A stretch of DNA of 64,000 nucleotides from Acidimicrobiia bacterium (GTDB lineage Bacteria; Actinomycetota; Acidimicrobiia; Spongiisociales; JAHEDJ01): NCBI GenBank assembly GCA_029210695.1, contig JARGFH010000013.1, forward strand, positions 1 to 64,000, read 5' to 3'. Shown one piece after another: positions 1 through 64,000 of this stretch; positions within the stretch are counted from its first letter, which is position 1; every line of letters begins with the position of its first letter. A model generated the notes under the pieces. The model was not told where the DNA came from, searched no databases, and saw nothing but the letters and a program-made list of their open reading frames with translations. The position numbers were made by a program, and so were the translations under genes.

Positions 1-76
1 GATCAACAAACCAGAGGAGGACACGCCGACCCAATGAAACAATGAACCGTCTGTCTCAAAAAGCTTGACAAGTTCC
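1..76. mobile_element. Probable terminal end of an insertion sequence (IS256-like end) that interrupts the ISL3 transposase
   Basis: An ORF tail (…INKPEEDTPTQ*, stop 35-37) is followed by a sequence whose reverse complement begins GGAACTTGTCAAGCTTTTTGAGACA. The ISL3 protein stops being ISL3-like at exactly this point. Confidence 0.45.
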
Positions 77-892
77 GTTCTGCACCCTCCGCCGGCACTC
101 ATCCAGCTTCGAGTTCGCCAGGCGGATCAGGTGGAACGGGTCGGCGATCTGGGTTACATGATCCAGACTGTCTTCGAAGGTTTTGCGGTAGGGGCCGGAA
201 AGGTCCAACACCCCATAGCGGATCGCCGCACACCATTCCTCGGGTCGGTTCTCCAGCCATTCTGAAGCTGCGGCGGCATTGCGGCCTTCGACCACGTCTA
301 ACAGCCGGGCACCGCCTGGAGCGGCGACATCAACAACCGATGTGGCCCACTTCTTGGTCCGCCACCGGCCCTTACGGCTGAAGAGGGTCTCGTCGAGACC
401 CAAGGCGGTCACTTCACCGATCCGTTCCGGGTCGTCATCGACCAAAGCCTCGCCGTAGGCGATCACCGTGTCGTTGACGGTATGCCAGTCACAACCCAAC
501 TCGCGGGCCACCTCGGCCACGGTGCGGCCCAACCTGCCCACCTGGACGGTGACCCACCGTCCCGCCCGGTCGGTCATCGCCAGCCGGGGTGCAGCGATAC
601 GATGATCCTCCCCAGTCCACGACCCGACCCGACATGTCGGATCAGGACACCTGAAACGGTGTTTGCGCCACGCCAGCCGGGACTGACGGCCGAAAGCAGG
701 CAGATCAACCAGTTCCACCGTTGCCCGGTCCTTCACCACCGCCACCGTCCCACACTCCACACACGACGGCCGTGACATCCGGGATTCGACATAAACCCGG
801 ATCGGCCCACCAGCCAGATCGTCGACACCCAACACGGTCACGTCGGGCAGTCCCACCAGCAGCTCGCACACACGGATAGGGTTCGTTTCCAA
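56..892 (-). pseudogene. ISL3 family transposase, C-terminally truncated
   Basis: Zn-finger CVECG…CPDPTC, HTH 'VAEVARELGCDWHTV', 'LGLDE' DDE motif, 'LDLSGPYRK', 'IADPFHLIRLAN'. Ends shortly after RRRVQN, well short of a typical ISL3 transposase. Confidence 0.9.
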
Positions 893-939
893 GGGGCTCT
901 CCAGTCTGAAGGCGTAGTAACCATCAGATTGGCAGAGCC
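77..939 (-). mobile_element. ISL3 element remnant; left inverted repeat begins GGCTCTGCCAATC at 939
   Basis: A GGCTCT terminus typical of ISL3 lies about 47 bp upstream of the transposase start. Confidence 0.7.
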
Positions 940-961
940 CTCCTAATCAACCGGGAACCCC

Positions 962-987
962 TACACCCCGCTCAATTCCGAAGCGCC
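962..987. repeat. Second ISL3-like terminal inverted repeat (…CCCCGCTCAATTCCGAAGCGCC)
   Basis: Reverse complement GGCGCTTCGGAATTGAGCGGGG resembles ISL3 termini. Confidence 0.5.
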
Positions 988-1026
988 GCTTAACCGACCG
1001 ATTCCTGCCTCCGATACAATCCTGTA

Positions 1027-1842
1027 ATGCGTTTCACGTGGATGCTTCTTCTGGTGCCGGCGATTTTGATCGCCATCATCGGACCTGCGCACGCCATGCC
1101 GGAGATACACGGTGAGTACACAGCCGATGGTCCATGGCCGTTGCCGGGCCTGATCAACCCTGGTGATCACGGACCCTGGGTTGCCGAGCTTCAGATGAAG
1201 CTCAATGAGTCTGGTTTCCGGGCCGGTGATCCCGATGGCGAGTTCGGGCGCGAGACCCTGGCCGCGGTCTACGCGTTCCAGAAGGTCCACGATCTCGAGC
1301 GCGACGGTGTGTTTCGTCAGGATGATTGGAATTTGCTCGACGATCCGTTGACCATGCCCGGTGACGCTCCCGAGAGCACCCGGGTTGAGGTCGATCTGGA
1401 CCGACAGGTTCTCTACCTCATCGAAGACGACAGCGTGTCACTCGTGCTCCCGATCTCATCTGCCAACGGGAAGACTTATACCCATTCGTCCGGCAGCACC
1501 GTCCGGGCCGTCACTCCGGAAGGCGCCTACGCGTTCTACAAGAAAGTCGACGGTTGGAGAATCTCCTACCTCGGGGGGCTCTACCGTCCCTTCTACTTCT
1601 CGGGTGGGTACGCGATTCACGGTTCGGGGAGCGTACCCCCGTACCCGGCGTCGCACGGCTGCATCCGGGTCGAGATGTGGGACATGGACTATCTGGCGGC
1701 CGAGCTCGAACTCGGTATGCCTGTCTACGTATACGGCGCTCGCAACGACCGCTCGAGCATCGTGCCGACACCGCCTTTGTCGGTTGGGCGAATCGTTGAG
1801 CAACGCCTCTCGAATGCGCTGAACGTGTTGATGCCGATCTGA
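1027..1842 (+). CDS. L,D-transpeptidase family protein with peptidoglycan-binding domain
   Basis: Signal peptide; PG_binding_1 motif 'DGEFGRETLAAVYAFQK'; YkuD motif 'AIHG…SHGCIR'. Confidence 0.9.
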   Translation: MRFTWMLLLVPAILIAIIGPAHAMPEIHGEYTADGPWPLPGLINPGDHGPWVAELQMKLNESGFRAGDPDGEFGRETLAAVYAFQKVHDLERDGVFRQDDWNLLDDPLTMPGDAPESTRVEVDLDRQVLYLIEDDSVSLVLPISSANGKTYTHSSGSTVRAVTPEGAYAFYKKVDGWRISYLGGLYRPFYFSGGYAIHGSGSVPPYPASHGCIRVEMWDMDYLAAELELGMPVYVYGARNDRSSIVPTPPLSVGRIVEQRLSNALNVLMPI

Positions 1843-1859
1843 ACAGAGGTAGGGAGTGT

Positions 1860-2783
1860 TCAGCCCGATCGACCGGCGAGCCACTTCCGAATCCCAACCG
1901 CTTGCATGGGCCAGAACGTCGCTCGATCGTAGGTTCTGATCTCTTCTTCCGAGTATCCCTCAGATCGGTAACCGTTCAACGTCCACTCGCGCAGCAGCTT
2001 CGTGGCTTGCTCATCGTCGTGATCGCCGATTCCTTCCACGAATCGGACCCACTCCCAGAGCTTTGCTTCCGACTCGTCGAGCGCCTTTCCGACCTCGTAG
2101 GTGGGACCGAAGTGGGCAAAACCGAGGAAGGCCGGTTCGATCGCTCGCATACGGTGCATCTGTTCGGTCGCCACCACGGGATCGAAGTCGGGTGGGGGAG
2201 TGACCGGTTGCACCGCGTGCCCATGTGGATAGCACAGCCCGAGCGAGTCCCCTACGAACATCCCTCCAGAGGTTTCCTCGTAGTAGGTGATGTGGTGCTT
2301 TGCGTGACCGGGGGTATACAGCGCGTCGAGGAAACGGCCCCCGCCGAGCGGTACCCGGTCTCCATCGTCGAGTATCAGCAGGCGATCCTCGTCTATCGGA
2401 ACCATCGGTCCCCAATTTCTGCTCAGCCACTCCTCACCAAAGACCTGGACTGCTGAAGACCAAAGACGGTCCGGCGTAGCGAGATGGCGAGCACCTCTCG
2501 AGTGAACACCGATTCGAGCGTTTGGGTAGGCCCGGGCGATCTGACCCGCCCCGCCTGCATGGTCGATGTGAATGTGCGTCACCACGATCGTGGCAAGGTC
2601 ATCGATACCCAACTCGTCGAGTGCCGCCGTCAAGTGGTGAAGAGTGGCCGATGGGCCGACCTCGACGAGAACACGCTCAGGGGTGTCGAAGAGATAACAA
2701 GCAAGGCGTTGTGGATGCTCTTCCATCCATGCGTCGATCGCGTAGAGGTCGTCGGTGAGCCGTTCGATGGAGTATTCGATCAT
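1860..2783 (-). CDS. MBL-fold metallo-hydrolase
   Basis: THIHIDHAGG motif, TPGHAKHH, FVGD, FAHFG. Confidence 0.9.
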   Translation of the reverse strand: MIEYSIERLTDDLYAIDAWMEEHPQRLACYLFDTPERVLVEVGPSATLHHLTAALDELGIDDLATIVVTHIHIDHAGGAGQIARAYPNARIGVHSRGARHLATPDRLWSSAVQVFGEEWLSRNWGPMVPIDEDRLLILDDGDRVPLGGGRFLDALYTPGHAKHHITYYEETSGGMFVGDSLGLCYPHGHAVQPVTPPPDFDPVVATEQMHRMRAIEPAFLGFAHFGPTYEVGKALDESEAKLWEWVRFVEGIGDHDDEQATKLLREWTLNGYRSEGYSEEEIRTYDRATFWPMQAVGIRKWLAGRSG

Positions 2784-2868
2784 CCCGCGACCCTACCCGG
2801 ACCAATTCTGTCACGCGCACCTCATACGGTGCGAAGTGTCTCCCCGCGTTCCCCGGAAAGGCACAACC

Positions 2869-3204
2869 ATGGATCTCAACCTCGTCGTACTCGGGGGACG
2901 TCTGGCCGCACCCCCGGAGCTCCGGGTATTCGAATCTGGAGTTCGGCTAGTTCGATATCTGGTTACGGTAAAGAGCGATGAACCGCGCCGGCGTGTCGAT
3001 GTGCTGCCGGTGACCGTCTGGGATCCGGAAGATGAGATAGTGGCGCAGGATCCACAGCCCGGTCATCGACTCTGGCTGGCGGGTAGCGCCCAACGACGCT
3101 TCTGGGACGGAGACGCCGGTCGGCGGAGCCGGATCGAGATCGTCGCCGGGAACGTGACCTTTCGAGACCCCGAAAGCTTGCTTCCGGATCCGATCGAAAA
3201 ATGA
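2869..3204 (+). CDS. ssb: Short single-stranded DNA-binding protein (SsbB-like)
   Basis: OB fold 'MDLNLVVLGGRLAAPPELRVFESG…RRSRIEIVA'; start moved to the ATG at 2869. Confidence 0.85.
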   Translation: MDLNLVVLGGRLAAPPELRVFESGVRLVRYLVTVKSDEPRRRVDVLPVTVWDPEDEIVAQDPQPGHRLWLAGSAQRRFWDGDAGRRSRIEIVAGNVTFRDPESLLPDPIEK

Positions 3205-3259
3205 GAGGACTTGACTGGCGATCGGCGGTGCCACTACGACCGGCTACTCTGCCGCCACG

Positions 3260-4786
3260 ATGTCTCGAATTGTCGTCGCCGCCGCATCGCAATTGGCCGC
3301 CGACATCGGCGGCCTGGTCGCCGAAGCCGGCGGAAATGCGGTCGACGCAGCCATCGCCTCCACCCTGGTTGCCATGATCACAGAGCCGGGTGTGTGTGCC
3401 CTGGGTGGTGGCGGATTTGTGACCGTGTGGTCCCGGGAGTCCGATCCGGTGACGTTTGATGGCTACATGGAAATGCCCGGCCGTCGGCTGCCCCCCGACC
3501 GGCTCGGTGGTGGCGGGTTTGATGTGACGATGGAGTACGGCGGGGGTGTGACGACGACGGTCGGACATGGTTCGGTTGCGACGCCCGGCGCGCTGGCGGC
3601 ATTTGCGATGGCCTCGCAACGCTTCGGGGTGCTCCCTTGGCGGGAGATCCTTGGTCCGGTCATCGAGGTGGTGCGGAGAGGATTCCCGCTCTCGCAGGCT
3701 TCACGCCTATACCTGGAGTTCTCCGGTGACTCCGTATTCGGATGGGATCCGGGCAGTCGTGCCGCGCTATTCCGCCGCGGGGAGCTCCTCGGAGACGGCG
3801 ATTTGATCCTGATTCCCGAACTCGCCGACAGCCTGGACTCAATCGCAGAAGATGGCGTCTCGGCCTTCTACGAGGGTGACATCGCCAGACTCATAAGCGA
3901 CGATATCGTTGAGCACGGCGGAATCCTGACCAGGGGGGACCTGGCGGCCTACCGGGCTATCGAGCGCCCGGCCCTGCAATCGGAACTCGACGACTGGGAA
4001 GTCGCGACGAACCCGGCTCCCGCCATCGGCGGCGCCTCGCTGGCTGCGATGCTCTTTTTGCTCGAGGGATCAGGGTTTCCCGGATGGAACCTCGAAGGCA
4101 TGCACCATCTCGTCCGCACCCAGCAAGCTGTGCTCGGGTACCGGCGAGAGTTCCTCGACGCCTCCGTTGATCGCCTACCAGCCATCCAGCGTCTGCTCGA
4201 TCTCTCCCATACGGGGGACTGGCGCCGGTTGTTGACATCACCTTCGACCGTTCATACTTCTGCAGTCGACGCAGGCGGGAGCGCCTGTTCAGTGACGATG
4301 TCGGCAGGATACGGATCGGGCGTGATGCCACCGGGCACAGGGATCTGGATGAACAACTCACTCGGTGAGTTGGAGTTGAACCGGCTCGGGTTTCATGCCC
4401 TTGCCCCCGGGGATCGGCTCGTGTCGAATATGGCTCCCACCGTGGCCCGCCGTGGGGACGGCGCGGTCCTCGCGATCGGCTCTCCCGGTGCCGATAGGAT
4501 CACCACCGCCATCCTGTCCACGCTTCTCAACCTGATCCACCTGGGGATGGACCTGGAAGCGGCCGTGCAACATCCCAGACTCCACGTCGAGTACACCGAC
4601 GACGGTGGCCGGATAGCCTACGAGCCCGGCCTCGATGTTGCCCGACTGGGTCTGATCAGCCGACCCTTCGATACGACCGACATGTTCTTCGGCGGTGTCG
4701 GCGCCGCGCTCTTCGAACCCGGCCAGGATCTCGTTGCCGCCGCGGATCATCGTCGGACGGGCGGTGTCGCCTTTGGCGGGTCATAG
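3260..4786 (+). CDS. ggt: Gamma-glutamyltransferase family protein
   Basis: GGNAVDAAIA, nucleophile region STVHTSAVD, GIWMNNSLGE, SNMAPT, GSPGADRI. Confidence 0.9.
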   Translation: MSRIVVAAASQLAADIGGLVAEAGGNAVDAAIASTLVAMITEPGVCALGGGGFVTVWSRESDPVTFDGYMEMPGRRLPPDRLGGGGFDVTMEYGGGVTTTVGHGSVATPGALAAFAMASQRFGVLPWREILGPVIEVVRRGFPLSQASRLYLEFSGDSVFGWDPGSRAALFRRGELLGDGDLILIPELADSLDSIAEDGVSAFYEGDIARLISDDIVEHGGILTRGDLAAYRAIERPALQSELDDWEVATNPAPAIGGASLAAMLFLLEGSGFPGWNLEGMHHLVRTQQAVLGYRREFLDASVDRLPAIQRLLDLSHTGDWRRLLTSPSTVHTSAVDAGGSACSVTMSAGYGSGVMPPGTGIWMNNSLGELELNRLGFHALAPGDRLVSNMAPTVARRGDGAVLAIGSPGADRITTAILSTLLNLIHLGMDLEAAVQHPRLHVEYTDDGGRIAYEPGLDVARLGLISRPFDTTDMFFGGVGAALFEPGQDLVAAADHRRTGGVAFGGS

Positions 4787-4790
4787 CGAC

Positions 4791-5555
4791 ATGTATGCAT
4801 TCCTGCGGCGGCCGTCCTGGCTCATGCTGCACGTGGTAGTCCTCGCCATCATCGTGGCGTTCCTGCTTCTCGGCAGATGGCAGTTGGAACGTCTCGACCA
4901 ACGCAGAGCCGAGAATGCAGTGATCGCCGCTCATCTTGCGGCATCACCGGTCGAATGGTCGAAGACTTCCTCTGGACGGCCGCCCGAGTACTCGAGGTTG
5001 CTCATCGCGGGAGCGTTCGCGCCCGACGAAGAGGTCCTCCTGCGCAGTCAGGTCAACCAGGGACAACCGGGGTTCGACGTGCTGACACCGCTCTATGTGG
5101 ACGAGATCGCAGCCGTCGTCGTCAACCGAGGATGGGTACCACTCGAGTTCGATGCCCCGCCGGTCGCCCAGGCTCTGCCACCGGCCGACGTCGTGACCGT
5201 TGAGGGAATCGTTCGCTACCCCCTGACCGGATCGAACCTTGCCACCACGGCCGGCGCCGTCGGGAAGCTGGACATCGTGGCCAGGGTTGACCTGGAACGG
5301 TTGGACGGGCAGATCGGTGGAGATCTGGCCACGTTCTACGTCGAACTCACCAGCCTCTCTCCGCCCGGCACATCGCAACCGATTCCTGCGGGAATCCCTG
5401 AAGTGAGTGAGGGGTCCCATCTGTCGTACGCGGTCCAATGGTTCTCATTCGCGCTCGTCAGTACGATTGGATATGCCGCCTTGATTCGCTCAACCGCCCG
5501 ACGGCGCGCCGGGCTCAGGCGTCGTGCAGGATCTCCGCCGCTTGCTCCATCGTGA
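4791..5555 (+). CDS. SURF1 family cytochrome oxidase biogenesis protein
   Basis: LGRWQLER, VVVNRGWVP, HLSYAVQWFSFA. Confidence 0.9.
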   Translation: MYAFLRRPSWLMLHVVVLAIIVAFLLLGRWQLERLDQRRAENAVIAAHLAASPVEWSKTSSGRPPEYSRLLIAGAFAPDEEVLLRSQVNQGQPGFDVLTPLYVDEIAAVVVNRGWVPLEFDAPPVAQALPPADVVTVEGIVRYPLTGSNLATTAGAVGKLDIVARVDLERLDGQIGGDLATFYVELTSLSPPGTSQPIPAGIPEVSEGSHLSYAVQWFSFALVSTIGYAALIRSTARRRAGLRRRAGSPPLAPS

Positions 5556-6252
5556 ACCGGCCGGCTGTGACTTCCCGGCCGACCACAACTCCACCCAGGC
5601 GCTTGCCGTCCATCTCGAGCTCATAGAGGGCCTCGAGGTCGTGAAGATCCCGGCCGCCGCCGGCCGCGATGATCGGCTCATCAACGATGGCAAGTGCTCG
5701 CCTGAGAATGCCGAAGTTCGGTGGTTCTTCGAGAGCATCCCGTCCAGCTTCGGAGACGAGGAAGGCGGCCGCGCCGGCCGAAGATAGCTCGATCAAGACT
5801 TCCTCGAGAAACCTCCCTGAGTGTGCCGTCCAGCCCCTCACGACGAGTTCCTCATCAGGTAGGACGTCGAGGCTGACCGCGACTTTGCCCGGGTAGCTGC
5901 GGAACAGATCCCAGGCCATTACCTGCTCTTCAATGGCGGCGGTACCCATGACCACCCGCCAGGCGCCGGCATCGATCAGCTGGGACGCCTCCTGCGGAGA
6001 ACGCACACCACCGGCGACCTGCACCGGGATGTCGAGCGCTTCGATTATTCGGTGGATGAGCGGCCGGTTGCGATAGTCGCCGTACGCGGCTGCGTTGAGA
6101 TCAACGACATGGATGCGGGCCGCACCCTTTTCCACCCAGCCGACGGCGCGGGCGAGTGGATCGGCATCGAGGGCAATCGCCTCATGCACATCTCCATGAG
6201 GAAGGCGAACGGCTCGGCCGTCGAGGATATTGACGCGTGCGTAGAGATCCAT
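5515..6252 (-). CDS. HisA/HisF-related TIM-barrel protein (divergent HisA paralogue)
   Basis: DGRAVRL, IHVVDLNAA, VQVAGGVRS, RVVMGTAA, IIAAGG. Confidence 0.8.
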   Translation of the reverse strand: MDLYARVNILDGRAVRLPHGDVHEAIALDADPLARAVGWVEKGAARIHVVDLNAAAYGDYRNRPLIHRIIEALDIPVQVAGGVRSPQEASQLIDAGAWRVVMGTAAIEEQVMAWDLFRSYPGKVAVSLDVLPDEELVVRGWTAHSGRFLEEVLIELSSAGAAAFLVSEAGRDALEEPPNFGILRRALAIVDEPIIAAGGGRDLHDLEALYELEMDGKRLGGVVVGREVTAGRFTMEQAAEILHDA

Positions 6253-6412
6253 GACCTCAGCCTACCGGCTGAACGGGCGGCGAGATCCGGGACGGGTCGT
6301 ATTTCGGGCGCGGCAGGTGACTAGACAGGCGGGGTGTAGCAAGGATGATGCTCGGGTTTACGGCCTTCCGTGCCGAAACCTGGAGAAGGCACAACCACAA
6401 GGGGCAGCAGAC

Positions 6413-6604
6413 ATGAAGAAGCACAGAAATCAGCATGAGCACCTCTACCGGGTGCACGGTGTCGGAGCCGGGCTCCAGCGGGCCGTGTGCACTGAATGCA
6501 ACCACATCAGCATCCGAGTAATCGAGGATGGTGGCGTACGGGCCATCATCAACCGACCAGAGCCGAAGATCCCACAGAGTCTCGCAGGAGCAGCCGCCTC
6601 CTAA
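6413..6604 (+). CDS. Small hypothetical protein (63 aa) with His/Cys cluster
   Basis: ATG preceded by AAGGGG; HEH…CTECNH motif. Confidence 0.55.
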   Translation: MKKHRNQHEHLYRVHGVGAGLQRAVCTECNHISIRVIEDGGVRAIINRPEPKIPQSLAGAAAS

Positions 6605-6664
6605 GCAGGAGCAGCCGCCTCCTAGGCAGGAGCAGCCGCCTCCTAGGCAGGAGCAGCCGCCTCC
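6584..6664 (+). repeat. Tandem repeat, 21-bp unit GCAGGAGCAGCCGCCTCCTA(A/G), about 3.9 copies
   Basis: Units start at 6584, 6605, 6626 and 6647, with no spacers. Confidence 0.95.
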
Positions 6665-6724
6665 CGACAGACCCCCTTGGTACCTGCCCGAGCCGACGAC
6701 TCCATGTCGACTGCCTGGAAATAG

Positions 6725-6752
6725 ATCGGCCCCGTCCAACGACGGGGCCGAT
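6725..6752. terminator. Hairpin between convergent genes (ATCGGCCCCGTC-caac-GACGGGGCCGAT)
   Basis: Perfect 12-bp stem. Confidence 0.65.
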
Positions 6753-6773
6753 GTGTGTGAGCGATGGGAGAGG

Positions 6774-7160
6774 CTAGGCCGTCGCCTCGGCATCCACCTC
6801 CGCGGACTGTTCGGCGATGGATCGGTGTACCTCTTCCATGTCCACAGAAGTCACCTGGGTGATCAGGTCATCGAAGGCGGGTGCCGGCAGTGCGCCCGGC
6901 TGTGAGAAGAGGACGACCTTCTCGCGGAAGACCATGAGCGTAGGAATGGATCGGATCTGGAAGTAGCCTGCAAGTTCCTGCTGAGCTTCGGTATCGACCT
7001 TGCCGAACACGATATTCTCATGTTTCTCGGAAGCGGCCTCGAACGTGGGTGCGAACATCCGACACGGACCACACCATTCGGCCCAGAAGTCGACAAACAC
7101 GACGTCGTTATTGAGGATCGTTTCCTCAAAGTTCTCTTTGGTCAGCTCAACAGTTGCCAT
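6774..7160 (-). CDS. trxA: Thioredoxin
   Basis: DFWAEWCGPC active site; start MATVELTKENF. Confidence 0.95.
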   Translation of the reverse strand: MATVELTKENFEETILNNDVVFVDFWAEWCGPCRMFAPTFEAASEKHENIVFGKVDTEAQQELAGYFQIRSIPTLMVFREKVVLFSQPGALPAPAFDDLITQVTSVDMEEVHRSIAEQSAEVDAEATA

Positions 7161-7197
7161 TGGTTCTCCATTGTCGATAGCAGGGGACCGTTCGTCC

Positions 7198-7215
7198 GAT
7201 ACCCCCAGGGGTATC
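7198..7215. promoter_or_regulatory. CsoR/RicR/CstR-type operator GATACCCC-ca-GGGGTATC
   Basis: Perfect inverted repeat with C/G tracts in the divergent trxA/SCO intergenic region. Confidence 0.7.
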
Positions 7216-7379
7216 CTAGTGCACGTGTCGATCGTAACCAACACCCGTATCGCGAGGAACATTCCCGTGGTGAAGGTTCGAGTTCTCGTGTCCGCCGTGT
7301 CCCCACTTTCTCCTGAACGGTCTGGGGATTACGCCTACCTGGTAGCGTGCCGACCTCAGGACGCGGAGTCCGTTCCCTA

Positions 7380-7994
7380 ATGAGTTCCTTCCCTCGCTCT
7401 CTTGTCATCTTTGCCCTCGTGCTGGGGACGGTTCTTGGCGCCTGCGAAGGCGCCGTCATTCCGGCGGTGGGACAACTGGAGGGTGTAGTCCTACAGACGC
7501 CGACCCCCAAAGCAGCCTTCAGCCTCACCGATACCAGCGGCCGCCTCTACGATTTCTCTCTCGAGACCGATGGCCGGTTGACCTTCCTCTATTTCGGCTA
7601 TTCGAACTGCCCGGACATCTGCCCTGTGCATCTCGCCCAGTTGGCAGAGGTGTTCGATCAACTCCCGGACGTACGTCGAAACTCGACGGTTGTATTCGTG
7701 ACCGTCGATCCGGAGCGAGATACTCCGGAAGCGATCCGCGCGTTCCTCGATGCTTTCAGTTCCGACTTCGTGGGGCTGACCGGCTCTCCGGAAGAACTCG
7801 AAGCCGCGCAGAGGGCTGCGGGAGTTCCTCCGGCGGTGAAGGAGGGCGATGGGGAGAAGTACACGATGGGCCATGCCGGGCAGGTGCTGGTCTATACCCC
7901 GGATGGCTTCGGCTACAGCGTCTACCCGTTCGGAACGAGGCAAAGCGATTGGATCCATGACCTGCCGATATTGCTGGAGCGGTTGGAGTCGTGA
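7380..7994 (+). CDS. SCO family copper protein (lipoprotein)
   Basis: YFGYSNCPDICP, FVTVDPERDT, conserved His in YTMGH. Confidence 0.93.
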   Translation: MSSFPRSLVIFALVLGTVLGACEGAVIPAVGQLEGVVLQTPTPKAAFSLTDTSGRLYDFSLETDGRLTFLYFGYSNCPDICPVHLAQLAEVFDQLPDVRRNSTVVFVTVDPERDTPEAIRAFLDAFSSDFVGLTGSPEELEAAQRAAGVPPAVKEGDGEKYTMGHAGQVLVYTPDGFGYSVYPFGTRQSDWIHDLPILLERLES

Positions 7995-8416
7995 GGCGAA
8001 TCGCTTTGGGACTCGTCGTCGCCGCAATGGTGGTCGCATGTACATCATCGGCCGGAATCCAGGTCCGCAATGCGGTGATCGCAGAGCCGGCAGGTGCCAA
8101 CACTGCCCTCTACTTCGAGATCGAGAACACTCGGAATCAGTCCGATCACCTCATCGGAGCCCGCACCGAAGTTGCCACGGCCGAAGTACACCGAAGCTTT
8201 TCCGGGAATGGGCAGATGCATATGGAGCACGTCACGGCCGTGGAGATCGCTGGGGGAGAAGCGGTTGTCTTCGAGCCGGGAGGGCTGCATGTCATGCTCC
8301 TGGATGTCGATCGATTGAAGCCCGAGCAGGTAGTCATATTCGTTCTTGAATTCGAGATTGCCGGTGATGTAGAAGTGGAAGCGACGGTCAAGCCCTACGC
8401 AGCGATCGCACCGTGA
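7991..8416 (+). CDS. Copper chaperone PCu(A)C
   Basis: EVH…QMHM…FEPGGLHVML motif; lipobox. Confidence 0.9.
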   Translation: MRRIALGLVVAAMVVACTSSAGIQVRNAVIAEPAGANTALYFEIENTRNQSDHLIGARTEVATAEVHRSFSGNGQMHMEHVTAVEIAGGEAVVFEPGGLHVMLLDVDRLKPEQVVIFVLEFEIAGDVEVEATVKPYAAIAP

Positions 8417-8766
8417 AGCGGGTCACGGCTCTGCTGTCGGCGGTTGCGATAGGCCTAGCCGGTTGCGCGCAGAGCGCCGACTGGTCGGAGGACACCGTAC
8501 GCGGCGAAGCTCTGGTACGGGAGCTTGGCTGTCTGGCATGCCACGGACAGGAGGACGGCGTCGGTCCGGCCTGGACCGGAGCCTGGGGAACATCGCGGAG
8601 ACTCGCCGATGGATCTACCGTGGTGTTTGATGGAGCGTACATTCGCAGTTCAGTGCTGGAGCCGGCGGCTCAGGTGGTGATGGGTTTTGACCCGGTCATG
8701 CCCTCGTTCTCATTGACAGAGGACGATCTCGCCGCGATCGTGGCATACCTGGAGGAGTCCACATGA
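8413..8766 (+). CDS. c-type cytochrome lipoprotein
   Basis: CLACH heme motif, GPAW, distal Met in PVMP. Confidence 0.88.
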   Translation: MKRVTALLSAVAIGLAGCAQSADWSEDTVRGEALVRELGCLACHGQEDGVGPAWTGAWGTSRRLADGSTVVFDGAYIRSSVLEPAAQVVMGFDPVMPSFSLTEDDLAAIVAYLEEST

Positions 8767-9572
8767 ACATCTCGTGGTGGTGCACGGCGCTATCCGAACC
8801 GTGGTCGTGGACCTTCCGCGCCTACCCGGGGGTCTGGCTCGTGGTTGCCGCGCTCGCCGGTGGATATGCATTGGCGATTCGCAGTAACCGCCGGCTCGAA
8901 GGACATTCTCTGCGTGAGACCGGGTTCTTCGTGGCCGGGCTACTCGTGTTCTGGGTCGCGTCCGACTGGCCGCTCGGGACGCTCGGGGCCGGGTATCTCG
9001 CCAGTGCTCACATGTTGCAGTACGTTTTGTACGTTCTGGTGGCCGCGCCGCTGCTCTGGTTGGGAACGCCGGAATGGCTCGCCCGCCGGATTCTGGCGGC
9101 CACCGGCATCTATCGGGCCGGACGATCTTTGCGACGGTTCCCGTTGTTGATGGGTGCAGTATTCAACGTGACCCTGATACTGACCCACACGCCCATCGCC
9201 GTGGATAGCTTGCGGCCGACGCAGTTCGGTTCCTTCGCGATGGATGCGCTCTGGTTGTTGTCCGGCCTCGCACTCTGGGCGCCTATCGTCGGCTCGATTG
9301 CCGAGTTCACTCAGCGGTCGTATCCGGCGCGGATGTTGTATCTGTTCTTCACGACGGGCGTCGTCACGATTCTTCCCGCCAGCTTCCTGACGTTTGCGAG
9401 CCTTCCGCTCTATCGAACCTACGAGCTTGCTCCCCGGGTATTCGGGCTGACTGCCATCAATGATCAGCAGATCGCCGGCCTCATCATGAAACTGAGCGCG
9501 GTTCCGATCATCTGGCCGGTTCTGGCGGGAATGATGTATCGCTGGGCGACATCAGAGCGGGCTTCCGTATAG
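8763..9572 (+). CDS. ctaG: Cytochrome c oxidase assembly protein (caa3 CtaG family)
   Basis: Multi-TM protein; SAHMLQY, DQQIAGLIMK. Confidence 0.85.
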   Translation: MNISWWCTALSEPWSWTFRAYPGVWLVVAALAGGYALAIRSNRRLEGHSLRETGFFVAGLLVFWVASDWPLGTLGAGYLASAHMLQYVLYVLVAAPLLWLGTPEWLARRILAATGIYRAGRSLRRFPLLMGAVFNVTLILTHTPIAVDSLRPTQFGSFAMDALWLLSGLALWAPIVGSIAEFTQRSYPARMLYLFFTTGVVTILPASFLTFASLPLYRTYELAPRVFGLTAINDQQIAGLIMKLSAVPIIWPVLAGMMYRWATSERASV

Positions 9573-9665
9573 GCCTGAGGTTCCGCGGTCGCTCCCAGGA
9601 AAGGATCAGCGGGGAAGTTCCGGTGCTGGATTCGTCCGGCCGCACACACTAGTTTCATCACCGTT

Positions 9666-10025
9666 ATGAAACGAAGAAGCCCGTTGATCTGTCGGTGGTG
9701 CGGGGAGGAGTTCCTCGACACACCCGGACCGGGTCGTCCTAGGCAGTATTGCCGGGCCAGTCACCGCCAGCGCGCCTACGAAGCCCGGCGGTTGGGAGAG
9801 AGTCGCCAGTTGCTGCCAGACGAGGTGATCGTGTCTCGCCGTGCATGGGATACGCTGCGCGACGCCCTGTACCGCCTCGAGTCCGCCGCAGAGGACGTCG
9901 CCATCGACCTCGAAACCGGAACGCCCACCAAAACGGATTATGTCAACGCACTCGCACACCTCAGCGAAGCGGTGCGACAACTCCAGGACGTGTCGGTCGA
10001 ACCCGTGGCCCTGGGCAGCGGCTGA
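9666..10025 (+). CDS. Small putative Zn-binding DNA-binding protein
   Basis: CRWCGEEF…GRPRQYCRASHRQRAYEARR followed by a helical C-terminal region. Confidence 0.75.
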   Translation: MKRRSPLICRWCGEEFLDTPGPGRPRQYCRASHRQRAYEARRLGESRQLLPDEVIVSRRAWDTLRDALYRLESAAEDVAIDLETGTPTKTDYVNALAHLSEAVRQLQDVSVEPVALGSG

Positions 10026-10189
10026 CGACCATCAATCCGTCACTGTGACGTAACCATCCCGACCTCCTGCTCCAGGGGATCGGGGACAACCGTGCGCCAG
10101 GATGGCGGGCATCGCGTTTCCCCGCCCAGGACCTTCGATCGACCTGTCCGAGCTGCGACCCGCAGGCAATGTCACGGCCGCGGCGTCGT

Positions 10190-10210
10190 TTTGCGTCACC
10201 GTGACGCAAA
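10190..10210. promoter_or_regulatory. Perfect 21-bp palindrome TTTGCGTCAC-c-GTGACGCAAA (related copies at 9652-9672 and 10038-10050)
   Basis: Seen directly in the sequence. Confidence 0.6.
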
Positions 10211-10408
10211 CCTCACGGGCCCGAGACACGACGCGATCAGAGCAGGATTCGGGCTCGATGCCGCCCGGGACGGCTGGGCGGCAGTCGCTGAGTCCTGCGA
10301 CCGTCTGGAACCCGGACCGTCTGCCTTCGGTTTGCCGAAAGGGAGAACCGCACAGGCAGTTCGGCCGGCCATCTGCATCGGGATCTATCAAACCGTGCGA
10401 CTTGACGT

Positions 10409-10436
10409 AGCGCCCATAATCATCGTTATGTAAAGT
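10409..10436 (+). other. dif: dif site (XerC/XerD chromosome dimer resolution site)
   Basis: AGCGCCCATAA-TCATCG-TTATGTAAAGT has the 11-6-11 layout and matches the canonical GGTGCGCATAA-TGTATA-TTATGTTAAAT. It is intergenic, between convergent genes. Confidence 0.85.
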
Positions 10437-10444
10437 AATCTCGT

Positions 10445-12187
10445 CTACTCCTGAGCGAGCCGTTCAGCCAGTTCGCTCAGCTCCAACCACCGCGTTTCCG
10501 CCCGGTCGACGTCATCGAGCGCGACAGAAAGCCTGCGTGATAGATCGGCGAACCGTTCGTGATCTCCGACCGCATCATCGAGCGCGGCGGTCAACTCGTC
10601 TCGCCGGCTTTCGAGGGTCGGGATCATCATCGTGAGCTGAGTGAGTTCCCTCTGGTCTCTGTATGAGAGCTTGCGCGACTGCTGCGGCCGTCGGTTGGCG
10701 GAACCGCCGGGTCTCGAAGTGTCCGCTGGCCGCGCCATGGTTGCGTCACGATAGGCGACCCATCCTCCCGGGTGATGGAGAACCGATCCATCGGTCTCGA
10801 TCGAGAAGATATTCAGACACGTTCTCTCCAGGAAATAGCGGTCGTGGCTTGCCACCACGAGTGCCCCGTTCCAGGCGTCGAGATACTCCTCGAGGATCGT
10901 GAGTGTTTCGATGTCGAGGTCGTTGGTCGGTTCGTCGAGGAGCAACAGATTCGGCGCTTCCATCAGGGTCAGCAAGAGCTCGAGCCTGCGTCGCTCTCCA
11001 CCGGAGAGATCGCCTACCTCCGACTGTTGCTGATCTCTCGTGAACTGGAACCGTTCGAGCAGCTGCGCACCCGAAACCCTGATACCACTCTCGAGGAGCA
11101 CCTCGTCGAGATGCTCGCGAACGGCGGCGTAGAGTCGCATCTGGGGTGGAATGGGTCGGGGATCCTGACCGTACCAACCCGGGTGAACTGTCGAGCCCAT
11201 CGTCACGGTTCCTTCATCAGGTTCGATGAGGCCGGAGATGAGCCTCAGGAGGGTGGTCTTGCCTGCCGCGTTCGGGCCAACAATTCCCACTCGTGCGTCC
11301 GCCTGAAGCTTGAACTCGACGTGCCGGAGCACCCACACGTCACCGTACCGCTTGCCGGCACTGTGGAGGTTCACGACCTTCGAGCCGATGCGACGAGCTG
11401 GAAGCTCGATGGTGAGTTCTTGGCCCACCCCTCCCGCTTGTCGCGCCATCAGATCCTGCGCCCGGCTCACCCGGGCCCGCGATTTGGTGGTACGCGCCTT
11501 TGGTGATCTTCGTAGCCATGCCAGTTCGGTCTTGATCCGCTGCTGGAGGCGATGTTCTGCCGTCGCCTCCAGAACCCTGCGCTTTGCAGACGCCTCGAGA
11601 TAGTCTTTGTACGTACCCTGGTGTGAATACAACGTTCGATCGTGAACCTCGATGACGCGAGTCGCGACCCGGTCCAGCAGGAAGCGGTCGTGAGTCACCA
11701 GCATTAGCGCCTCTCTGCGGTCACGCAGGTGGTCCTCCAACCAGTCGATCAGATCGACATCGAGATGGTTGGTTGGCTCGTCGAGAATGAGAAGATCGCA
11801 CTCAACGCTGAGCGCCACGGCCAGTGCGAGGCGTTTGCGCTGTCCACCGGAGAGCGTGGAGCAGATGGCGTCGAGGTCCGTCAGCCCGAATCGATCCGCC
11901 ATGGCGATCGCAGTTCGTTCTTCTCCTATGATCTCGCCGACGGTGGCGTTTTCCTGAAAGACCGGATTCTGATCCAGGCGGGCGATCTGCAAACCCCGGG
12001 CCCGCACAATCGAACCGGCATCGGCTTGCTCGGTCCCTGCGATGATCGCCAGCAACGTCGTCTTGCCCGAACCGTTCCGCCCGATCACCCCGATGTGATC
12101 GCCTGCTGAAATCCCCATCGAAACTTCTTCCAACACCGGTTGCTCCGGATAGGAGATGGATATACCTTCAAGGCTCAGCAGATGCAT
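10445..12187 (-). CDS. ABC-F family ATPase (Uup-like)
   Basis: Two ABC domains (GRNGSGKT, GPNAAGKT, LSGG, LDEPTN), no TM segments, C-terminal coiled coil. Confidence 0.92.
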   Translation of the reverse strand: MHLLSLEGISISYPEQPVLEEVSMGISAGDHIGVIGRNGSGKTTLLAIIAGTEQADAGSIVRARGLQIARLDQNPVFQENATVGEIIGEERTAIAMADRFGLTDLDAICSTLSGGQRKRLALAVALSVECDLLILDEPTNHLDVDLIDWLEDHLRDRREALMLVTHDRFLLDRVATRVIEVHDRTLYSHQGTYKDYLEASAKRRVLEATAEHRLQQRIKTELAWLRRSPKARTTKSRARVSRAQDLMARQAGGVGQELTIELPARRIGSKVVNLHSAGKRYGDVWVLRHVEFKLQADARVGIVGPNAAGKTTLLRLISGLIEPDEGTVTMGSTVHPGWYGQDPRPIPPQMRLYAAVREHLDEVLLESGIRVSGAQLLERFQFTRDQQQSEVGDLSGGERRRLELLLTLMEAPNLLLLDEPTNDLDIETLTILEEYLDAWNGALVVASHDRYFLERTCLNIFSIETDGSVLHHPGGWVAYRDATMARPADTSRPGGSANRRPQQSRKLSYRDQRELTQLTMMIPTLESRRDELTAALDDAVGDHERFADLSRRLSVALDDVDRAETRWLELSELAERLAQE

Positions 12188-12279
12188 GCGAGGAGGCTAG
12201 GCGAGCGGAGATGAGTCGAAATCGCCGGCGCCGAGTCGGGGTACTCCCCTCCCCCGCCGCCGGGGCCTGGTCCGGTCGG

Positions 12280-13106
12280 CTACTCCTTGAGCGCGCCGGA
12301 CATCATGCCGCTCAGGAAGTAGCGGCCGAGGAACACGTAGATCAGCAGGGTCGGTACTGCGGCGAGGAAAGAGGCGGCCATCTGGACGTTCCAGGCGATG
12401 ATCTGACTTCCGGCCAGGTTGTTGAGCGCGACCGTTACGGGCCAGTTCTCTGTGTTCGTCAACACAACGGCGAAGAGAAAGTCGTTCCAGGCCGATGTGA
12501 ACTGCCAGATGTAGACGACGACGAAGCTTGGTATGGCGAGGGGAAGCATGATCCGGGTAAATGTGCCGAAGATCCCGGCACCATCGATCTTTGCTGCTTC
12601 GATCAGCGTCTCGGGAATCGTTGCGAAGTAGTTACGAAAGATCAGAGCCGTGATCGGAATGCCGTAGATGACATGGACCAGTACGAGTCCCCAGGTGCCT
12701 CCCGCCAAACCTATCTTCGACATGAAGGTGACCAGCGGAATCAGCACGGCCTGGTATGGGATGAACATCCCGAACAACAGAACAGGGAAGACAATATTGG
12801 CTCCCTTGAACTTCCACTTGGCGAGCACGAAGCCGTTGATAGAGCCCAGGACTGAGGAGATGGTGGCCGCCGGGACAACGATCTTGACCGAGTTCCAGAG
12901 ATTGGGACGCAGCGCTTCCCAGGCGGCCCGGAAATTGTCGAACGCAAAACCCGACGGCAGGTTCCACATCGTGCTGAGGCTGACCTCGTCAAAGCTCTTG
13001 AATCCGGTGTTCAACATCACGTAGAGCGGTACCAGATAGAACAGCGCCATCATCGTCAGCGGTATGTACACCCAGGCGCGTCGCGAGCCGGGAGCAGCGA
13101 GAGTGG

Positions 13107-13110
<4 letters not shown>
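12280..13110 (-). CDS. Carbohydrate ABC transporter permease
   Basis: EAA motif LIEAAKIDGA; start moved to MTTLAAPG. Confidence 0.92.
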
Positions 13111-14048
<938 letters not shown>

Positions 14049-14069
14049 TCAATGCTCCCGGGTTGGCAA

Positions 14070-14105
14070 ACGGTCGGTTCCCCCGCTTATGGGGGAACCG
14101 ACCGT
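14070..14105. terminator. 15-bp perfect stem-loop after the SBP gene (mRNA stabiliser or attenuator)
   Basis: ACGGTCGGTTCCCCC-gcttat-GGGGGAACCGACCGT. Confidence 0.7.
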
Positions 14106-14125
14106 AAATGGTCGTGACTAAGAAC

Positions 14126-15427
14126 CTAGCCGGAAGCTGTTTGCGCAGCGACCAATGCCGTCTGGAAGGCAGCAACGTCGCGGTCGAGCAGGAACAAGCC
14201 GAGCGCGCTGTCGATTTCCGACTTCCAGGAGTCATTGGCAACGACACCGTGGGTCAGGCTTCCGACCACAGTATCGCTCGCCCAGTCATCCATGGCCGAC
14301 AGCAGGTACTCGCCGTAGAGGCTGCGATCTCCATCGCTCCGTGCCGGGATCGAGCCCTTGACGGGGTTGAAGGCGTCTTGTCCTTCGAGCGACCCGGCAA
14401 CCGTTAGCCAGGCAATCGCAGCGTCACGGTGTGGTGCGTTCTTCGCAAGAACGAAGCTATCGGACAGGAACTGGAACAACCCGCCTGTGCCCGGCACCGG
14501 CGCCCACCCGAAGTCGGCGTTCGGCTCCATGCCGAGTTCACGGTAGAAGCCCTCGGCCCAGTCACCCATGATGTTGAAGGCTGCATCGCCGTCCAACACC
14601 AGTTGTCCGGCATCCTGCCATGACAGAGCTGATGCGTCGGAGTTGGTGTAGTCCAACACCTTGTCAAATGCTTCGAGGGCGGCCGTTACCTCTGCGCTGT
14701 CCCAACTCACGGATCCATCCCAGAGGCCGTTCCAGCCATCGGCTCCCAAAGAGGCAAGCATGATGGTTTCCATGAGGTGCATCGAGGTCCACTGCTCACC
14801 CATCGCCAGCGGGGCATTCATCCCGGCTGCCTGGAGAGCATCCAAGGCGGCGAAGAAATCATCGAGAGAGGCGGGGATATCGATACCGTTGTCGGCCAGC
14901 ACCGTCGGGTTGGTCCATAGAACGTTGGCGCGGTGGATGTTCACCGGTACCGAGTAGATGTTGCCGCCGTCGCTGATCAAGGGGATCAACGTCTCGGGCA
15001 TGACATCCAGCCATCCCTCCTGGTCATAGAGGAAGTTGAGCGGCTCGATCTGATCGGCTGCCACGTAGGTGCCGATGAGCTCCTGCCCAGCGTGCCCCTG
15101 CCAGCTATCCGGTGGATCGTTCGCCTGGAGCCGCGAGGCGAGAACGGCCCGCGCATTGGTTCCGGCGCCGCCGGCCACTGCCGAGTTCACGAAAGTGATG
15201 TTGGGATCGGTCGTCGCGAAGACAGCGATCATCGCATCGAGACCCGCTGCCTCACCGCCGCCCGTCCACCAGCTGAATACTTCGACTTCATCTGCAGCGC
15301 CACCCGCGAGTGTTGTTGCCGTCGTATCCCCATCGGTGGTGCTCGTGCTGTCGTCGCCACATGCTGCCGCTACGAGCGTGAGCGCCAGCAGCACAGCAAC
15401 GAAGCGAAAAACCTTCTTGCCTGTCAT
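14126..15427 (-). CDS. Sugar (glucose/galactose-type) ABC substrate-binding lipoprotein
   Basis: Lipobox AAAC; WWTGGGEAAGL, PVNIHRAN, IMGDWA, KGSIPAR. Confidence 0.9.
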   Translation of the reverse strand: MTGKKVFRFVAVLLALTLVAAACGDDSTSTTDGDTTATTLAGGAADEVEVFSWWTGGGEAAGLDAMIAVFATTDPNITFVNSAVAGGAGTNARAVLASRLQANDPPDSWQGHAGQELIGTYVAADQIEPLNFLYDQEGWLDVMPETLIPLISDGGNIYSVPVNIHRANVLWTNPTVLADNGIDIPASLDDFFAALDALQAAGMNAPLAMGEQWTSMHLMETIMLASLGADGWNGLWDGSVSWDSAEVTAALEAFDKVLDYTNSDASALSWQDAGQLVLDGDAAFNIMGDWAEGFYRELGMEPNADFGWAPVPGTGGLFQFLSDSFVLAKNAPHRDAAIAWLTVAGSLEGQDAFNPVKGSIPARSDGDRSLYGEYLLSAMDDWASDTVVGSLTHGVVANDSWKSEIDSALGLFLLDRDVAAFQTALVAAQTASG

Positions 15428-15484
15428 TGAAATTCACCCTTCCTGAAACCCAATCGGCCCATGCTGGACCGCGAATAAGACAAG

Positions 15485-15540
15485 ACTACGTTTCCTTTCG
15501 TTTCGATGTCAAATCAACCGCGGTTTCGATATTTGACAAC
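15485..15540. promoter_or_regulatory. Probable DeoR-family operator and divergent promoter region
   Basis: TTTCC-TTTCG-TTTCG direct repeats and a TGTCAAAT…ATTTGACA inverted repeat. Confidence 0.5.
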
Positions 15541-15568
15541 AAAACGACAGTCGGCGAAAGTTGAGCCA

Positions 15569-16372
15569 ATGGAGCACACTGCCTCGAAGGAACTGCCTGG
15601 AGCGGTCCGCCGCCGCCGAATGCTCTCCCTCATCCGGGAGCGCGAATTCATGCGGGTGAGCGACCTGGGCAGGATCTTCGGAATCTCGGAGGTCACAGTT
15701 CGCTCAGACCTCGATCATCTCGCCTCTACTTCGCCGATCCAACGGGTCCACGGTGGTGCGATTGTCCTGGACGGTCAGGTCAAGGCCGAGCGATCATTCG
15801 AACACTCCGAGGTCACCGCAGTTGACGAGAAGGCAGCGATCGGAGTCGCGGCAGCAGCCCTGGTGTCTTCTGGGGACTCTTTGATCATCGATGTAGGCAG
15901 CACCACAACTGCTGTGGCGCGGGCGGTCGCCCTGCGCAAGGATCTCGAGGACATTGTGATCTTCACAAACGGCCTGACGATCGCCATGGAGCTGGAGTCG
16001 GAGATCCCGAGGTTCACCGTCATCTTGACCGGCGGCACGCTCCGGCGCCAGCAACACTCCCTGGTCGACCCTTTCGCCAAGGTAGTCCTCGAGCAGGTGC
16101 ACGTGACCGCCGCGTTCATCGGGTGCAACGGCGTGCACCTGGACGAGGGGATCACCAACATCAACCTCCCGGAGGCAGCCGTCAAGAGGAGCATGGTCAA
16201 AGCCGCCGAACGGGTGGTCGTAGTGGCCGAAGGATCGAAGCTCGGCAGGATCAGCATGGTGCGTTGCGCGGAGTTGAGTGACGTCGACGTTCTCATCACC
16301 GGCCGCTCGGCACCCTCCGGGCTGGTTGATCCAATCCGCGATCTCGGTGTTACTACCACGGTGGCCGGATGA
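15569..16372 (+). CDS. DeoR/GlpR family transcriptional regulator
   Basis: HTH 'FGISEVTVRSDL', RVHGGA, DVGSTT, FTNGL. Confidence 0.93.
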   Translation: MEHTASKELPGAVRRRRMLSLIREREFMRVSDLGRIFGISEVTVRSDLDHLASTSPIQRVHGGAIVLDGQVKAERSFEHSEVTAVDEKAAIGVAAAALVSSGDSLIIDVGSTTTAVARAVALRKDLEDIVIFTNGLTIAMELESEIPRFTVILTGGTLRRQQHSLVDPFAKVVLEQVHVTAAFIGCNGVHLDEGITNINLPEAAVKRSMVKAAERVVVVAEGSKLGRISMVRCAELSDVDVLITGRSAPSGLVDPIRDLGVTTTVAG

Positions 16373-17427
16373 CCGACCTGGCGCCGGAACCCCCCGGACC
16401 TCATCGACGCTTCAACCCTCTGCGCGGCGAGTGGGTGCTCGTCTCGGCGCATCGAACCGAACGGCCCTGGCAAGGACGAACCGAGATGTTCGGAGCTCCC
16501 GGGGCCCTGCCGGACTACGATCCCGACTGCTACCTGTGCCCCGGCAACCAGCGAGCCGGCGGCAAGGTGAATCCTGCCTACACAGGCACGTATGCGTTCA
16601 CCAACGACTTTCCGGCGCTCAGACCAACCGTCGCCGAGACTTCCCCATCATCCTCGCCCTTGTTCCGGGCCGATCGGGTAGCAGGGACCTGCCGGGTCCT
16701 CTGCTTTTCCCCTAGACACGGCCGGACGCTCGCCGACCTCGACCCAACCGAAATCGCCTCGGTCATCGACCTGTGGGCCGAACAAACGACCGAACTGGGT
16801 TCGGACTATCGCTGGGTGCAGATCTTCGAGAACAAAGGCGAGGCCATGGGCGCCTCCAACCCGCATCCCCACGGCCAGGTCTGGGCCGCCGACTCTCTGC
16901 CGACCCACGTAGCTGCCGAGGACCGACGCCAGGCGGACTATCGTGCCGCGCAGCAAACCAACCTGCTCATCGACTACACACGCATCGAGTGTGAAGAGAA
17001 GACCCGGGTGGTGATCGAGAACGATGCCTGGGTGGCAGTTGTGCCCTACTGGGCCACCTGGCCGTATGAGACCATGATGATGCCGCGTAGACACGTGCTT
17101 CGCTTGCCCGACTTGACCTCTGAGGAGAGAGCCGACCTGGCCGGACTGTTGAAACGCCTTCTCACCAGGTACGACAACCTGTTCGCCACTCCTTTTCCGT
17201 ATTCGATGGGATGGCACGGTGCTCCCTTCCAAACCGACCAGATCGATCACTGGCAACTTCATGCGCACATCTATCCACCGCTGCTGCGCTCCGCGTCAGT
17301 CCGCAAGTTCATGGTGGGTTATGAGTTGCTGGGAGAGGCGCAGCGCGACTTGACTCCCGAGGACGCCGCCCAGCGTCTGCACCGATCGTCGGAGATCCCG
17401 TACCGGACCGATCTGCATGTCACCTGA
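16369..17427 (+). CDS. galT: Galactose-1-phosphate uridylyltransferase
   Basis: HRRFNPLRGEW, CYLCPGN, FENKGEAMGASNPHPHGQ. Confidence 0.97.
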   Translation: MTDLAPEPPGPHRRFNPLRGEWVLVSAHRTERPWQGRTEMFGAPGALPDYDPDCYLCPGNQRAGGKVNPAYTGTYAFTNDFPALRPTVAETSPSSSPLFRADRVAGTCRVLCFSPRHGRTLADLDPTEIASVIDLWAEQTTELGSDYRWVQIFENKGEAMGASNPHPHGQVWAADSLPTHVAAEDRRQADYRAAQQTNLLIDYTRIECEEKTRVVIENDAWVAVVPYWATWPYETMMMPRRHVLRLPDLTSEERADLAGLLKRLLTRYDNLFATPFPYSMGWHGAPFQTDQIDHWQLHAHIYPPLLRSASVRKFMVGYELLGEAQRDLTPEDAAQRLHRSSEIPYRTDLHVT

Positions 17428-18580
17428 GCAACGTGCGGTCGAAGCGTTTCGTGATCGTTTTGGCACCGATCCCGCGCTGGTCGTGCAGGCCCCCGGCAGG
17501 GTCAACCTCATCGGCGAGCACACCGATTACAACGACGGATTCGTCCTCCCGATTGCTATCGATCGCCGGACCGTCATCGCCGCTCGCCCTCGAACCGACA
17601 CGACGATCGTCGTAGCTTCCGAGAACTTCCCCGATGCCCGCTTCGATCTACCGACGATGACCCGGGGAGGCGGATGGGAGGAGTACATCAAGGGCGTGGC
17701 GTGGGCCATGAATGGAGACGCTCTTCCGGGATGGGATGGTGTGATCGTTTCGACGATTCCGATTGGGGCCAGCCTCTCCTCGTCGGCGGCACTCGAGATA
17801 GCCACCGCACTCGTATTCTCGACTCTGGCTCAGCGGAGATGGGATCCGGTCGCAGCGGCGCAATCCGCCCGAAGAGGCGAGAGCGACTGGGTCGGCGTTT
17901 CGAGCGGAATAATGGATCAGCTCATCTCTGCTTGCGGACGAACCGGGCACGCGCTGCTCATCGACTGCCGTGATTTGACCAGGACCCCGATCCCCCTGCC
18001 GGACGGGACCCGGGTAGCAGTGCTCGATACAGGAACACGCCGCCGGTTGACGGAGTCGAGCTACAACACACGACGCCACGAGTGCAAAGAGGCGGCCGCA
18101 GCTTTCGGGGTCGCCAGTTTGAGGGATCTGACCGCGGCGGCCGTCGCCGATGCGCCCCCCGGCCTCTCTGCCACGATTGCCAAACGCGCCGTCCACGTCG
18201 TCGAAGAGAATGAGCGGACCATTGCGGCCGCCCGGGCGATGGTCAGCGGTGGGGCCGCCGAGCTGGGCGATCTCATGTATGAGTCGCACGTCAGCCTGCG
18301 TGACAATTATGAGGTTTCGAGTTTTGCTCTCGACGCGATGGTCGAGGCGGCGATGGCGTCACCCGGCTGCCTGGGCGCCCGCATGACCGGTGCGGGCTTT
18401 GGTGGTTGCGCCGTCGCCCTCATCGACCGGGCGTACGTTGGTGAGTTTTCTAGCGCGGTGGCCGACCGCTACCAGGCTGCCACGCGCCAAGAATCGAGGG
18501 TCTATTTGTGCGACGCGGCCGGCGGTGCCTCGGTGGTCGCGGACACCCCGACGGACCCGGGGGTCAGAGCCGACGATTGA
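17417..18580 (+). CDS. galK: Galactokinase
   Basis: APGRVNLIGEHTDYNDG, LSSSAA, GARMTGAGFGG. Confidence 0.97.
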   Translation: MSPEQRAVEAFRDRFGTDPALVVQAPGRVNLIGEHTDYNDGFVLPIAIDRRTVIAARPRTDTTIVVASENFPDARFDLPTMTRGGGWEEYIKGVAWAMNGDALPGWDGVIVSTIPIGASLSSSAALEIATALVFSTLAQRRWDPVAAAQSARRGESDWVGVSSGIMDQLISACGRTGHALLIDCRDLTRTPIPLPDGTRVAVLDTGTRRRLTESSYNTRRHECKEAAAAFGVASLRDLTAAAVADAPPGLSATIAKRAVHVVEENERTIAAARAMVSGGAAELGDLMYESHVSLRDNYEVSSFALDAMVEAAMASPGCLGARMTGAGFGGCAVALIDRAYVGEFSSAVADRYQAATRQESRVYLCDAAGGASVVADTPTDPGVRADD

Positions 18581-18658
18581 TGGGTTCGGGCCGATCGCGC
18601 CAACAGTCGAGCACCTTGGCCTCTCCACATCTTCTGCCCCTGTGATGAGATGGTAGGG

Positions 18659-19381
18659 ATGACGTCACTCGACAGACTCGAACGCTATTTGCGAGCGGAG
18701 AAGGAGAGGCTTCGTTCCACGCCGGCTGGATTGCGAGAGCCGCAGAAGGCTCTCCCATTCGTCACCATCTCCCGCCAGGCAGGTGCCGGAGGCCATTCGT
18801 TGGCCGCCGTGTTGCTCGACGTGTTTGCCGATCAGGAGGAGACGAATGTCTTCGGCGGGTGGCAGGTCTTCGACCAGAAGCTGTGCAATGTCGTGGCTGA
18901 TGATCCCGTCTTCTCACGCTCCCTGGATGCCCTCCTCGCCGAGGAGTATCGAACCCCCACCAAGGACTTCTTTCATCAGCTGGTGCGCTCGACTGTCGAC
19001 CAGGATCTGGTTATGGCGCGCGTATTTCAAGTCGTGCGTTCTTTGGCCTCGATCGGCAAGGCCATAATTGTCGGTCGGGCGGGTTCACAGGTAGCCCTGG
19101 GCGCTGGTCCGGGTGTACGACTTCGTGTCGTTGCTCCCGAGGACGTGCGCATCGAACGGATGATGGAAGCCCACAAGCTCACTGAGCGAGAAGCCCGCAA
19201 TGAAGCGCGCAGGGTCGATAGTCATCGGGCCCGACTGTTGAAGGCCTACTTCGAAGCCGACATCGAAGATCCAACAGGATACGACGCGGTATGGAACACC
19301 GGATCGGCCTCGATCACCGAGATCGCTGAAGCAACGGCTGCGACACTGCGCCGACGAGTCGCCGACTACCCGTCGACATGA
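18659..19381 (+). CDS. Cytidylate kinase-like family protein
   Basis: VTISRQAGAGG, IIVGRAG, YDAVWNT. Confidence 0.85.
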   Translation: MTSLDRLERYLRAEKERLRSTPAGLREPQKALPFVTISRQAGAGGHSLAAVLLDVFADQEETNVFGGWQVFDQKLCNVVADDPVFSRSLDALLAEEYRTPTKDFFHQLVRSTVDQDLVMARVFQVVRSLASIGKAIIVGRAGSQVALGAGPGVRLRVVAPEDVRIERMMEAHKLTEREARNEARRVDSHRARLLKAYFEADIEDPTGYDAVWNTGSASITEIAEATAATLRRRVADYPST

Positions 19382-19851
19382 CCGAGCGAGTGTTGGTGGG
19401 GCCTTTCCTCACGAGAAACGAAGCGGCTCGGCGAGCAGGACTGGCAGCTCGAGAACTACCGCTCCGGCTCGACCTGCTCCGAATCGGTGGACGGGGACGG
19501 CACGAGGCGTACTTCGCGTTCCAGTTCGACAGCACCGGCATTCGCCGGGACCTCGGGAGTGTGGTGCTGCTGCTGCGAGGTAGCTCTGACGATCTGACAA
19601 TCGCGGATTGGCTGGTGAAGAAGAACCTGGCACTCCTGGAGGCCTCCCCACTCACCTGGTTGAACCGGGGTGGTGCACTCGAACCGGTGCTGATGGCAGC
19701 AGAGGCAGCCGGAACGTCGATAGAAGGTCGCTTGGGATCCACGGCAGTCGCAGCGAGGCGCGTCGATGCCACGTCTCCGCCACGCACCAGGGAGGGGCGC
19801 CCCCAGCGCGGAGGCCTGCCCCCGTTTGCCCGCCCGATCAGCAGCCATTGA
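19378..19851 (+). CDS. Hypothetical protein, possibly with an Xre/MbcA/ParS-like or Rv2175c-like C-terminal domain
   Basis: 'YFAFQF…IADWLVKKNLALLEASPLTWL' pattern; ATGA overlap with the upstream gene. Confidence 0.55.
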   Translation: MTERVLVGPFLTRNEAARRAGLAARELPLRLDLLRIGGRGRHEAYFAFQFDSTGIRRDLGSVVLLLRGSSDDLTIADWLVKKNLALLEASPLTWLNRGGALEPVLMAAEAAGTSIEGRLGSTAVAARRVDATSPPRTREGRPQRGGLPPFARPISSH

Positions 19852-19969
19852 TGAAAAGGAATGGATACCCGGCGGTCCGCGGCTGTGTTCGCGTTACCTG
19901 GGAGCCACCTTCGACGCTTGCAGCCGGCCCTCCAGATTGAGTCCTGCAGGGATTAGGCTCGCAGGCGGC

Positions 19970-20425
19970 ATGACGACCGACGCGGACAGAACAGAAGCAG
20001 CACAGGCATTGAACCGACGGATTCTGGCGCTGGCTCGACAGCATGATCACCTTGCCCTGCTCGCCCTAGACGCCGACCCGGAGACGGCGCCGCTGCTCGC
20101 ACTCCTGACTGGTGATCTTGCCAGCGCCGCCCTCGTCCATCTAGAGGGAGCTAGAGCCTGGCGCCGCCGTAAGGAAGAGGCCAATCAGCGCCGCCTCGCC
20201 GAAGCTCGCGCCGCTCTGGATGGCTTTGATCTCGTCCGGGCGCGCTCGCTGCTATTCCGGATCGAAGAGGAATTCCTGTCATCGCCGGGGGTCGAAGATC
20301 GAGACGCCATTCTCCTCGAGTTCGAGGCTCGTACGATGGAGACCGAGGAACTCCAGGAGACCGCCGAAGACGTCATCGATGAGTATCTGCCTCGCTGGCG
20401 CCGTTGGCTACGAAAGCGCCGTTGA
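19970..20425 (+). CDS. Hypothetical helical protein
   Basis: Coding-like composition; start moved to MTTDADR. Confidence 0.65.
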   Translation: MTTDADRTEAAQALNRRILALARQHDHLALLALDADPETAPLLALLTGDLASAALVHLEGARAWRRRKEEANQRRLAEARAALDGFDLVRARSLLFRIEEEFLSSPGVEDRDAILLEFEARTMETEELQETAEDVIDEYLPRWRRWLRKRR

Positions 20426-20427
20426 AG

Positions 20428-21438
20428 TCAGCGTTGGACGTCCCGTTTCGATCCGAGCCGATCGAGCCCTCTGACACCGTGGGGCGTGTAGGGAGCCTCG
20501 AGGATCGCTACTTCGTCCTCGGATAGTTCAATGGACAGCGCGGCTACCGCATCGTCGAGATGTCCGAGCTTGGTCGCTCCGACAACCGGCGACGAGACCA
20601 CCGGATTCGCCAGCAACCAGGCCAATGCGATACGCGCCGGAGCCACACCCCGCTCCCCTGCCACCGACTTGACTGCCTCGACGACCTCCCAGTCGGAGGG
20701 CTCGTTGTACCAGAGCTGATCAAACTGATCGCTGGCGGACCGCGCCGTCGAATCGTCTCCCAGTTTCTGGCGAGTGCCCGCCAGCATCCCACGTGCCAAC
20801 GGCGACCACGGCATCACCCCGATCCCCTCTTCGGCACACAACGGGAGCATCTCTCGCTCTTCTTCGCGATACACGAGGTTGTAGTGGTTCTGCATCGAAA
20901 TGAACTTCGCCCACCCATTTCGTTCGGAGACCGACAAAGAGCGCATCAGCTCATAGGCATACATCGAACTGGCGCCGAGGTAGCGGACCTTTCCGTCGCG
21001 GACCAATCCGTCGAGTGCCGCCAGGGTTTCCTCGATCGGCGTGTCGCGATCCAGGCGATGAATCTGATAGAGGTCAATCGTGTCGACACCCAGCCGGCGC
21101 AGACTCGACTCGGCAGCCTGTTGGATGTGTTTGCGGGAGAGTCCACCCTGATTTGGACCATCCGAGTGGGGGAAGTACACCTTGGTGGCGATGACGATCT
21201 CATCGCGATTGGCGAACTCCTTCAGCCAGCGCCCCGTGACCTCTTCGCTGACGCCCGCCGAGTACATGTCGGCGGTGTCGAAGACATTGATCCCGAGTTC
21301 AACAGCTCGCTGGAAGAACGGCCGGGAAGCATCAGCATCGAGCACCCACGGTCGCCAGTTCGGCGTTCCGTAACTCATACATCCGAGTGTCAGGCGGGAT
21401 ACTTGAAGTCCTGAGTTGCCGAGCCGTGTGTATTCCAT
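20428..21438 (-). CDS. Aldo/keto reductase
   Basis: LGCMSYG, FDTADMYS, IATK, DLYQIHR, PWSPLARG. Confidence 0.95.
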   Translation of the reverse strand: MEYTRLGNSGLQVSRLTLGCMSYGTPNWRPWVLDADASRPFFQRAVELGINVFDTADMYSAGVSEEVTGRWLKEFANRDEIVIATKVYFPHSDGPNQGGLSRKHIQQAAESSLRRLGVDTIDLYQIHRLDRDTPIEETLAALDGLVRDGKVRYLGASSMYAYELMRSLSVSERNGWAKFISMQNHYNLVYREEEREMLPLCAEEGIGVMPWSPLARGMLAGTRQKLGDDSTARSASDQFDQLWYNEPSDWEVVEAVKSVAGERGVAPARIALAWLLANPVVSSPVVGATKLGHLDDAVAALSIELSEDEVAILEAPYTPHGVRGLDRLGSKRDVQR

Positions 21439-21505
21439 CGGAGAAGGCTACCGGGTCCGACTGTGCGACAGAGCCGGAACTTCTCTACCTGCGCCTTGTC
21501 TACTA

Positions 21506-23266
21506 CTAGTCGAGCAGGCTCGTCGGAACCTCGATCCGACACGCCCGCAGGTATTCCGCCAAGCCTTTGGCTTGCGCGTCGATTCGCAACGACGAACTCA
21601 CACCTTCCCCGAGGAGTCCGTGGATCACGAAGTTGAGCGACCATAGGTTGGGAAGCAGGTATCGCTCGACGTTGAGATGAGCAAGGTCCGGCATGAGCGA
21701 GCGCAGACGCTCGACGGTCAAGACGTCGGCGATCCAGGCATAGGCCTCGGCCTTCCTCGCAAACACTCCAATGTTGCCGGTCCCGCCCTTGTCTCCGGAT
21801 CGTGCTCCAACGAGCTCACCGAGGGGAACCGTGCGGGTCTCGCCGATTGGCAGCGACGGGATCTGAGTTGAGAGTGGGGCAACGGGCGGCCCCGGCTCGG
21901 GCGTCGTCTCGCGGACTTCGATGATGGTGCCGTCCAGGTCGATCTCCTGGGTGATGGCAGTTCGGTCAACGGTAGTTGGCCAATAGCGGGCGAACTGAGA
22001 GGCGGGAGCAGGTGGTGAGGCGCTGAACATCCCGGGTATCGATCCGAGCAGCACGCTGATGGCTGAGTCCGAGAACGCCCGTCCAACCTTCTCGGGGTCC
22101 GTAGACTTCACGGCTATCCGCCAGAAACTCGTGGCTTCGGCATTTGTTTTCGGGTCACTCGATCCTTGTCCGATTATCGACTCATCGACCTCGTCGTATT
22201 CCTCTTGCTTCCATGGCATCGCCCTCCAGACCTGCTGGGACACCAAGGCGGCCTTTTCTGCCTGGTTCAAGCCGGTGAGCCCGATCATCATGGAATTGCG
22301 GTAGCCGCCGACCACGGAGGCTGCCACCTTCAAGGTGGTCGGTGGAGCTTCGCCTCGGGTGCCAGACAGGCCAACTCGATCAGGAGCGATCTCCTCCAGT
22401 CGGACGGTATCGAACCTGGCGACCACATCCGGTGTCAGGTAGGCAGGCGGGCCGATCTCGTAGAGCAACTGGCTGACGACGGTGCCAATCGAGACACGAC
22501 CACCGGTGCCGTCGTGTTTGCCGATCACCGAACTCCCATCGGCGGCGATCTCGGCCCACGGAAAGGCCGGGTACGCAAGGTCTTCGATCTCGGTGAAGAA
22601 CGAGTAGTTCCCGCCGGTCGCCTGCATGCCGCATTCGATCACGTGCCCGGCCGCCACCGCTCCGGCCAGGCGGTCGTAGTCGTGGCGTTCCCACCCGTGC
22701 CACCAGGCGGCAGGTCCGGAGACCACCGACGCATCTGCGACCCTCCCGGTGACAATGATGTCGGCACCCGCGGCCAACGCTTGCGTGATCCCCCATCCAC
22801 CCATGTAGGCGTTGGCGGTGATGAACCCGTCTTCACTATCGGAGAGCCGTTCTCCCGTCTGAAGATTCACGAACTCCTCTCCCCCACTCTGCAGCTCACC
22901 GAGACGGCCCATGAGATCGTCCCCTGAGATGGCCGCAACGCGTGGTGTGAGGCCCTGATCGGATGCCAGTTGTCTGATGGCCACGGCTGCTCCGCGTGGA
23001 TCGAGGCCGCCGGCGTTGACCACTACCTTGACGCGTCGATCCAGCACCTCTCCGAGTACAGGAGAGAGAGCCTCGACAAACGTACGGGCATATCCACCGT
23101 CCGCTCGCCGGGTCCTGGTCTTGGCGAGGATGAGCATCGTCAACTCGGCGAGGTAATCCCCGCTCAGCACGTCGATCTCGCCCCCTTCGAGCTGATCGCG
23201 AAGTGCGGCGACCCGATCGCCGAAGAACCCTGAGAAGTTGGCGATTCGTATGGGCCGTTTCGACAT
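21506..23266 (-). CDS. Acyclic terpene utilization AtuA family protein
   Basis: GFFGDR, GDYLAELTM, GHVIECG, ARSGDKGG, DAQAKGL. Confidence 0.9.
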   Translation of the reverse strand: MSKRPIRIANFSGFFGDRVAALRDQLEGGEIDVLSGDYLAELTMLILAKTRTRRADGGYARTFVEALSPVLGEVLDRRVKVVVNAGGLDPRGAAVAIRQLASDQGLTPRVAAISGDDLMGRLGELQSGGEEFVNLQTGERLSDSEDGFITANAYMGGWGITQALAAGADIIVTGRVADASVVSGPAAWWHGWERHDYDRLAGAVAAGHVIECGMQATGGNYSFFTEIEDLAYPAFPWAEIAADGSSVIGKHDGTGGRVSIGTVVSQLLYEIGPPAYLTPDVVARFDTVRLEEIAPDRVGLSGTRGEAPPTTLKVAASVVGGYRNSMMIGLTGLNQAEKAALVSQQVWRAMPWKQEEYDEVDESIIGQGSSDPKTNAEATSFWRIAVKSTDPEKVGRAFSDSAISVLLGSIPGMFSASPPAPASQFARYWPTTVDRTAITQEIDLDGTIIEVRETTPEPGPPVAPLSTQIPSLPIGETRTVPLGELVGARSGDKGGTGNIGVFARKAEAYAWIADVLTVERLRSLMPDLAHLNVERYLLPNLWSLNFVIHGLLGEGVSSSLRIDAQAKGLAEYLRACRIEVPTSLLD

Positions 23267-23279
23267 CGGCGAACCTCTC

Positions 23280-24059
23280 CTATTCGTCTTCGAGCGTCAG
23301 CACGAGGGAGCAATCACGATCCGGATGTGGGATCACCCGCATCGGCTGTCGGTACACCTCTGTGAGGATATCGTCCGTCAACACGTCGGCAGGCGCACCG
23401 GCCACCTGCACACGACCACAATCCAGTAGTACGAGTCGATCGGCGTGGGCGGCGGCCAGATTGAGGTCGTGGAGGACCGCGACCACGGCGCTCCCCTGGT
23501 CTGCCGCCGCTCGCATGATGCGCATCACCGACTCTTGATGTCCGATATCGAGGGCTGAGGTTGGCTCGTCGAGCAGCATCACCGGAGTGTCCTGGGCAAG
23601 TACACGGGCCAGGCCAACCCGCTGTCGTTCGCCGGTGGAGAGGCTAGAAATCGGACGGCCGGCGAGATGGGCGACATCGGTACGTTCCATAGCCAGCTCA
23701 ACGATCAGATCATGGTCCTTGAGGTCGATCTGGGCGCGCCGGTAGGGATGCCGACCCATCGCTACCACATCGCGGACGGTGAACGGATTCTCAGATACTC
23801 CCTGTGGGCCGAGAAACGCCCTGAGCTGTGACAGCTCCTGGGCCTTCGTTGAGGCGGTATCCCGATCGTTGATCGTTGCTCGTCCGGAGGTCGGATGCAC
23901 GTCTCCGGCAACGATACGCAACAGAGTGGTCTTGCCCGCCCCGTTTGGTCCGACAATCCCCAGTACCTCTCCGCCGGCGACCACCAGGTTCACGTCGCTC
24001 AGTAGCGTTCTGCCACCGGCCCGATATCCGACGCTCTCTATCGTGATGGTGACGCTCAT
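23280..24059 (-). CDS. Heme/cobalamin ABC transporter ATP-binding protein (HmuV-like)
   Basis: GPNGAGKT, LSTGERQR, LDEPTSALDIGHQ, VLHDLN. Confidence 0.9.
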   Translation of the reverse strand: MSVTITIESVGYRAGGRTLLSDVNLVVAGGEVLGIVGPNGAGKTTLLRIVAGDVHPTSGRATINDRDTASTKAQELSQLRAFLGPQGVSENPFTVRDVVAMGRHPYRRAQIDLKDHDLIVELAMERTDVAHLAGRPISSLSTGERQRVGLARVLAQDTPVMLLDEPTSALDIGHQESVMRIMRAAADQGSAVVAVLHDLNLAAAHADRLVLLDCGRVQVAGAPADVLTDDILTEVYRQPMRVIPHPDRDCSLVLTLEDE

Positions 24060-25093
24060 GCCGCCGATCTCCCTGCTCGCGTGAGAAACCAGAGGAAAAC
24101 CGGCGCACCGACGATGGCTGTGAGCAACCCCACGGGAATCTCGACGGGAGCGGCCACCGTTCGCGCCAGCGTGTCGGCGGCGACGACCATCGCCGCACCT
24201 CCGACCGCTGATAGACCGATCAGCCATCGATGACCGGGGCCGAACCATCGTCTCAGTATGAGTGGTACCACCAAACCAACGAAGCCGATCACTCCGCCGA
24301 GGCCGACCGCGCCGCCGATGCCGATGCCGCAGGCAATCAGCACCGCGCGAACAAAGCGGTCGACGTCGACGCCGAGATGCCGGGCTTCGGTCTCCCCCAA
24401 CGCCAGGAGGTCAAGAGGGCGCGCCAGGATTAGGAGGACAGCCGCGGCTGCGATCATGAACGGCGCGGCGGCAGTCAGCATTGTCCAGGTTGAACCCGAA
24501 AGGCCGCCGAATACCCAGAACGTGAAGGTAGGGACCCTTGGACTGTCCCAAGCGAGAACGATCGCTCCCAGCCAGGCCAGCATGCCGAGTCCCAGGGCCA
24601 GTCCAACCAGGAGAAACTGGGTTGATTCGAGTACTTGCTGGGCGATGCGGCGCATCAGGAGTGCCGCCGCAACCCCACCCACTGCTGCGAGGAACATCAT
24701 CAGGATTGGGCTGCCGCCGGCCGGAGTGAGAGCGATGCCGGCCACCGCGCCGAGTCCAGCAGATGGGGCCAAGCCGACCAGATGCGGGTCGGCCATGTGA
24801 TTGCGGAACGTCCCCTGGAGCGCCGCTCCGGTAGCCCCAAGGCCGGCCCCAACGAAGGCTCCTGCCAGAACTCTCGGGAGCCGTATCGCCCACAACACTG
24901 AGTCGGTGAGTCGCGCAGGCTCATCGAGGAAGCCGAGGTGCACACCGAATGCATGCACAAGGTCGCCGACACCCACAGAAACGGCACCCATGAGCATTCC
25001 GGCGGTCATCAGACCGACCAACGCCACCAGTAGTCCCGCCAGGCCGAGCGAGCGCCGCGTGCGGAGCCTGCCGACCTCGATACGTTCCGTCAC
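24056..25093 (-). CDS. FecCD/HmuU family ABC permease
   Basis: IRLPRV, FRNHMADP, GFVGLVVP, EIPVGLLT. Confidence 0.92.
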   Translation of the reverse strand: MTERIEVGRLRTRRSLGLAGLLVALVGLMTAGMLMGAVSVGVGDLVHAFGVHLGFLDEPARLTDSVLWAIRLPRVLAGAFVGAGLGATGAALQGTFRNHMADPHLVGLAPSAGLGAVAGIALTPAGGSPILMMFLAAVGGVAAALLMRRIAQQVLESTQFLLVGLALGLGMLAWLGAIVLAWDSPRVPTFTFWVFGGLSGSTWTMLTAAAPFMIAAAAVLLILARPLDLLALGETEARHLGVDVDRFVRAVLIACGIGIGGAVGLGGVIGFVGLVVPLILRRWFGPGHRWLIGLSAVGGAAMVVAADTLARTVAAPVEIPVGLLTAIVGAPVFLWFLTRAGRSAA

Positions 25094-26076
25094 GAATCGC
25101 CGAGTTCTCGACGGAGATCCTGGATCAGCAAAGCAAGAGTCCCGGCGATGCGCGGTCCGAACGTGAGGATGTCACCTTCGGGATAGTCGAGGATCCGGCG
25201 ATCCCTTCCTGCCGGTGTCTCCGCGAAACCGGGAATCGCCAGCAGGCCCTCGATGCCACCGAGTGCATCGAGACCTTCGCTGGTGATGATGATGACATCC
25301 GGCGCGGCTGCAACCAGTGCTTCCGGCGTGATGGAGACCGTTCCGACCACTCCTGCCGCGGCGCCGACGTCGACTCCTCCGACGGCTTCGATCAGGGGTT
25401 GGGTTGTCATCTCCGACCCGAACAACAGCATCACGTCGGGACCACGGCTGTACACGAAGGCAAGCCCGGGTGCCGGGTCGAACCCGGGTGCCGTCGACAG
25501 TGCTTCCTCGATATCGGTGCGAACCCGGTCGATGAGGGCCGTCGCTTGGCTGCGGACTCCCAGCACTTCGCCGAGTTGCCCGATCTTCAGGTACAGCCCA
25601 TCGAAGGTGGTCGGCACCTCCAGGATGACCACAGGAACGCCGGCGGATCGGATCTGTTCGATTGTTCCGAGCGGGGACGTCTGCGTGTCGCCGATAACCA
25701 GTGTCGGGTTCTCAGCGAGAACCCCCTCCGCCGTCAAGAACCGTCCAACCCCGACGACCGGCAATCCGACGGCCTCCGGTGGATAGACGGTGGTGACGTC
25801 GGTGGCGACGACCGACGCCCCGAAACCCAGTGCAAATACCATCTCGGTCAGGTCTCCGCTCAGGGTGACAATCCTGCTGGTGTCGTCAACGACTGATTCC
25901 GCCCCATCTGCTCCGACGAAAGCCGGAGGAAGTGCCTCTGTCGTTGTGCTCGAAGCAATAGCCGGCGAAGAGGGTGCAGTACTCGTTGACGAAGGAGTCG
26001 AATCAACCGCACCGCCCGAGCCGCAGGCCGTGGCCAGCAGGGCAATAACAAGCGCAGTCCGCCGGAGCATTGTCAA
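25090..26076 (-). CDS. Heme/B12-type ABC substrate-binding lipoprotein (HmuT-like)
   Basis: Lipobox LATAC; RIVTLSGDLTE, AEGVLAENPT, TFGPR. Confidence 0.88.
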   Translation of the reverse strand: MTMLRRTALVIALLATACGSGGAVDSTPSSTSTAPSSPAIASSTTTEALPPAFVGADGAESVVDDTSRIVTLSGDLTEMVFALGFGASVVATDVTTVYPPEAVGLPVVGVGRFLTAEGVLAENPTLVIGDTQTSPLGTIEQIRSAGVPVVILEVPTTFDGLYLKIGQLGEVLGVRSQATALIDRVRTDIEEALSTAPGFDPAPGLAFVYSRGPDVMLLFGSEMTTQPLIEAVGGVDVGAAAGVVGTVSITPEALVAAAPDVIIITSEGLDALGGIEGLLAIPGFAETPAGRDRRILDYPEGDILTFGPRIAGTLALLIQDLRRELGDS

Positions 26077-26636
26077 CTATCTGGACAACCGACACGGGCG
26101 GACGCCATCAACGTGCAGAATGCTCCTCTCGGCACCTGCCAGCCGGCATCCGTCAGTACCGCTCGCCCGGTTTGGTCCGGGTAGCTCGGGTTGTTGTTGA
26201 AGAGGAGGTCGTACGTGAGGGTGGCGGTGGCGCCGTCGACAACGACCTCGCTCACCGCCACGGTGATGCCGCCCATGGCCTCACCCGTGGTGAGGTATAG
26301 GGCGACGGTGTCCTCGAGTCCAGATGGATCATCGATGTACGGGGCCTTGGTCTCGAAGTCGGACACGCTGTCGAAGGCGATCTCATACGCCAGGACGATT
26401 GCATCAACGTCGGCATCTTCACCCGGCACGATGCCTGCTGCGATGGTGGTTGTCGTCGCCGGCGCAGTCGTCGTAGTGGTCGAAGGCACCGACGTTGTGG
26501 TGGTGACTGCAACCGTGGTGACGGTGGTCGATGGGGAGGCGACGGTCGTGTCCGGGACGGTGTCTGTGGCGGATCCGTCGCCGCAGGCGGCGCTCAGCAG
26601 ACCAACCACCAGTACCAAAACTGTGAACTGTTTCAA
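26073..26636 (-). CDS. Hypothetical lipoprotein with Thr-rich linker and C-terminal domain containing two Cys
   Basis: TTG start after GGAGG; lipobox LSAAC; ends GWQVPRGAFCTLMASARVGCP. Confidence 0.75.
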   Translation of the reverse strand: MKQFTVLVLVVGLLSAACGDGSATDTVPDTTVASPSTTVTTVAVTTTTSVPSTTTTTAPATTTTIAAGIVPGEDADVDAIVLAYEIAFDSVSDFETKAPYIDDPSGLEDTVALYLTTGEAMGGITVAVSEVVVDGATATLTYDLLFNNNPSYPDQTGRAVLTDAGWQVPRGAFCTLMASARVGCPDS

Positions 26637-26781
26637 TGGTTCCTCCGTGTAGAACATGTGATTCTGAGCCTGGAAGAGCTCCGACGGCGAGTCGAAACCA
26701 CGGAACACCGTGCGAGGCGAGCTCAGCGACTCAGCCCCGGCGAGGCTGGCATCCGGCCGGCCCTGATAGTGTCCGCCGTCA

Positions 26782-28029
26782 ATGAATGAAGGGTCCCGCA
26801 AAATCCAACGCACCTACCTGGTGCTGACGCTGCTGGCGACACTGTCGACATCTCTAATCTGGGGAGTCAACACGCTCTTCCTCCTCGACGCCGGTCTCAG
26901 CAACACCGAGGCGTTCACCGCCAATGCGTTCTTCACCGCCGGTCAGGTCCTCTTCGAAATCCCGACCGGCGTCGTTGCCGACACCCGGGGTCGGCGCATG
27001 TCCTACCTGCTCGGCGCCTCGACCCTTCTCCTCTCCACCCTCCTCTACCTGCTGATGTGGCAAACGCGGGCTCCGTTCTGGGGTTGGGCCATCGCCTCCG
27101 CCGCCATCGGACTGGGGTTCACGTTCTTCTCCGGCGCGGTCGAAGCCTGGCTGGTCGATGCACTGAGCTTCAACGACTTCGACGGTGACCTGGAGTCTGT
27201 GTTCGCCAAGGGGCAATCGACGGCGGGTGCCGCAATGCTGGTTGGTTCGGTTGCCGGTGGCTTCGTCGCGCAGGCGACCAACCTGGGGGTTCCGTACATA
27301 CTCCGGGCGATCATGCTGCTGCTCACGCTCCTGGCCGCCTTCGTATTGATGCGAGACGTCGGATTCTCACCCAAGGTTGGCGGAGGCGCTATCACAGAGG
27401 CGAAGCAACTCCTTCGAGCCTCCCTCGACAGCGGGCTCCGCAACCCCCCAATCCGCTGGGTCATGATCGCAGCACCATTCTCGATGGGCGTCGGCGTGTA
27501 CGCGTTCTATGCAATGCAGCCGTATTTGCTCCAGTTGTATGGAGATGAGCAGGCATACGGTATTGCGGGCCTGGCGGCCGCCATCGTGGCGGGTGCCCAG
27601 ATCGTCGGCGGTTTGGTAGTGCCATTCGTTCGCCGGTTGTTCGCCCGGCGGACGCACGCGCTCATCGCCGGTGGAGTGGTCGGTACCTTGGCGCTCCTGC
27701 TCATCGGATGGACCGACAGGTTCTGGATCGCCATCGCTCTCCTCGTGATCTGGGCGCTGGCGGGTTCGGCGACGACGCCGCTACGCCAGGCCTACATCAA
27801 CGGGCTCATCTCGTCAGATCGCCGAGCAACCGTGCTGTCCTTCGATGCACTCATGGGCTCGGGCGGGGGCGTCGTTGCTCAGCCGGTCCTCGGCCGGGTT
27901 GCCGATTCCTGGAGCTATTCGGCCTCCTACGCAGTCGCAGCACTGATGCAGGCCGCCGCCGTCCCATTCCTCATCCTGGCCAGAAAACAACAGGCTGCAT
28001 CCGACCCCATTGAGATCGACCCGGCCTGA
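26782..28029 (+). CDS. MFS transporter
   Basis: About 12 TM segments; FEIPTGVVADTRGRR. Confidence 0.92.
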   Translation: MNEGSRKIQRTYLVLTLLATLSTSLIWGVNTLFLLDAGLSNTEAFTANAFFTAGQVLFEIPTGVVADTRGRRMSYLLGASTLLLSTLLYLLMWQTRAPFWGWAIASAAIGLGFTFFSGAVEAWLVDALSFNDFDGDLESVFAKGQSTAGAAMLVGSVAGGFVAQATNLGVPYILRAIMLLLTLLAAFVLMRDVGFSPKVGGGAITEAKQLLRASLDSGLRNPPIRWVMIAAPFSMGVGVYAFYAMQPYLLQLYGDEQAYGIAGLAAAIVAGAQIVGGLVVPFVRRLFARRTHALIAGGVVGTLALLLIGWTDRFWIAIALLVIWALAGSATTPLRQAYINGLISSDRRATVLSFDALMGSGGGVVAQPVLGRVADSWSYSASYAVAALMQAAAVPFLILARKQQAASDPIEIDPA

Positions 28030-28030
28030 G

Positions 28031-29002
28031 TCAGGGCTCTGCACTGAGGCGTCCTCTCGTAATCGCGGCCCAGGTTCCGAGCCCGACGCCCGCCGGGATC
28101 CAGTAGTCGAGGACCCGGTAGATAAGGACTGGGGCCACCACAGTCCCGGCCGCGAATCCGTATGCGGTCAGAACGCCGATCAATCCGCCTTCGACGATGA
28201 CGAGTCCGCCGGGCAGCGCCGGTAGGCCCCCGACGATGGCCGAAATCCCGTAGGTCACCATCGTCTCGCTTGGCGTGAGATGAATGCCGAGCGCCTGGAG
28301 AGACCCCCACAGAACGGCCGCTTCGGCAGAGATGCGTACGACTACGAGAACGACCTCACTGCCGAGAAGGCGCCCACCGCGTGAGGTCGCCGCGAAATGC
28401 TTCCGGATGATGTTCGGCAGGCGATCGATGATCTGGCCCAACCACGGGCTGCCTCCGAGAATGCCGAGCCCGACCATGAGGAGTAGGAATCCGAGCATCA
28501 GCTCACCGGCGAAAAGGAGCGGATGCCGACCGGTGGAAGCTCCCCAGAGGACGGCTCCTCCGGTCATGGTCAGGAGGCCACCGTAGGTCAGCAACGTTAC
28601 GCGCAAGGCCACGCCTGCCATCTGATCGTCCTCAGAGCGAACCGCCCACGCCATGGTGGTCGGAGTCAGGGTTCCGCCTGCTGGTACGAGGCGAGCAACG
28701 GCCGATCCGGTCAGGGCGGCTTTGATTGCTCCGGCCCGGCTAACGGGGTGCCCGACGCGCATCGATCCAACGCGAAAGAGCTCTGCAAACACGAACTTGG
28801 CGATCAACTCGGATCCGAGGGCGGCGAGCAACAATCCTGCTCCGCGCCATCCGATAGCAGGGAGTTCCCATCGTCGTGCCGCTAAGACCAGTGCAACGAC
28901 GTACGCAACGAAGACGGCAATGACGACCGCCAACGTCAACCAGGGTGGGCGGCTCGAGGGTCGCTCGTTCTTCGCGTGATCATGCTGGTTGGAGTCAGAC
29001 AT
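28031..29002 (-). CDS. Lysylphosphatidylglycerol synthase-like transmembrane (flippase-like) protein
   Basis: PGGLVIVEG, VLIYRVLDYWIP. Confidence 0.8.
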   Translation of the reverse strand: MSDSNQHDHAKNERPSSRPPWLTLAVVIAVFVAYVVALVLAARRWELPAIGWRGAGLLLAALGSELIAKFVFAELFRVGSMRVGHPVSRAGAIKAALTGSAVARLVPAGGTLTPTTMAWAVRSEDDQMAGVALRVTLLTYGGLLTMTGGAVLWGASTGRHPLLFAGELMLGFLLLMVGLGILGGSPWLGQIIDRLPNIIRKHFAATSRGGRLLGSEVVLVVVRISAEAAVLWGSLQALGIHLTPSETMVTYGISAIVGGLPALPGGLVIVEGGLIGVLTAYGFAAGTVVAPVLIYRVLDYWIPAGVGLGTWAAITRGRLSAEP

Positions 29003-29088
29003 CAGGCACGCTCATTCTCACCGGATTGTCCGCGAGATGTGAAACGGCCGGGCACGGTAGTGTGCGTGGCGCAGCAATGAGGGGACGT

Positions 29089-29793
29089 ATGACCGATCAG
29101 CGTGTCGCGGTGGTTACCGCAGCCGGAAAAGGAATGGGGGCGGCCATCGCCCGCCAACTGCATGCAAACGGATACCGGCTGGCCCTCATGTCGAACTCTG
29201 GTGGGGCTGAGCGACTCGCCGGGACCTTGGACGGGATCGGCACAACCGGATCTGTTACCGAAGAAGCAGACCTGGCTTTGCTCGTTGATAGTGCGATGGC
29301 TGCATATGGGCGGATCGACACGGTCGTCAACAACACCGGTCACCCGGCCAAGGGGCCGATCCTCGATGTCTCCGACGCCGACTGGCATGCTGGACTCGAC
29401 CTGGTACTGCTCAACGTCGTTCGAATGGCCCGGTTGGTGACGCCGATAATGACGGCAAGGGGCGGAGGAAGCTTTGTCAACATCTCGACATTCGCGGCGT
29501 TCGAACCCGACGAAGCCTTCCCCGTGTCGAGCAGCCTACGGGCCGCCCTCGCCGGATTCACCAAGGTGTTCGCCGACCAATACGCCTCTGCCGGGATCCG
29601 GATGAACAACGTATTGCCCGGTTTCATCGACAGCTACCCGGAGTCTGTCGAAAACGTTGCCCGGATTCCAAGCGGCCGTTACGGCACGGTTGTGGAGATC
29701 GCCAAGGCCGTCGCCTTCCTCGCTTCCGATGATGCCGGCTACATCACCGGCCAAAACCTGCGGGTGGACGGGGGTATCACGCGCTCTGTGTGA
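29089..29793 (+). CDS. SDR family oxidoreductase
   Basis: TAAGKGMG, VNNTG, NNVLPG, ITGQNLRVDGG. Confidence 0.92.
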   Translation: MTDQRVAVVTAAGKGMGAAIARQLHANGYRLALMSNSGGAERLAGTLDGIGTTGSVTEEADLALLVDSAMAAYGRIDTVVNNTGHPAKGPILDVSDADWHAGLDLVLLNVVRMARLVTPIMTARGGGSFVNISTFAAFEPDEAFPVSSSLRAALAGFTKVFADQYASAGIRMNNVLPGFIDSYPESVENVARIPSGRYGTVVEIAKAVAFLASDDAGYITGQNLRVDGGITRSV

Positions 29794-29832
29794 CGCAAGA
29801 GCCGCCCAGCCACCCGCACTGCGCGATGCCGA

Positions 29833-30969
29833 TCACAAGATGTGCTTGGCAATGATCTCTTTCATGATCTCCGTCGTCCCCCCACCGATCGAGAGCACCC
29901 GATTGTCACGGTAAAGGCGTTCGACCAGGTATTCGCGCATGTATCCGAACCCGCCGAATATCTGCACCGCCGCGTCTGTGATGAAGTCGCTGGTCTCGGT
30001 AGCAAATAGCTTTGCCATCGAGACCTCCTTGACCTGAACTTCGCCACGGTTCAGTCGGTCGGCCACGCTGTAGGTGTACTGGCGGCTGATTTCGAGCTTC
30101 GTCGCCATGTCAACCAACTTGTGCCGGATCACCTGCCGGGCAGCCAGGGGTTCCCCGAAGGTGTGCCGGGCGGACGCATGATTCAGGCTGGCGGCCAAGG
30201 CGAGTTCGGCCGTGACGTTGGCAACGACGGCCATCTGCAGTCGCTCGACCTGGAAGTTCTCCATGATCAAGCGAAATCCGCCACCGGGTACGCCGATCAG
30301 GTTGGAGGCCGGCACGCGGCACCCATCGAAGAACAGCTCTGCAGTATCAGACGCCCACCATCCCATCTTCTTCAGGGGACCCGAACGGGTGAACCCCGGG
30401 GTGTCCGCCTCGATGACCAGCACGCTGATTCCTCTATGTCCCGGATCGCCGGTCCGTACTGCAACGGTGAACTGGTCGGCCCGCACTCCCGATGTGATGA
30501 AGGTCTTTGCCCCATCGACCACGAACACGTCGCCATCACGCCTGGCCCTCGTCGTGATCCCGGCGACATCCGACCCTCCCCCGGGCTCGGTCACCGCCAG
30601 CGCTGCGATACGCTCACCCGCCAAGGCGCCGGGCAGAAAGCGGGCCTTCTGCTCGGCCGTTCCGTGTTTGACGATCGGGGGGAGAGCGATGTGCAGTGAT
30701 CCAAGCGAAGCACCAAGTCCTCCCGACCCGGCCCTGGCGAGTTCTTCCCATGCCACGACCTGAGCCAGCAGGTCCGCCGGAATGCCGCCGTACTCCTCGG
30801 GATACCCCAGGTTGAGGAGCCCGATTCCGGCGGCCTTGCCGTAGAGGTCGCGGGGAAACACACCGGCCTCTTCCCAATCGTCGACGAAGGGAATGATCTC
30901 CGTTTCGACGAAGTGCCGAAAAGTCTGACGGAGAAGCGTGTGCTCGGGCGAGAAGTAGGTGTCGCTCAC
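29833..30969 (-). CDS. Acyl-CoA dehydrogenase (AtuD-like)
   Basis: AVTEPGGGSD, GAKTFIT, QIFGGFGY, IGGGTTEIM. Confidence 0.93.
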   Translation of the reverse strand: MSDTYFSPEHTLLRQTFRHFVETEIIPFVDDWEEAGVFPRDLYGKAAGIGLLNLGYPEEYGGIPADLLAQVVAWEELARAGSGGLGASLGSLHIALPPIVKHGTAEQKARFLPGALAGERIAALAVTEPGGGSDVAGITTRARRDGDVFVVDGAKTFITSGVRADQFTVAVRTGDPGHRGISVLVIEADTPGFTRSGPLKKMGWWASDTAELFFDGCRVPASNLIGVPGGGFRLIMENFQVERLQMAVVANVTAELALAASLNHASARHTFGEPLAARQVIRHKLVDMATKLEISRQYTYSVADRLNRGEVQVKEVSMAKLFATETSDFITDAAVQIFGGFGYMREYLVERLYRDNRVLSIGGGTTEIMKEIIAKHIL

Positions 30970-31045
30970 GATCGGAGTTTCGCCTCTTGGTGGCACGGCT
31001 GCAACAGGGCGCATCGTTAGTCCGCTCAGGGTGTACCGTGCAGCG

Positions 31046-31519
31046 ATGCAAGTCGAAGTGGTTCGAAGTACCAGAAGGCGCAAGACCGTTCAAGCCAGGT
31101 TGGTCGACGGGGTATTGCGGGTCGCCATCCCTGCCCACCTGACCGCCGCTGAAGAAGCGCGCTGGGTCGAGGAAATGAAGCGCCGCTTGCGCCGGGACAG
31201 TCTTGCGAGTGAGGTCGACCTCGATGTGCGGGCAAATCGACTGGCTAACCGGTACGGGTTGCCCCGCCCTGCCTCGATCGAGTGGTCGAACCGACAGCAC
31301 ACCCTGTGGGGATCGACGACGATTGCCACCAGCACTGTTCGCCTATCGTCTCGCCTGGCCGCCTATCCCACCTGGGTTCTCGACTATGTGATCGTGCATG
31401 AACTGGCTCATCTGGTGGAGCCCAATCACACCCCGGCTTTCTGGCAACTGGTTGAACAGTATCCACGCACAGAACGAGCCCGGGGCTATCTGCTCGCCAG
31501 AGGCGAGGCCGGCGAATAG
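31046..31519 (+). CDS. M48/YgjP-like (DUF45) metallopeptidase family protein
   Basis: VRSTRRRKT, WGS, YVIVHELAHL, HTPAFW. Confidence 0.88.
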   Translation: MQVEVVRSTRRRKTVQARLVDGVLRVAIPAHLTAAEEARWVEEMKRRLRRDSLASEVDLDVRANRLANRYGLPRPASIEWSNRQHTLWGSTTIATSTVRLSSRLAAYPTWVLDYVIVHELAHLVEPNHTPAFWQLVEQYPRTERARGYLLARGEAGE

Positions 31520-31590
31520 CCGTGCGGCACTGCGGCATGCGACGCAATGAACCCTCAACCACTCCCAAGTAGGCGCCGATATGCCAGGTA

Positions 31591-32901
31591 GTGACCCACA
31601 CCAGGCAGACACAGGTACGCACTTCGCGGATCGGACCGGCAGTCCTCTCGACGATGGCGGTGGTCGTCATCATTGCCGGCCTCGGAGCGGTCGTTGTCTC
31701 CAACCTTCAGACATCGGCGGACATCCGAAAGGAATCGCGAGAAGCGCACCTCCTCGGCGAGATGCACATTGCGTTCACCGTCGTTGAACAATCACTGGCG
31801 ATCTGGACGGCGCAACCAGGAGAAGTCCAGCCTCCCTCCGAGGATCCGGACGTTGCTGCGGCAACAGCAAACTTCGAACGATATGTGGCAGAACTCCTTT
31901 CTCTCATCGATGCAGACGAGGTAGCTCTGGTTCAGGGGTTCGCGGACTCGTTCGACGCCTACCTGCTGGCGGTCGTGACTGCCGGAGCGGACCCATCACA
32001 CGATCAAGGTGCCGCCGTCTTTTTGCTGGAACGCGAGGTCCGCTCTCCATTGCTCGCCTTGCTCCATGAGGAAAACGAGCACCTCTTGGAGTCGGTTGAG
32101 GCGGGCCGGAGATCGGAGCAACTCCTTCGCTGGGGTCTTCCGGCGCTTCTGGCAATGGCGCTGATCTTGTCTTATTTCGTTGTGCGTCTCCAAGGCCGCA
32201 GTCAGGCACTCGAGGAGGAGCGGAAGCTCACTGAGGCGCGCAATCAGTTCATCGCTTCCGTCAGTCACGAACTTCGGACCCCGCTGACTCCGATCGTTGC
32301 GCTTTCGCACGAACTACGAGACCGGGTGGGCGATTTCTCTGCTGACGAGATGGTCGAGTTTGCAGACATGATCGCCAGGGAGAGCGACGCAGTGTCCGCC
32401 ATCGTGGACGATCTCCTCGTGGCTGCGCGCATAGACGCCGGAGAACTCTCTATCACTACCGAGGTGCTCGACATCGCCGAAGAGATAGCGCACGCTCTCA
32501 CCATGATCGACGGATCCGACGACATCTCGGTCGAAGCAAGCGGCGCCGTGCTGGCGGACGGAGGCAGGCTGCGGCAAATCCTCCGCAACTTGATTTCAAA
32601 CGCCTATCGATATGGAGGTGCACAGGTCACGGTCACGGGGCACCGGGAAGGCGAGCGGATGGTGGTGGTGGTTTCGGATTCCGGATCGGGTATCCCGCCC
32701 GAACTCCGAGACAGGATCTTCGAACCGTTCGCCCGCGCGCACGACTTCCCCGGCGTCCCAGCCTCAGTGGGCCTGGGTCTCACAGTGTCGAGGACCCTCG
32801 CCAACCTGATGGGAGGAACGCTCAGCTATGCCTACGAGGGCGGGTGGAGCCGCCTCATCCTAGTTCTCCCCGTTCCCTCGAAGGATCTGGTCCGCGCCTA
32901 G
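31591..32901 (+). CDS. Membrane sensor histidine kinase
   Basis: Two TM segments; SHELRTPL, NLISNA, DSGSG, GLGL boxes. Confidence 0.92.
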   Translation: MTHTRQTQVRTSRIGPAVLSTMAVVVIIAGLGAVVVSNLQTSADIRKESREAHLLGEMHIAFTVVEQSLAIWTAQPGEVQPPSEDPDVAAATANFERYVAELLSLIDADEVALVQGFADSFDAYLLAVVTAGADPSHDQGAAVFLLEREVRSPLLALLHEENEHLLESVEAGRRSEQLLRWGLPALLAMALILSYFVVRLQGRSQALEEERKLTEARNQFIASVSHELRTPLTPIVALSHELRDRVGDFSADEMVEFADMIARESDAVSAIVDDLLVAARIDAGELSITTEVLDIAEEIAHALTMIDGSDDISVEASGAVLADGGRLRQILRNLISNAYRYGGAQVTVTGHREGERMVVVVSDSGSGIPPELRDRIFEPFARAHDFPGVPASVGLGLTVSRTLANLMGGTLSYAYEGGWSRLILVLPVPSKDLVRA

Positions 32902-32910
32902 TCTGAGTCG

Positions 32911-33126
32911 ATGTGCCGTAGCATCAAAACTCTTCGCCCGCCCATGACGATCGATGTGACCCACGACGACACGCAGGCAGCCGCTTTGCAGTACGTCCGC
33001 AAGGTGACCGGGTTCCGATCGCCGTCCAAGGCCAACGCTGAGGCGTTCTGGGCCGCCGTCGAGGAGATCAGTGTTGCGACCGAGAAGGTGCTCGGCAACC
33101 TGGTTATTGCAGGGAGCTCTTCTTGA
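32911..33126 (+). CDS. DUF2277 family small protein
   Basis: MCRSIKTL…AAALQYVRKVTG. Confidence 0.85.
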   Translation: MCRSIKTLRPPMTIDVTHDDTQAAALQYVRKVTGFRSPSKANAEAFWAAVEEISVATEKVLGNLVIAGSSS

Positions 33127-33187
33127 GGGCAGGACGCAGTGTTCCACTCAGCGGAGGCCGGCGCCCACCGGTAAGGTCGTCCGTCCA

Positions 33188-34087
33188 ATGATTGAGCCGG
33201 ATACCGCACACGAAGACACCAACCATCCGGACCCGGATCTGGCACGTCGGGTAGCCGAACTGGAGCAGCAAATCACTGCCGTGACGAAAGAAAGGGACAG
33301 GGCGCTCAGCCGGCTCTCACGAGACGACGAGCTCAGACCGTTTCAAGTAGAGCTGCTGAAACTCCAGCAACACCTCGAAGCCACCTCACAGCGGATGATC
33401 GTTGTCTGCGAGGGCCGCGACGCTTCTGGGAAGGGTGGGACAATTCGGAGAATCACCCGCTATATGAACGTCAAGCACTATCGCGTGGTTGCATTGGGCA
33501 AACCGACCGAAGAGCAGGGAACGCAGTGGTACTTCCAGCGCTACGTCACCCACTTTCCCACGGGGGGTGAAATCGTCCTGTTCGACCGATCCTGGTACAA
33601 CCGGGCGATGGTCGAGCCGGTCCTTGGTTTTTGCACAGAAGCCGAATACGACGCCTTTCAAACCGGTGTGACAGGCTTCGAGAAGGACCTCGTCCGCCAG
33701 GGAACGATACTTGTGAAGCTGTACTTCAGCGTCACCAAGGAAGAACAGGCCAGGCGGTTCGCCCGGCGCCGGAAAGACCCACTCCGTCAGTGGAAGCTAA
33801 GCGAGGTCGACCTCCAGGCACAGGACCATTGGGACGACTTCACCCAAATGAAATACCGCATGCTCAAGCGCACGTCGACCGTCACGGCGCCGTGGACGAT
33901 AATTCGCTCCGGGAACAAGCAAGCGGCTCGACTCAACGCGATGCGAGTAATCCTCAACGCGGTTCCGTACGAACATCGCGATCTCAGTCTGGACTTCACC
34001 CCGGATCCGAAGGTAGTGATCTCAGGCGCGCGGGAACTCGAGCTGATGGAAGGGCAACAGATTCGTCTCGGTCGCTTCACCGTCTGA
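33188..34087 (+). CDS. ppk2: Polyphosphate kinase 2
   Basis: EGRDASGKGG, FDRSWYNR, PLRQWKLS. Confidence 0.95.
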   Translation: MIEPDTAHEDTNHPDPDLARRVAELEQQITAVTKERDRALSRLSRDDELRPFQVELLKLQQHLEATSQRMIVVCEGRDASGKGGTIRRITRYMNVKHYRVVALGKPTEEQGTQWYFQRYVTHFPTGGEIVLFDRSWYNRAMVEPVLGFCTEAEYDAFQTGVTGFEKDLVRQGTILVKLYFSVTKEEQARRFARRRKDPLRQWKLSEVDLQAQDHWDDFTQMKYRMLKRTSTVTAPWTIIRSGNKQAARLNAMRVILNAVPYEHRDLSLDFTPDPKVVISGARELELMEGQQIRLGRFTV

Positions 34088-34294
34088 GTGGCGCTGGAGC
34101 CTCGCGACACTGCGCGATACTCACCCTTCTCAAAGGTCGAGTTATTCCCGCAAACAGATCGATCAGACCCCTCAAGAAATCGCCTCTCGGGCCGATGGAC
34201 TCATTACGATCATAATTTGGGAGGCAGGCGCTATCTCTGGATATGCGCAGGGGTCCGGGTGTATGGCTGGAACCTACGGGAAGAGGACGACTGC

Positions 34295-35767
34295 ATGCCG
34301 CCAGGGCTGAATGAGCCAGAAGAACATCCGCAAGCCGGTATAGCCGGCGAGGACCCATGGCCCGGTCCGCCCGGCCTGGACGGCACCGACGGGCTCGAGT
34401 CGGGCGAGGATGACCAGACACTGCTGGGGCACGATCAACTGCTCGCGCTACGTTCCAGCCGCCATGTCACCCGGCGTCCGCGGCGCCGCCGAAGATGGCC
34501 GTGGATCACCGGCCTGGTCGTGCTGGCCGTTGCGGCAGCGTTCTACGGTGTGTACGCCTTCGGGTGGACCTATGTGGAGGACTTCCTCATCACCAGGAAC
34601 GTCTCGAGCGCAGCAGCCGGATATCCGGGTCTCATCACCACCTACTCAGATGGTGTCGCCACGATCGCGGGTGAGGTCGAGACGACCGCCGATGCAGATC
34701 TGCTGGTCGCCTCCATTGGACGGGTGGACGGTGTTGAGGAGGTCCGCGCAGACCTCACGGTTGCGGCCGCTTCGACCTCGGGCGCGCTAGAAACTGCCAT
34801 TCTCGAAGGGCTCGCCGGTGCTGGTATCACTACCGTCACGCCGATCATCGAGGGATCCACCGTCACGCTGATCGGAACCGTCACCGAACCGAACGATCTC
34901 GACATCGCCTCTTCGATCGCCGTCGGGATCGATGGTGTTTCGCAGGTGCTCAATCGGGTCGTCGTCGCCTCGGACGTCTCGTCGGCAGCCCGTCAGCTGC
35001 TCGACGCGGCCGGTTTCGCGACGGTGGCAGTGCTCATCAACGGCAATCTGGCAGTGCTGAGCGGCACAGTGGCCGCTGACCGCGACGTGTTGGCGGCGGC
35101 CGATGTCGTGCTGGGACTCCCCGGCGTCGAGAAGGTCGACAACCGCTTGGAAGTCGGCACCACTCCGGATACCACCGCCGTTCCGGTGGGTGTCCCCGGC
35201 GACGAAAGCTCCGCGCTGGCTGCAGCACTCGAAGATGCAGGCTACGAAGGGATCGCAGTGACCCTCGACGGCAGCGTCGCCTACCTCGACGGCGTCGTTC
35301 CCTTCGATGTGCTCGAAGACGGCTACTTTGCCTTTGTCGATGATGTTCGATCGATTGTTCTGGAGGTCGGTGACGAGGTAACCGTGGTCAACCGACTCCG
35401 TCTGAGAGGAGATGAACAAGAGTTGAGAGACCAACTCCAGGCGCTTCTCGAGGAGAGCCCGATTGTGTTTCTCAGTGGATCTTCCGACCTCACCATTGAA
35501 AGCCAGGCAGCCCTCGATATCGCCGCCAAGATCATCCTCTCCCAACCCGGGTTGCAGATATTCATCGCCGGGCACACAGACGCCAGCGGGAGCGCCGAGG
35601 CGAACCAGCAACTGGCCGGGGAGCGAGGGAGGGCCGTGTATGGCTACCTCGTGTCGGTCGGCGTCCCGGCCAACCGCATGGCCGTGGTCTCATATGGTGA
35701 GCTCTTTCCGGGCCGGGGAGCCTCGGCAGCCGACGATCGCCGCATCGAGTTCGAGGTGGGACCATGA
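34295..35767 (+). CDS. Membrane-anchored multi-BON + OmpA_C domain protein (ArfA-like)
   Basis: Single TM after an Arg-rich stretch; BON repeats (GVEEVRADL, GVSQVLNRV, GVEKVDNRL); GHTD…N..L…R, RRIEF. Confidence 0.85.
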   Translation: MPPGLNEPEEHPQAGIAGEDPWPGPPGLDGTDGLESGEDDQTLLGHDQLLALRSSRHVTRRPRRRRRWPWITGLVVLAVAAAFYGVYAFGWTYVEDFLITRNVSSAAAGYPGLITTYSDGVATIAGEVETTADADLLVASIGRVDGVEEVRADLTVAAASTSGALETAILEGLAGAGITTVTPIIEGSTVTLIGTVTEPNDLDIASSIAVGIDGVSQVLNRVVVASDVSSAARQLLDAAGFATVAVLINGNLAVLSGTVAADRDVLAAADVVLGLPGVEKVDNRLEVGTTPDTTAVPVGVPGDESSALAAALEDAGYEGIAVTLDGSVAYLDGVVPFDVLEDGYFAFVDDVRSIVLEVGDEVTVVNRLRLRGDEQELRDQLQALLEESPIVFLSGSSDLTIESQAALDIAAKIILSQPGLQIFIAGHTDASGSAEANQQLAGERGRAVYGYLVSVGVPANRMAVVSYGELFPGRGASAADDRRIEFEVGP

Positions 35768-37170
35768 GGGACCGGGTTGTTGTCTTGGTGGCGTTACTCG
35801 TTGTAATGGGTGCCTGTACGTCGACCGAGCCGCAAGTCGTGATCCCCTCAACGACTGCTCCCGCTTCAACGTCGACGACGCTCGAGACTGACGCCCCCGA
35901 TGCTGCGATTGCTGCCGGGGTGACTCCTGCAACAACAGACGGCATCACTGCCACGGACGACACGATCTATGTTGGCGTACTCGCCGATCTCACCGGCCCG
36001 TTCTCAGGGACCGTCGTGGATGTGGTGGACGCCCAGCTTGCGTTTTGGAGTCGCCTCAACGACGAGGGGGGCATCGGCGGCAGGCAGGTCGAGGTATTGA
36101 TTGCGAACACCGGGTACGACCTGAGTATCCACCAGGCGAAGTACGCGGAGCTGAAGGACCGCGTCGTCATGTTCGCTCACTCGACGGGATCACAGCAGAC
36201 GCTGTCTGTGCTTCCGAACTTGATCGAGGACGATCTGCTGGCCTTGCCGGTCACCTGGTATTCGGGGTGGTCTGATCCTCAAATGGGAGCCAATTTGCTC
36301 GAGACCGGCTCCAATTACTGCATGGAAGCGATCAACACGATCTCCTACATCGACGAGCAGCATCGAGCGACAACTGGGCGAGCGCCGAGACTCGCCATCA
36401 TCACCTTCCCGGATGACTTCGGTCGCGATTCAGCGGCAGGCGCTCGCTATGCCGCCGAGCAGTTAGGCATGGAGATCGTGTACGACGGCGAAGGCACTGT
36501 CATCCCGGGTCAGGACCTTCGACCCATTGCAGTAGCTGCGGCCGCCAGCGGTGCGGACTACACATGGATGGCCACCGATCCCATTTCGATGGTTGAGATC
36601 GTGGGAACGGCACTGCAGCTCGGCTACACCGGGCAATGGGGCGTTGCTATGGTCTCGTTCTCCGACCGGTTGCTGTCCACCGCGCTCGGCGACTACATGG
36701 CGCAGAACATGCTGATGTCGACGCTCATCTTGCCGCTCGGGGCAGAGGCCGAAGACATGGCCGAGGTCATCTCTGTGCTGGCCGCCGCCTATCCGGACCG
36801 GTATCCGTCGACCGGCCTCATCGAGGGTTACCTCGAGTACGTGGTGACGAAGACTGTGCTGGAGCGGGCCACCGATCTCGGCGACCTCACTCCGTCCGGC
36901 GTCGTCGCCGCAGCCGGGAGGATCGGCTCCCTGTCATACGGTGGCCTCGCGCCATCCAATATCTACAGCGGGGACGCGGCCTCCACCGTTACTCGGGCGA
37001 CCGCCATCTACCGCCCGGATAAGGCGTTGTTCGACGATCAAGGTGGTCTCGATGCCACCCTCGGAGCAGGAGCCATCTCGCCACTCTCGCCGATCCTGGG
37101 GTTCACAGCCTCCGATCTGGCGGCCTCCTACGACTTCCAAGGCCCGTGTTTCGTCTTTCCAACTGGATGA
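35764..37170 (+). CDS. Branched-chain amino acid-type substrate-binding lipoprotein
   Basis: Lipobox VMGAC; GVLADLTGPF, NDEGGIGGRQV. Confidence 0.82.
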   Translation: MRDRVVVLVALLVVMGACTSTEPQVVIPSTTAPASTSTTLETDAPDAAIAAGVTPATTDGITATDDTIYVGVLADLTGPFSGTVVDVVDAQLAFWSRLNDEGGIGGRQVEVLIANTGYDLSIHQAKYAELKDRVVMFAHSTGSQQTLSVLPNLIEDDLLALPVTWYSGWSDPQMGANLLETGSNYCMEAINTISYIDEQHRATTGRAPRLAIITFPDDFGRDSAAGARYAAEQLGMEIVYDGEGTVIPGQDLRPIAVAAAASGADYTWMATDPISMVEIVGTALQLGYTGQWGVAMVSFSDRLLSTALGDYMAQNMLMSTLILPLGAEAEDMAEVISVLAAAYPDRYPSTGLIEGYLEYVVTKTVLERATDLGDLTPSGVVAAAGRIGSLSYGGLAPSNIYSGDAASTVTRATAIYRPDKALFDDQGGLDATLGAGAISPLSPILGFTASDLAASYDFQGPCFVFPTG

Positions 37171-37185
37171 AATGGTTCTCAGGGG

Positions 37186-37731
37186 TTAGTTGAGACCCGG
37201 ATCGTCCGGCAGTGTGGCGAATAGCGCGACCTTTCCTCGTTGCCTCTTCAACACGAGCGGCCACAGGTTCTCCGCGTCAGAACTGAATGGATCTTCCGGT
37301 GTGCTTGCAAACACCCACCAGGCTTCGTCTCTGATCTCACCTTCGAGTTGTCCGGGTGCCCAAGCCGCATATCCGCTGAAAACGCGCACAGTCTCGAATC
37401 CCGCTTCAGCCGGGTCGTGATCGAGGTCGACGAGTTGGACATCGTGGATGATCAACGCGCTCAGATCCCCCGCCGACTGGGGGCCTCGTGCCACCGCCAG
37501 CGCGACCTCTTGCCGAACCGGTCCGCCGGAGAACACGACCCGCGGCTCGGCGACGAGCGACTCCCACTCGTCGAGATAATCCGACACCGGGATTTCGAGC
37601 GGACGGTTCAAGACCACGCCCAGCGACCCATCGTCATCATGTTCGATCATGAGGACTACGGTCCGGTAGAAATTCGGATCGAGTAGGAATGGGGTTGCCA
37701 CCAGGAGCCGGCCGGCCAGCGACTCGATCAT
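37186..37731 (-). CDS. YqgE/AlgH family protein
   Basis: LLVATP…DPNF, GVVLNRP, GGPV, GYAAWAPGQLEGE. Confidence 0.92.
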   Translation of the reverse strand: MIESLAGRLLVATPFLLDPNFYRTVVLMIEHDDDGSLGVVLNRPLEIPVSDYLDEWESLVAEPRVVFSGGPVRQEVALAVARGPQSAGDLSALIIHDVQLVDLDHDPAEAGFETVRVFSGYAAWAPGQLEGEIRDEAWWVFASTPEDPFSSDAENLWPLVLKRQRGKVALFATLPDDPGLN

Positions 37732-38429
37732 AGAAACAGCCGCCCCTGTGGATCGGGGCGCTCGTAGCGAGCAACGCCATTCCACGGAAGCCCGTCCATG
37801 AACGCCCAACTGCGCCGATGAATGGTGGTTGGTCCAAGCGCATGGAGAGCAGCCTTGTGGATAGGGCACGGATATCCTTTGTTCGCCGCGAAGTTGAAAG
37901 CCGGGAAGTGCTCGTCGTGCGCGCGCATGATACGGTCCCTGGTGACCTTGGCGACGATGGAAGCAGCGGCAATCGACAGCGACGTCGCGTCACCCCTGAT
38001 CAGAGTGCTCGTTCGACCGTTGCCGACGAAGTCCCAGTTCCCATCGACGAGCACATAGTCCGCTTCGATACCGAGACCGGTGAGAGCCCGGCGGGCGGCG
38101 AGCCGCTGTGCTTCCGACATGCCGAGTCGATCGCATTCCTCATGAGATGCATGCCCGATCGCCCAGCGGTCTACCCAGTCGAGAATACGATCGAACAGGG
38201 CTTCCCGCTCATCCTCGATCAGAAGCTTGGAATCGCGTATCTTGTAGACGCGTCGATCGGGAGGAAGGACGACCGCTCCGATCGTCAGAGGTCCGGCCCA
38301 CGACCCGCGGCCGACCTCATCCATTCCCACCACGATCTGGGCGCCGCGCTCCCAGTGCCGGCGTTCGACCGTGAGCGACGGAGAACTGGAGCGAAGAGAG
38401 CGACGCAAACGCGGGACGGTATCCGGCAC
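37728..38429 (-). CDS. rnhB: Ribonuclease HII
   Basis: GMDEVGRG, DSK, VLVDG, IAAASIVAKVTRD, KGY. Confidence 0.95.
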   Translation of the reverse strand: MPDTVPRLRRSLRSSSPSLTVERRHWERGAQIVVGMDEVGRGSWAGPLTIGAVVLPPDRRVYKIRDSKLLIEDEREALFDRILDWVDRWAIGHASHEECDRLGMSEAQRLAARRALTGLGIEADYVLVDGNWDFVGNGRTSTLIRGDATSLSIAAASIVAKVTRDRIMRAHDEHFPAFNFAANKGYPCPIHKAALHALGPTTIHRRSWAFMDGLPWNGVARYERPDPQGRLFL

Positions 38430-38520
38430 CGTCAGAGGTTACCCCTCCCCCGCCCGAATGCCCGATGGCTTCCACCACTCTGCCGTGCTCACCGGGAACA
38501 ATCCGCTTGGAACGTTGGGC

Positions 38521-39351
38521 CTATGGCTCGTGAGTTGACATGACCCGCTTCAGCCATTCGACGATCCCGGCGACGACCTCCGGGCCTTCGGGTTCATTGA
38601 GCGATTCGTGTCGAAGCTTCGGGTAGAGCAACCGCTCGACGGTTGGCAGGTCGGCCAGGGTCGCCGAGACGGCGGCCGGAACCAGCTCGTCTCCGCCTCC
38701 GTGAATGACCAGGGTTGGCACGGTGAGCTTGTCGAGTCTCGCACGCACGCGGTCACCCGCTGCGAACATCTCGGCGCCCAGGCGCGTGGTTGCCTTCGTC
38801 AGGACGAGCGGATCGGCGAAATAGGCCTCACCGACCGCAGGGTCACGGGAGAGCTGCTCGGCCGAGATCTCTGTCGGAATCGCCAGTTTCGGGAACAGCT
38901 TCCCGAGTGGCGGCGCCAGCAGTCGCTGCCACGCCTTCCCTCCGCTCAGGGCCGGGGCGCTGGAGACGACGTAGTCGGGGTGAGGGCGATCAGACACGAG
39001 ATAGTCGAGCACGATGAGGCCCCCGAGCGAATGACCCATGAGAACGGAAGGCAGGCCTTCTCGACGGGAGGCGGTGAGCTCTTCCTGCACCTCATCGAGG
39101 AAGTCGCAGAACGTGTCGACGTGAGCGCGGACCCCGGCCGAGGCACCGTGGCCGAGCAGGTCGTAGCTGAACACGGCAATTCCGGCATCGGCAAACAGGC
39201 CACCGGTCTGCTCGTAGCGCCCGCTGTGCTCCCCCAGTCCGTGCACTATGAGCATCGTTGCCCAGGGATCTGTCGCGACCCACTTCCGTCTGAGCCGGGT
39301 GTGGGTGCCCGTGCGGATTGTTTCGACGGTGGACGATTCAGTCATCGTCAT
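38521..39351 (-). CDS. Alpha/beta hydrolase (monoacylglycerol lipase/lysophospholipase-like)
   Basis: HGLGEHSGRY, GHSLGG, RHE. Confidence 0.9.
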   Translation of the reverse strand: MTMTESSTVETIRTGTHTRLRRKWVATDPWATMLIVHGLGEHSGRYEQTGGLFADAGIAVFSYDLLGHGASAGVRAHVDTFCDFLDEVQEELTASRREGLPSVLMGHSLGGLIVLDYLVSDRPHPDYVVSSAPALSGGKAWQRLLAPPLGKLFPKLAIPTEISAEQLSRDPAVGEAYFADPLVLTKATTRLGAEMFAAGDRVRARLDKLTVPTLVIHGGGDELVPAAVSATLADLPTVERLLYPKLRHESLNEPEGPEVVAGIVEWLKRVMSTHEP

Positions 39352-40831
39352 TCCTCCAGGTCACTCGTAGATGCCGGGCGGCGGAAGCCTCATCCGGCCG
39401 TCCAACCGGTGTGTTAACGGGAGCGGCGTGCAACGCATCGGGTTCGGTGGCCGCCCGGTCGGCTATCGAGAGCAACGCAGCGGCGAGGGCATCCATCGTC
39501 TGCATGCTTTGGGTTTCGGTCGGCTCCATCATCAGCGCTTCGTCGACGATCAGCGGGAAGTAGACCGTCGGCGCATGAAACCCCTCATCCATGAGTGCCT
39601 TGACAATGTCCATGGCCCGGATACCGGTGCTCTTCTTCAGTGTCTTGGCGGATGCGACGAACTCGTGCATGCACGGTGAATCGTACGGGAGATCGTATGG
39701 GCCCCGTAACAGCTCCTCCAGGTACCTGGCGTTGAGAACCGCACGCTCCGACACACGCCGCAAGCCATCGCCACCCAGCGCCTTCATGTAGGCCAGGGCC
39801 CGGAGCACAACTCCGAAGTTGCCGTGCTTTCCGTGGACGCGGCCAATGCTCTTGGCGGGCGTCACCCACCGAATCACCCCGTCTTCGCCGGCTTCCGGAA
39901 GCGGGCCCGGTAGAAACGGCACAAGCACGTCGTGGACCGCAACAGGCCCCGCGCCGGGGCCACCACCGCCGTGCGGGGTGGCGAACGTCTTGTGAAGATT
40001 CGAATGGACGATGTCAAAGCCCATCAATCCAGGTTTGGCGACACCCATGATCGCGTTCAGGTTGGCGCCGTCGTAGTACACCAGGCCCCCTGCCTCGTGC
40101 ACGATCTCGGCGATCTCAACGATGTTCTCCTCGAACAGTCCGAGGGTGTTTGGGTTGGTCAGCATCAGACCTGCAACCTGACCGTCGACCAGGCCACGCA
40201 GCGCCTCAACGTCGACCATGCCGCGGTCGTTGGAGGGCACTTCCACCGCTTGGTAGCCGCCCAGAGTGACGGAGGCGGGGTTCGTGCCGTGGGCGGCGTC
40301 CGGAATCAGGATCTTCGATCTCTCTTCGCCCTTGTCCTCGTGATAGGCCCGCATCAGCAGCAGGCCGGTCAGCTCACCTGAGGCACCGGCCGGAGGCTGG
40401 AAGGTTGCCCGGTCCATGCCCGTGATCTCGCAGAGGTATCGCTCAGCCTCGACCAACACCGCCAACGCACCCTGTGCCGAAGACGCCGGTGTTGCCGGAT
40501 GGAGATCACGAAACGCAGGGTGCTCTGCCGCCCAGTCGCAGACTTTGGGGTTGTACTTCATCGTGCACGAACCGAGCGGGTACGCGCCGAGATCCACTGC
40601 GAAGTTCCGGTGTGACAGACGCGTGTAGTGCATCACTAGATCGTGTTCGCTCACCTCAGGAAGAGCGACCCGTTCCTCGCTCTTCTCCGGTAGATCGAGT
40701 TCGATCTCGGGTACATCGAGCGGTGCCAGCGACCAGGCGCGCCGGCCGGAGACGGAGATCTCTTTCAGGGTCGGTTCTTCGGAGCCACCGACGAGGGGAG
40801 ATGATGCTGCAGAGCCACCAGGCTTAGGCAT
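39338..40831 (-). CDS. gcvPB: Glycine dehydrogenase subunit 2
   Basis: YPLGSCTMKYNP, NLHKTFATPHGGGGPG. Confidence 0.96.
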   Translation of the reverse strand: MPKPGGSAASSPLVGGSEEPTLKEISVSGRRAWSLAPLDVPEIELDLPEKSEERVALPEVSEHDLVMHYTRLSHRNFAVDLGAYPLGSCTMKYNPKVCDWAAEHPAFRDLHPATPASSAQGALAVLVEAERYLCEITGMDRATFQPPAGASGELTGLLLMRAYHEDKGEERSKILIPDAAHGTNPASVTLGGYQAVEVPSNDRGMVDVEALRGLVDGQVAGLMLTNPNTLGLFEENIVEIAEIVHEAGGLVYYDGANLNAIMGVAKPGLMGFDIVHSNLHKTFATPHGGGGPGAGPVAVHDVLVPFLPGPLPEAGEDGVIRWVTPAKSIGRVHGKHGNFGVVLRALAYMKALGGDGLRRVSERAVLNARYLEELLRGPYDLPYDSPCMHEFVASAKTLKKSTGIRAMDIVKALMDEGFHAPTVYFPLIVDEALMMEPTETQSMQTMDALAAALLSIADRAATEPDALHAAPVNTPVGRPDEASAARHLRVTWRNDDD

Positions 40832-42155
40832 GAGCGATCACCTCCTTGAGTAGGGAAATGTAGGCATCGATCTGTTCCTTGGTCCGTTGTTCGGTCAGGG
40901 CGATGAGCAGCCCGTTTTCCAGTTCGGGGTAGTCGGCCGAGAGATCGATCCCGGCGAGGATCCCTTGTTTCGCCATCGCGTCGATGACTATCGCCGGTGC
41001 GACCGGCAACGTAACGGCGAATTCTCTGACATAGGCGGCGGGATGGGCAAGCTTCACACCATCGATCGTGGTTAGACGAGCCGCCAGGTAACGGGCCTTC
41101 TGAGCCGACTGTCTTCCCACCTCGGTCAGGCCGTCGGGGCCGAGCCAGGCCAGCTGAATCGCCACGCCGATGGCGTTCAGAGACTGATTAGTGCAGATAT
41201 TCGATGAAGCCTTCTCTCGCCGGATGTCTTGCTCTCTGGCTCGCAGCGTGAGGACGTACGCCAAGCGACCGCGGTCATCGGTGGTAGTTCCGACCAGCCG
41301 GCCGGGAAGTCGCCTGACCAGACTCTCGGTGACGGCGAACAACCCGACGCCCGGCCCGCCGAAGGTGAGTGGCCCGCCGAGGGGTTGCCCTTCTGCAATA
41401 GCGATGTCTACTCCGGCTTCGCCCGGCGTCCGGAGCAGCCCGAGTGTCATTGGATCGACGACGGCAATCGCCAGGGCGCCACGGGTATGCGCAACTTCAA
41501 CCGCCGACCCGTACGATTCGATGGCGCCGAGATAGTTCGGTTGTGCCACGACGACTGCGGCCGGCGGACCATCTGCATCAGGGTTCCAGTGCGTGACTCC
41601 CGCAACAACCGGATGTTCAACCATTGCGATACCCCGGGCGTGCGCGAATGTTGCGATCGTTTGTCGAACTTGCGGTCCCACGGCCCCCGATACCCAGATC
41701 ACGTTCCGGCGGGTGGCCGCCACTGCCACATTGACTGCTTCCAGGGCGGCTCCGGCGCCGTCATAGACCGATGCGTTGGCAACGTCCATGCCCGTGATGG
41801 CACACACCATCGATTGGTATTCGAACAGTGCCTGGAGAACGCCCTGGCTCACTTCCGGCTGATAGGGCGTATAGGACGTGACGAACTCGGTCCGCAGGTT
41901 CAGCGATCGCACGGTCGGTGGAAGGTAGTGGTCGTAGTGGCCACCACCCGCAAAACAGACCAGATCGTCATTGCGTTCCGCCAGAGCAGTGATGGCGGCG
42001 ACGAGTTCCGGCTCACTAATGCCCGCCGGGAGGTCGAGGTCCCCGACCACGCGTACGAGGTCGGGGAGATGTCCGAACAGATCTTCAACTGAAGAGAGGC
42101 CGACTCGACTCAGCATTGCTTCGATGTCGGCGGCGGTATGCGGTGTGAAATCCAC
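40824..42155 (-). CDS. gcvPA: Glycine dehydrogenase subunit 1
   Basis: SYTPYQPEVSQG, REQDIRREKASSNICTN. Confidence 0.95.
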   Translation of the reverse strand: MDFTPHTAADIEAMLSRVGLSSVEDLFGHLPDLVRVVGDLDLPAGISEPELVAAITALAERNDDLVCFAGGGHYDHYLPPTVRSLNLRTEFVTSYTPYQPEVSQGVLQALFEYQSMVCAITGMDVANASVYDGAGAALEAVNVAVAATRRNVIWVSGAVGPQVRQTIATFAHARGIAMVEHPVVAGVTHWNPDADGPPAAVVVAQPNYLGAIESYGSAVEVAHTRGALAIAVVDPMTLGLLRTPGEAGVDIAIAEGQPLGGPLTFGGPGVGLFAVTESLVRRLPGRLVGTTTDDRGRLAYVLTLRAREQDIRREKASSNICTNQSLNAIGVAIQLAWLGPDGLTEVGRQSAQKARYLAARLTTIDGVKLAHPAAYVREFAVTLPVAPAIVIDAMAKQGILAGIDLSADYPELENGLLIALTEQRTKEQIDAYISLLKEVIAHA

Positions 42156-42156
42156 G

Positions 42157-43206
42157 TCAGTCCTTTCCCACGAACGGAGGTGTGACCCGCCGGGTAGGAT
42201 GCCACGCTCCACGGATTTCGACCTCAATCGGATCGGCGGGAGAGGGCGGAGGGCTCAGATACGCCATGCCGATCCCGTAGCCCAGTGAAGGGCTGAAGTT
42301 GCCGCTTGCCACCACGCCCGTTGCCGATCCGGCGCGGACCGGATAGCCGTGTCGAGGTATCTGCCGGCCCTCCATTGCGAATCCTACGAGCAGCTTGGGC
42401 AGGTCTTCCTTGAGGCGCAGGAGCGAAGGGCGGCCGACGAAACCGTGATCCCAGTCGACGACCCACTCGAGGTCGGCTTCGAGGGGGCTGGTGTCTGCGT
42501 CGAGATCCTGGCCCCACAACGGGTAACCCATCTCGAGGCGCAGCGTATCTCTCGCCCCGAGCCCACAGGCCGTCGCCCCGGCATCGAGGAATGCCCGAAA
42601 TAGGGCCGGGCCCAGGTCACCGTCGACCGCCACCTCTCCCCCTCGTTCTCCCGTGTATCCGGTGCCGGCCGCCCACGCTTCTCTGCCCTCAAAGGAGCCC
42701 GTGACAACCCGGAATCGCCCCGGTCGCTGTCCGATGATCGACTCGATGAGAGCGGGTGCGTTGGGACCCTGGACTGCCAGAAGTGCGGTCGTCTCCTGAA
42801 GGGAGGCGATGGTCACGGCTGCAGGTGCGGCCGCGTGGAAACGGGCAAGGATCGGAGCCTGATTCGCACCGTTCGGAATGACCCAGTAGTGCTCGTCGTC
42901 CCATCGCCAGACAATGATGTCGTCTTCGACTCCTCCCCCATCGTTGAGGGCCATCGTGTACTGGGCTCTACCGGGCACAATCTTGCCGATATCGTTGCAG
43001 AGGAGGCTCCGGAGCAGCTCGGTCGACCCGGCGCCCTGGAGGTCGAATCGTCCGAGGTGAGAGACGTCGAACACGCCGACTTCGTCGCGGACGGCATTGT
43101 GCTCCGCCAACACCCCGTCGTACTGGACCGGCATGTCCCAACCGGAAAAGTCGACAAACTTGGCGCCAAGTTCTTCATGTGTCGCATGGAGCGGGGAACG
43201 CGGCAT
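42157..43206 (-). CDS. gcvT: Glycine cleavage aminomethyltransferase
   Basis: GWDMPVQY, FDVSHLG, TGYTGE, GLGARDTLRLE. Confidence 0.96.
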   Translation of the reverse strand: MPRSPLHATHEELGAKFVDFSGWDMPVQYDGVLAEHNAVRDEVGVFDVSHLGRFDLQGAGSTELLRSLLCNDIGKIVPGRAQYTMALNDGGGVEDDIIVWRWDDEHYWVIPNGANQAPILARFHAAAPAAVTIASLQETTALLAVQGPNAPALIESIIGQRPGRFRVVTGSFEGREAWAAGTGYTGERGGEVAVDGDLGPALFRAFLDAGATACGLGARDTLRLEMGYPLWGQDLDADTSPLEADLEWVVDWDHGFVGRPSLLRLKEDLPKLLVGFAMEGRQIPRHGYPVRAGSATGVVASGNFSPSLGYGIGMAYLSPPPSPADPIEVEIRGAWHPTRRVTPPFVGKD

Positions 43207-43273
43207 AACACCTCCGTTGACTTCCAGAACGAGACTAGACGCGCCGGGGATCCTCGCCGGTCAACCGTCCGTT

Positions 43274-43726
43274 CTACCCGGCTTCGGAGCCTGCCTGATC
43301 GAGTCGGGTTATCTGCGGCGGTCCGGGGATTCGGCTTGGCAGCGAAGCATCGTCTAGTTGACCCGGTTCCTCAAGCCCGTACTTCACGACCAGATGGAGG
43401 TAGTCACGTTGGTAGAGGATCTTGCACCGTATTTCGGGATGGAACTCGAGCAGTCGCCGAACTTTGCGGTTCTTCTTGGTTACGAGCTTCTGGTTCATCG
43501 TGGTGATCTCAATGAACATGTCTTCGTCCGGCAGGTAGAAGTCGGGAGTGAAGAAACTGGTCGGGGTGCCGTCCTCGTCGAACTCGATTTCAAACGAACG
43601 CGGTTCGTAATCCCATGGCAATCCGTAGAAGTCCAGGAGCAACGCGAACTGCCGCTCGCTGTTGTGAGCAAACGGGACGGCATCCGCCGTCGGGCGGCCG
43701 GACCCATCCGGGTGGTGAGTGCTCAG
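43274..43726 (-). CDS. Conserved hypothetical PD-(D/E)XK-like protein (start possibly CTG at 43726)
   Basis: FAHNSERQFALLLDFY…WDYEP…FTPDFYLP…FIEIT. The in-frame FAHNSE segment lies upstream of the tracked TTG. Confidence 0.75.
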   Translation of the reverse strand: MSTHHPDGSGRPTADAVPFAHNSERQFALLLDFYGLPWDYEPRSFEIEFDEDGTPTSFFTPDFYLPDEDMFIEITTMNQKLVTKKNRKVRRLLEFHPEIRCKILYQRDYLHLVVKYGLEEPGQLDDASLPSRIPGPPQITRLDQAGSEAG

Positions 43727-44196
43727 GTGGAGCCTGCCTCGATTGCGCTAACCTCCGGTTGCAGTGAATCGATTTCCGGATAGAGCTCGTGAATCTCTCC
43801 TTCGAGCTCATCCTGGACCGGGCCGACCGCAATTCCGAAGACGCCCTGTCCCTTCCGAAAGACGTCTACGACTTCGTCCGGGCTATGGGCGGCGAAGATG
43901 GTCAGTCCGTCTGAGAGCAACGTGACATCGCGGAGTGGCTGCGCACTTCGAAGCTGTTCCCGGAGAATCTCCATCGCCTGGCGGATCTTTTTAAGGCTCA
44001 TGCCGGCGTCGAGCAGCCGCTTGATGACTTTTAGCTGGATGACATCGGTGAACGAGTAGAGACGCTGCGAGCCCGACCCCTGCGCATTCTGAATAGAGGG
44101 CGTGATCAAGTCCGTGCGCGCCCAATAGTCGAGCTGTCTATATGTGATGCCTACCAGATTGCATACATTGGGGGCTCGGAAGCCGGTCTCAGTCAC
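43723..44196 (-). CDS. MerR family regulator (Rv1830/McdR-like)
   Basis: GITYRQLDYWART, GSGSQRLYSF, GQGVFGIA. Confidence 0.92.
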   Translation of the reverse strand: MTETGFRAPNVCNLVGITYRQLDYWARTDLITPSIQNAQGSGSQRLYSFTDVIQLKVIKRLLDAGMSLKKIRQAMEILREQLRSAQPLRDVTLLSDGLTIFAAHSPDEVVDVFRKGQGVFGIAVGPVQDELEGEIHELYPEIDSLQPEVSAIEAGST

Positions 44197-44221
44197 GATG
44201 CGTTTCCCTTTCGTTGCCCAA

Positions 44222-44239
44222 GGTTACACGCCCGTAATT
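44222..44239. promoter_or_regulatory. Possible autoregulatory site GGTTACAcgccCGTAATT
   Basis: Imperfect palindrome immediately upstream of the MerR gene. Confidence 0.45.
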
Positions 44240-44279
44240 ACCCCAGGGTCACTCAACCTACTCGTGCGAGCGCGCGCCG

Positions 44280-45290
44280 TCAACGATCATCGGAAGACTG
44301 GACGGCCAGCATGTGAATCAGGGCATCGATGTGCTCCCGCGTTCCGATCGCTACCAGCAAGTCGCCGGGCGCGAAAGAGCGGTCGGGATTCGGGTTGAGT
44401 TGAATGCCTTCCTGGTCTGCCTCGATGGCGAGAATCGTGGCGCCGGACAACTCCCTGATACGTGACGTTCGCAGTGTGGCTCCTGCGAGAGGGCTTCCTT
44501 CGGGTACTGCCAGTTGTTCGATCCGGAGTTCCACCAGGTCCCCTTCAACAACCAGATCAACGAATCGGGCCAGGTTGGGGTCGAGTGCCATCGCAGCAAT
44601 GCGCCTGGCTCCCACCGTTTGCGGAGAGACGATCCGGTCGGCCCCCGCCAGGCGCAGCTTCCCAATCGATTCAGGTTCGGTGGCTCTCGAGATCACCAGC
44701 AGATCGGGTTGAATGGATTTCGCCGACAGCACGATGACCAGATTGTCTGAGTCGTCCCTGACGCAGGCAATCAACGAGTGGGCGCGTTTGATGCCGGCAC
44801 TCTCCAATACATCGTTGTGAGTGGCGTCTCCTTCAACGACCAGCGCCCCTGCGGATCTGGCCGCTTCCGCCAGGGTGGGGTTCGTTTCGATCACCACCAC
44901 CTTCTCGGTCCGACGGTGAATGTGCTCCCAGGTAGCGGCACCGACCTTGCCGAATCCGCACACGATGTAGTGGTCGGTGAGATTGTCGATCTGTCTGCTC
45001 ATCCGTGCCGTCCCTCGTCCACCCAGGTTCTCGAGCGCCATTTCCAGGGCTGCGCCGAAAGTGTAGACCGCCGTCCCAACCCCGACGATCATGAGAAGGA
45101 TGGTGACGGCCCGACCAATTCTCGAGAGGTCGATCACCTCTGCGAAACCAACCGTCGTGATGGTGACGACGACCATGTAAAAGGAGTCGAACACTGTTAC
45201 GTCTTCGATGATGACGTAAGCGATCGTCCCGCTGAAGACGATCAGGGCGAGGAAGGCGGCGCCGATCCTGACTCGGGCGACGGCACTCAC
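44280..45290 (-). CDS. Potassium channel protein with RCK (TrkA-N/C) domains
   Basis: Pore motif TITTVGFAE; Rossmann motif VCGFGKVG. Confidence 0.9.
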   Translation of the reverse strand: MSAVARVRIGAAFLALIVFSGTIAYVIIEDVTVFDSFYMVVVTITTVGFAEVIDLSRIGRAVTILLMIVGVGTAVYTFGAALEMALENLGGRGTARMSRQIDNLTDHYIVCGFGKVGAATWEHIHRRTEKVVVIETNPTLAEAARSAGALVVEGDATHNDVLESAGIKRAHSLIACVRDDSDNLVIVLSAKSIQPDLLVISRATEPESIGKLRLAGADRIVSPQTVGARRIAAMALDPNLARFVDLVVEGDLVELRIEQLAVPEGSPLAGATLRTSRIRELSGATILAIEADQEGIQLNPNPDRSFAPGDLLVAIGTREHIDALIHMLAVQSSDDR

Positions 45291-45784
45291 GGGGTGGGCG
45301 GGGCTCCGAAATCCGTTGGAGATACGTCGTCGAGGAACTCCCTAAAGGCCTCTATCTCGTCCTCCTCGGATTCCTCCTCAATCTCAATGCCGGCATCCTC
45401 GAGCACCTGTGCGTCGGCGAAGAGCGGCGCCTCGGTCCGAGCGGCAAGCGCGATGGCGTCGGACGGGCGGGCAGACACGTGGATCTCATCCGTCTCCGTC
45501 CGGAAGACGAGATCGGCGAAGAAGACGTTGTCCCGAAGTTCCGTAACCACTACGCGGTCAACTGCACTTCCAAGCGCGATGACGCTGTCCCGGAAGAGAT
45601 CGTGGGTGAGCGGGCGCTGGTGCTCGACTCCCTCGAGCGCATAAGCGATCGCCGTTGCCTCGATCGCTCCGATCCAGATCGGGAGGTACCGGGTTCCTCC
45701 TCGTTCGCGCAGGAGCACAATCGGCTGATTGGACGGCAATTCGATCCGAACGCCGACCAGGTCCATCGGAACTCCGTTGCTCAT
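45287..45784 (-). CDS. Bifunctional nuclease (DUF151) family protein
   Basis: LPIWIG..EA, RPLTHDL, ARPSDAIALA. Confidence 0.93.
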   Translation of the reverse strand: MSNGVPMDLVGVRIELPSNQPIVLLRERGGTRYLPIWIGAIEATAIAYALEGVEHQRPLTHDLFRDSVIALGSAVDRVVVTELRDNVFFADLVFRTETDEIHVSARPSDAIALAARTEAPLFADAQVLEDAGIEIEEESEEDEIEAFREFLDDVSPTDFGAPPTP

Positions 45785-46365
45785 GCGCTCAGACTATCAC
45801 CGGGATCGGCCAACGCCATGCGGCTCAAAACGTCCGGGTCTTCCGAGAAGGCGGGGAGATCGAGCACGGCCCAGATCGATGCGAGGTTGCGGAACCGACC
45901 GTCCCAGTCCATTCCATAACCAAGGAGAAACTCGTCCCCGACCTCGAACCCCCGGTACTCGAGCGGAGTCTCTACGAGGCGACGCGAGGCCTTGTCGATC
46001 AATGTGGCGGTCGAGAGGCTCGCCACGTCGCGCATTTCGATCATCCGACGAAGCACGTTCAATGTGAGCCCGGTATCAACGATGTCCTCGACGATGACCA
46101 CATGGCGCCCTTCCAAAGACGTCAGGGTGTCCATCGCGATTCGTACCCGCCCGCCTTCACCGAACCGGCTCAGGGCGAGAAAATCAACGTCGAGATCGGC
46201 AGGGATTGCACGGACCAGATCCGCCAGGAACGGAAGTGCACCGTGCAGCACGGCCACAAAGATCGGGAAACGACCCTCGAAGTCGACGCTGATCTGATTC
46301 CCCAGCTCACGTATGCGCGACTCGATGGCGGACTGGGTGATGACCTCGACGACCGGCTCAGTCAT
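45781..46365 (-). CDS. hpt: Hypoxanthine phosphoribosyltransferase
   Basis: VIVEDIVDTGLTL, FLLGYGMD, RNL. Confidence 0.85.
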   Translation of the reverse strand: MTEPVVEVITQSAIESRIRELGNQISVDFEGRFPIFVAVLHGALPFLADLVRAIPADLDVDFLALSRFGEGGRVRIAMDTLTSLEGRHVVIVEDIVDTGLTLNVLRRMIEMRDVASLSTATLIDKASRRLVETPLEYRGFEVGDEFLLGYGMDWDGRFRNLASIWAVLDLPAFSEDPDVLSRMALADPGDSLSA

Positions 46366-47506
46366 TACCCCACAACCAATCCCAATACGCGCTCGCCCAA
46401 GAGAACGCCTCACCGAGGCCGGGCAGCGAGTCCGGTTCGGTGAGTTCGAGACCGACGCGACCGATCTCTTCCATGCCCACTTCCGCGACGACCAGCGGAT
46501 CGCCACCGTCTGAGTATTCAATCACGAGGTCAACCTCTCCGGCGTCTTCCGCACTGGCGAAGTACTCGAGTCCTGCGTTGGCGATCGCGTCGGTGGTACC
46601 TCCCGGCCCGCGCTGCGAGGCGACGACCTGACCAACTGCAACAACATTCAGCAGGCCGAAGGCGCTGTAGCCGTACCGGAGCAAAGCGGCGGCATCTGCG
46701 AAGTGGTCGTTGGAACCCATGACCACCGCATAGAGGCGCCGACCGTCTCGTTCCGCCGCCGCCACCATCGTCAGTTTGGCCTCGTTTGTGAACCCGGTCT
46801 TGACGCCGATGGCGCCTTCGAATGTTCCAAGAAGTGCGTTGGTGGTGGATGCCACCCGCTCCTGGCCGTCCGGCGCGTTCGGAAACGTTGAGGATCGAGT
46901 GCCGACGATGTCGGCGAAGGTGGGGTATTCCATCCCGGTCAGCGCAATCGTCAGTAGATCACGGGCAGACGAGTAGTGACCCTCCTCGTCGAGACCGTGG
47001 GGATTCATGAAGTGGGTGTTCTCCAGCCCAAGCCGGTCCGCCGTCTCGTTCATCATTCGCACGAATCCGCGCTCGGTGCCCCCGACGAATTCGGCGATGG
47101 CGATCGCGGCGTCGTTGGCAGAACGCATGAGCAGTGCCCTGAGCAGGTCTTCCATCTTCCACACCTCACCGGGCACGAGGTCGATCTCCGACTCGCCGAT
47201 CTCGGTGGCGGCTTCGCTGATCACGACTCGATCGTCCAGATCGCTCTTCTCGAGGGCAACGAGTGCCGTCATCATTTTCGTGGTCGATGCCATGGCCCGC
47301 GCCTCGTCCGGGAGTAGCGCACCCAGTTCACGGTCGAACGTGTCGTCCCACAGAAGCCAGGTCTCCGAGCTGATCTCAGGCGGCGAAAGGGGGGCCAACC
47401 CCTCCAGCGGCTGAGTCGGAATGGAGAGGGGCCCGGCATCTGCGCGGGCCGCGGGTGTGAGGACCACGGTGAGGGTGGTGAGGAGGACTATGAGGCGCTG
47501 TATCAC
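46358..47506 (-). CDS. D-alanyl-D-alanine carboxypeptidase (S11)
   Basis: STTK, SAN and KTG motifs; NPHGLD. Confidence 0.93.
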   Translation of the reverse strand: MIQRLIVLLTTLTVVLTPAARADAGPLSIPTQPLEGLAPLSPPEISSETWLLWDDTFDRELGALLPDEARAMASTTKMMTALVALEKSDLDDRVVISEAATEIGESEIDLVPGEVWKMEDLLRALLMRSANDAAIAIAEFVGGTERGFVRMMNETADRLGLENTHFMNPHGLDEEGHYSSARDLLTIALTGMEYPTFADIVGTRSSTFPNAPDGQERVASTTNALLGTFEGAIGVKTGFTNEAKLTMVAAAERDGRRLYAVVMGSNDHFADAAALLRYGYSAFGLLNVVAVGQVVASQRGPGGTTDAIANAGLEYFASAEDAGEVDLVIEYSDGGDPLVVAEVGMEEIGRVGLELTEPDSLPGLGEAFSWASAYWDWLWGND

Positions 47507-48183
47507 TGCGGGAGGGCTTCCCGTAACTCGTCGGATAGGAACAGCTCATAGAGGTGCTCAAACGATTCGGAACCGGTCGACAATGCATCATGCGCACGCC
47601 GCTGCGCTTCCGGCGAGCGGTGACGGCGGAGGGGTTCTGTCAGCGTAATGAGCAAATCGGATGTTCGTTCTGCCGCCAGCATGACGGTTCGGAGGTGCCG
47701 GGCTTCGAGGCCGAGTCCGATGAGCCGGCCGGCCTCGAGACTGATGGCAACGTGCCCATCGTGATACGGTCCCCGTCCGGGCAACAGCCCATGTTCGATC
47801 AGAGCTCGCATCTGCGTGTCGTTGAGTCCCGACCGCGCCAGGACCGCCTCGGCGTTGTACTCACCGTCGGGTTGACCGAGATCCCTGGTCGGGCGAGGTG
47901 CACCGTCCGGCGTCTCTACCGTCGGCTCCTCTCCCCGATCCCACATAGTGAGCTTCGACTTGATCACCTTGAGTGGGAGGAAGTGATCGCGCTGCAGGCG
48001 CAGGATATAGCGCAGGCGCTTCAGGTCGCTCTCGTGGAACTGCCGGTATCCGGATCGACTCCGCCCCGGATGTATCAGGCCCTGGTCCTCGAGAAACCGG
48101 ACCTTTGAAACGGAAACGTCGGGGAACTCCTCCTTGACGAGGTTGATGACCTCACCAATGGTGAGGGCCGGTGAATCAGACAT
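47503..48183 (-). CDS. MerR family regulator (Rv1828-like)
   Basis: EFPDVSVSKVRFLE, SGYRQF, LQRDHFLPLKVIK. Confidence 0.9.
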   Translation of the reverse strand: MSDSPALTIGEVINLVKEEFPDVSVSKVRFLEDQGLIHPGRSRSGYRQFHESDLKRLRYILRLQRDHFLPLKVIKSKLTMWDRGEEPTVETPDGAPRPTRDLGQPDGEYNAEAVLARSGLNDTQMRALIEHGLLPGRGPYHDGHVAISLEAGRLIGLGLEARHLRTVMLAAERTSDLLITLTEPLRRHRSPEAQRRAHDALSTGSESFEHLYELFLSDELREALPQ

Positions 48184-48634
48184 CACCCTTAGCCACAAGG
48201 AGATGGAACTTGCCGATTAGGACCTCGTCACCCGGTTTCAGCCATGCGTCGTCTACTCGCACTTCGTTCGCGTAGGTGCCGTTCGTCGAGCCTGAGTCCT
48301 CGAGCCTGAGCCCTCGATTGTCGAGCACGAACCGGCAGTGCTGGCGCGAAACGGTTATGTCGTCGAGGAAAATATCACTCTCCGGGTGCCGCCCAACGGT
48401 CGTGACCCCGGGTTGAAGCAAGAACGTGAGACCGGCCCGTGGACCTCGCTCGATGACGAGGCCGATACCGTGAACGCCGGGAACCTTTGACGCCTCCGTA
48501 GGGCTCAGCGCGGGGTGTGTCTCTGCGGACACTGGAACAAACACCACCGTCGGTTCATGCTCAATCGCCAACCCACATGAGTCACAGATGGTCGCGTCGT
48601 TGGCAAGGGTTTGCTGGCAGGACGGGCATTCCAT
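48176..48634 (-). CDS. Zinc-ribbon + FHA domain protein (GarA/OdhI-like)
   Basis: CPSC…CDSCG; GRHPESDIFLDDITVSRQH, GSTNGTY. Confidence 0.9.
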   Translation of the reverse strand: MECPSCQQTLANDATICDSCGLAIEHEPTVVFVPVSAETHPALSPTEASKVPGVHGIGLVIERGPRAGLTFLLQPGVTTVGRHPESDIFLDDITVSRQHCRFVLDNRGLRLEDSGSTNGTYANEVRVDDAWLKPGDEVLIGKFHLLVAKGDV

Positions 48635-48721
48635 ACGGGCAATGGTAGCCGGGCCCGACGGGCCTAGTTTTGGTTCGGGTTCTGAGTCCTTGTGCCCCAA
48701 CCGGGCCGATTATCCATGACC

Positions 48722-49105
48722 TCAGTCCGCGATCAGCGCCCCGTAGGCAGTCGCCTCCAACATGGCGTCGAGGCCCGCAGGGTCCTGGAGCCGCAGCTCG
48801 ACAAACCAGCCATCGCCGTATGGATCAGAGTTGACGAGTTCCGGCTGATCGTTGAGCGCCTCGTTTACGGCCGTGACGACACCAGCCAGTGGTGCATAGA
48901 CATCGGCGACCGACTTCGTCGACTCGACCTCGGCGAGTGTCGCTCCCTTGGCGAATTCGGAACCGACCTGTGGTAACTCGACGTATACGATGTCGCCGAG
49001 CGCTTCCTGCGCGTAGTCGGTGATGCCAAGACGAACTACGCCGTCTGCTCTCGCGACGGCCCACTCATGCTCTTCCGTATATCGCCGATCGCCGGGGACG
49101 TTCAT
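48722..49105 (-). CDS. gcvH: Glycine cleavage H protein
   Basis: HEW, GITDYAQ, lipoyl site VESTK, NSDPYGDGW. Confidence 0.96.
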   Translation of the reverse strand: MNVPGDRRYTEEHEWAVARADGVVRLGITDYAQEALGDIVYVELPQVGSEFAKGATLAEVESTKSVADVYAPLAGVVTAVNEALNDQPELVNSDPYGDGWFVELRLQDPAGLDAMLEATAYGALIAD

Positions 49106-49144
49106 CGGATCGCTTCCTCCTGTGTCAAATCACCGGTTCTGAGC

Positions 49145-49729
49145 TTAGCCCGGGCTGGATGTAGCCAGCGCACGTCGAATATCGATTGCGTACAAACCAC
49201 CCACCCAGTAGTACAGGATCAGTCCGACGATGCCGGCGCCCCAGGCCAGAGGTTCGAATAGGCCGGGTAGAACATCTCCGGCTGCTACGTAGAACGCAGG
49301 GATGGCACCGTACAGAAGGAATGTGGCCAGTTTTCCGAGATACCGGACCTCGAGTTTGGTCCTGGTCCGGAGGGCCAGCACCAATGCACCGACCGCGATA
49401 ACGGATTCCCGGATAATCAGCAATGCCGCGAACGACGAAGGTAGAACCCCTGTAGCCCACCCTGCAATCACGGCGGTCGCTACGGCGATCCGATCGGCGA
49501 GGGGATCGAGAAACTTCCCTAGCTCGCTCACCTGGCTCAGCCGTCTGGCCAGATAGCCATCGATCCAATCGGTCCAGCCGATCGCCAGGAGGAGCCAACC
49601 GGCTGCAGCCGGGTTGTCTCGCCCGATGAGCAGCCACAGGAAAACCGGGATCATCAACAGCCTGATGATCGACACCACGTTCGGTATCGTCAGCAGGTTC
49701 CTGTGCCGGCCGTCGGCCCGGTCGTCCAG
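49145..49729 (-). CDS. CDP-alcohol phosphatidyltransferase (PgsA2-like); start uncertain
   Basis: TIPN..S..R, DWIDGYLARR…LGKFLDPLADR. Confidence 0.88.
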   Translation of the reverse strand: MDDRADGRHRNLLTIPNVVSIIRLLMIPVFLWLLIGRDNPAAAGWLLLAIGWTDWIDGYLARRLSQVSELGKFLDPLADRIAVATAVIAGWATGVLPSSFAALLIIRESVIAVGALVLALRTRTKLEVRYLGKLATFLLYGAIPAFYVAAGDVLPGLFEPLAWGAGIVGLILYYWVGGLYAIDIRRALATSSPG

Positions 49730-49737
49730 TTCGGCTC

Positions 49738-50742
49738 CTAGAGGTTGTAGCAGGCGACGAAGTGGCCGTTGCCGAGGTCGTCGAACCCTGGATGATCGCT
49801 GGTTCGGCACTGATCGGTCGCTCGCGGACAGCGTTCGATGAACCGGCACACGGGTGGCGGATTCAGGGCCTTCGAGATTCCACCCTTGATGTCCACCCGC
49901 TCCCTTTTGTAGGCAGGATCCGGCACAGGGACTGCCGAGAGCAGCGCCCGGGTATAGGGATGTTTCGGGTTAGAAAGGAGTTCCTCTGTCGGTGCGATCT
50001 CCACGATCTTGCCCAGGTACATCACCGCGATGCGGTCGCACATATAGCGGGCTACCGCCAGGTCGTGTGTGATGTAGAGGTACGACACGTTGAACTCGTC
50101 TGCCAGCTTCAGCATCAAGTCCATGATCGAGATACGAATGCTCACGTCGAGCATCGAGGTGGGCTCGTCGGCCACAACGAAGGTTGGATCGATCACCAAC
50201 GCCCTGGCAATGGCGACCCGCTGCCGCTGACCGCCGGACAACTCGTGCGGGTAGCGGAAGAGGAACGACTCCGGCGGAGTGAGCCCCACCCGATGGAGTA
50301 GCTCCGCGACTCGCTCTTCTCGCTCCTGGACGCGGCCGATGCGCTGGACGGTGAGTGATTCCGCCACCGTGTCGTACACCGTGCGGCGGGGATTCAGCGA
50401 TTCGAACGGATCCTGGAAGATCATTTGAACTCGCCGACGAAAGCGTCGCATGTCAGAGCGCTGAATGTGGGCGATGTCGATGAGTTCGCCCTTGTCGTCG
50501 AGAAGGATCTGCCCCGACGTGGCCTCGGTGAGCTTCGTCAGCATCCGCCCCGTGGTGCTTTTGCCGCAACCGGACTCACCGACGAGCCCGAGCGATTCGC
50601 CGGGCGCGATCTCGAAGCTGATGTCGTCGACTGCATGAACGAAGTCGTGAGCTTCCCGGAAAATGCTCTTTGAAACGGGGAACAACTTCCGGAGGTTCTC
50701 GACCTTCACCAGGGGGCTCGTTTGGGTTGTGACGTCGCTCAT
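49738..50742 (-). CDS. Oligopeptide/dipeptide ABC ATP-binding protein (OppF/DppF-like)
   Basis: GESGCGKST, LSGGQRQR, HPYT, C-terminal Cys cluster. Confidence 0.93.
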   Translation of the reverse strand: MSDVTTQTSPLVKVENLRKLFPVSKSIFREAHDFVHAVDDISFEIAPGESLGLVGESGCGKSTTGRMLTKLTEATSGQILLDDKGELIDIAHIQRSDMRRFRRRVQMIFQDPFESLNPRRTVYDTVAESLTVQRIGRVQEREERVAELLHRVGLTPPESFLFRYPHELSGGQRQRVAIARALVIDPTFVVADEPTSMLDVSIRISIMDLMLKLADEFNVSYLYITHDLAVARYMCDRIAVMYLGKIVEIAPTEELLSNPKHPYTRALLSAVPVPDPAYKRERVDIKGGISKALNPPPVCRFIERCPRATDQCRTSDHPGFDDLGNGHFVACYNL

Positions 50743-50750
50743 CGGCTCAC

Positions 50751-51785
50751 TCACTTCTGCAGACCTCCGATTTCGGGCACCTCTTGCCAGTGCCAGCAGG
50801 CGACCGAGTGCCCGTCGGCGACGGTGGTGAGCTGCGGGTCTTCGTCGATGCACTGCTGGGTCGCGAACGGGCACCTGGGGTGGAACCGGCAACCGCTCGG
50901 CGGATCGATCAGGTTGGGAGGTTCCCCTTCGAGGGGCGCCAGCTTTCTGCGCGGCCCGGTGATCGACGGCGTGGACTTGAGGAGGAGATAGGAGTACGGA
51001 TGCTTCGGCCGGTGAAACACTTCGATGGTAGAACCCAACTCGACGAGTTTTCCTGCATACATGACGCCCATGCGCTCGGTCACCTCAGCGATGACTGCTA
51101 TGTCATGGGAGATGTAGATGATGCTCATCCCGAGTTCCTTTTGGATCTTCTTGAGCTCGCGCAGAATCTGATCCTGAACGATCACATCGAGGGCCGTCGT
51201 CGGCTCATCCGCGATGATCACCTTCGGGTTACACGACAGGGCCATGGCGATGACGGCCCGCTGTCGCATCCCACCCGAGAACTCGTGCGGATAGCGCTCC
51301 ATAGTGGCGGGGTTGAGCCCGACCAACTCGAATAGAGCTGCAATGCGATCGGTTTCTTCGAGGTAGGTCAGGGTCTCCGGCCAGTGCAGACGCAGGGCTT
51401 CCCTGATCTGATCACCTATGCGGTAGACGGGATTCCATGAGTTCATCGCTCCCTGGAACACCATGGAGATGTCGCGCCAACGGCGCCGCCGCATCTGCTC
51501 CTCGTCCAGTCCGATGAGGCTCTCACCGTCCAGACGAACATCACCGGACTTGATGACCGAGTTGTCCGGCAAGAGACGAAGCAAGGTCAGAGCGATCGAG
51601 GTCTTGCCACAACCCGACTCACCAACTAGTCCAATCGCCTCGCCGTTGTTGAGAGTGAAGGTGACGTCTTCAACCGCTGAGACGTCGCCCTCTTTGGTGC
51701 CGTAGTGCATCACGAGGTTCTGGACTTCGAGGAGCGGCGTACCCGCCTTGCCTCCTCTTGATTCGATTTCGAGGGTCTGTGCCAT
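50751..51785 (-). CDS. Oligopeptide/dipeptide ABC ATP-binding protein (OppD/DppD-like)
   Basis: GESGCGKT, FSGGMRQR, GCRFHPRC. Confidence 0.93.
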   Translation of the reverse strand: MAQTLEIESRGGKAGTPLLEVQNLVMHYGTKEGDVSAVEDVTFTLNNGEAIGLVGESGCGKTSIALTLLRLLPDNSVIKSGDVRLDGESLIGLDEEQMRRRRWRDISMVFQGAMNSWNPVYRIGDQIREALRLHWPETLTYLEETDRIAALFELVGLNPATMERYPHEFSGGMRQRAVIAMALSCNPKVIIADEPTTALDVIVQDQILRELKKIQKELGMSIIYISHDIAVIAEVTERMGVMYAGKLVELGSTIEVFHRPKHPYSYLLLKSTPSITGPRRKLAPLEGEPPNLIDPPSGCRFHPRCPFATQQCIDEDPQLTTVADGHSVACWHWQEVPEIGGLQK

Positions 51786-51794
51786 GAACTTCCT

Positions 51795-52931
51795 TTAGCG
51801 CTTCCGGAGGCGGGGGTTGACGACTTCGTCCATTGCTCGTCCGACCAGGAAGAACCCGGCCGAGAACAAGGTGATGGCGAGACCTGCCGGGAACATCAGC
51901 CACCACACATCGAACCCTGCGAGGGTGTAACCCTGGGTGTAGGCGATATTGATCATGATGCCCCACGACTGCTGGATGTTCAGCAGGCCGAGGAACGAAA
52001 GCGCCGCCTCGGTGAAGATTGCCCCCGTGACCGCAAACATCATGTAGAGGAAACTCAACGGCAACACATTTGGGATGATGTGCCGGGTGATGATGCGCCA
52101 GTGGCCGCCCCCGGCGATCCGGGCGGCGTCGATGAACGGTTTCACCTTCACGCTCAACGCCTGCGACTTGAGGATGATCGCCGTCCCGCCGAGGCCCGAG
52201 AGGATCCCGATGAGGATTCCCAGCATGGTCAACTCGACATTCCAGAAACCACTTACCACGATCAGGAGAGGGAGCAGCGGAATGAGAATGACGAGGTCGG
52301 CCAGTCGCATCAACAGCGTGTCGATCACGCCGCCGAAATACGCCGAGATCGTCCCGACGAGCGTTGCAAGTGCCACCGAAGAAATCGCGGCGATGGCTCC
52401 AAGCAGGAATGCCGCTCGTGCTCCAAAGAGCAACTGGGAGAAGACGTCACCGCCGAACGGGTCGGTGCCGAGAATGTGTGGATGCTTCACGCCGGAGAAC
52501 ACCGGCGGAGCAGGATTCGCCAGAGGCGATTCCACAGTGTCTCCGATCTCGGGAATACTCACCCCTGTTCCCAGGAACATTGCTTCGATCTGGCTGATCT
52601 CAGTCAACGGGTCGGTCACTTCCTCGACGATCGTCTTCGTGACGATGATCGAATCGGCGCCGGCCCGGATGTCGTAAACGCTCTTCCCGCCTTCGAGGTG
52701 ATTCGCCCAGACAGTTGCCGTCAGAATCGGATGGGCAAGCGCCATGACACCGAAGAGGGCGATGATGGCCAGCCCTACGATGCCCATCTTGTTGTCGTTG
52801 AAGAGCGCCCAGTTCTTTCTGAATGATCTCCAACCGAGGCGCAGCCGAACGCGCCACAGCGGCTCCTCGATCACACGTTTGGGGTCGAAGCTCTCGAGTT
52901 CGCCGGTCGGCGGTGTGAGAGTGTTTGCCAT
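51795..52931 (-). CDS. Peptide ABC permease (OppC-like)
   Basis: HILGTD, FIDAARIAG, HIIPN, NPRLR. Confidence 0.92.
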   Translation of the reverse strand: MANTLTPPTGELESFDPKRVIEEPLWRVRLRLGWRSFRKNWALFNDNKMGIVGLAIIALFGVMALAHPILTATVWANHLEGGKSVYDIRAGADSIIVTKTIVEEVTDPLTEISQIEAMFLGTGVSIPEIGDTVESPLANPAPPVFSGVKHPHILGTDPFGGDVFSQLLFGARAAFLLGAIAAISSVALATLVGTISAYFGGVIDTLLMRLADLVILIPLLPLLIVVSGFWNVELTMLGILIGILSGLGGTAIILKSQALSVKVKPFIDAARIAGGGHWRIITRHIIPNVLPLSFLYMMFAVTGAIFTEAALSFLGLLNIQQSWGIMINIAYTQGYTLAGFDVWWLMFPAGLAITLFSAGFFLVGRAMDEVVNPRLRKR

Positions 52932-52940
52932 GGTCCCCTC

Positions 52941-54104
52941 CTATCCCTGCACCCGGATGCGCGGATCCAGAAACGCGTAGGCGATGTCGGCAACCAGGTG
53001 GGCGAGGAGAGACAGCACTCCGATGAGCGCCAGTGCTCCCATCGCCACAGGAATGTCCTCGGCCGTGATCGCGCCCAGCAAGGCGCGCCCGAGACCCGGC
53101 CACGAGAAGATCTGCTCGGTGATGACGCCGCCTGCGATTACGACTGCAAGCTGAAGCACCAACGACGTCGTCACAGGAAGCATTGCGTTGCGGGCTGCGT
53201 GTCGATCCCGGATCGTCCGTTCCGGAACGCCTTTGGCCCGGGCGGTGAGGATGTAGTCCTCTCGCAGTGTCTCCAGCATCGAACTGCGCGTGAGCAGCGT
53301 TGTGCCGGCGAAGTTGACGAGGGTGAGCGTCAGAACCGGCACAACGGTGTGCCAGACGATGTCCATCGCATAGGTCCGACGACTGTTGAATGCCCAGAAT
53401 ACGGCTGCCATGGCGATCAGCGACCACAGAGCAATCCGATGGAGGCTCCGTCGCGACCGCGGGTCGTCGGTACTCCGATCAATCACCAGTCTCAGGATCC
53501 CGTAAACGAGAGTGACGGCTGCGATCGAGCTGAGCATCAACAAGAACACACTGTCGGCGCTGAATGGGCTGCCTATCCACGTCTCCACCGTTATGAACTT
53601 CCCAATGGGGAACCACCCCAGCTGAGATGCGAAAAACCACAACATCAAGATGGCAAACCACGGGTAGAAGACCGTCCAGAAGAATATCGACGTGACCATC
53701 ACGGACTTCTCGACCACGGTTCCGCGCCGCCATGCGACTTGCTTGCCGGTGTAGAAACCGAGCCAGAACGACAGCACGGTTGCGGTCAGAAACAAGAAGA
53801 CCGTTCGAGGGAGCGCAGTGAAGAGGATGTCGGCGACTTCCCGCGGATAACTCGACCAGCTGACGCCCATGTCCATGCCGAACGAGTAGTTCCAGAGGTG
53901 GTGGCCGAGTTGCACGATCTTGGGCTGATCGAGCCCCAGTTGCCGGATCATGATCTCTTTGGCTTCCGGCGGGATATTGGGGTTGCCAATGAATTGGTTG
54001 CTGATATCGCCCGGCTGAAGATCCAGCAGGAGAAAGAGCAGAGCCAGAAACACGTAGAACAGGATGAATATCTGGCCGAAACGCTTGGCTATGTATTTCA
54101 CCAT
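52941..54104 (-). CDS. Peptide ABC permease (OppB-like)
   Basis: DYILTARAKG, EQIFSWPGLG, LDPRIR. Confidence 0.92.
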   Translation of the reverse strand: MVKYIAKRFGQIFILFYVFLALLFLLLDLQPGDISNQFIGNPNIPPEAKEIMIRQLGLDQPKIVQLGHHLWNYSFGMDMGVSWSSYPREVADILFTALPRTVFLFLTATVLSFWLGFYTGKQVAWRRGTVVEKSVMVTSIFFWTVFYPWFAILMLWFFASQLGWFPIGKFITVETWIGSPFSADSVFLLMLSSIAAVTLVYGILRLVIDRSTDDPRSRRSLHRIALWSLIAMAAVFWAFNSRRTYAMDIVWHTVVPVLTLTLVNFAGTTLLTRSSMLETLREDYILTARAKGVPERTIRDRHAARNAMLPVTTSLVLQLAVVIAGGVITEQIFSWPGLGRALLGAITAEDIPVAMGALALIGVLSLLAHLVADIAYAFLDPRIRVQG

Positions 54105-54178
54105 CGCGGTCGAGTCGCTCCCTTCCGGCCGGCCCGCGAACTATGAAATGCCAAGGGCGAGATCCGGAGATTACTGGT

Positions 54179-54210
54179 GTTGGGAGGGGGCCCGGTGGCC
54201 CCCTCCCAAC
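54179..54210. terminator. 14-bp perfect stem-loop after the SBP gene
   Basis: GTTGGGAGGGGGCC-cggt-GGCCCCCTCCCAAC. Confidence 0.7.
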
Positions 54211-54229
54211 TGCGTTCTACGAAGTGGTA

Positions 54230-56227
54230 CTACTTCTGAACGATGCTGGTGAACCCATTCCCAAACTGCAGACCGGAAAGGGTCTGGATGAACGGGTATT
54301 TCAGGTCGCTGCTGAAGAACTCCGTGATCGGCGTATCGAAGAGCACGATATACGGGAGTTCGTCGGCAAGGATTGCCTCAGCCTCCCACATCTTCGTGTA
54401 CGCATCTTCGATAGTTTCTGCCGCCAGGATGGCGTCGGAAGCAGCATCGAACTCGGCATTGACGAAGCCGGTCGAGTTGTTTCCGTCGTTGTCCTCGGCG
54501 AGATAACGGCTGTGCCAGAACGACTCGTGGAACGTCGGCAAGGCCGGGTTCCCGAGGCTCCAGCCCAGGATGTACATGTCGAACGTGATCTCCTCACCAA
54601 CGCCCGGCCAGATCTTCGCCACGATTGTGTTGAAGTCGGTGGGGTTGGCCCTGGCAGGCACACCGAGTTGCTCGAGCCAGCCCTCGATCCACAGCGAAGC
54701 CGTGGCGCGGAGCGGATCGTAGCTTGCCGGGGGTGCGAGGATTTCCTGCTCAGGAACCTTCACGCCGGCCGGATCGATGAGGCCCGTACCCGGGATGATC
54801 TCCCCTTGGTCGGCATCGAACGTGGGCTCAACCTCCCACGAGAATCCGTCGGCCTTCAGGAGTTCCATCGCAGCGTTGAGACGCTCCTCGGAGGAAAGGC
54901 CCACATACTTGGCCGTCACCTCGTCGGCGACCTCCGTGTTGAACCACAGGGTGTTGCCCTCAGGAACCATCACGTACATCGGGAACGCCACACCCTGCAG
55001 AACGTTCTGCGTGAGGAATTCCTTGTCGATCATGTAGGCGACGGCTTGACGGTAGCTCTTGTAAGAACCAGGAGACTTCCGCAAGTTGAAGGCGAGGTAC
55101 CGCATACCGTTGGTCGGGTTGACCGCGACCGACAGGTTTCCGGCCTCGAGACCCTGACCACGCAGACCCGGCGAAACGCCGAGCGGGTTGATCCAGTAGT
55201 CGATTTCACCGTTGATCAGCGCCAGCATGGCGGCAGACTGGTCGGTGTACACCGAGTACGTGACCTGTGTCGCATACGGTCCGTCCGAGTAGGACGTCAC
55301 AATGTTGCCGGTACCTTCTCCGTAGAACTTCTCGCCGTCGATCTCGATCGTTCCGTCGTCATAGACGGTGATCTGCTGACCCTTGAACGAGTAGTCCGGG
55401 TTCGCTGCGTTGACGACGAAGGCGCCCTCTTCCCAGCTGTCGAACATGACACCACCGATGGATGGGTCACCGGAGCCGTCTGCCCCGTAGATCACCGCGG
55501 CGGGATCCTCGGTGCCGAGTGCTTCGGTAACAACATCGCTCCAGAAGGCCATCGACATCACAGTGTTGACGCCGACGTTGTGCGGCCAGGTACCGAGACC
55601 GGGCTTCGTGTCGAACGTCAGCTTGATCGTGTAGTCGTCGAGTGCCTCGAGCGCGGTCAGACGCGGCGAGGATTCCTCGCTATATGGGTAGGCCGACAGC
55701 CACGTGCCACCCAATGCGGCGTCACGCGCGGTTTCGTACGTGAAGACGACATCGGCTGCTGTGAACTCGTTGCCATCGGACCACATGACACCTTGCTGGA
55801 GGGGTTGCGTGACCGTCCAGAGATCGCCTTCGGCGACCGGCTCGACCGGCAGTCCTTCTGCAAGGGCTGGTACGACCGCCAGCGACGGCAAGTCGATCGC
55901 GAACAAACCGTTCTTTGCAGGACCGAGGACGTAGGCGTTGTAGACCGTAGAGTCTCCGCCGCCGTAGTACGTCCAGTAGTTGGTCGTCGTTAGGTCAGAC
56001 GTCATACCGAGGCGATATGTGAACGCTTCGCCCGTCGGCGGGGTCGTTGTTTCGGTCGGGGTTGTCGCGGCTGTTGTATCCGTAGACCCCGTGCCATCAA
56101 CCGTCGTATCGGTTGTTCCGGCACTGGTGGTCTCGGTGGTGTCGCTTCCGCAGGCGGCCGCGATCATCGCAAAAATTGCGAGGATTGCGATCAAACGCCA
56201 GAGGCGACTATTCGATGAGTTACTCAC
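54230..56227 (-). CDS. Peptide ABC substrate-binding lipoprotein (family 5)
   Basis: Lipobox AAAC; Thr-rich linker; WSDGNEFTAADVVFT. Confidence 0.92.
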   Translation of the reverse strand: MSNSSNSRLWRLIAILAIFAMIAAACGSDTTETTSAGTTDTTVDGTGSTDTTAATTPTETTTPPTGEAFTYRLGMTSDLTTTNYWTYYGGGDSTVYNAYVLGPAKNGLFAIDLPSLAVVPALAEGLPVEPVAEGDLWTVTQPLQQGVMWSDGNEFTAADVVFTYETARDAALGGTWLSAYPYSEESSPRLTALEALDDYTIKLTFDTKPGLGTWPHNVGVNTVMSMAFWSDVVTEALGTEDPAAVIYGADGSGDPSIGGVMFDSWEEGAFVVNAANPDYSFKGQQITVYDDGTIEIDGEKFYGEGTGNIVTSYSDGPYATQVTYSVYTDQSAAMLALINGEIDYWINPLGVSPGLRGQGLEAGNLSVAVNPTNGMRYLAFNLRKSPGSYKSYRQAVAYMIDKEFLTQNVLQGVAFPMYVMVPEGNTLWFNTEVADEVTAKYVGLSSEERLNAAMELLKADGFSWEVEPTFDADQGEIIPGTGLIDPAGVKVPEQEILAPPASYDPLRATASLWIEGWLEQLGVPARANPTDFNTIVAKIWPGVGEEITFDMYILGWSLGNPALPTFHESFWHSRYLAEDNDGNNSTGFVNAEFDAASDAILAAETIEDAYTKMWEAEAILADELPYIVLFDTPITEFFSSDLKYPFIQTLSGLQFGNGFTSIVQK

Positions 56228-56594
56228 CGGTTTTCTCCTCCACTGTTGACTTGAACGAAACGCGCAACCTCGAGCGGTTCCCGCGCAACGCGGGTGAACT
56301 CTATACGTTGGCCGAACGGAATCGCAACCACCGATGGCAGGGTCTGGAAGCCCGCAAACTTCGAACGCTTGGCAGAATCCCTGTTTGCGGAGGAAAACCC
56401 CCCAGACGCCGCTCTCTCGGGAGCCGCCGGCCCGTCTTGGCCGTCCACGTGCGACTCGGTTGATCGTTCCCGATGCTGATGGCCGTGCGACTCGATCGTG
56501 ACTCGCCGCATTGGTGGATTGTGCGCTCCGCGGACCCCGGGGTGTCTTTCACCTCCGGTACCATCCCCTCTATGGGTATGCGCGGTTGGATCCT

Positions 56595-57533
56595 GTGAAG
56601 CGCTGGCGATCAGCTCTCATTGCGGGCGTGGTCGGCGCGCTCGTCTTGCTGGCGGGTTATCTGATCGATAGACCGCCGGGAGAGGGCGGGTCATCGTCCG
56701 CAGTCCAAGCGGCAGCAGGCGATGCAGTACTCGCTTGCACAGAGGCCCTCAGGCCGGCTTGTGATGCGCTGGCCGTTGAACTCGGCACGACCGCCGGGAC
56801 CTACCGGTCTGGAACCGATCCGGGCCGGGGAACCGTCGTGATCGCTCCCGCCGCCGATCTCTTCTCCGGTCTGGAGGTCGGTGACCTCGTGGCCCGCTCC
56901 CCTATTGCCATCGCAGTGTGGCAGGACCGGGCCGGCGTTTTGGGTGCTCACTGCGGCGGAGCGATCAACCTCGCCTGCCTCTCGGCGGCTTTCGGCGAGG
57001 AGTGGGAGGATCTCGGGGGCTTGCCGAGCTGGGGTGGGTTCAAGCTGGGGCTGGCAGATCCGACCCTATCCGAGGCCGGCCTGACAGCCTGGCGGGCCGT
57101 TGCCGGCGCCGGCGTGCCGCCGGGACTCGAAGCGGCGCTCCGCCTCCAGGCGGACGGTGACGCAGGCCTCATGGCGGATGTGCTCCTCTTCGGCACGGCT
57201 CGAGCCGATGTGGTCGTTACGACCGAAGTGGCGATCAGCGGCCAGTTGGCCAACGCCCCGGGTCGCGGTGGCCGACTCGTGGTGTCGTATCCCGACCCGG
57301 CTCCCTGGGTGGAGTATGTGGTCGGAACTAGCGGCGGCCGTGGCACGGACGACTTGATTGCCGGCCTCCTCAGTGACGATCTGCAGTCCCGGCTGGGCGC
57401 GTTCGGTCTCCGGCCTGCCCGAGTGGAGACCAGCGGTTTGGCAGACGGACTCGGCACACCGGGAGTGGCGCTCCCGGCCATGGACGAGACGGATAGGACC
57501 GCCCTGCTCGATTCGTGGAAGGCCCTACGATGA
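56595..57533 (+). CDS. Degenerate solute-binding-like membrane-anchored protein
   Basis: N-terminal TM; 'RSPIAIA…W..LGG…WGGFKLGLADP…FGLRP' parallels the SBP domain of the next gene. Confidence 0.7.
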   Translation: MKRWRSALIAGVVGALVLLAGYLIDRPPGEGGSSSAVQAAAGDAVLACTEALRPACDALAVELGTTAGTYRSGTDPGRGTVVIAPAADLFSGLEVGDLVARSPIAIAVWQDRAGVLGAHCGGAINLACLSAAFGEEWEDLGGLPSWGGFKLGLADPTLSEAGLTAWRAVAGAGVPPGLEAALRLQADGDAGLMADVLLFGTARADVVVTTEVAISGQLANAPGRGGRLVVSYPDPAPWVEYVVGTSGGRGTDDLIAGLLSDDLQSRLGAFGLRPARVETSGLADGLGTPGVALPAMDETDRTALLDSWKALR

Positions 57534-57553
57534 GACCAATAAAGGGAGTACCC

Positions 57554-59332
57554 ATGAAACGTATGAGCGTCGTCCTCGTGTGGTGTTTGCTCGCAACAGG
57601 ATGTGTGGGAGGGTCTGAGACCGACACATCCGGCGATGGTGAAACTCTCTCGGTACCAGAGGGTTGCCGCGAGGTGCCGGCCGCCGTTTCGTCCGAGAAG
57701 GTGACGCTCCTGACTGATCTGGCGGCAGCCTTCAACAACACCGAACCGAGTTTCGATGGACAGTGTGTTGCCATCACCATCCACCGTGTGGCGTCCGGCC
57801 GGGCAGCCAAGTTGCTCGCAGAGGGGTGGCCGACCGATGGCTCGGCCAGTCCCCCACTCGTGTTGTGGAGCCCGGCGTCGGCCGCCTGGGGAGCATTGGT
57901 CAACTACCGCCTGGAGTTGGCAGGTCAACAACCCATCGCCAACGACTACCAGAGAATCATGCTCACGCCCCTCGTGCTGGCGATGCCCAAACCGATGGCG
58001 GAAGCACTGGGTTGGCCTGAAGCCGACATCGGTTGGTCCGACATCCTGGAACTGGCTCAGAGCCCGGAGGGCTGGGGCGCGTTCGGTCATCCTGAGTGGG
58101 GACCATTCCGGCTGGGCAAGACCAATCCGAACTTTTCTACCTCAGGTCTGTCCGCGACGATCGCCATCTACTACGCGGCGACCGGGAAGACTTCGGCACT
58201 TACGCTCGACGATGTTGGAAGTACATCGGTGGGGGCATTCGTACGGGGCGTCGAGTCCGCCACTGTTCACTACGGCGACACCACCCTCACGTTCCTCGAG
58301 AACATGTTGAAGGAGGACCTGGCCGGTCGTCCGCTGTCGTACGCCTCCGCGGCGGCGGTGGAGGAGGTCAGCATCATCGCCTACAACCGGGGTGATCCCG
58401 CCGACACCGGTGCCGACGATCTCACCCCGCCCAACGTTCCGCTGGTGGCCATATATCCGAAGGAAGGCACCGTCTTCTCGGACAACCCGGCCTTCGTACT
58501 CGATGCCGCCTGGGTGGATGACATCTCCCGTCAGGCTGCAGAGGCGTTCCGATCGTTCGTCATCGACGATCCGGAGATCCAGGCCCGGGTCCTTGAGTTC
58601 GGATTCCGCCCTGGTAATCCTGCGGTCGCAGTCGCCGATCCGATCTCTCCGGCCAACGGCCTCAACCCGTCACAACCCGAGACCGAGTTGCAGGTCCCGG
58701 AGCCGGAGGTACTGGCCGCCCTGGTCGACGGGTGGGAAACCTATCGCAAGACCGCCCGGGTCATCATGGTCATCGATGTGAGCGGCTCGATGGGCGACCT
58801 CGCCGGAGAGGGCTTCTCGAAGCTGGACCTGGTCAAACAGGCGGTGGCGGCCAGCCTCGACCAGTTCAAGTCCGAAGACGAAGTTGGGTTGTGGATCTTC
58901 TCGACAAACCTCGACGGAGTCCGTGACTATCTGGAAATGGTTCCGCCTGCTCCCCTTGCGCAAACGGAGGCGCAGATTCGCGGGTCGGTCGAGGGTTTGA
59001 TCGCCGACGGTGGCACCGGCCTCTACGACAGCACCCGGGCTGCGGTGCAGGCGGTACGAGAGGGATTCGATCAGACCAAGATCAACGCGGTCATCCTGCT
59101 CACGGACGGGAGGTGCGATGACAACCCACCCGGCTGTGAGCTCGAACCCCTGCTCGAGTATCTGGGGTCTTCGGAGCGCGACGTGGTGCGGGTGTTCCCC
59201 GTGGCCTACGGCGCCGATGCCAACCTGGGCGAGCTGCAGGCAATCGCCGATGCCACCTCCGCCCGGCTCTACAAGGCGACCGACCCGCTCACGATCGAGG
59301 AAGTGTTCGAACAGGTCGTGTCGAACTTCTGA
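57554..59332 (+). CDS. Solute-binding domain + vWA domain lipoprotein
   Basis: Lipobox LATGC; WGPFRLGKTNPNFSTSG; MIDAS DVSGSM, T in GGTGLYD, LLTDG. Confidence 0.9.
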   Translation: MKRMSVVLVWCLLATGCVGGSETDTSGDGETLSVPEGCREVPAAVSSEKVTLLTDLAAAFNNTEPSFDGQCVAITIHRVASGRAAKLLAEGWPTDGSASPPLVLWSPASAAWGALVNYRLELAGQQPIANDYQRIMLTPLVLAMPKPMAEALGWPEADIGWSDILELAQSPEGWGAFGHPEWGPFRLGKTNPNFSTSGLSATIAIYYAATGKTSALTLDDVGSTSVGAFVRGVESATVHYGDTTLTFLENMLKEDLAGRPLSYASAAAVEEVSIIAYNRGDPADTGADDLTPPNVPLVAIYPKEGTVFSDNPAFVLDAAWVDDISRQAAEAFRSFVIDDPEIQARVLEFGFRPGNPAVAVADPISPANGLNPSQPETELQVPEPEVLAALVDGWETYRKTARVIMVIDVSGSMGDLAGEGFSKLDLVKQAVAASLDQFKSEDEVGLWIFSTNLDGVRDYLEMVPPAPLAQTEAQIRGSVEGLIADGGTGLYDSTRAAVQAVREGFDQTKINAVILLTDGRCDDNPPGCELEPLLEYLGSSERDVVRVFPVAYGADANLGELQAIADATSARLYKATDPLTIEEVFEQVVSNF

Positions 59333-60099
59333 TGGTGAGAAGGGCCATCCTCCGTTGGGATCCACGGGTTCGCCGCGGTCGGCGGTTGCTCAAGGCGACG
59401 ACTTCACCGACGGGCCTGATCACCGGGTGCGCCGTATCCGTCGCCGGTCTGGCACTGGGGATCGGGGCACCCTGGCTGGTGGGCGCAGGGGTGGCCGCCT
59501 GGCTCACATCGGTGGTACTGCACCTACGCGACCCGAAACTGCTTGGCGCCATGCTGGCCCCGGAATTCGACCGTGACCTCTCCGCACTCGATGATCAGCA
59601 CCTTCCGGCCATGGTCGCCGCGCTCAGCGCCCGGGACCGGTTTGAAGCGGCCGTCGCCGACATGCCCGACCGCCAGGACTTCGCAGGCATGAAGGCTCGG
59701 GTGACCGAAGTGTTGCACCGGCTGTACGACTCGGTGGTGTGGACCCAGCGGGCCGACGGCTTCCTCACCTCGGTCGATGAACCGTCGCTCGCCCGACGGC
59801 TGCACGACCTTCCTCCATCCTCGCCTCTCGCTGCCGAGCTCGCCGAGCAGGCCGCCGAGATCGAGGGAGTCCGGCAACGCCGCAAGGAAACCGCGGCGCG
59901 TATCACTGCCGGAATCACGGGAATCGAAACGCTCGCTCTCAAGATGGGCAGCCTTGCCCTCGGGGCAGCCGACAGCCCGATCGAGACGATGCCGGCCGCC
60001 GAAGTACGCGCTCTCCGGGAAGAGCTGGATGCCTATGCAGACGGCCTAGAAGAGATCGAGCAGGATTTGCGGCGGGCCCTCCCTCCGACTCCGGCCTGA
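59332..60099 (+). CDS. Hypothetical protein with two N-terminal TM helices and a coiled-coil tail
   Basis: Hydrophobic hairpin followed by a helical region; start overlaps the vWA gene stop (TGATG). Confidence 0.75.
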   Translation: MVRRAILRWDPRVRRGRRLLKATTSPTGLITGCAVSVAGLALGIGAPWLVGAGVAAWLTSVVLHLRDPKLLGAMLAPEFDRDLSALDDQHLPAMVAALSARDRFEAAVADMPDRQDFAGMKARVTEVLHRLYDSVVWTQRADGFLTSVDEPSLARRLHDLPPSSPLAAELAEQAAEIEGVRQRRKETAARITAGITGIETLALKMGSLALGAADSPIETMPAAEVRALREELDAYADGLEEIEQDLRRALPPTPA

Positions 60100-60126
60100 C
60101 GCGCAGAACTGATCCTGTGCGGCCGC

Positions 60127-60741
60127 CTAGTCCCAGAGGGTGGGATGCAGAGTCACGGACCGGGCGACCAGGGGCTCACCCGGCTCGGCCGCGCCGACGA
60201 GGCGCTCGACGAGAGCGGCCCAGTCGAAACCCTCCGTTACCTCGGATGCCCGGATGGTCATCAGGCGGTCGTCGGGGACGTATTGCGGGAGTATGGCGTT
60301 GAGGATCACTTCGATCTCATCACGGAACTTGTCGTTGGTGCTCCGAACCCCGTCGACCCTGAGTGGAACGTCCGGCTTCAATCTGACAAACAGGTCGTAC
60401 GTCTCGCACCACTTCCTCACCAGTGGTTTGACCTCGAATGGGTCCTCTCCCCTCGTCGCCCGCAGGAAGTAGGCGAAGTTGTCGATCACGGCCCGGTCGG
60501 TGACCAGAACCTCGGCTCGTGTACGCAGTTCGAGTTCTTGTTGGATCTGCGCCATGATCACCCACAGCTGCGCTTCGGGAGTTGCACCCTCATTGAGGCC
60601 GAGCGGATTGAATCTGATGACTTCGCGACCGACCTCGACGCTGCGCCCGCTGCGGCCGACTGCGCCGGCGAAGGAGTGCACTGCATTGGTCTTGCGGACC
60701 GAATGGGATCCGATGAAGGCGATCTTCAAAGATGGTGTCAT
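60127..60741 (-). CDS. AAA_28/NadR-like P-loop nucleotide kinase family protein
   Basis: KIAFIGSHSVRKT, EV.R, VTDRAVID, YD, DGVR. Confidence 0.75.
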   Translation of the reverse strand: MTPSLKIAFIGSHSVRKTNAVHSFAGAVGRSGRSVEVGREVIRFNPLGLNEGATPEAQLWVIMAQIQQELELRTRAEVLVTDRAVIDNFAYFLRATRGEDPFEVKPLVRKWCETYDLFVRLKPDVPLRVDGVRSTNDKFRDEIEVILNAILPQYVPDDRLMTIRASEVTEGFDWAALVERLVGAAEPGEPLVARSVTLHPTLWD

Positions 60742-60855
60742 GCTGGCGGGATCCTTGTCGATTGCCGCAACGCTACCGGTTCGAAACCCGCAACATTCGC
60801 ATTGAGTCGCGAATCCGCACGATCGTTGCGATCGGCGTTGCCCTGGATGCGCGAT

Positions 60856-61368
60856 TCAGGGCAGGCGTTCGATTATGCCTCTGAGGTAGCGAGCCTGGCC
60901 GGCGTGCTGGAGATTGTCGCTGATGACGCTGACCAGGCGGACACCGACCGACACGGGCGGATCGTAGGAGTGGTCGATGATGCGATCGAGTTCTGATTCG
61001 TCGGCGCCTGCCAGGTATTCCATAGTGCGATCCATCACGGCTGAGTGATAGGCGACAAGCGCCTCCACCGAGATCGGAACCACCGCGGCCACATCGTCAG
61101 GGCCGTCACCGTATCCCGTCTCCGTGACCCCCCGGTTGATGCCGGTCCGTTCGGTCCAGCCCGGATCAGCCCACACCTGATCCGTGCCGGCGATCTCGGA
61201 GAGGTGATCGTCCTGGACACGGCTCAAGTGCCACACCAGCCAGGCAATTGAGTTGGAGCCCGACTCGGGCCTATAGATCAGGCCGGTCGGATCAAGGCCC
61301 TCGCTCGCGACTCCAACCAACTCCCGGATGCGCCGGTACGCCTCGATCAGCAGTGCACTCGTGTCCAT
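60856..61368 (-). CDS. DinB/mycothiol transferase (DUF664-like) protein
   Basis: NSIAWLVWHL, RLVSVISDNLQHAGQA. Confidence 0.88.
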   Translation of the reverse strand: MDTSALLIEAYRRIRELVGVASEGLDPTGLIYRPESGSNSIAWLVWHLSRVQDDHLSEIAGTDQVWADPGWTERTGINRGVTETGYGDGPDDVAAVVPISVEALVAYHSAVMDRTMEYLAGADESELDRIIDHSYDPPVSVGVRLVSVISDNLQHAGQARYLRGIIERLP

Positions 61369-61482
61369 GTTTCTGCCTCCTGTGGAATCTCCGATCAGTC
61401 CAGTCAACCATGCGTCGGTCGCGGGCGGCGCACGCCCGGATCGTTTCGCCTCCAACCCTGCTCGGCCGAGCTCACCCGTCCT

Positions 61483-61516
61483 AGAGCGGGCAGGCCCGAG
61501 AAATCCTGCCCGCTCT
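61483..61516. repeat. Inverted repeat AGAGCGGGCAGG…CCTGCCCGCTCT
   Basis: 12-bp arms with a 10-nt loop. Confidence 0.55.
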
Positions 61517-61557
61517 CTATCTTGAAGTCATGCTGATCAGCAGTTGCGCCCCCTGCA

Positions 61558-62346
61558 ATGCACGACGGATTCCTGCAGTGGGACGAGTCGTGTTTGACCC
61601 CAGGAATGCTCCTCGCAGGCTTCCGGGGAAGGACGTCTCTGTCTGGCAGGCTGACACTCACGTATGCCCCTCAGAGCTCTCCAGAGGAGATCCAAGCCTC
61701 CACGAGATCACCTCTCAAGGTAACGTGTGGCGATGCGCGGGCGGTTGCAGTGGGGATTCTCTTGGGAGTCTTCTGCGGGATCGCAAACGGTTGGCCGGTC
61801 GCGTCGACCCTCGCCCAAATGGCGACACCGTGGATCGGGGTTGCCGCATTCGTTGCCTATCGAGCGGCAGGAAGCAGCAAGCAGGCGGCGATGCTGGGAG
61901 CGGTCGCGTTGCTGGCTGCCAATGTCGCCTACTTCGCGGTTGGAGTAGCCGCTCGGGGCTCTTCAGGTCTTCCCTTTCTGGGCGGGATCGGTTTCTTCGC
62001 ATTGTGGACGACCGTCGGATTGCTCATAGGGCCGGTAACCGGGGTATTTGGATGGCGGCTGGCCGAGCATCGCACGGCGTTCACTGCGGTCGTGACTGTG
62101 GCCACCGTCTTGATGGCTGAGCCCTTGGCATTGTGGGTTCACGTCGACCACTTCGATTCCCACTTGGCGTGCCTCAGTGTTGCAGCCGCCGGCCTGGCGC
62201 TTCCGTTGATCTGGTTCCGTCGACAGTGGCGTCAGGCTGCGAAAGGGGTGGCCCTGGTGCTCGTCCTGGCTTACCCGGCGGCGGTGATTCTCGAGGCGGC
62301 CCTGATTGCACTCCGTCAGATCTCTGCCCCGATGAGACTCATTTGA
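61558..62346 (+). CDS. Multi-pass membrane protein (DUF6518-like); true start unclear
   Basis: About 6 TM segments; 'PW…AF', 'AYF', 'W..VG…GP..G..G'. Confidence 0.6.
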   Translation: MHDGFLQWDESCLTPGMLLAGFRGRTSLSGRLTLTYAPQSSPEEIQASTRSPLKVTCGDARAVAVGILLGVFCGIANGWPVASTLAQMATPWIGVAAFVAYRAAGSSKQAAMLGAVALLAANVAYFAVGVAARGSSGLPFLGGIGFFALWTTVGLLIGPVTGVFGWRLAEHRTAFTAVVTVATVLMAEPLALWVHVDHFDSHLACLSVAAAGLALPLIWFRRQWRQAAKGVALVLVLAYPAAVILEAALIALRQISAPMRLI

Positions 62347-62514
62347 GCCAACGCATATCGACGCCGATCGAATCATCACCGACTCCTCGAACCGGGAGTA
62401 TGTCGTCGATCCCGGATATTGGGTTGGCACTTTCCGTGATGGCGGCCAACAGCGATGGTGAGGCCGCCGCCCCCGCCGAAAGGCTGCAGCCCCTGCAAAT
62501 ACAGGGACTTCCGG

Positions 62515-62559
62515 TGGTCGGACTGGGGAGGTTTGAACTCCCGACCTCTTGACCCCCAG
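62515..62559 (-). tRNA. 3' half of tRNA-Pro(GGG) only (att-site duplication, not a functional tRNA)
   Basis: The minus strand reads CTGGGGG-TCAAG-AGGTC-GGGAG-TTCAAAC-CTCCC-CAGTCCG-ACCA. The D arm and 5' acceptor strand are absent. Confidence 0.88.
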
Positions 62560-62762
62560 ACGGGATCAGGGGGTGTCGGCGACCTGGCGATTCGGCGTTT
62601 TCTGCCTTCTGACCTGGGCTTTGACTGCTCATTGACTTTCATCGTTTTGCAGCGTTATTCATTCTCCCGCGGACTTTTCGCGGACTCTTGACACTTGAGC
62701 GGTATCGGACTCCGACCGAATGGCGATTCCCGGTCTCTCGTATTCGTCATGTAGGCCTGGTA

Positions 62763-62788
62763 TCCTTACGTCGCCTGATTAGTAAGGA
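62763..62788. promoter_or_regulatory. TA operon operator palindrome TCCTTAC-N12-GTAAGGA
   Basis: Inverted repeat overlapping the RBS of the antitoxin gene. Confidence 0.65.
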
Positions 62789-62797
62789 GCTACCCGA

Positions 62798-63046
62798 GTG
62801 GATCTCGCAGCCAAAGTCACATCGAAGGGCCAGATCACCATCCCCAAAGAAGTCCGGGAAGCGCTCGGTATAACCGAAGGCGACCAGATCGTATTCAGGG
62901 TGGAACAGCACCGCGCCATGCTCGCGAAGACCCCCAACCTCCTGGACCTCGCCGGCGCAGTAGACGTACCGACTGCCAAACGAGGAGTGGCCTGGGACGA
63001 GGTGCGACGCAGCACCCGGCAGGCCCGCGCTGAGGCGCGTCAGTGA
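62798..63046 (+). CDS. AbrB/MazE/SpoVT family antitoxin
   Basis: KVTSKGQITIPKEVREALGITEGD. Confidence 0.93.
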   Translation: MDLAAKVTSKGQITIPKEVREALGITEGDQIVFRVEQHRAMLAKTPNLLDLAGAVDVPTAKRGVAWDEVRRSTRQARAEARQ

Positions 63047-63435
63047 CGGCCTTCGTCGACACCAACGTCCTGATTAGACATCTGACCGGCGACCCTCCCG
63101 AGATGGCAGCACGCGCCACCGCCTTCCTAGCGGGAGCGGACGAGTTGCTCCTCCCCGACCTCATCGTTGCTGAGGTCGTCTACGTGCTCGAGTCCTACTA
63201 CGAGGTACCCACCGACGAGGTAGCCCGGTTGGTGCGCTCCGTGATCGCGTTCCCTCCCATCCGGACAATGGATCCCGCTCTGCTGCTACGGTCGCTCGAG
63301 GTGTACGAGACCCATCGGATCGACTTCGCCGAGGCGTACCTCGTCGCATCAGCCGAGGCCGCCGGAATAACCGACATCATCTCCTTCGACCGCAGCATCG
63401 ACCGCGTGACAACCGCCAACCGGATCGAACCCTGA
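63043..63435 (+). CDS. vapC: PIN-domain (VapC) toxin
   Basis: FVDTNVL, VAEV, DFAEA, SFDR; GTGA overlap with the antitoxin. Confidence 0.92.
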   Translation: MTAFVDTNVLIRHLTGDPPEMAARATAFLAGADELLLPDLIVAEVVYVLESYYEVPTDEVARLVRSVIAFPPIRTMDPALLLRSLEVYETHRIDFAEAYLVASAEAAGITDIISFDRSIDRVTTANRIEP

Positions 63436-63454
63436 CCGAGCGCCGAAGTGCCTG

Positions 63455-63670
63455 ATAGGTCTGTAGGTACGTTGCGGGAGTTTGTTCCGTAGCGTTGCAG
63501 GGGTCCCGGCGGGTGTGGCTCTCGAGGTGCCTGCCACCCGTTGGGTTGGCTTTCGAACGAGCTGACCTGCCTGCCGGGATCTTTGCTGGCGGTGTGGCTC
63601 GAAACAGGCGTAGCACCCAATCCGTATCGGGAGTGCCCACCGTCAGGTCCACCGACCCCGAGACACGAGG
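63455..63670 (+). ncRNA. IS110 left non-coding end; candidate bridge RNA
   Basis: About 220 nt of non-coding, highly pairable sequence directly 5' of an IS110 recombinase. Confidence 0.6.
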
Positions 63671-63679
63671 AGGTGTGTG

Positions 63680-64000
63680 ATGTCGGTGATTATTGGAGTG
63701 GACCCCCACAAAGGATCGCATGCGGCTGCGGCTGTGGATGCGGGTGAGGTAGCGGTGGCTGAAATCGAGGTGCGTGCCACTCGGAGCCAGACCAACGAGC
63801 TGCTGGGATGGGCAGAGCGGTTCCCTGCTCGGCGGTGGGCGATCGAGTCCGCCAACGGGCATGGCTATCTGCTGGCCCAACAGCTGATTGCCGCTGGGGA
63901 GCACGTGGTCGATGTGCCCTCCACCCTGTCTGCCCGAGTCCGGGTACTGGACTCGACCCGGTCGCAGAAGAACGACCCGAATGACGCTCGGGCGGTGGCG
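63680..64000 (+). CDS. IS110 family transposase/recombinase, N-terminal part (runs off the window)
   Basis: Manual translation: MSVIIGVDPHKGSH…WAIESANGHG…QKNDPNDARAVA (RuvC-like DEDD residues); GAGGAGG RBS. Confidence 0.93.
   Translation, partial: MSVIIGVDPHKGSHAAAAVDAGEVAVAEIEVRATRSQTNELLGWAERFPARRWAIESANGHGYLLAQQLIAAGEHVVDVPSTLSARVRVLDSTRSQKNDPNDARAVA

Follow-up and report, generated by a model that had tools for sequence, protein, structure and literature searches.

The 64-kb window analyzed here (contig JARGFH010000013.1, assembly GCA_029210695.1; coordinates below are positions in this window) carries, directly beside a chromosomal dif site, a small gene accompanied by three related palindromes. 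This arrangement raises the question of whether the encoded protein binds the palindromes and, if so, whether it acts at the replication terminus, regulates its own gene or is the remnant of an element integrated at dif.

Architecture of the locus and its protein

The gene (9666..10025, plus strand) encodes a 119-aa SpdA-like protein, with a zinc finger and a helical hairpin predicted to dimerise, and is flanked by ctaG and an ABC-F ATPase gene. Site 1 (9652..9672), a degenerate sps-type palindrome with a single mismatch between its arms, spans the predicted transcription start and contains the ATG at 9666; the predicted -10 box (TANNNT; 9650..9655, plus strand) of a nearly leaderless promoter lies immediately 5' of this putative autorepression operator. 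Site 2 (10033..10055, core 10038-10050), an sps-type palindrome 3' of the stop codon, is positioned ~378 bp from the dif centre, and its 13-bp core is identical, letter for letter, to sps of plasmid pSVH1. Site 3 (10190..10210), a perfect sps-type palindrome, lies ~222 bp from the dif centre, and a second downstream site is found also in both other members of the genus. The dif site (10409..10436, plus strand), with an 11-6-11 layout, its XerC arm on the left and its XerD arm on the right, begins 198 bp after palindrome 3 and is the sole strong match in the genome (43.5 bits, against 13.4 for the next best in a whole-genome scan). All coordinates assigned to the palindromes, the ORF and dif in a preliminary description of this locus match the sequence.

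The window contains exactly three copies of the core common to the palindromes, a pattern derived from these very sites, where shuffled sequence predicts 0.01. Scored across the genome with a half-site matrix trained on relatives, site 2 is the best and site 3 the second-best spacer-3 site, and site 1 comes eighth of nine sites above threshold. The genome's top sps-like site (G000:C107:22238-22259; spacer 2, 29.4 bits) lies outside the window and overlaps the 3' end of a parB-like gene ~11 kb from gyrA. Present in both genus relatives (G288, G294) and not found in seven other genomes scanned with the same pattern, it may reflect conserved C-terminal codons only, or an origin-proximal binding site.

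GC skew is flat and uninformative across the window, and the terminus position was judged in its place from a polar motif, described below, and the position of gyrA. The G-rich heptamer switches polarity at the window dif, pointing inward 2:0 on the left and 8:1 on the right of this contig, and the dif match lies approximately opposite gyrA in nine near-complete relatives by coordinate comparison. The XerC arm of the window dif is directly adjoined by an inverted sequence resembling a XerD arm (10400-10410), found at this position in no other genome of a set of 73; extra XerD arms near dif, seen in 6/73 gene-positive and 2/34 gene-negative genomes, form no pattern. Two extra XerD-arm copies lie immediately 3' of dif at L100 (G074) and L138 (G162), one of these genomes being gene-positive and the other gene-negative. 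Elsewhere, the genome contains palindromic pentamer pairs of two related A/T-rich types, with ~60 copies each against 0.2 expected, which probably constitute a repeat family.

The protein is composed of a zinc finger with ligands C9, C12, C29 and H33 and a GR motif, a basic helix (residues 31-46), a strand (53-56) and a helical hairpin (58-107). The motif series CxxC…GRP…CxxxH noted earlier is borne out by 96 homologues, across which C9, C12, G23, R24 and C29 are invariant and H33 is replaced by cysteine in many relatives. The basic helix and helical C-terminal region, also noted earlier, both appear in the AlphaFold2 monomer model, which comprises the zinc finger, basic helix, short strand and helical hairpin (pLDDT 93). 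The predicted homodimer scores 0.68, compared with 0.02 for the best of three controls, with contacts agreeing between runs by at least 90% and a pLDDT of 81; the mark applied to this score is reached by 20/30 solved homodimers and 1/23 monomers. The models support homodimerisation through the strand and hairpin, an arrangement that would leave both N-terminal domains free.

Searches of Pfam and NCBIfam returned no family match for the protein, a PDB sequence search nothing below E 0.2, and Foldseek, run with two models, no match at E 0.001. VIA-align retrieved only generic helical hairpins (best Z 8.9), a comparison that barely tests the N-terminal domain, and a protein atlas contained only actinobacterial clusters without names. 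No MatP chain is listed by the fold searches, although such lists do not exclude a MatP fold.

The closest described relative is SpdA2 of Streptomyces plasmids. Residues 8-46 align with the pIJ101 ORF at the spdA2 position (135 aa), with 23/39 identical residues and no alignment past residue 46, and in the SpdA family the N-terminus alone is conserved (PMC4170104). The two proteins therefore share the N-terminal zinc finger and basic helix, whereas the helical dimerisation domain, conserved in the chromosomal proteins, is not common to pIJ101 SpdA2. SpdA2 binds the 12-bp sps in EMSA, including the pSVH1 variant with a central T, and deletion of spdA2 or sps leads to 16-21% plasmid loss after three sporulation rounds, leaving transfer, ssDNA and copy number unaffected; transfer by the FtsK-like TraB is unimpaired upon SpdA2 loss (PMC4170104). 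The pIJ101 sps scores 29 bits with a matrix trained on chromosomal sites, and the pSVH1 and pEN2701 sites fall below its threshold owing to their flanks. The chromosomal and plasmid (pIJ101, pSVH1, pJV1) systems share the same palindrome, tolerance of spacer length included, and a site in or over the gene start. Binding of the palindromes by the window protein, as the preliminary description proposed, is very likely and a strong inference, given the co-occurrence of site and gene and the in vitro binding of this palindrome by the homologous SpdA2.

Autorepression, likewise proposed earlier, is likely from the anatomy of the promoter, as the site overlies the -10 box and start codon of a leaderless transcript. 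Among 67 promoter sites from relatives, 59 have TANNNT immediately 5' of the core and 64 enclose an ATG or GTG, the three members of the window's genus having GTT. At dif-proximal sites TANNNT occurs in 1/37 in each direction, indicating that these are not promoters.

Linkage of gene and site to dif

With a single-protein query, the gene was found in 96 of 301 Acidimicrobiia genomes (relatives carry the class label of their sources), and 80 of the 96 were examined for dif. A dif match is present in 73 of these 80, on the same contig as the gene in 67 and on another contig in six. In all 67 same-contig cases dif is located at or after the 3' end of the gene, at a median of 288 bp and within 5 kb in 61, confirming the tie between gene and dif suggested earlier. 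The module faces the XerC arm in 54 of the 67 and the XerD arm in 13. The seven genomes without a dif match comprise three with a degenerate dif, two with a symmetric dif-like site and two with neither. At L182 (G262), the gene is present in two tandem copies beside a degenerate dif. A symmetric 11-6-11 dif-like palindrome occupies the usual place of dif at L185, L184/L213 and L179 (G182, G258, G150), as well as at L291, L297, L302, L303 and L305. XerC/XerD-type matches are weak in G182, G258 and G150, and in G258 a tyrosine recombinase gene adjoins the symmetric site. Such loci likely represent replacement of XerCD/dif by a single recombinase, with the gene and sps retained alongside.

The half-site approximates TGACG-N-AAT, with a lineage-specific spacer of 0-4 bp. 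The nearest site lies at most 600 bp from dif in 70 of the 73 genomes, the remaining three being without one. Where the gene starts more than 600 bp from dif, 34 of 37 genomes have a separate site, against 2 of 36 with a closer gene, and a site is kept near dif in 14 of 17 where the gene lies more than 1.5 kb away (1.5-40 kb). The spacer length of the dif-proximal site equals that of the promoter site in 34/34; as the genomes are related, all of these counts overstate independence. In some genomes, extra sites flank dif on both sides within a few kb.

Because the site matrix was trained on these same sites, three controls are important. In gene-negative genomes, the strict pattern is found at 0/36 dif loci, a few of whose dif matches are doubtful, and the matrix gives two weak hits at 34 loci, one of them dif itself; a single site occurs in 276 kb of such genomes. 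Three of these gene-negative genomes belong to a genus in which the fourth member carries both gene and sites. Among 65 held-out loci (left from 80 loci once 15 already seen had been dropped; dif present in 26 and always downstream of the gene), a separate site accompanies 17/18 displaced genes and 2/8 close genes.

The linkage extends to a second family, read as Mycobacteriaceae from its rbpA-ppm1-lnt synteny and termed Mycobacteriaceae-like here, where 56 of 61 genomes have the gene. In a blind test, the third control, a site is located within ~600 bp of dif, on the XerC side, at 5/5 and then 23/30 loci matching the dif pattern, the two sets overlapping by two genomes; the other seven of the 30 are without a site near the dif match. 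The gene lies 0.76-140 kb from dif, usually tens of kb, and points to it in 21/23, the remaining two dif matches being ~2 Mb from the gene and probably not the chromosomal dif. In eight loci the gene has no palindrome upstream. Loci L047, L057 and L204, from mycobacteria-like genomes and a record of Tsukamurella, have the orthologue next to ppm1 and lnt and in divergent orientation to rbpA, which corresponds to the position of Rv2049c.

The conserved feature is a site 200-600 bp from dif, which remains there wherever the gene has moved. A plain autoregulated transcription factor, whose proximity to dif is historical and whose downstream sites serve looping or a neighbouring transcript, would account for the operator that clearly covers the -10 box and the start codon in Acidimicrobiia, and a site after the stop codon could serve looping. 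This reading is quite improbable, since the downstream sites track dif with the gene 1.5-40 kb away in Acidimicrobiia and up to 140 kb away in the Mycobacteriaceae-like family, whose gene promoter has no palindrome in eight loci, and the downstream sites have neither a -10 box nor a conserved neighbouring gene. A conserved RNA or ORF between site and dif is not supported, the DNA there being conserved only among close kin.

The position of the site a few hundred base pairs from a Xer core, mostly on the XerC side, recalls the plasmid Xer accessory systems, cer with ArgR/PepA and psi with ArcA/PepA, and the persistence of the module at symmetric dif-like sites, where XerC/XerD matches are weak, could also fit an architectural accessory factor of the Xer synapse. 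Here, in contrast, the Xer core is chromosomal dif, the protein is dedicated and the spacing is loose; helical phasing between site and dif is unsupported (Rayleigh p 0.12 at 10.5 bp; 0.045 at 10.6, with five periods tried), either arm may be faced, and the intervening DNA is not conserved beyond close kin. We regard a synaptic role of this kind as unlikely.

The preliminary description had drawn an analogy to MatP, which organizes the terminus through matS, and had proposed a test for enrichment of such sites around dif. Exact-pattern sites lie mostly within 10 kb of dif and form no dispersed array. Scans of 25 genomes yielded 0-4 exact-pattern sites each: nine sites in five genomes, all within 9.5 kb of dif, in one set; ten in 4/5 genomes, three of them elsewhere, in the second; five in 4/5 genomes, all at the gene or dif, in the third; nine, eight of them at dif, in the fourth; and five, three of them the parB-end site, in the fifth. 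With a relaxed pattern, Mycobacteriaceae-like genomes contain up to seven sites each among the matches listed. The present genome holds 19 scattered occurrences of the 11-bp core, two of them in the window's contig, and eight sites in matS order, close to the 5.8 expected, with none in that contig. A MatP-like organizer of a terminus macrodomain, acting through many dispersed sites, would share with the present system a site-specific dimer with a helical C-terminus at the terminus, similar pentamer half-sites and, in some genomes, three or four sites within 10 kb of dif. It differs in showing no detectable homology or MatP family match, in the opposite order of its half-sites, in its dispersed array rather than 1-4 sites at dif, and in phylum, MatP-dependent organization being called unique to enterobacteria (PMC7174722). 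The MatP analogy did not hold, and such an organizer is very improbable here.

Distribution and inheritance bear on a further suggestion of the preliminary description, that the locus is what remains of an element integrated at dif, considered here as a plasmid or phage element with spdA/sps. In 401 genomes of the phylum, scored on the best 11 candidates per genome, strong matches are confined to Acidimicrobiia and the Mycobacteriaceae-like family (34/401, one with weak partial matches). The patchy distribution of the gene within Acidimicrobiia speaks for a relic, as do the Streptomyces plasmids and the five of six viral-collection contigs that carry both DNA-binding domain and site. Against it, the gene is single-copy in this genome, has a GC content of 64.7% compared with 63.0% for the genome, and is flanked by varied housekeeping genes, with one tyrosine recombinase in 44 neighbours scanned. 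A tree of 78 proteins, built from few columns and with many open forks, largely follows host families, with 19 changes compared with a minimum of 16 and 56.9 for shuffled labels. No second dif-like junction was found in this genome, and the site is kept near dif where the gene is up to 140 kb away. The chromosomal gene is single-copy and mostly vertically inherited, unlike its Streptomyces plasmid counterparts chromosomal and beside dif, with a site tied to dif and a polar motif. A present-day relic is largely refuted and highly improbable; the gene may have had a mobile origin in deep time. The locus does not show the traits of a dif-integrated element of the IMEX type, namely mobile genes, a second hybrid dif junction and a patchy, tree-incongruent distribution. 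Among the mobile sequences themselves, the six viral-collection contigs (L230-L235) carry the N-terminal domain only, five with sps-like sites and none with dif, and no dif-like site is present in nine spdA plasmid records scanned.

A polar motif beside the sites

The most skewed heptamer around dif, counted in DNA more than 1 kb from it, has 339 copies pointing towards dif and 18 pointing the other way in a pooled 735 kb of DNA of 73 gene-positive genomes. The same heptamer is skewed 13:0 in 30 Mycobacteriaceae-like loci and 128:15 in 15 gene-negative Acidimicrobiia. Both dif and the polar motif persist in genomes in which our queries detected no copy of the gene, so that many lineages can dispense with the module. 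KOPS are characterized by a skew of at least 90% and a high frequency in the dif region (PMC3384302), and the heptamer shows both, making it a candidate KOPS of Acidimicrobiia and the Mycobacteriaceae-like family. Our literature search found nothing relevant pairing this polar motif with FtsK.

Members of a set of thirteen polar 7-mers, defined by the same skew and later reduced by one non-G-rich member, also adjoin the palindromes. Within 8-48 bp of the core on the dif side, a range chosen after viewing the 37 dif-proximal sites of the discovery set, a polar 7-mer is present at 12 of these 37 sites and at 15 of 31 far promoter sites, against a background of 4.3%. It is rarest beside close promoter sites, where promoter site and dif-proximal site are one (4/36, p 0.07). 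None of these three sets contains a reversed motif, and the offsets cluster at 20-35 bp. Distal sites, including those on the far side of dif, carry the motif in 6/19, with none reversed and none on the outer side. The ORF-start control gives 35/639. Held-out sites have the motif on the dif side in 10/24 and 30/57, and Mycobacteriaceae-like sites in 6/26 against a 4.2% background. A single reversed motif occurs across the discovery, far-promoter, distal, held-out and Mycobacteriaceae-like sets combined. The motif adjoins only a quarter to half of the sites, and all of the counts are inflated by relatedness, although between genera the non-coding flanks cannot be aligned.

The tetrapeptide W-C-G-G is encoded with GGG GGA, codons that spell the motif, in 30/35 genes against an 8% background, a preference that points to selection on the DNA; the corresponding Gly-Glu codon test is not significant (5/18 against 19%). 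Of the window sites, 1 and 2 are each followed by a weaker member of this set. One polar G-rich 7-mer of the KOPS-like class (9702..9708, plus strand) lies within the coding sequence, 33 bp past site 1, and another (10073..10079, plus strand) lies 22 bp past site 2, both pointing to dif; in relatives they are oriented towards dif 174:52 and 67:14, respectively. Site 3 has neither a -10 box nor a polar 7-mer adjoining it in the window sequence.

Proposed role and implications

The protein probably assists the final step of chromosome segregation, as a helper not described before. More specifically, and with our confidence evenly balanced, we propose that the predicted homodimeric SpdA-family protein is an accessory factor of this step that positions FtsK beside dif. 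The dimer would bind the palindrome and repress its own gene, and an occupied site a few hundred base pairs from dif would be what matters for segregation. Should the polar motif serve these bacteria as KOPS, the sequence that orients FtsK, the bound dimer could load or hold FtsK on the motif, from which the pump would run the short way to dif and activate XerCD. The outcome would be resolution of chromosome dimers and possibly the unlinking of catenated chromosomes, in bacteria mostly without topoisomerase IV.

A loader is suggested by the polar motif, which faces dif and keeps a short, fixed spacing from the site. The FtsK motor ring assembles just upstream of KOPS, and the gap between site and motif falls there. 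To our knowledge, no sequence-specific helper protein acts beside KOPS; the present arrangement would resemble KOPS/SRS-directed FtsK loading in its G-rich motif, more than 90% skewed to dif in the dif region (PMC3384302), and differ in having a protein site beside a motif that is only a candidate KOPS. Most of the 80 Acidimicrobiia tested, this genome included, encode one type IIA topoisomerase A subunit, and this genome encodes one FtsK-gamma. With a single type IIA topoisomerase, unlinking by FtsK/Xer would matter more, but gene-positive and gene-negative genomes do not differ in their lack of topoisomerase IV.

The main rival, which we consider doubtful, is that the dimer acts near dif without loading FtsK. 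As a roadblock or anchor, it might instead pause replication forks, unload SMC or fix the dif region to the site of division. All of the linkage evidence fits it equally, and the loose site-dif distance (~200-580 bp), the occurrence of the site on the XerC or XerD side and the extra sites on both sides of dif in some genomes suit it as well. A small autoregulated gene at the terminus with a site in its own promoter is also a feature of the Tus/Ter and RTP/Ter fork traps, whose tus and rtp genes it recalls. The protein has no family match to these, however; its sites, fixed to dif, are symmetric and few, unlike polar Ter arrays, and a roadblock does not account for a dif-pointing polar motif that is confined to the dif side and keeps a short, constant spacing from the site.

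A broader version of the FtsK-positioning proposal, which we advance tentatively and hold to be less probable than the proposal itself, is that Acidimicrobiia and Mycobacteriales possess a dedicated FtsK loader at dif. An SpdA-like dimer on its palindrome, with an FtsK-orienting motif ~25 bp to its dif side, would there pass the translocase straight to XerCD and permit unlinking without topoisomerase IV or MatP, and Streptomyces plasmids would have borrowed its domain and site to ride the septal machinery.

SpdA homologues have been described as restricted to Streptomyces plasmids, and the main text of that report does not tie them to dif (PMC4170104). Our search of largely open-access literature turned up no report that connects SpdA-like proteins or sps with dif. 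The domain and site are known from plasmids, and the chromosomal, dif-linked role is undescribed in the literature searched. The present analysis adds the rule that the site remains at dif once the gene has moved, together with negative controls, the occurrence in the Mycobacteriaceae-like family, the persistence at symmetric dif-like sites and the coupled polar motif. A segregational-stability role shared with SpdA2/sps may offer a mechanism for the unexplained plasmid-stability phenotype of that system, and the polar motif provides a candidate KOPS for these bacteria. For Actinobacteria, which lack MatP, the locus would supply a concrete protein, site and polar motif through which the terminus may be handed over to FtsK and XerCD.

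Follow-up and report, generated by a model that had tools for sequence, protein, structure and literature searches.

The window, a 64,000-nt stretch of DNA from an Acidimicrobiia bacterium, runs near its downstream edge from a tRNA-like fragment through a toxin-antitoxin module and a host repeat into the left end of an IS110 element. This left end spans 63453-63679 (about 224-227 nt), has a predicted bridge RNA inside it, and is followed by the start of the transposase gene. The features are as follows:

62516..62565, minus strand: 3′ fragment of a tRNA-Pro-like gene, identified by eye and not called by ARAGORN
62798..63046, plus strand: AbrB/MazE-type antitoxin gene of the module upstream of the target repeat (PF04014, E 4.4e-13)
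63043..63435, plus strand: PIN/VapC toxin gene (PF01850, E 1.3e-15), whose stop codon directly abuts the repeat
63436..63450, plus strand: left half of the host repeat, which differs among the genome's four left ends and matches empty repeats
63444-63450, plus strand: left target (LT) CGAAGTG, within the left half of the host repeat
63451..63452, plus strand: predicted core CC, target-type (donor-type TC), with C63452 common to both element ends
63453..63457, plus strand: right donor (RD) TGATA, the first element bases, covarying with the right donor guide (31 vs 1 independent pairs)
63456..63461, plus strand: candidate -10 box TAGGTC, which in the predicted circle would stand 17 bp from the TTGACA of the right end
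63469..63495, plus strand: 5′ stem-loop of the predicted bridge RNA (MFE fold; 86.7% of cells paired)
63505..63578, plus strand: predicted target-binding domain, with outer stem, internal loop and inner stem-loop (63533-63550)
63523..63531, plus strand: putative left target guide (LTG) CGAGGUG-CC, 8/9 plus one wobble to its own flank
63554..63562, plus strand: putative right target guide (RTG) CGAAC-GA, which reads GTTCG and includes handshake positions 63561-63562
63586..63646, plus strand: predicted donor-binding domain, closing stem 63586-63598 with 63635-63646
63602..63611, plus strand: putative left donor guide (LDG) AAACAGGC-GU, matching the genome's eight right ends
63625..63631, plus strand: putative right donor guide (RDG) UAUCG-GG, in which G63629 replaces the usual A as a wobble variant
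63667..63673, plus strand: ribosome-binding site GAGGAGG, read from the sequence
63680..64000, plus strand: IS110 transposase, N-terminal DEDD domain (PF01548, E 1e-12), continuing past the window end

The tRNA-Pro-like fragment is likely the attachment remnant of an integrated island. Between 62516 and 63435 it is followed by the MazE/AbrB-VapC pair, whose end coincides with the start of the repeat, and this stretch looks like the edge of such an island with the toxin-antitoxin module as its first unit. A search by way of vapC orthologues in relatives produced no clean empty allele, the sequences diverging right after the stop codon, and an Rfam search of 60000-64000 retrieved no match.

The first-pass annotation of this DNA had proposed an IS110 bridge RNA here, and this identification holds: the left end contains the predicted RNA, and the ORF that starts at 63680 encodes an IS110 DEDD transposase (PF01548). 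The sequences that it quoted were also found where it had placed them, namely CGAAGTGCCTG at 63444-63454, CGAGGTGCCTG at 63523-63533, TATCGGG at 63625-63631, and both closing stems.

The transposase gene of this copy is interrupted by another IS at contig position ~64092, just beyond the window and before the Tnp domain (PF02371); the window covers the first 64000 of the 64212 bases of this contig, C44. The interrupting IS (C44 ~64092-64212) is multi-copy and contains HTH_32/HTH_29 domains; it is presumably IS630-like. The C140 copy of the IS110 element is broken near its end by another IS and the C178 copy is 5′-truncated, so that the assembly of this genome lacks an intact copy; the lineage has four left ends and eight right ends in it. 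The left ends have GTGCCTGATAGG in common and differ upstream of it, while the right ends have TTGACA..CAAACAGGC(A/C)TCG in common and differ downstream. The right end and right flank of the window's own copy were not found in the assembly. Elsewhere the right end is long (~190 nt past the stop codon) and conserved, begins GGCCCGGG (L254:101-300; C45, C92, C36), and may hold a second structured RNA or a terminator. The genome also contains several further IS110 lineages, whose right ends differ (C96, C12, C55, C137, C129, C77).

From relatives we parsed 83 distinct insertions, 50 of them with both ends, leaving out 22 unparsed anchor matches; alignment A1 contains 72 of the 80 distinct left ends. 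One insertion, L072 (genome G307), is counted in the totals of 83, 50 and 35 used here and is absent from alignments A1 and A2; genome G021 underlies none of the claims. At the protein level, the DEDD residues D8, E56, D99 and D102 are invariant in 32 homologues. The intact relative L050 carries both Pfam domains (PF02371, E 6.7e-18), with an SSG aligned to the ESG of IS621, and the structure model of an intact relative (pLDDT 88.8) has as its best PDB matches 9t56 and 8wt6 (ISCro4 and IS621) at 22-25% identity.

RNAalifold was run on the 72 left ends and yielded an outer stem, a 13x13 internal loop, an inner stem-loop and a second long stem. In this consensus 95% of cells are paired and 19 of the 32 pairs show compensatory change, a level of pairing support exceeding all 500 shuffles and all slid controls. 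The target internal loop is formed by 63520-63532 and 63551-63563 and is 13x13 in 64 of the 72 sequences. The donor-domain closing stem is paired in 97.7% of cells, with compensatory change in 7 of its 12 pairs, and the 72-sequence consensus has no conserved inner stem in the donor domain. The 5′ stem-loop shows no covariation above shuffles, though it is conserved. Two stem domains with guide loops, backed by compensatory change, are a feature of the IS621 type and are present here.

All four guides lie within the left end. Because kin are not independent, covariation was tested again on non-overlapping neighbour pairs with differing guides, the guides being taken from alignment columns in all tests. 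Across the 72 homologues, the LTG and the left flank change together at t2-t7 (21:7 independent pairs). The LDG and the right end have a C/G switch that is matched in 42/42 cases (17:0 pairs), and the RDG follows the first element bases in 31:1 pairs. For the RTG against the right target, t12-t13 are above shuffles with only 7:2 pairs (p 0.09), and t11 pairs in 13/42; the first handshake base follows donor position 7 in 8:1 pairs. We read these counts as covariation of three guides (LTG, LDG and RDG) with DNA, and as a trend for the fourth (RTG).

The covariation across homologues that the first-pass annotation had proposed as a check was thus run, and most of its assignments came through. TATCGGG, put forward as a donor guide, appears to be specifically the RDG, covarying with the first element bases. 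The flank is external to the element and changes together with the guide; the flanks of other copies, when compared, differ. The 11-bp flank copy had been taken as the target guide; the LTG does start at 63523, but it is 9 nt long (63523-63531) rather than 11. As 63444-63450 is host repeat and 63453-63454 already lies in the element, only nine of the 11 bases are guide. The annotation had missed the putative RTG and LDG, the identity of the target repeat, and the CC/TC core proposed below.

The right flanks of the insertions are part of a degenerate repeat of ~70-80 bp, which is also found empty, co-oriented and between small genes. A scan for empty repeats retrieved 70 matches from 35 of 251 genomes (3 matches with a reversed-pattern control). 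These empty copies read GTG-CC-GWT, with CT in 0/70, and the gap between GTGC and CGWT is zero bases in 63, one in 7 and two in none. Two further target subfamilies have a zero gap in 18/21 and 38/43 matches, each having been scanned in five hand-picked genomes and 39 of the 43 matches coming from one genome; none of their three two-base-gap cases contains CT. The 54 right-flank 12-mers have 116 other occurrences, of which 18 stand directly after GTGC and none after GCCT. The predicted 14-nt CC-register target of the window's copy occurs three times in the genome, always in repeats (0.56 expected).

Several other properties of the repeat were observed. Its copies are co-oriented, spaced at ~0.5-2 kb and separated by unrelated genes (C13, C16, C20, C23, C27, C28, C158), and the same repeat arrays occur at L195-L200 (G396) and L204-L206. 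In G396, 10-bp inverted arms flank GTGCCG, an arrangement that we take to resemble a tyrosine-recombinase site. C13 and C16 have the same left flank and different right halves of the repeat. No attC-like boxes (RYYYAAC/GTTRRRY) were seen in the target repeat by eye.

At the occupied sites, CC is found at 76/83 left junctions, and T then C at 50/50 right junctions. Six left junctions have T for C at core position 8 (L027/L050, L033, L057, L058, L067, L131); L033 and L058 have three donor-like bases and L027 has two extra bases. These T-bearing junctions may be heteroduplex conversions or half-match insertions.

One junction joins the two ends of an element. L254 is a 1429-bp metagenome contig, about one element long, of which 623 bases were seen; it runs from the transposase end through the right end and the left end to the transposase start, with 82-86% identity to L148/L150. 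The junction reads TTGACA-CAAAGAGG-GA-TC-TGGTT-GAGAAT, with one C common to both ends. It is a single end-to-end junction, its source being a relative outside the subclade of the window's copy, and is either a circle or a collapsed tandem. The metagenome scan that yielded L254 gave at least one real junction among the 117 stretches listed. End-to-end junctions of subclade 1 numbered zero in JGI metagenomes, none was detected in 401 class genomes, and none of 120 in viral contigs was real; a further search produced no junction and two loci without the element.

From the sequences of the junctions, empty sites and guides, we propose that CC (target)/TC (donor) is probably the core at which the recombinase crosses over, and not CT, the core of those members that are under development as genome-editing tools; we infer the cut position from the one junction in L254. 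The target would then be LT-CC-RT and the donor LD-TC-RD, with one C in common and a different base before it. In IS621, the 5′ loop strand adds up from 3 nt of linker, the 9-nt LTG and a single U (PMC11208158, available text). The strand here is likewise 13 nt, so that the LTG ends on CC, and the RTG and RDG are in matching register.

By analogy with IS621 and CazIS110, the element would form a circle, the junction of which would build a TTGACA-17-(-10) promoter driving an RNA of ~180 nt. In RNA run X16 the region appears as contigs that run on into the flank and so do not bear on expression. The LTG and LDG would pair with bottom strands and the RTG and RDG with top strands, and the top strands would be cut after the common C and then swapped. 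The first core base would be a fixed mismatch, each top-strand guide matching the incoming and not the resident base. Opposite position 8, the RTG has A in 72/72, the target there being C in 65/72 and the donor T in 42/42; the RDG nearly always has G there, Watson-Crick to the target C in 63/72. Since this A and this G pair best with the incoming strand at position 8, they would favour insertion. Left junctions keep the target C and right junctions the donor T, as top-strand-first transfer would give, and top-strand-dominant excision and insertion of the kind described for CazIS110-1 (10.1101/2025.10.25.684509, available text) would explain the target base on the left (76/83) and the donor base on the right (50/50).

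A promoter scan of the linear locus returned none, as expected before circularisation. The L254-type junction places N-A-N-N-N-T (A-11/T-7) 17 bp from TTGACA in 32/35 subclade-2 elements. The candidate -10 is weak in the window's own subclade, where T-12 and A-11 are present in 14/14 and T-7 in 0/14. As for the protein, the second-position core T of IS621 is almost invariant and protein-read (PMC11208158, available text). The core-reading N84 of IS621, in its N84-P motif, has no Asn counterpart here, the clade having an invariant D-V-P instead; this fits a changed core, without proving it. IS621 G63 was also considered as a marker of core choice and is uninformative, as ISCro4 has Ser there and nevertheless uses CT.

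Several observations count against the CC/TC model. The LDG is 2 nt out of register, and in a CT register, counted from the shared GGC motif, the LTG, RTG and LDG would all align equally. The RTG covaries weakly, T-7 is absent in the element's own subclade, and an exact 15-nt CT-register site is found once in the genome, at C159 (0.05 expected). After exchange, the donor loop at positions 6-7 pairs no better with the target than with the donor. Lastly, the X3 and X4 runs contain a 99%-identical allele of 63436-63456 that reads GTGCC-TGATTGAG and continues into repeat-like sequence. This allele (GTGCC-TGAT) is one base longer than the empty site predicted by the model; it may represent a variant of the repeat or else a scar left where a subclade-2 element was lost by microhomology.

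The reading that best survives beside the CC/TC core, and that we nevertheless consider unlikely, has the cut one base further left, before the common C. There would be no shared core and no duplication, and the overlap would be GC in the target and AT or TT in the donor; put another way, the target would have no core and the donor a four-base AT+CT spacer, which gives the same sequences as the CC/TC model. Such a cut fits every junction, the empty sites and L254 equally well, would keep the T before the donor cut as in IS621, and agrees with the three donor-like bases of L033 and L058 and the two extra bases of L027. Insertion without duplication also has a precedent in ISEc21 (PMC11187229, available text). 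However, counting along the loop strands brings the LTG, RTG and RDG into register with CC/TC, and with this register it is donor position 7 that the handshake base follows, as in IS621; a cut further left would also need two mismatched overlap bases instead of one.

A canonical CT core, with the element using rare CT-bearing repeats (target GTGC-CT-CGNT, donor AGGC-NT-GAT), strikes us as very improbable. The junctions do resemble LT-CT-RD and LD-NT-RT, the guides read CU and AG, and second-position T is nearly invariant in IS621 relatives; the X3/X4 allele can be written GTGC-CT-GAT, and the C159 site is exact over its 15 nt. In contrast, CT is found in 0/70, 0/21 and 0/43 of the empty-pattern matches. 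L254 contradicts a CT core, for it keeps T-C and then RD, two bases more than a shared CT core would give, and a shared-CT junction would set the -10 hexamer at 15 bp from TTGACA.

The first-pass annotation had drawn the target domain as multibranched, with two inner hairpins, and we think it highly improbable that this is the functional fold. Both hairpins can be drawn in this copy, and the donor domain lacks a conserved inner stem, but the hairpins are neither part of the minimum-energy fold nor conserved: 70.0% of cells are paired in one and 68.7% in the other, the compensatory pairs numbering 1 and 0, as against 90.9% and 99.3% for the helices of the internal-loop fold, and the 72-sequence consensus gives a simple 13x13 internal loop.

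It is scarcely credible that the flank match arose by chance or by duplication within the element, common as one-mismatch 11-mers are window-wide, since flanks differ among copies and track the guide, with 234/360 LTG-flank identities at t1-t5 against a shuffled mean of 162 and maximum of 188. Within the left end, a flank-guide match of at least 10/11, as the first-pass annotation had reported, was reached by 43 of 20000 base shuffles. A match of this quality is unremarkable in the 64-kb window as a whole (3 found, 1.63 expected), and the case for a guide therefore rests on covariation and not on the single match.

Taking the CC/TC core as the preferred reading, we compared the element with characterized systems. 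Like IS621 and ISCro4/IS622, as far as the available texts describe them, it combines a DEDD domain with a Tnp-serine recombinase and has a predicted left-end RNA with a 5′ stem-loop and target and donor loops; the order LTG-RTG-LDG-RDG, handshake covariation at donor position 7, the predicted junction promoter and a repeat target also agree. A long non-coding end with the RNA upstream of the transposase is an IS110-group feature that is seen here, and the IS1111-group feature of an RNA in the right end is absent here. Unlike that of IS621, the core would be CC/TC instead of CT, with C in second position and with donor and target cores that differ; the LDG is 2 nt further from the core, the 3′ loop strand has 13 nt rather than 15, and there is no conserved inner donor stem. 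We conclude from sequence that the element shows the tested IS110-group features, would lack the CT-core feature of the IS621 subgroup, and seems to resemble IS621 in its working.

ISEc21, according to the available text of PMC11187229, is similar in its upstream non-coding region, in having the bottom-strand before the top-strand guide, in the circle with a junction promoter that is predicted here, and in inserting without a 2-bp duplication. It targets the coding sequence of IS3-family elements in enterobacteria, unlike the repeat targeted here, and that text describes no mismatched core. Use of one position of a repeated intergenic site is common to the present element, the IS1111-attC group (ISKpn4, ISPst6) and the REP targeting of ISPpu10/IS621 (PMC11187229; 10.64898/2026.03.19.712850, available texts). 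Compared with the IS1111-attC group, the element here has its predicted RNA in the left end, and its repeat does not look attC-like by eye; ISPpu10, by the same texts, uses CT.

On the question of the core, the available texts give CT for IS621, with AT, GT and TT tolerated, and AT, GT and TT swaps engineered by Durrant (PMC11208160); site choice in the human genome was filtered for CT or GT with identical cores (10.1101/2025.05.14.653916). Neither a natural second-position C nor this clade is described in the available text of PMC11208158, PMC11208160, PMC11187229, PMC13626964, 10.1101/2025.05.14.653916, 10.64898/2026.08.31.748434, 10.64898/2026.03.19.712850, 10.64898/2026.08.14.744561 or 10.1101/2025.10.25.684509. 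The searched text of the Durrant supplements names no natural non-CT cores, though figures and the remaining supplementary parts may list some. Our literature search retrieved no paper on IS110 in Acidimicrobiia. Insertion without duplication (ISEc21) and the targeting of repeats or attC (IS621, ISPpu10, ISKpn4) are already known from the published texts available to us. What would be new here is the CC/TC core and the displaced donor guide, the bridge RNA itself being of a known type.

More tentatively, and at somewhat less than an even chance, we suggest that a widespread clade of Acidimicrobiia bridge recombinases reads C in place of T at the core and uses the fixed C/T mismatch as a ratchet towards insertion, with a donor two bases longer than the target, and is specialised on the boundaries of a gene-cassette system not yet described. 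Some 40 long reading frames are available for testing, together with the RNA, target and donor that match them. In such a clade, calling boundaries by a repeated CT would misplace the element by one base and would predict a target that is absent among the empty repeats. The core is the single fixed sequence requirement of bridge recombinases. If the ratchet reading is true, NC cores would be open to programmable recombination and the rule that donor and target cores match would be broken. A natural CC/TC clade, if true, would enlarge the range of targetable sequences and reveal what encodes the choice of core and the direction.
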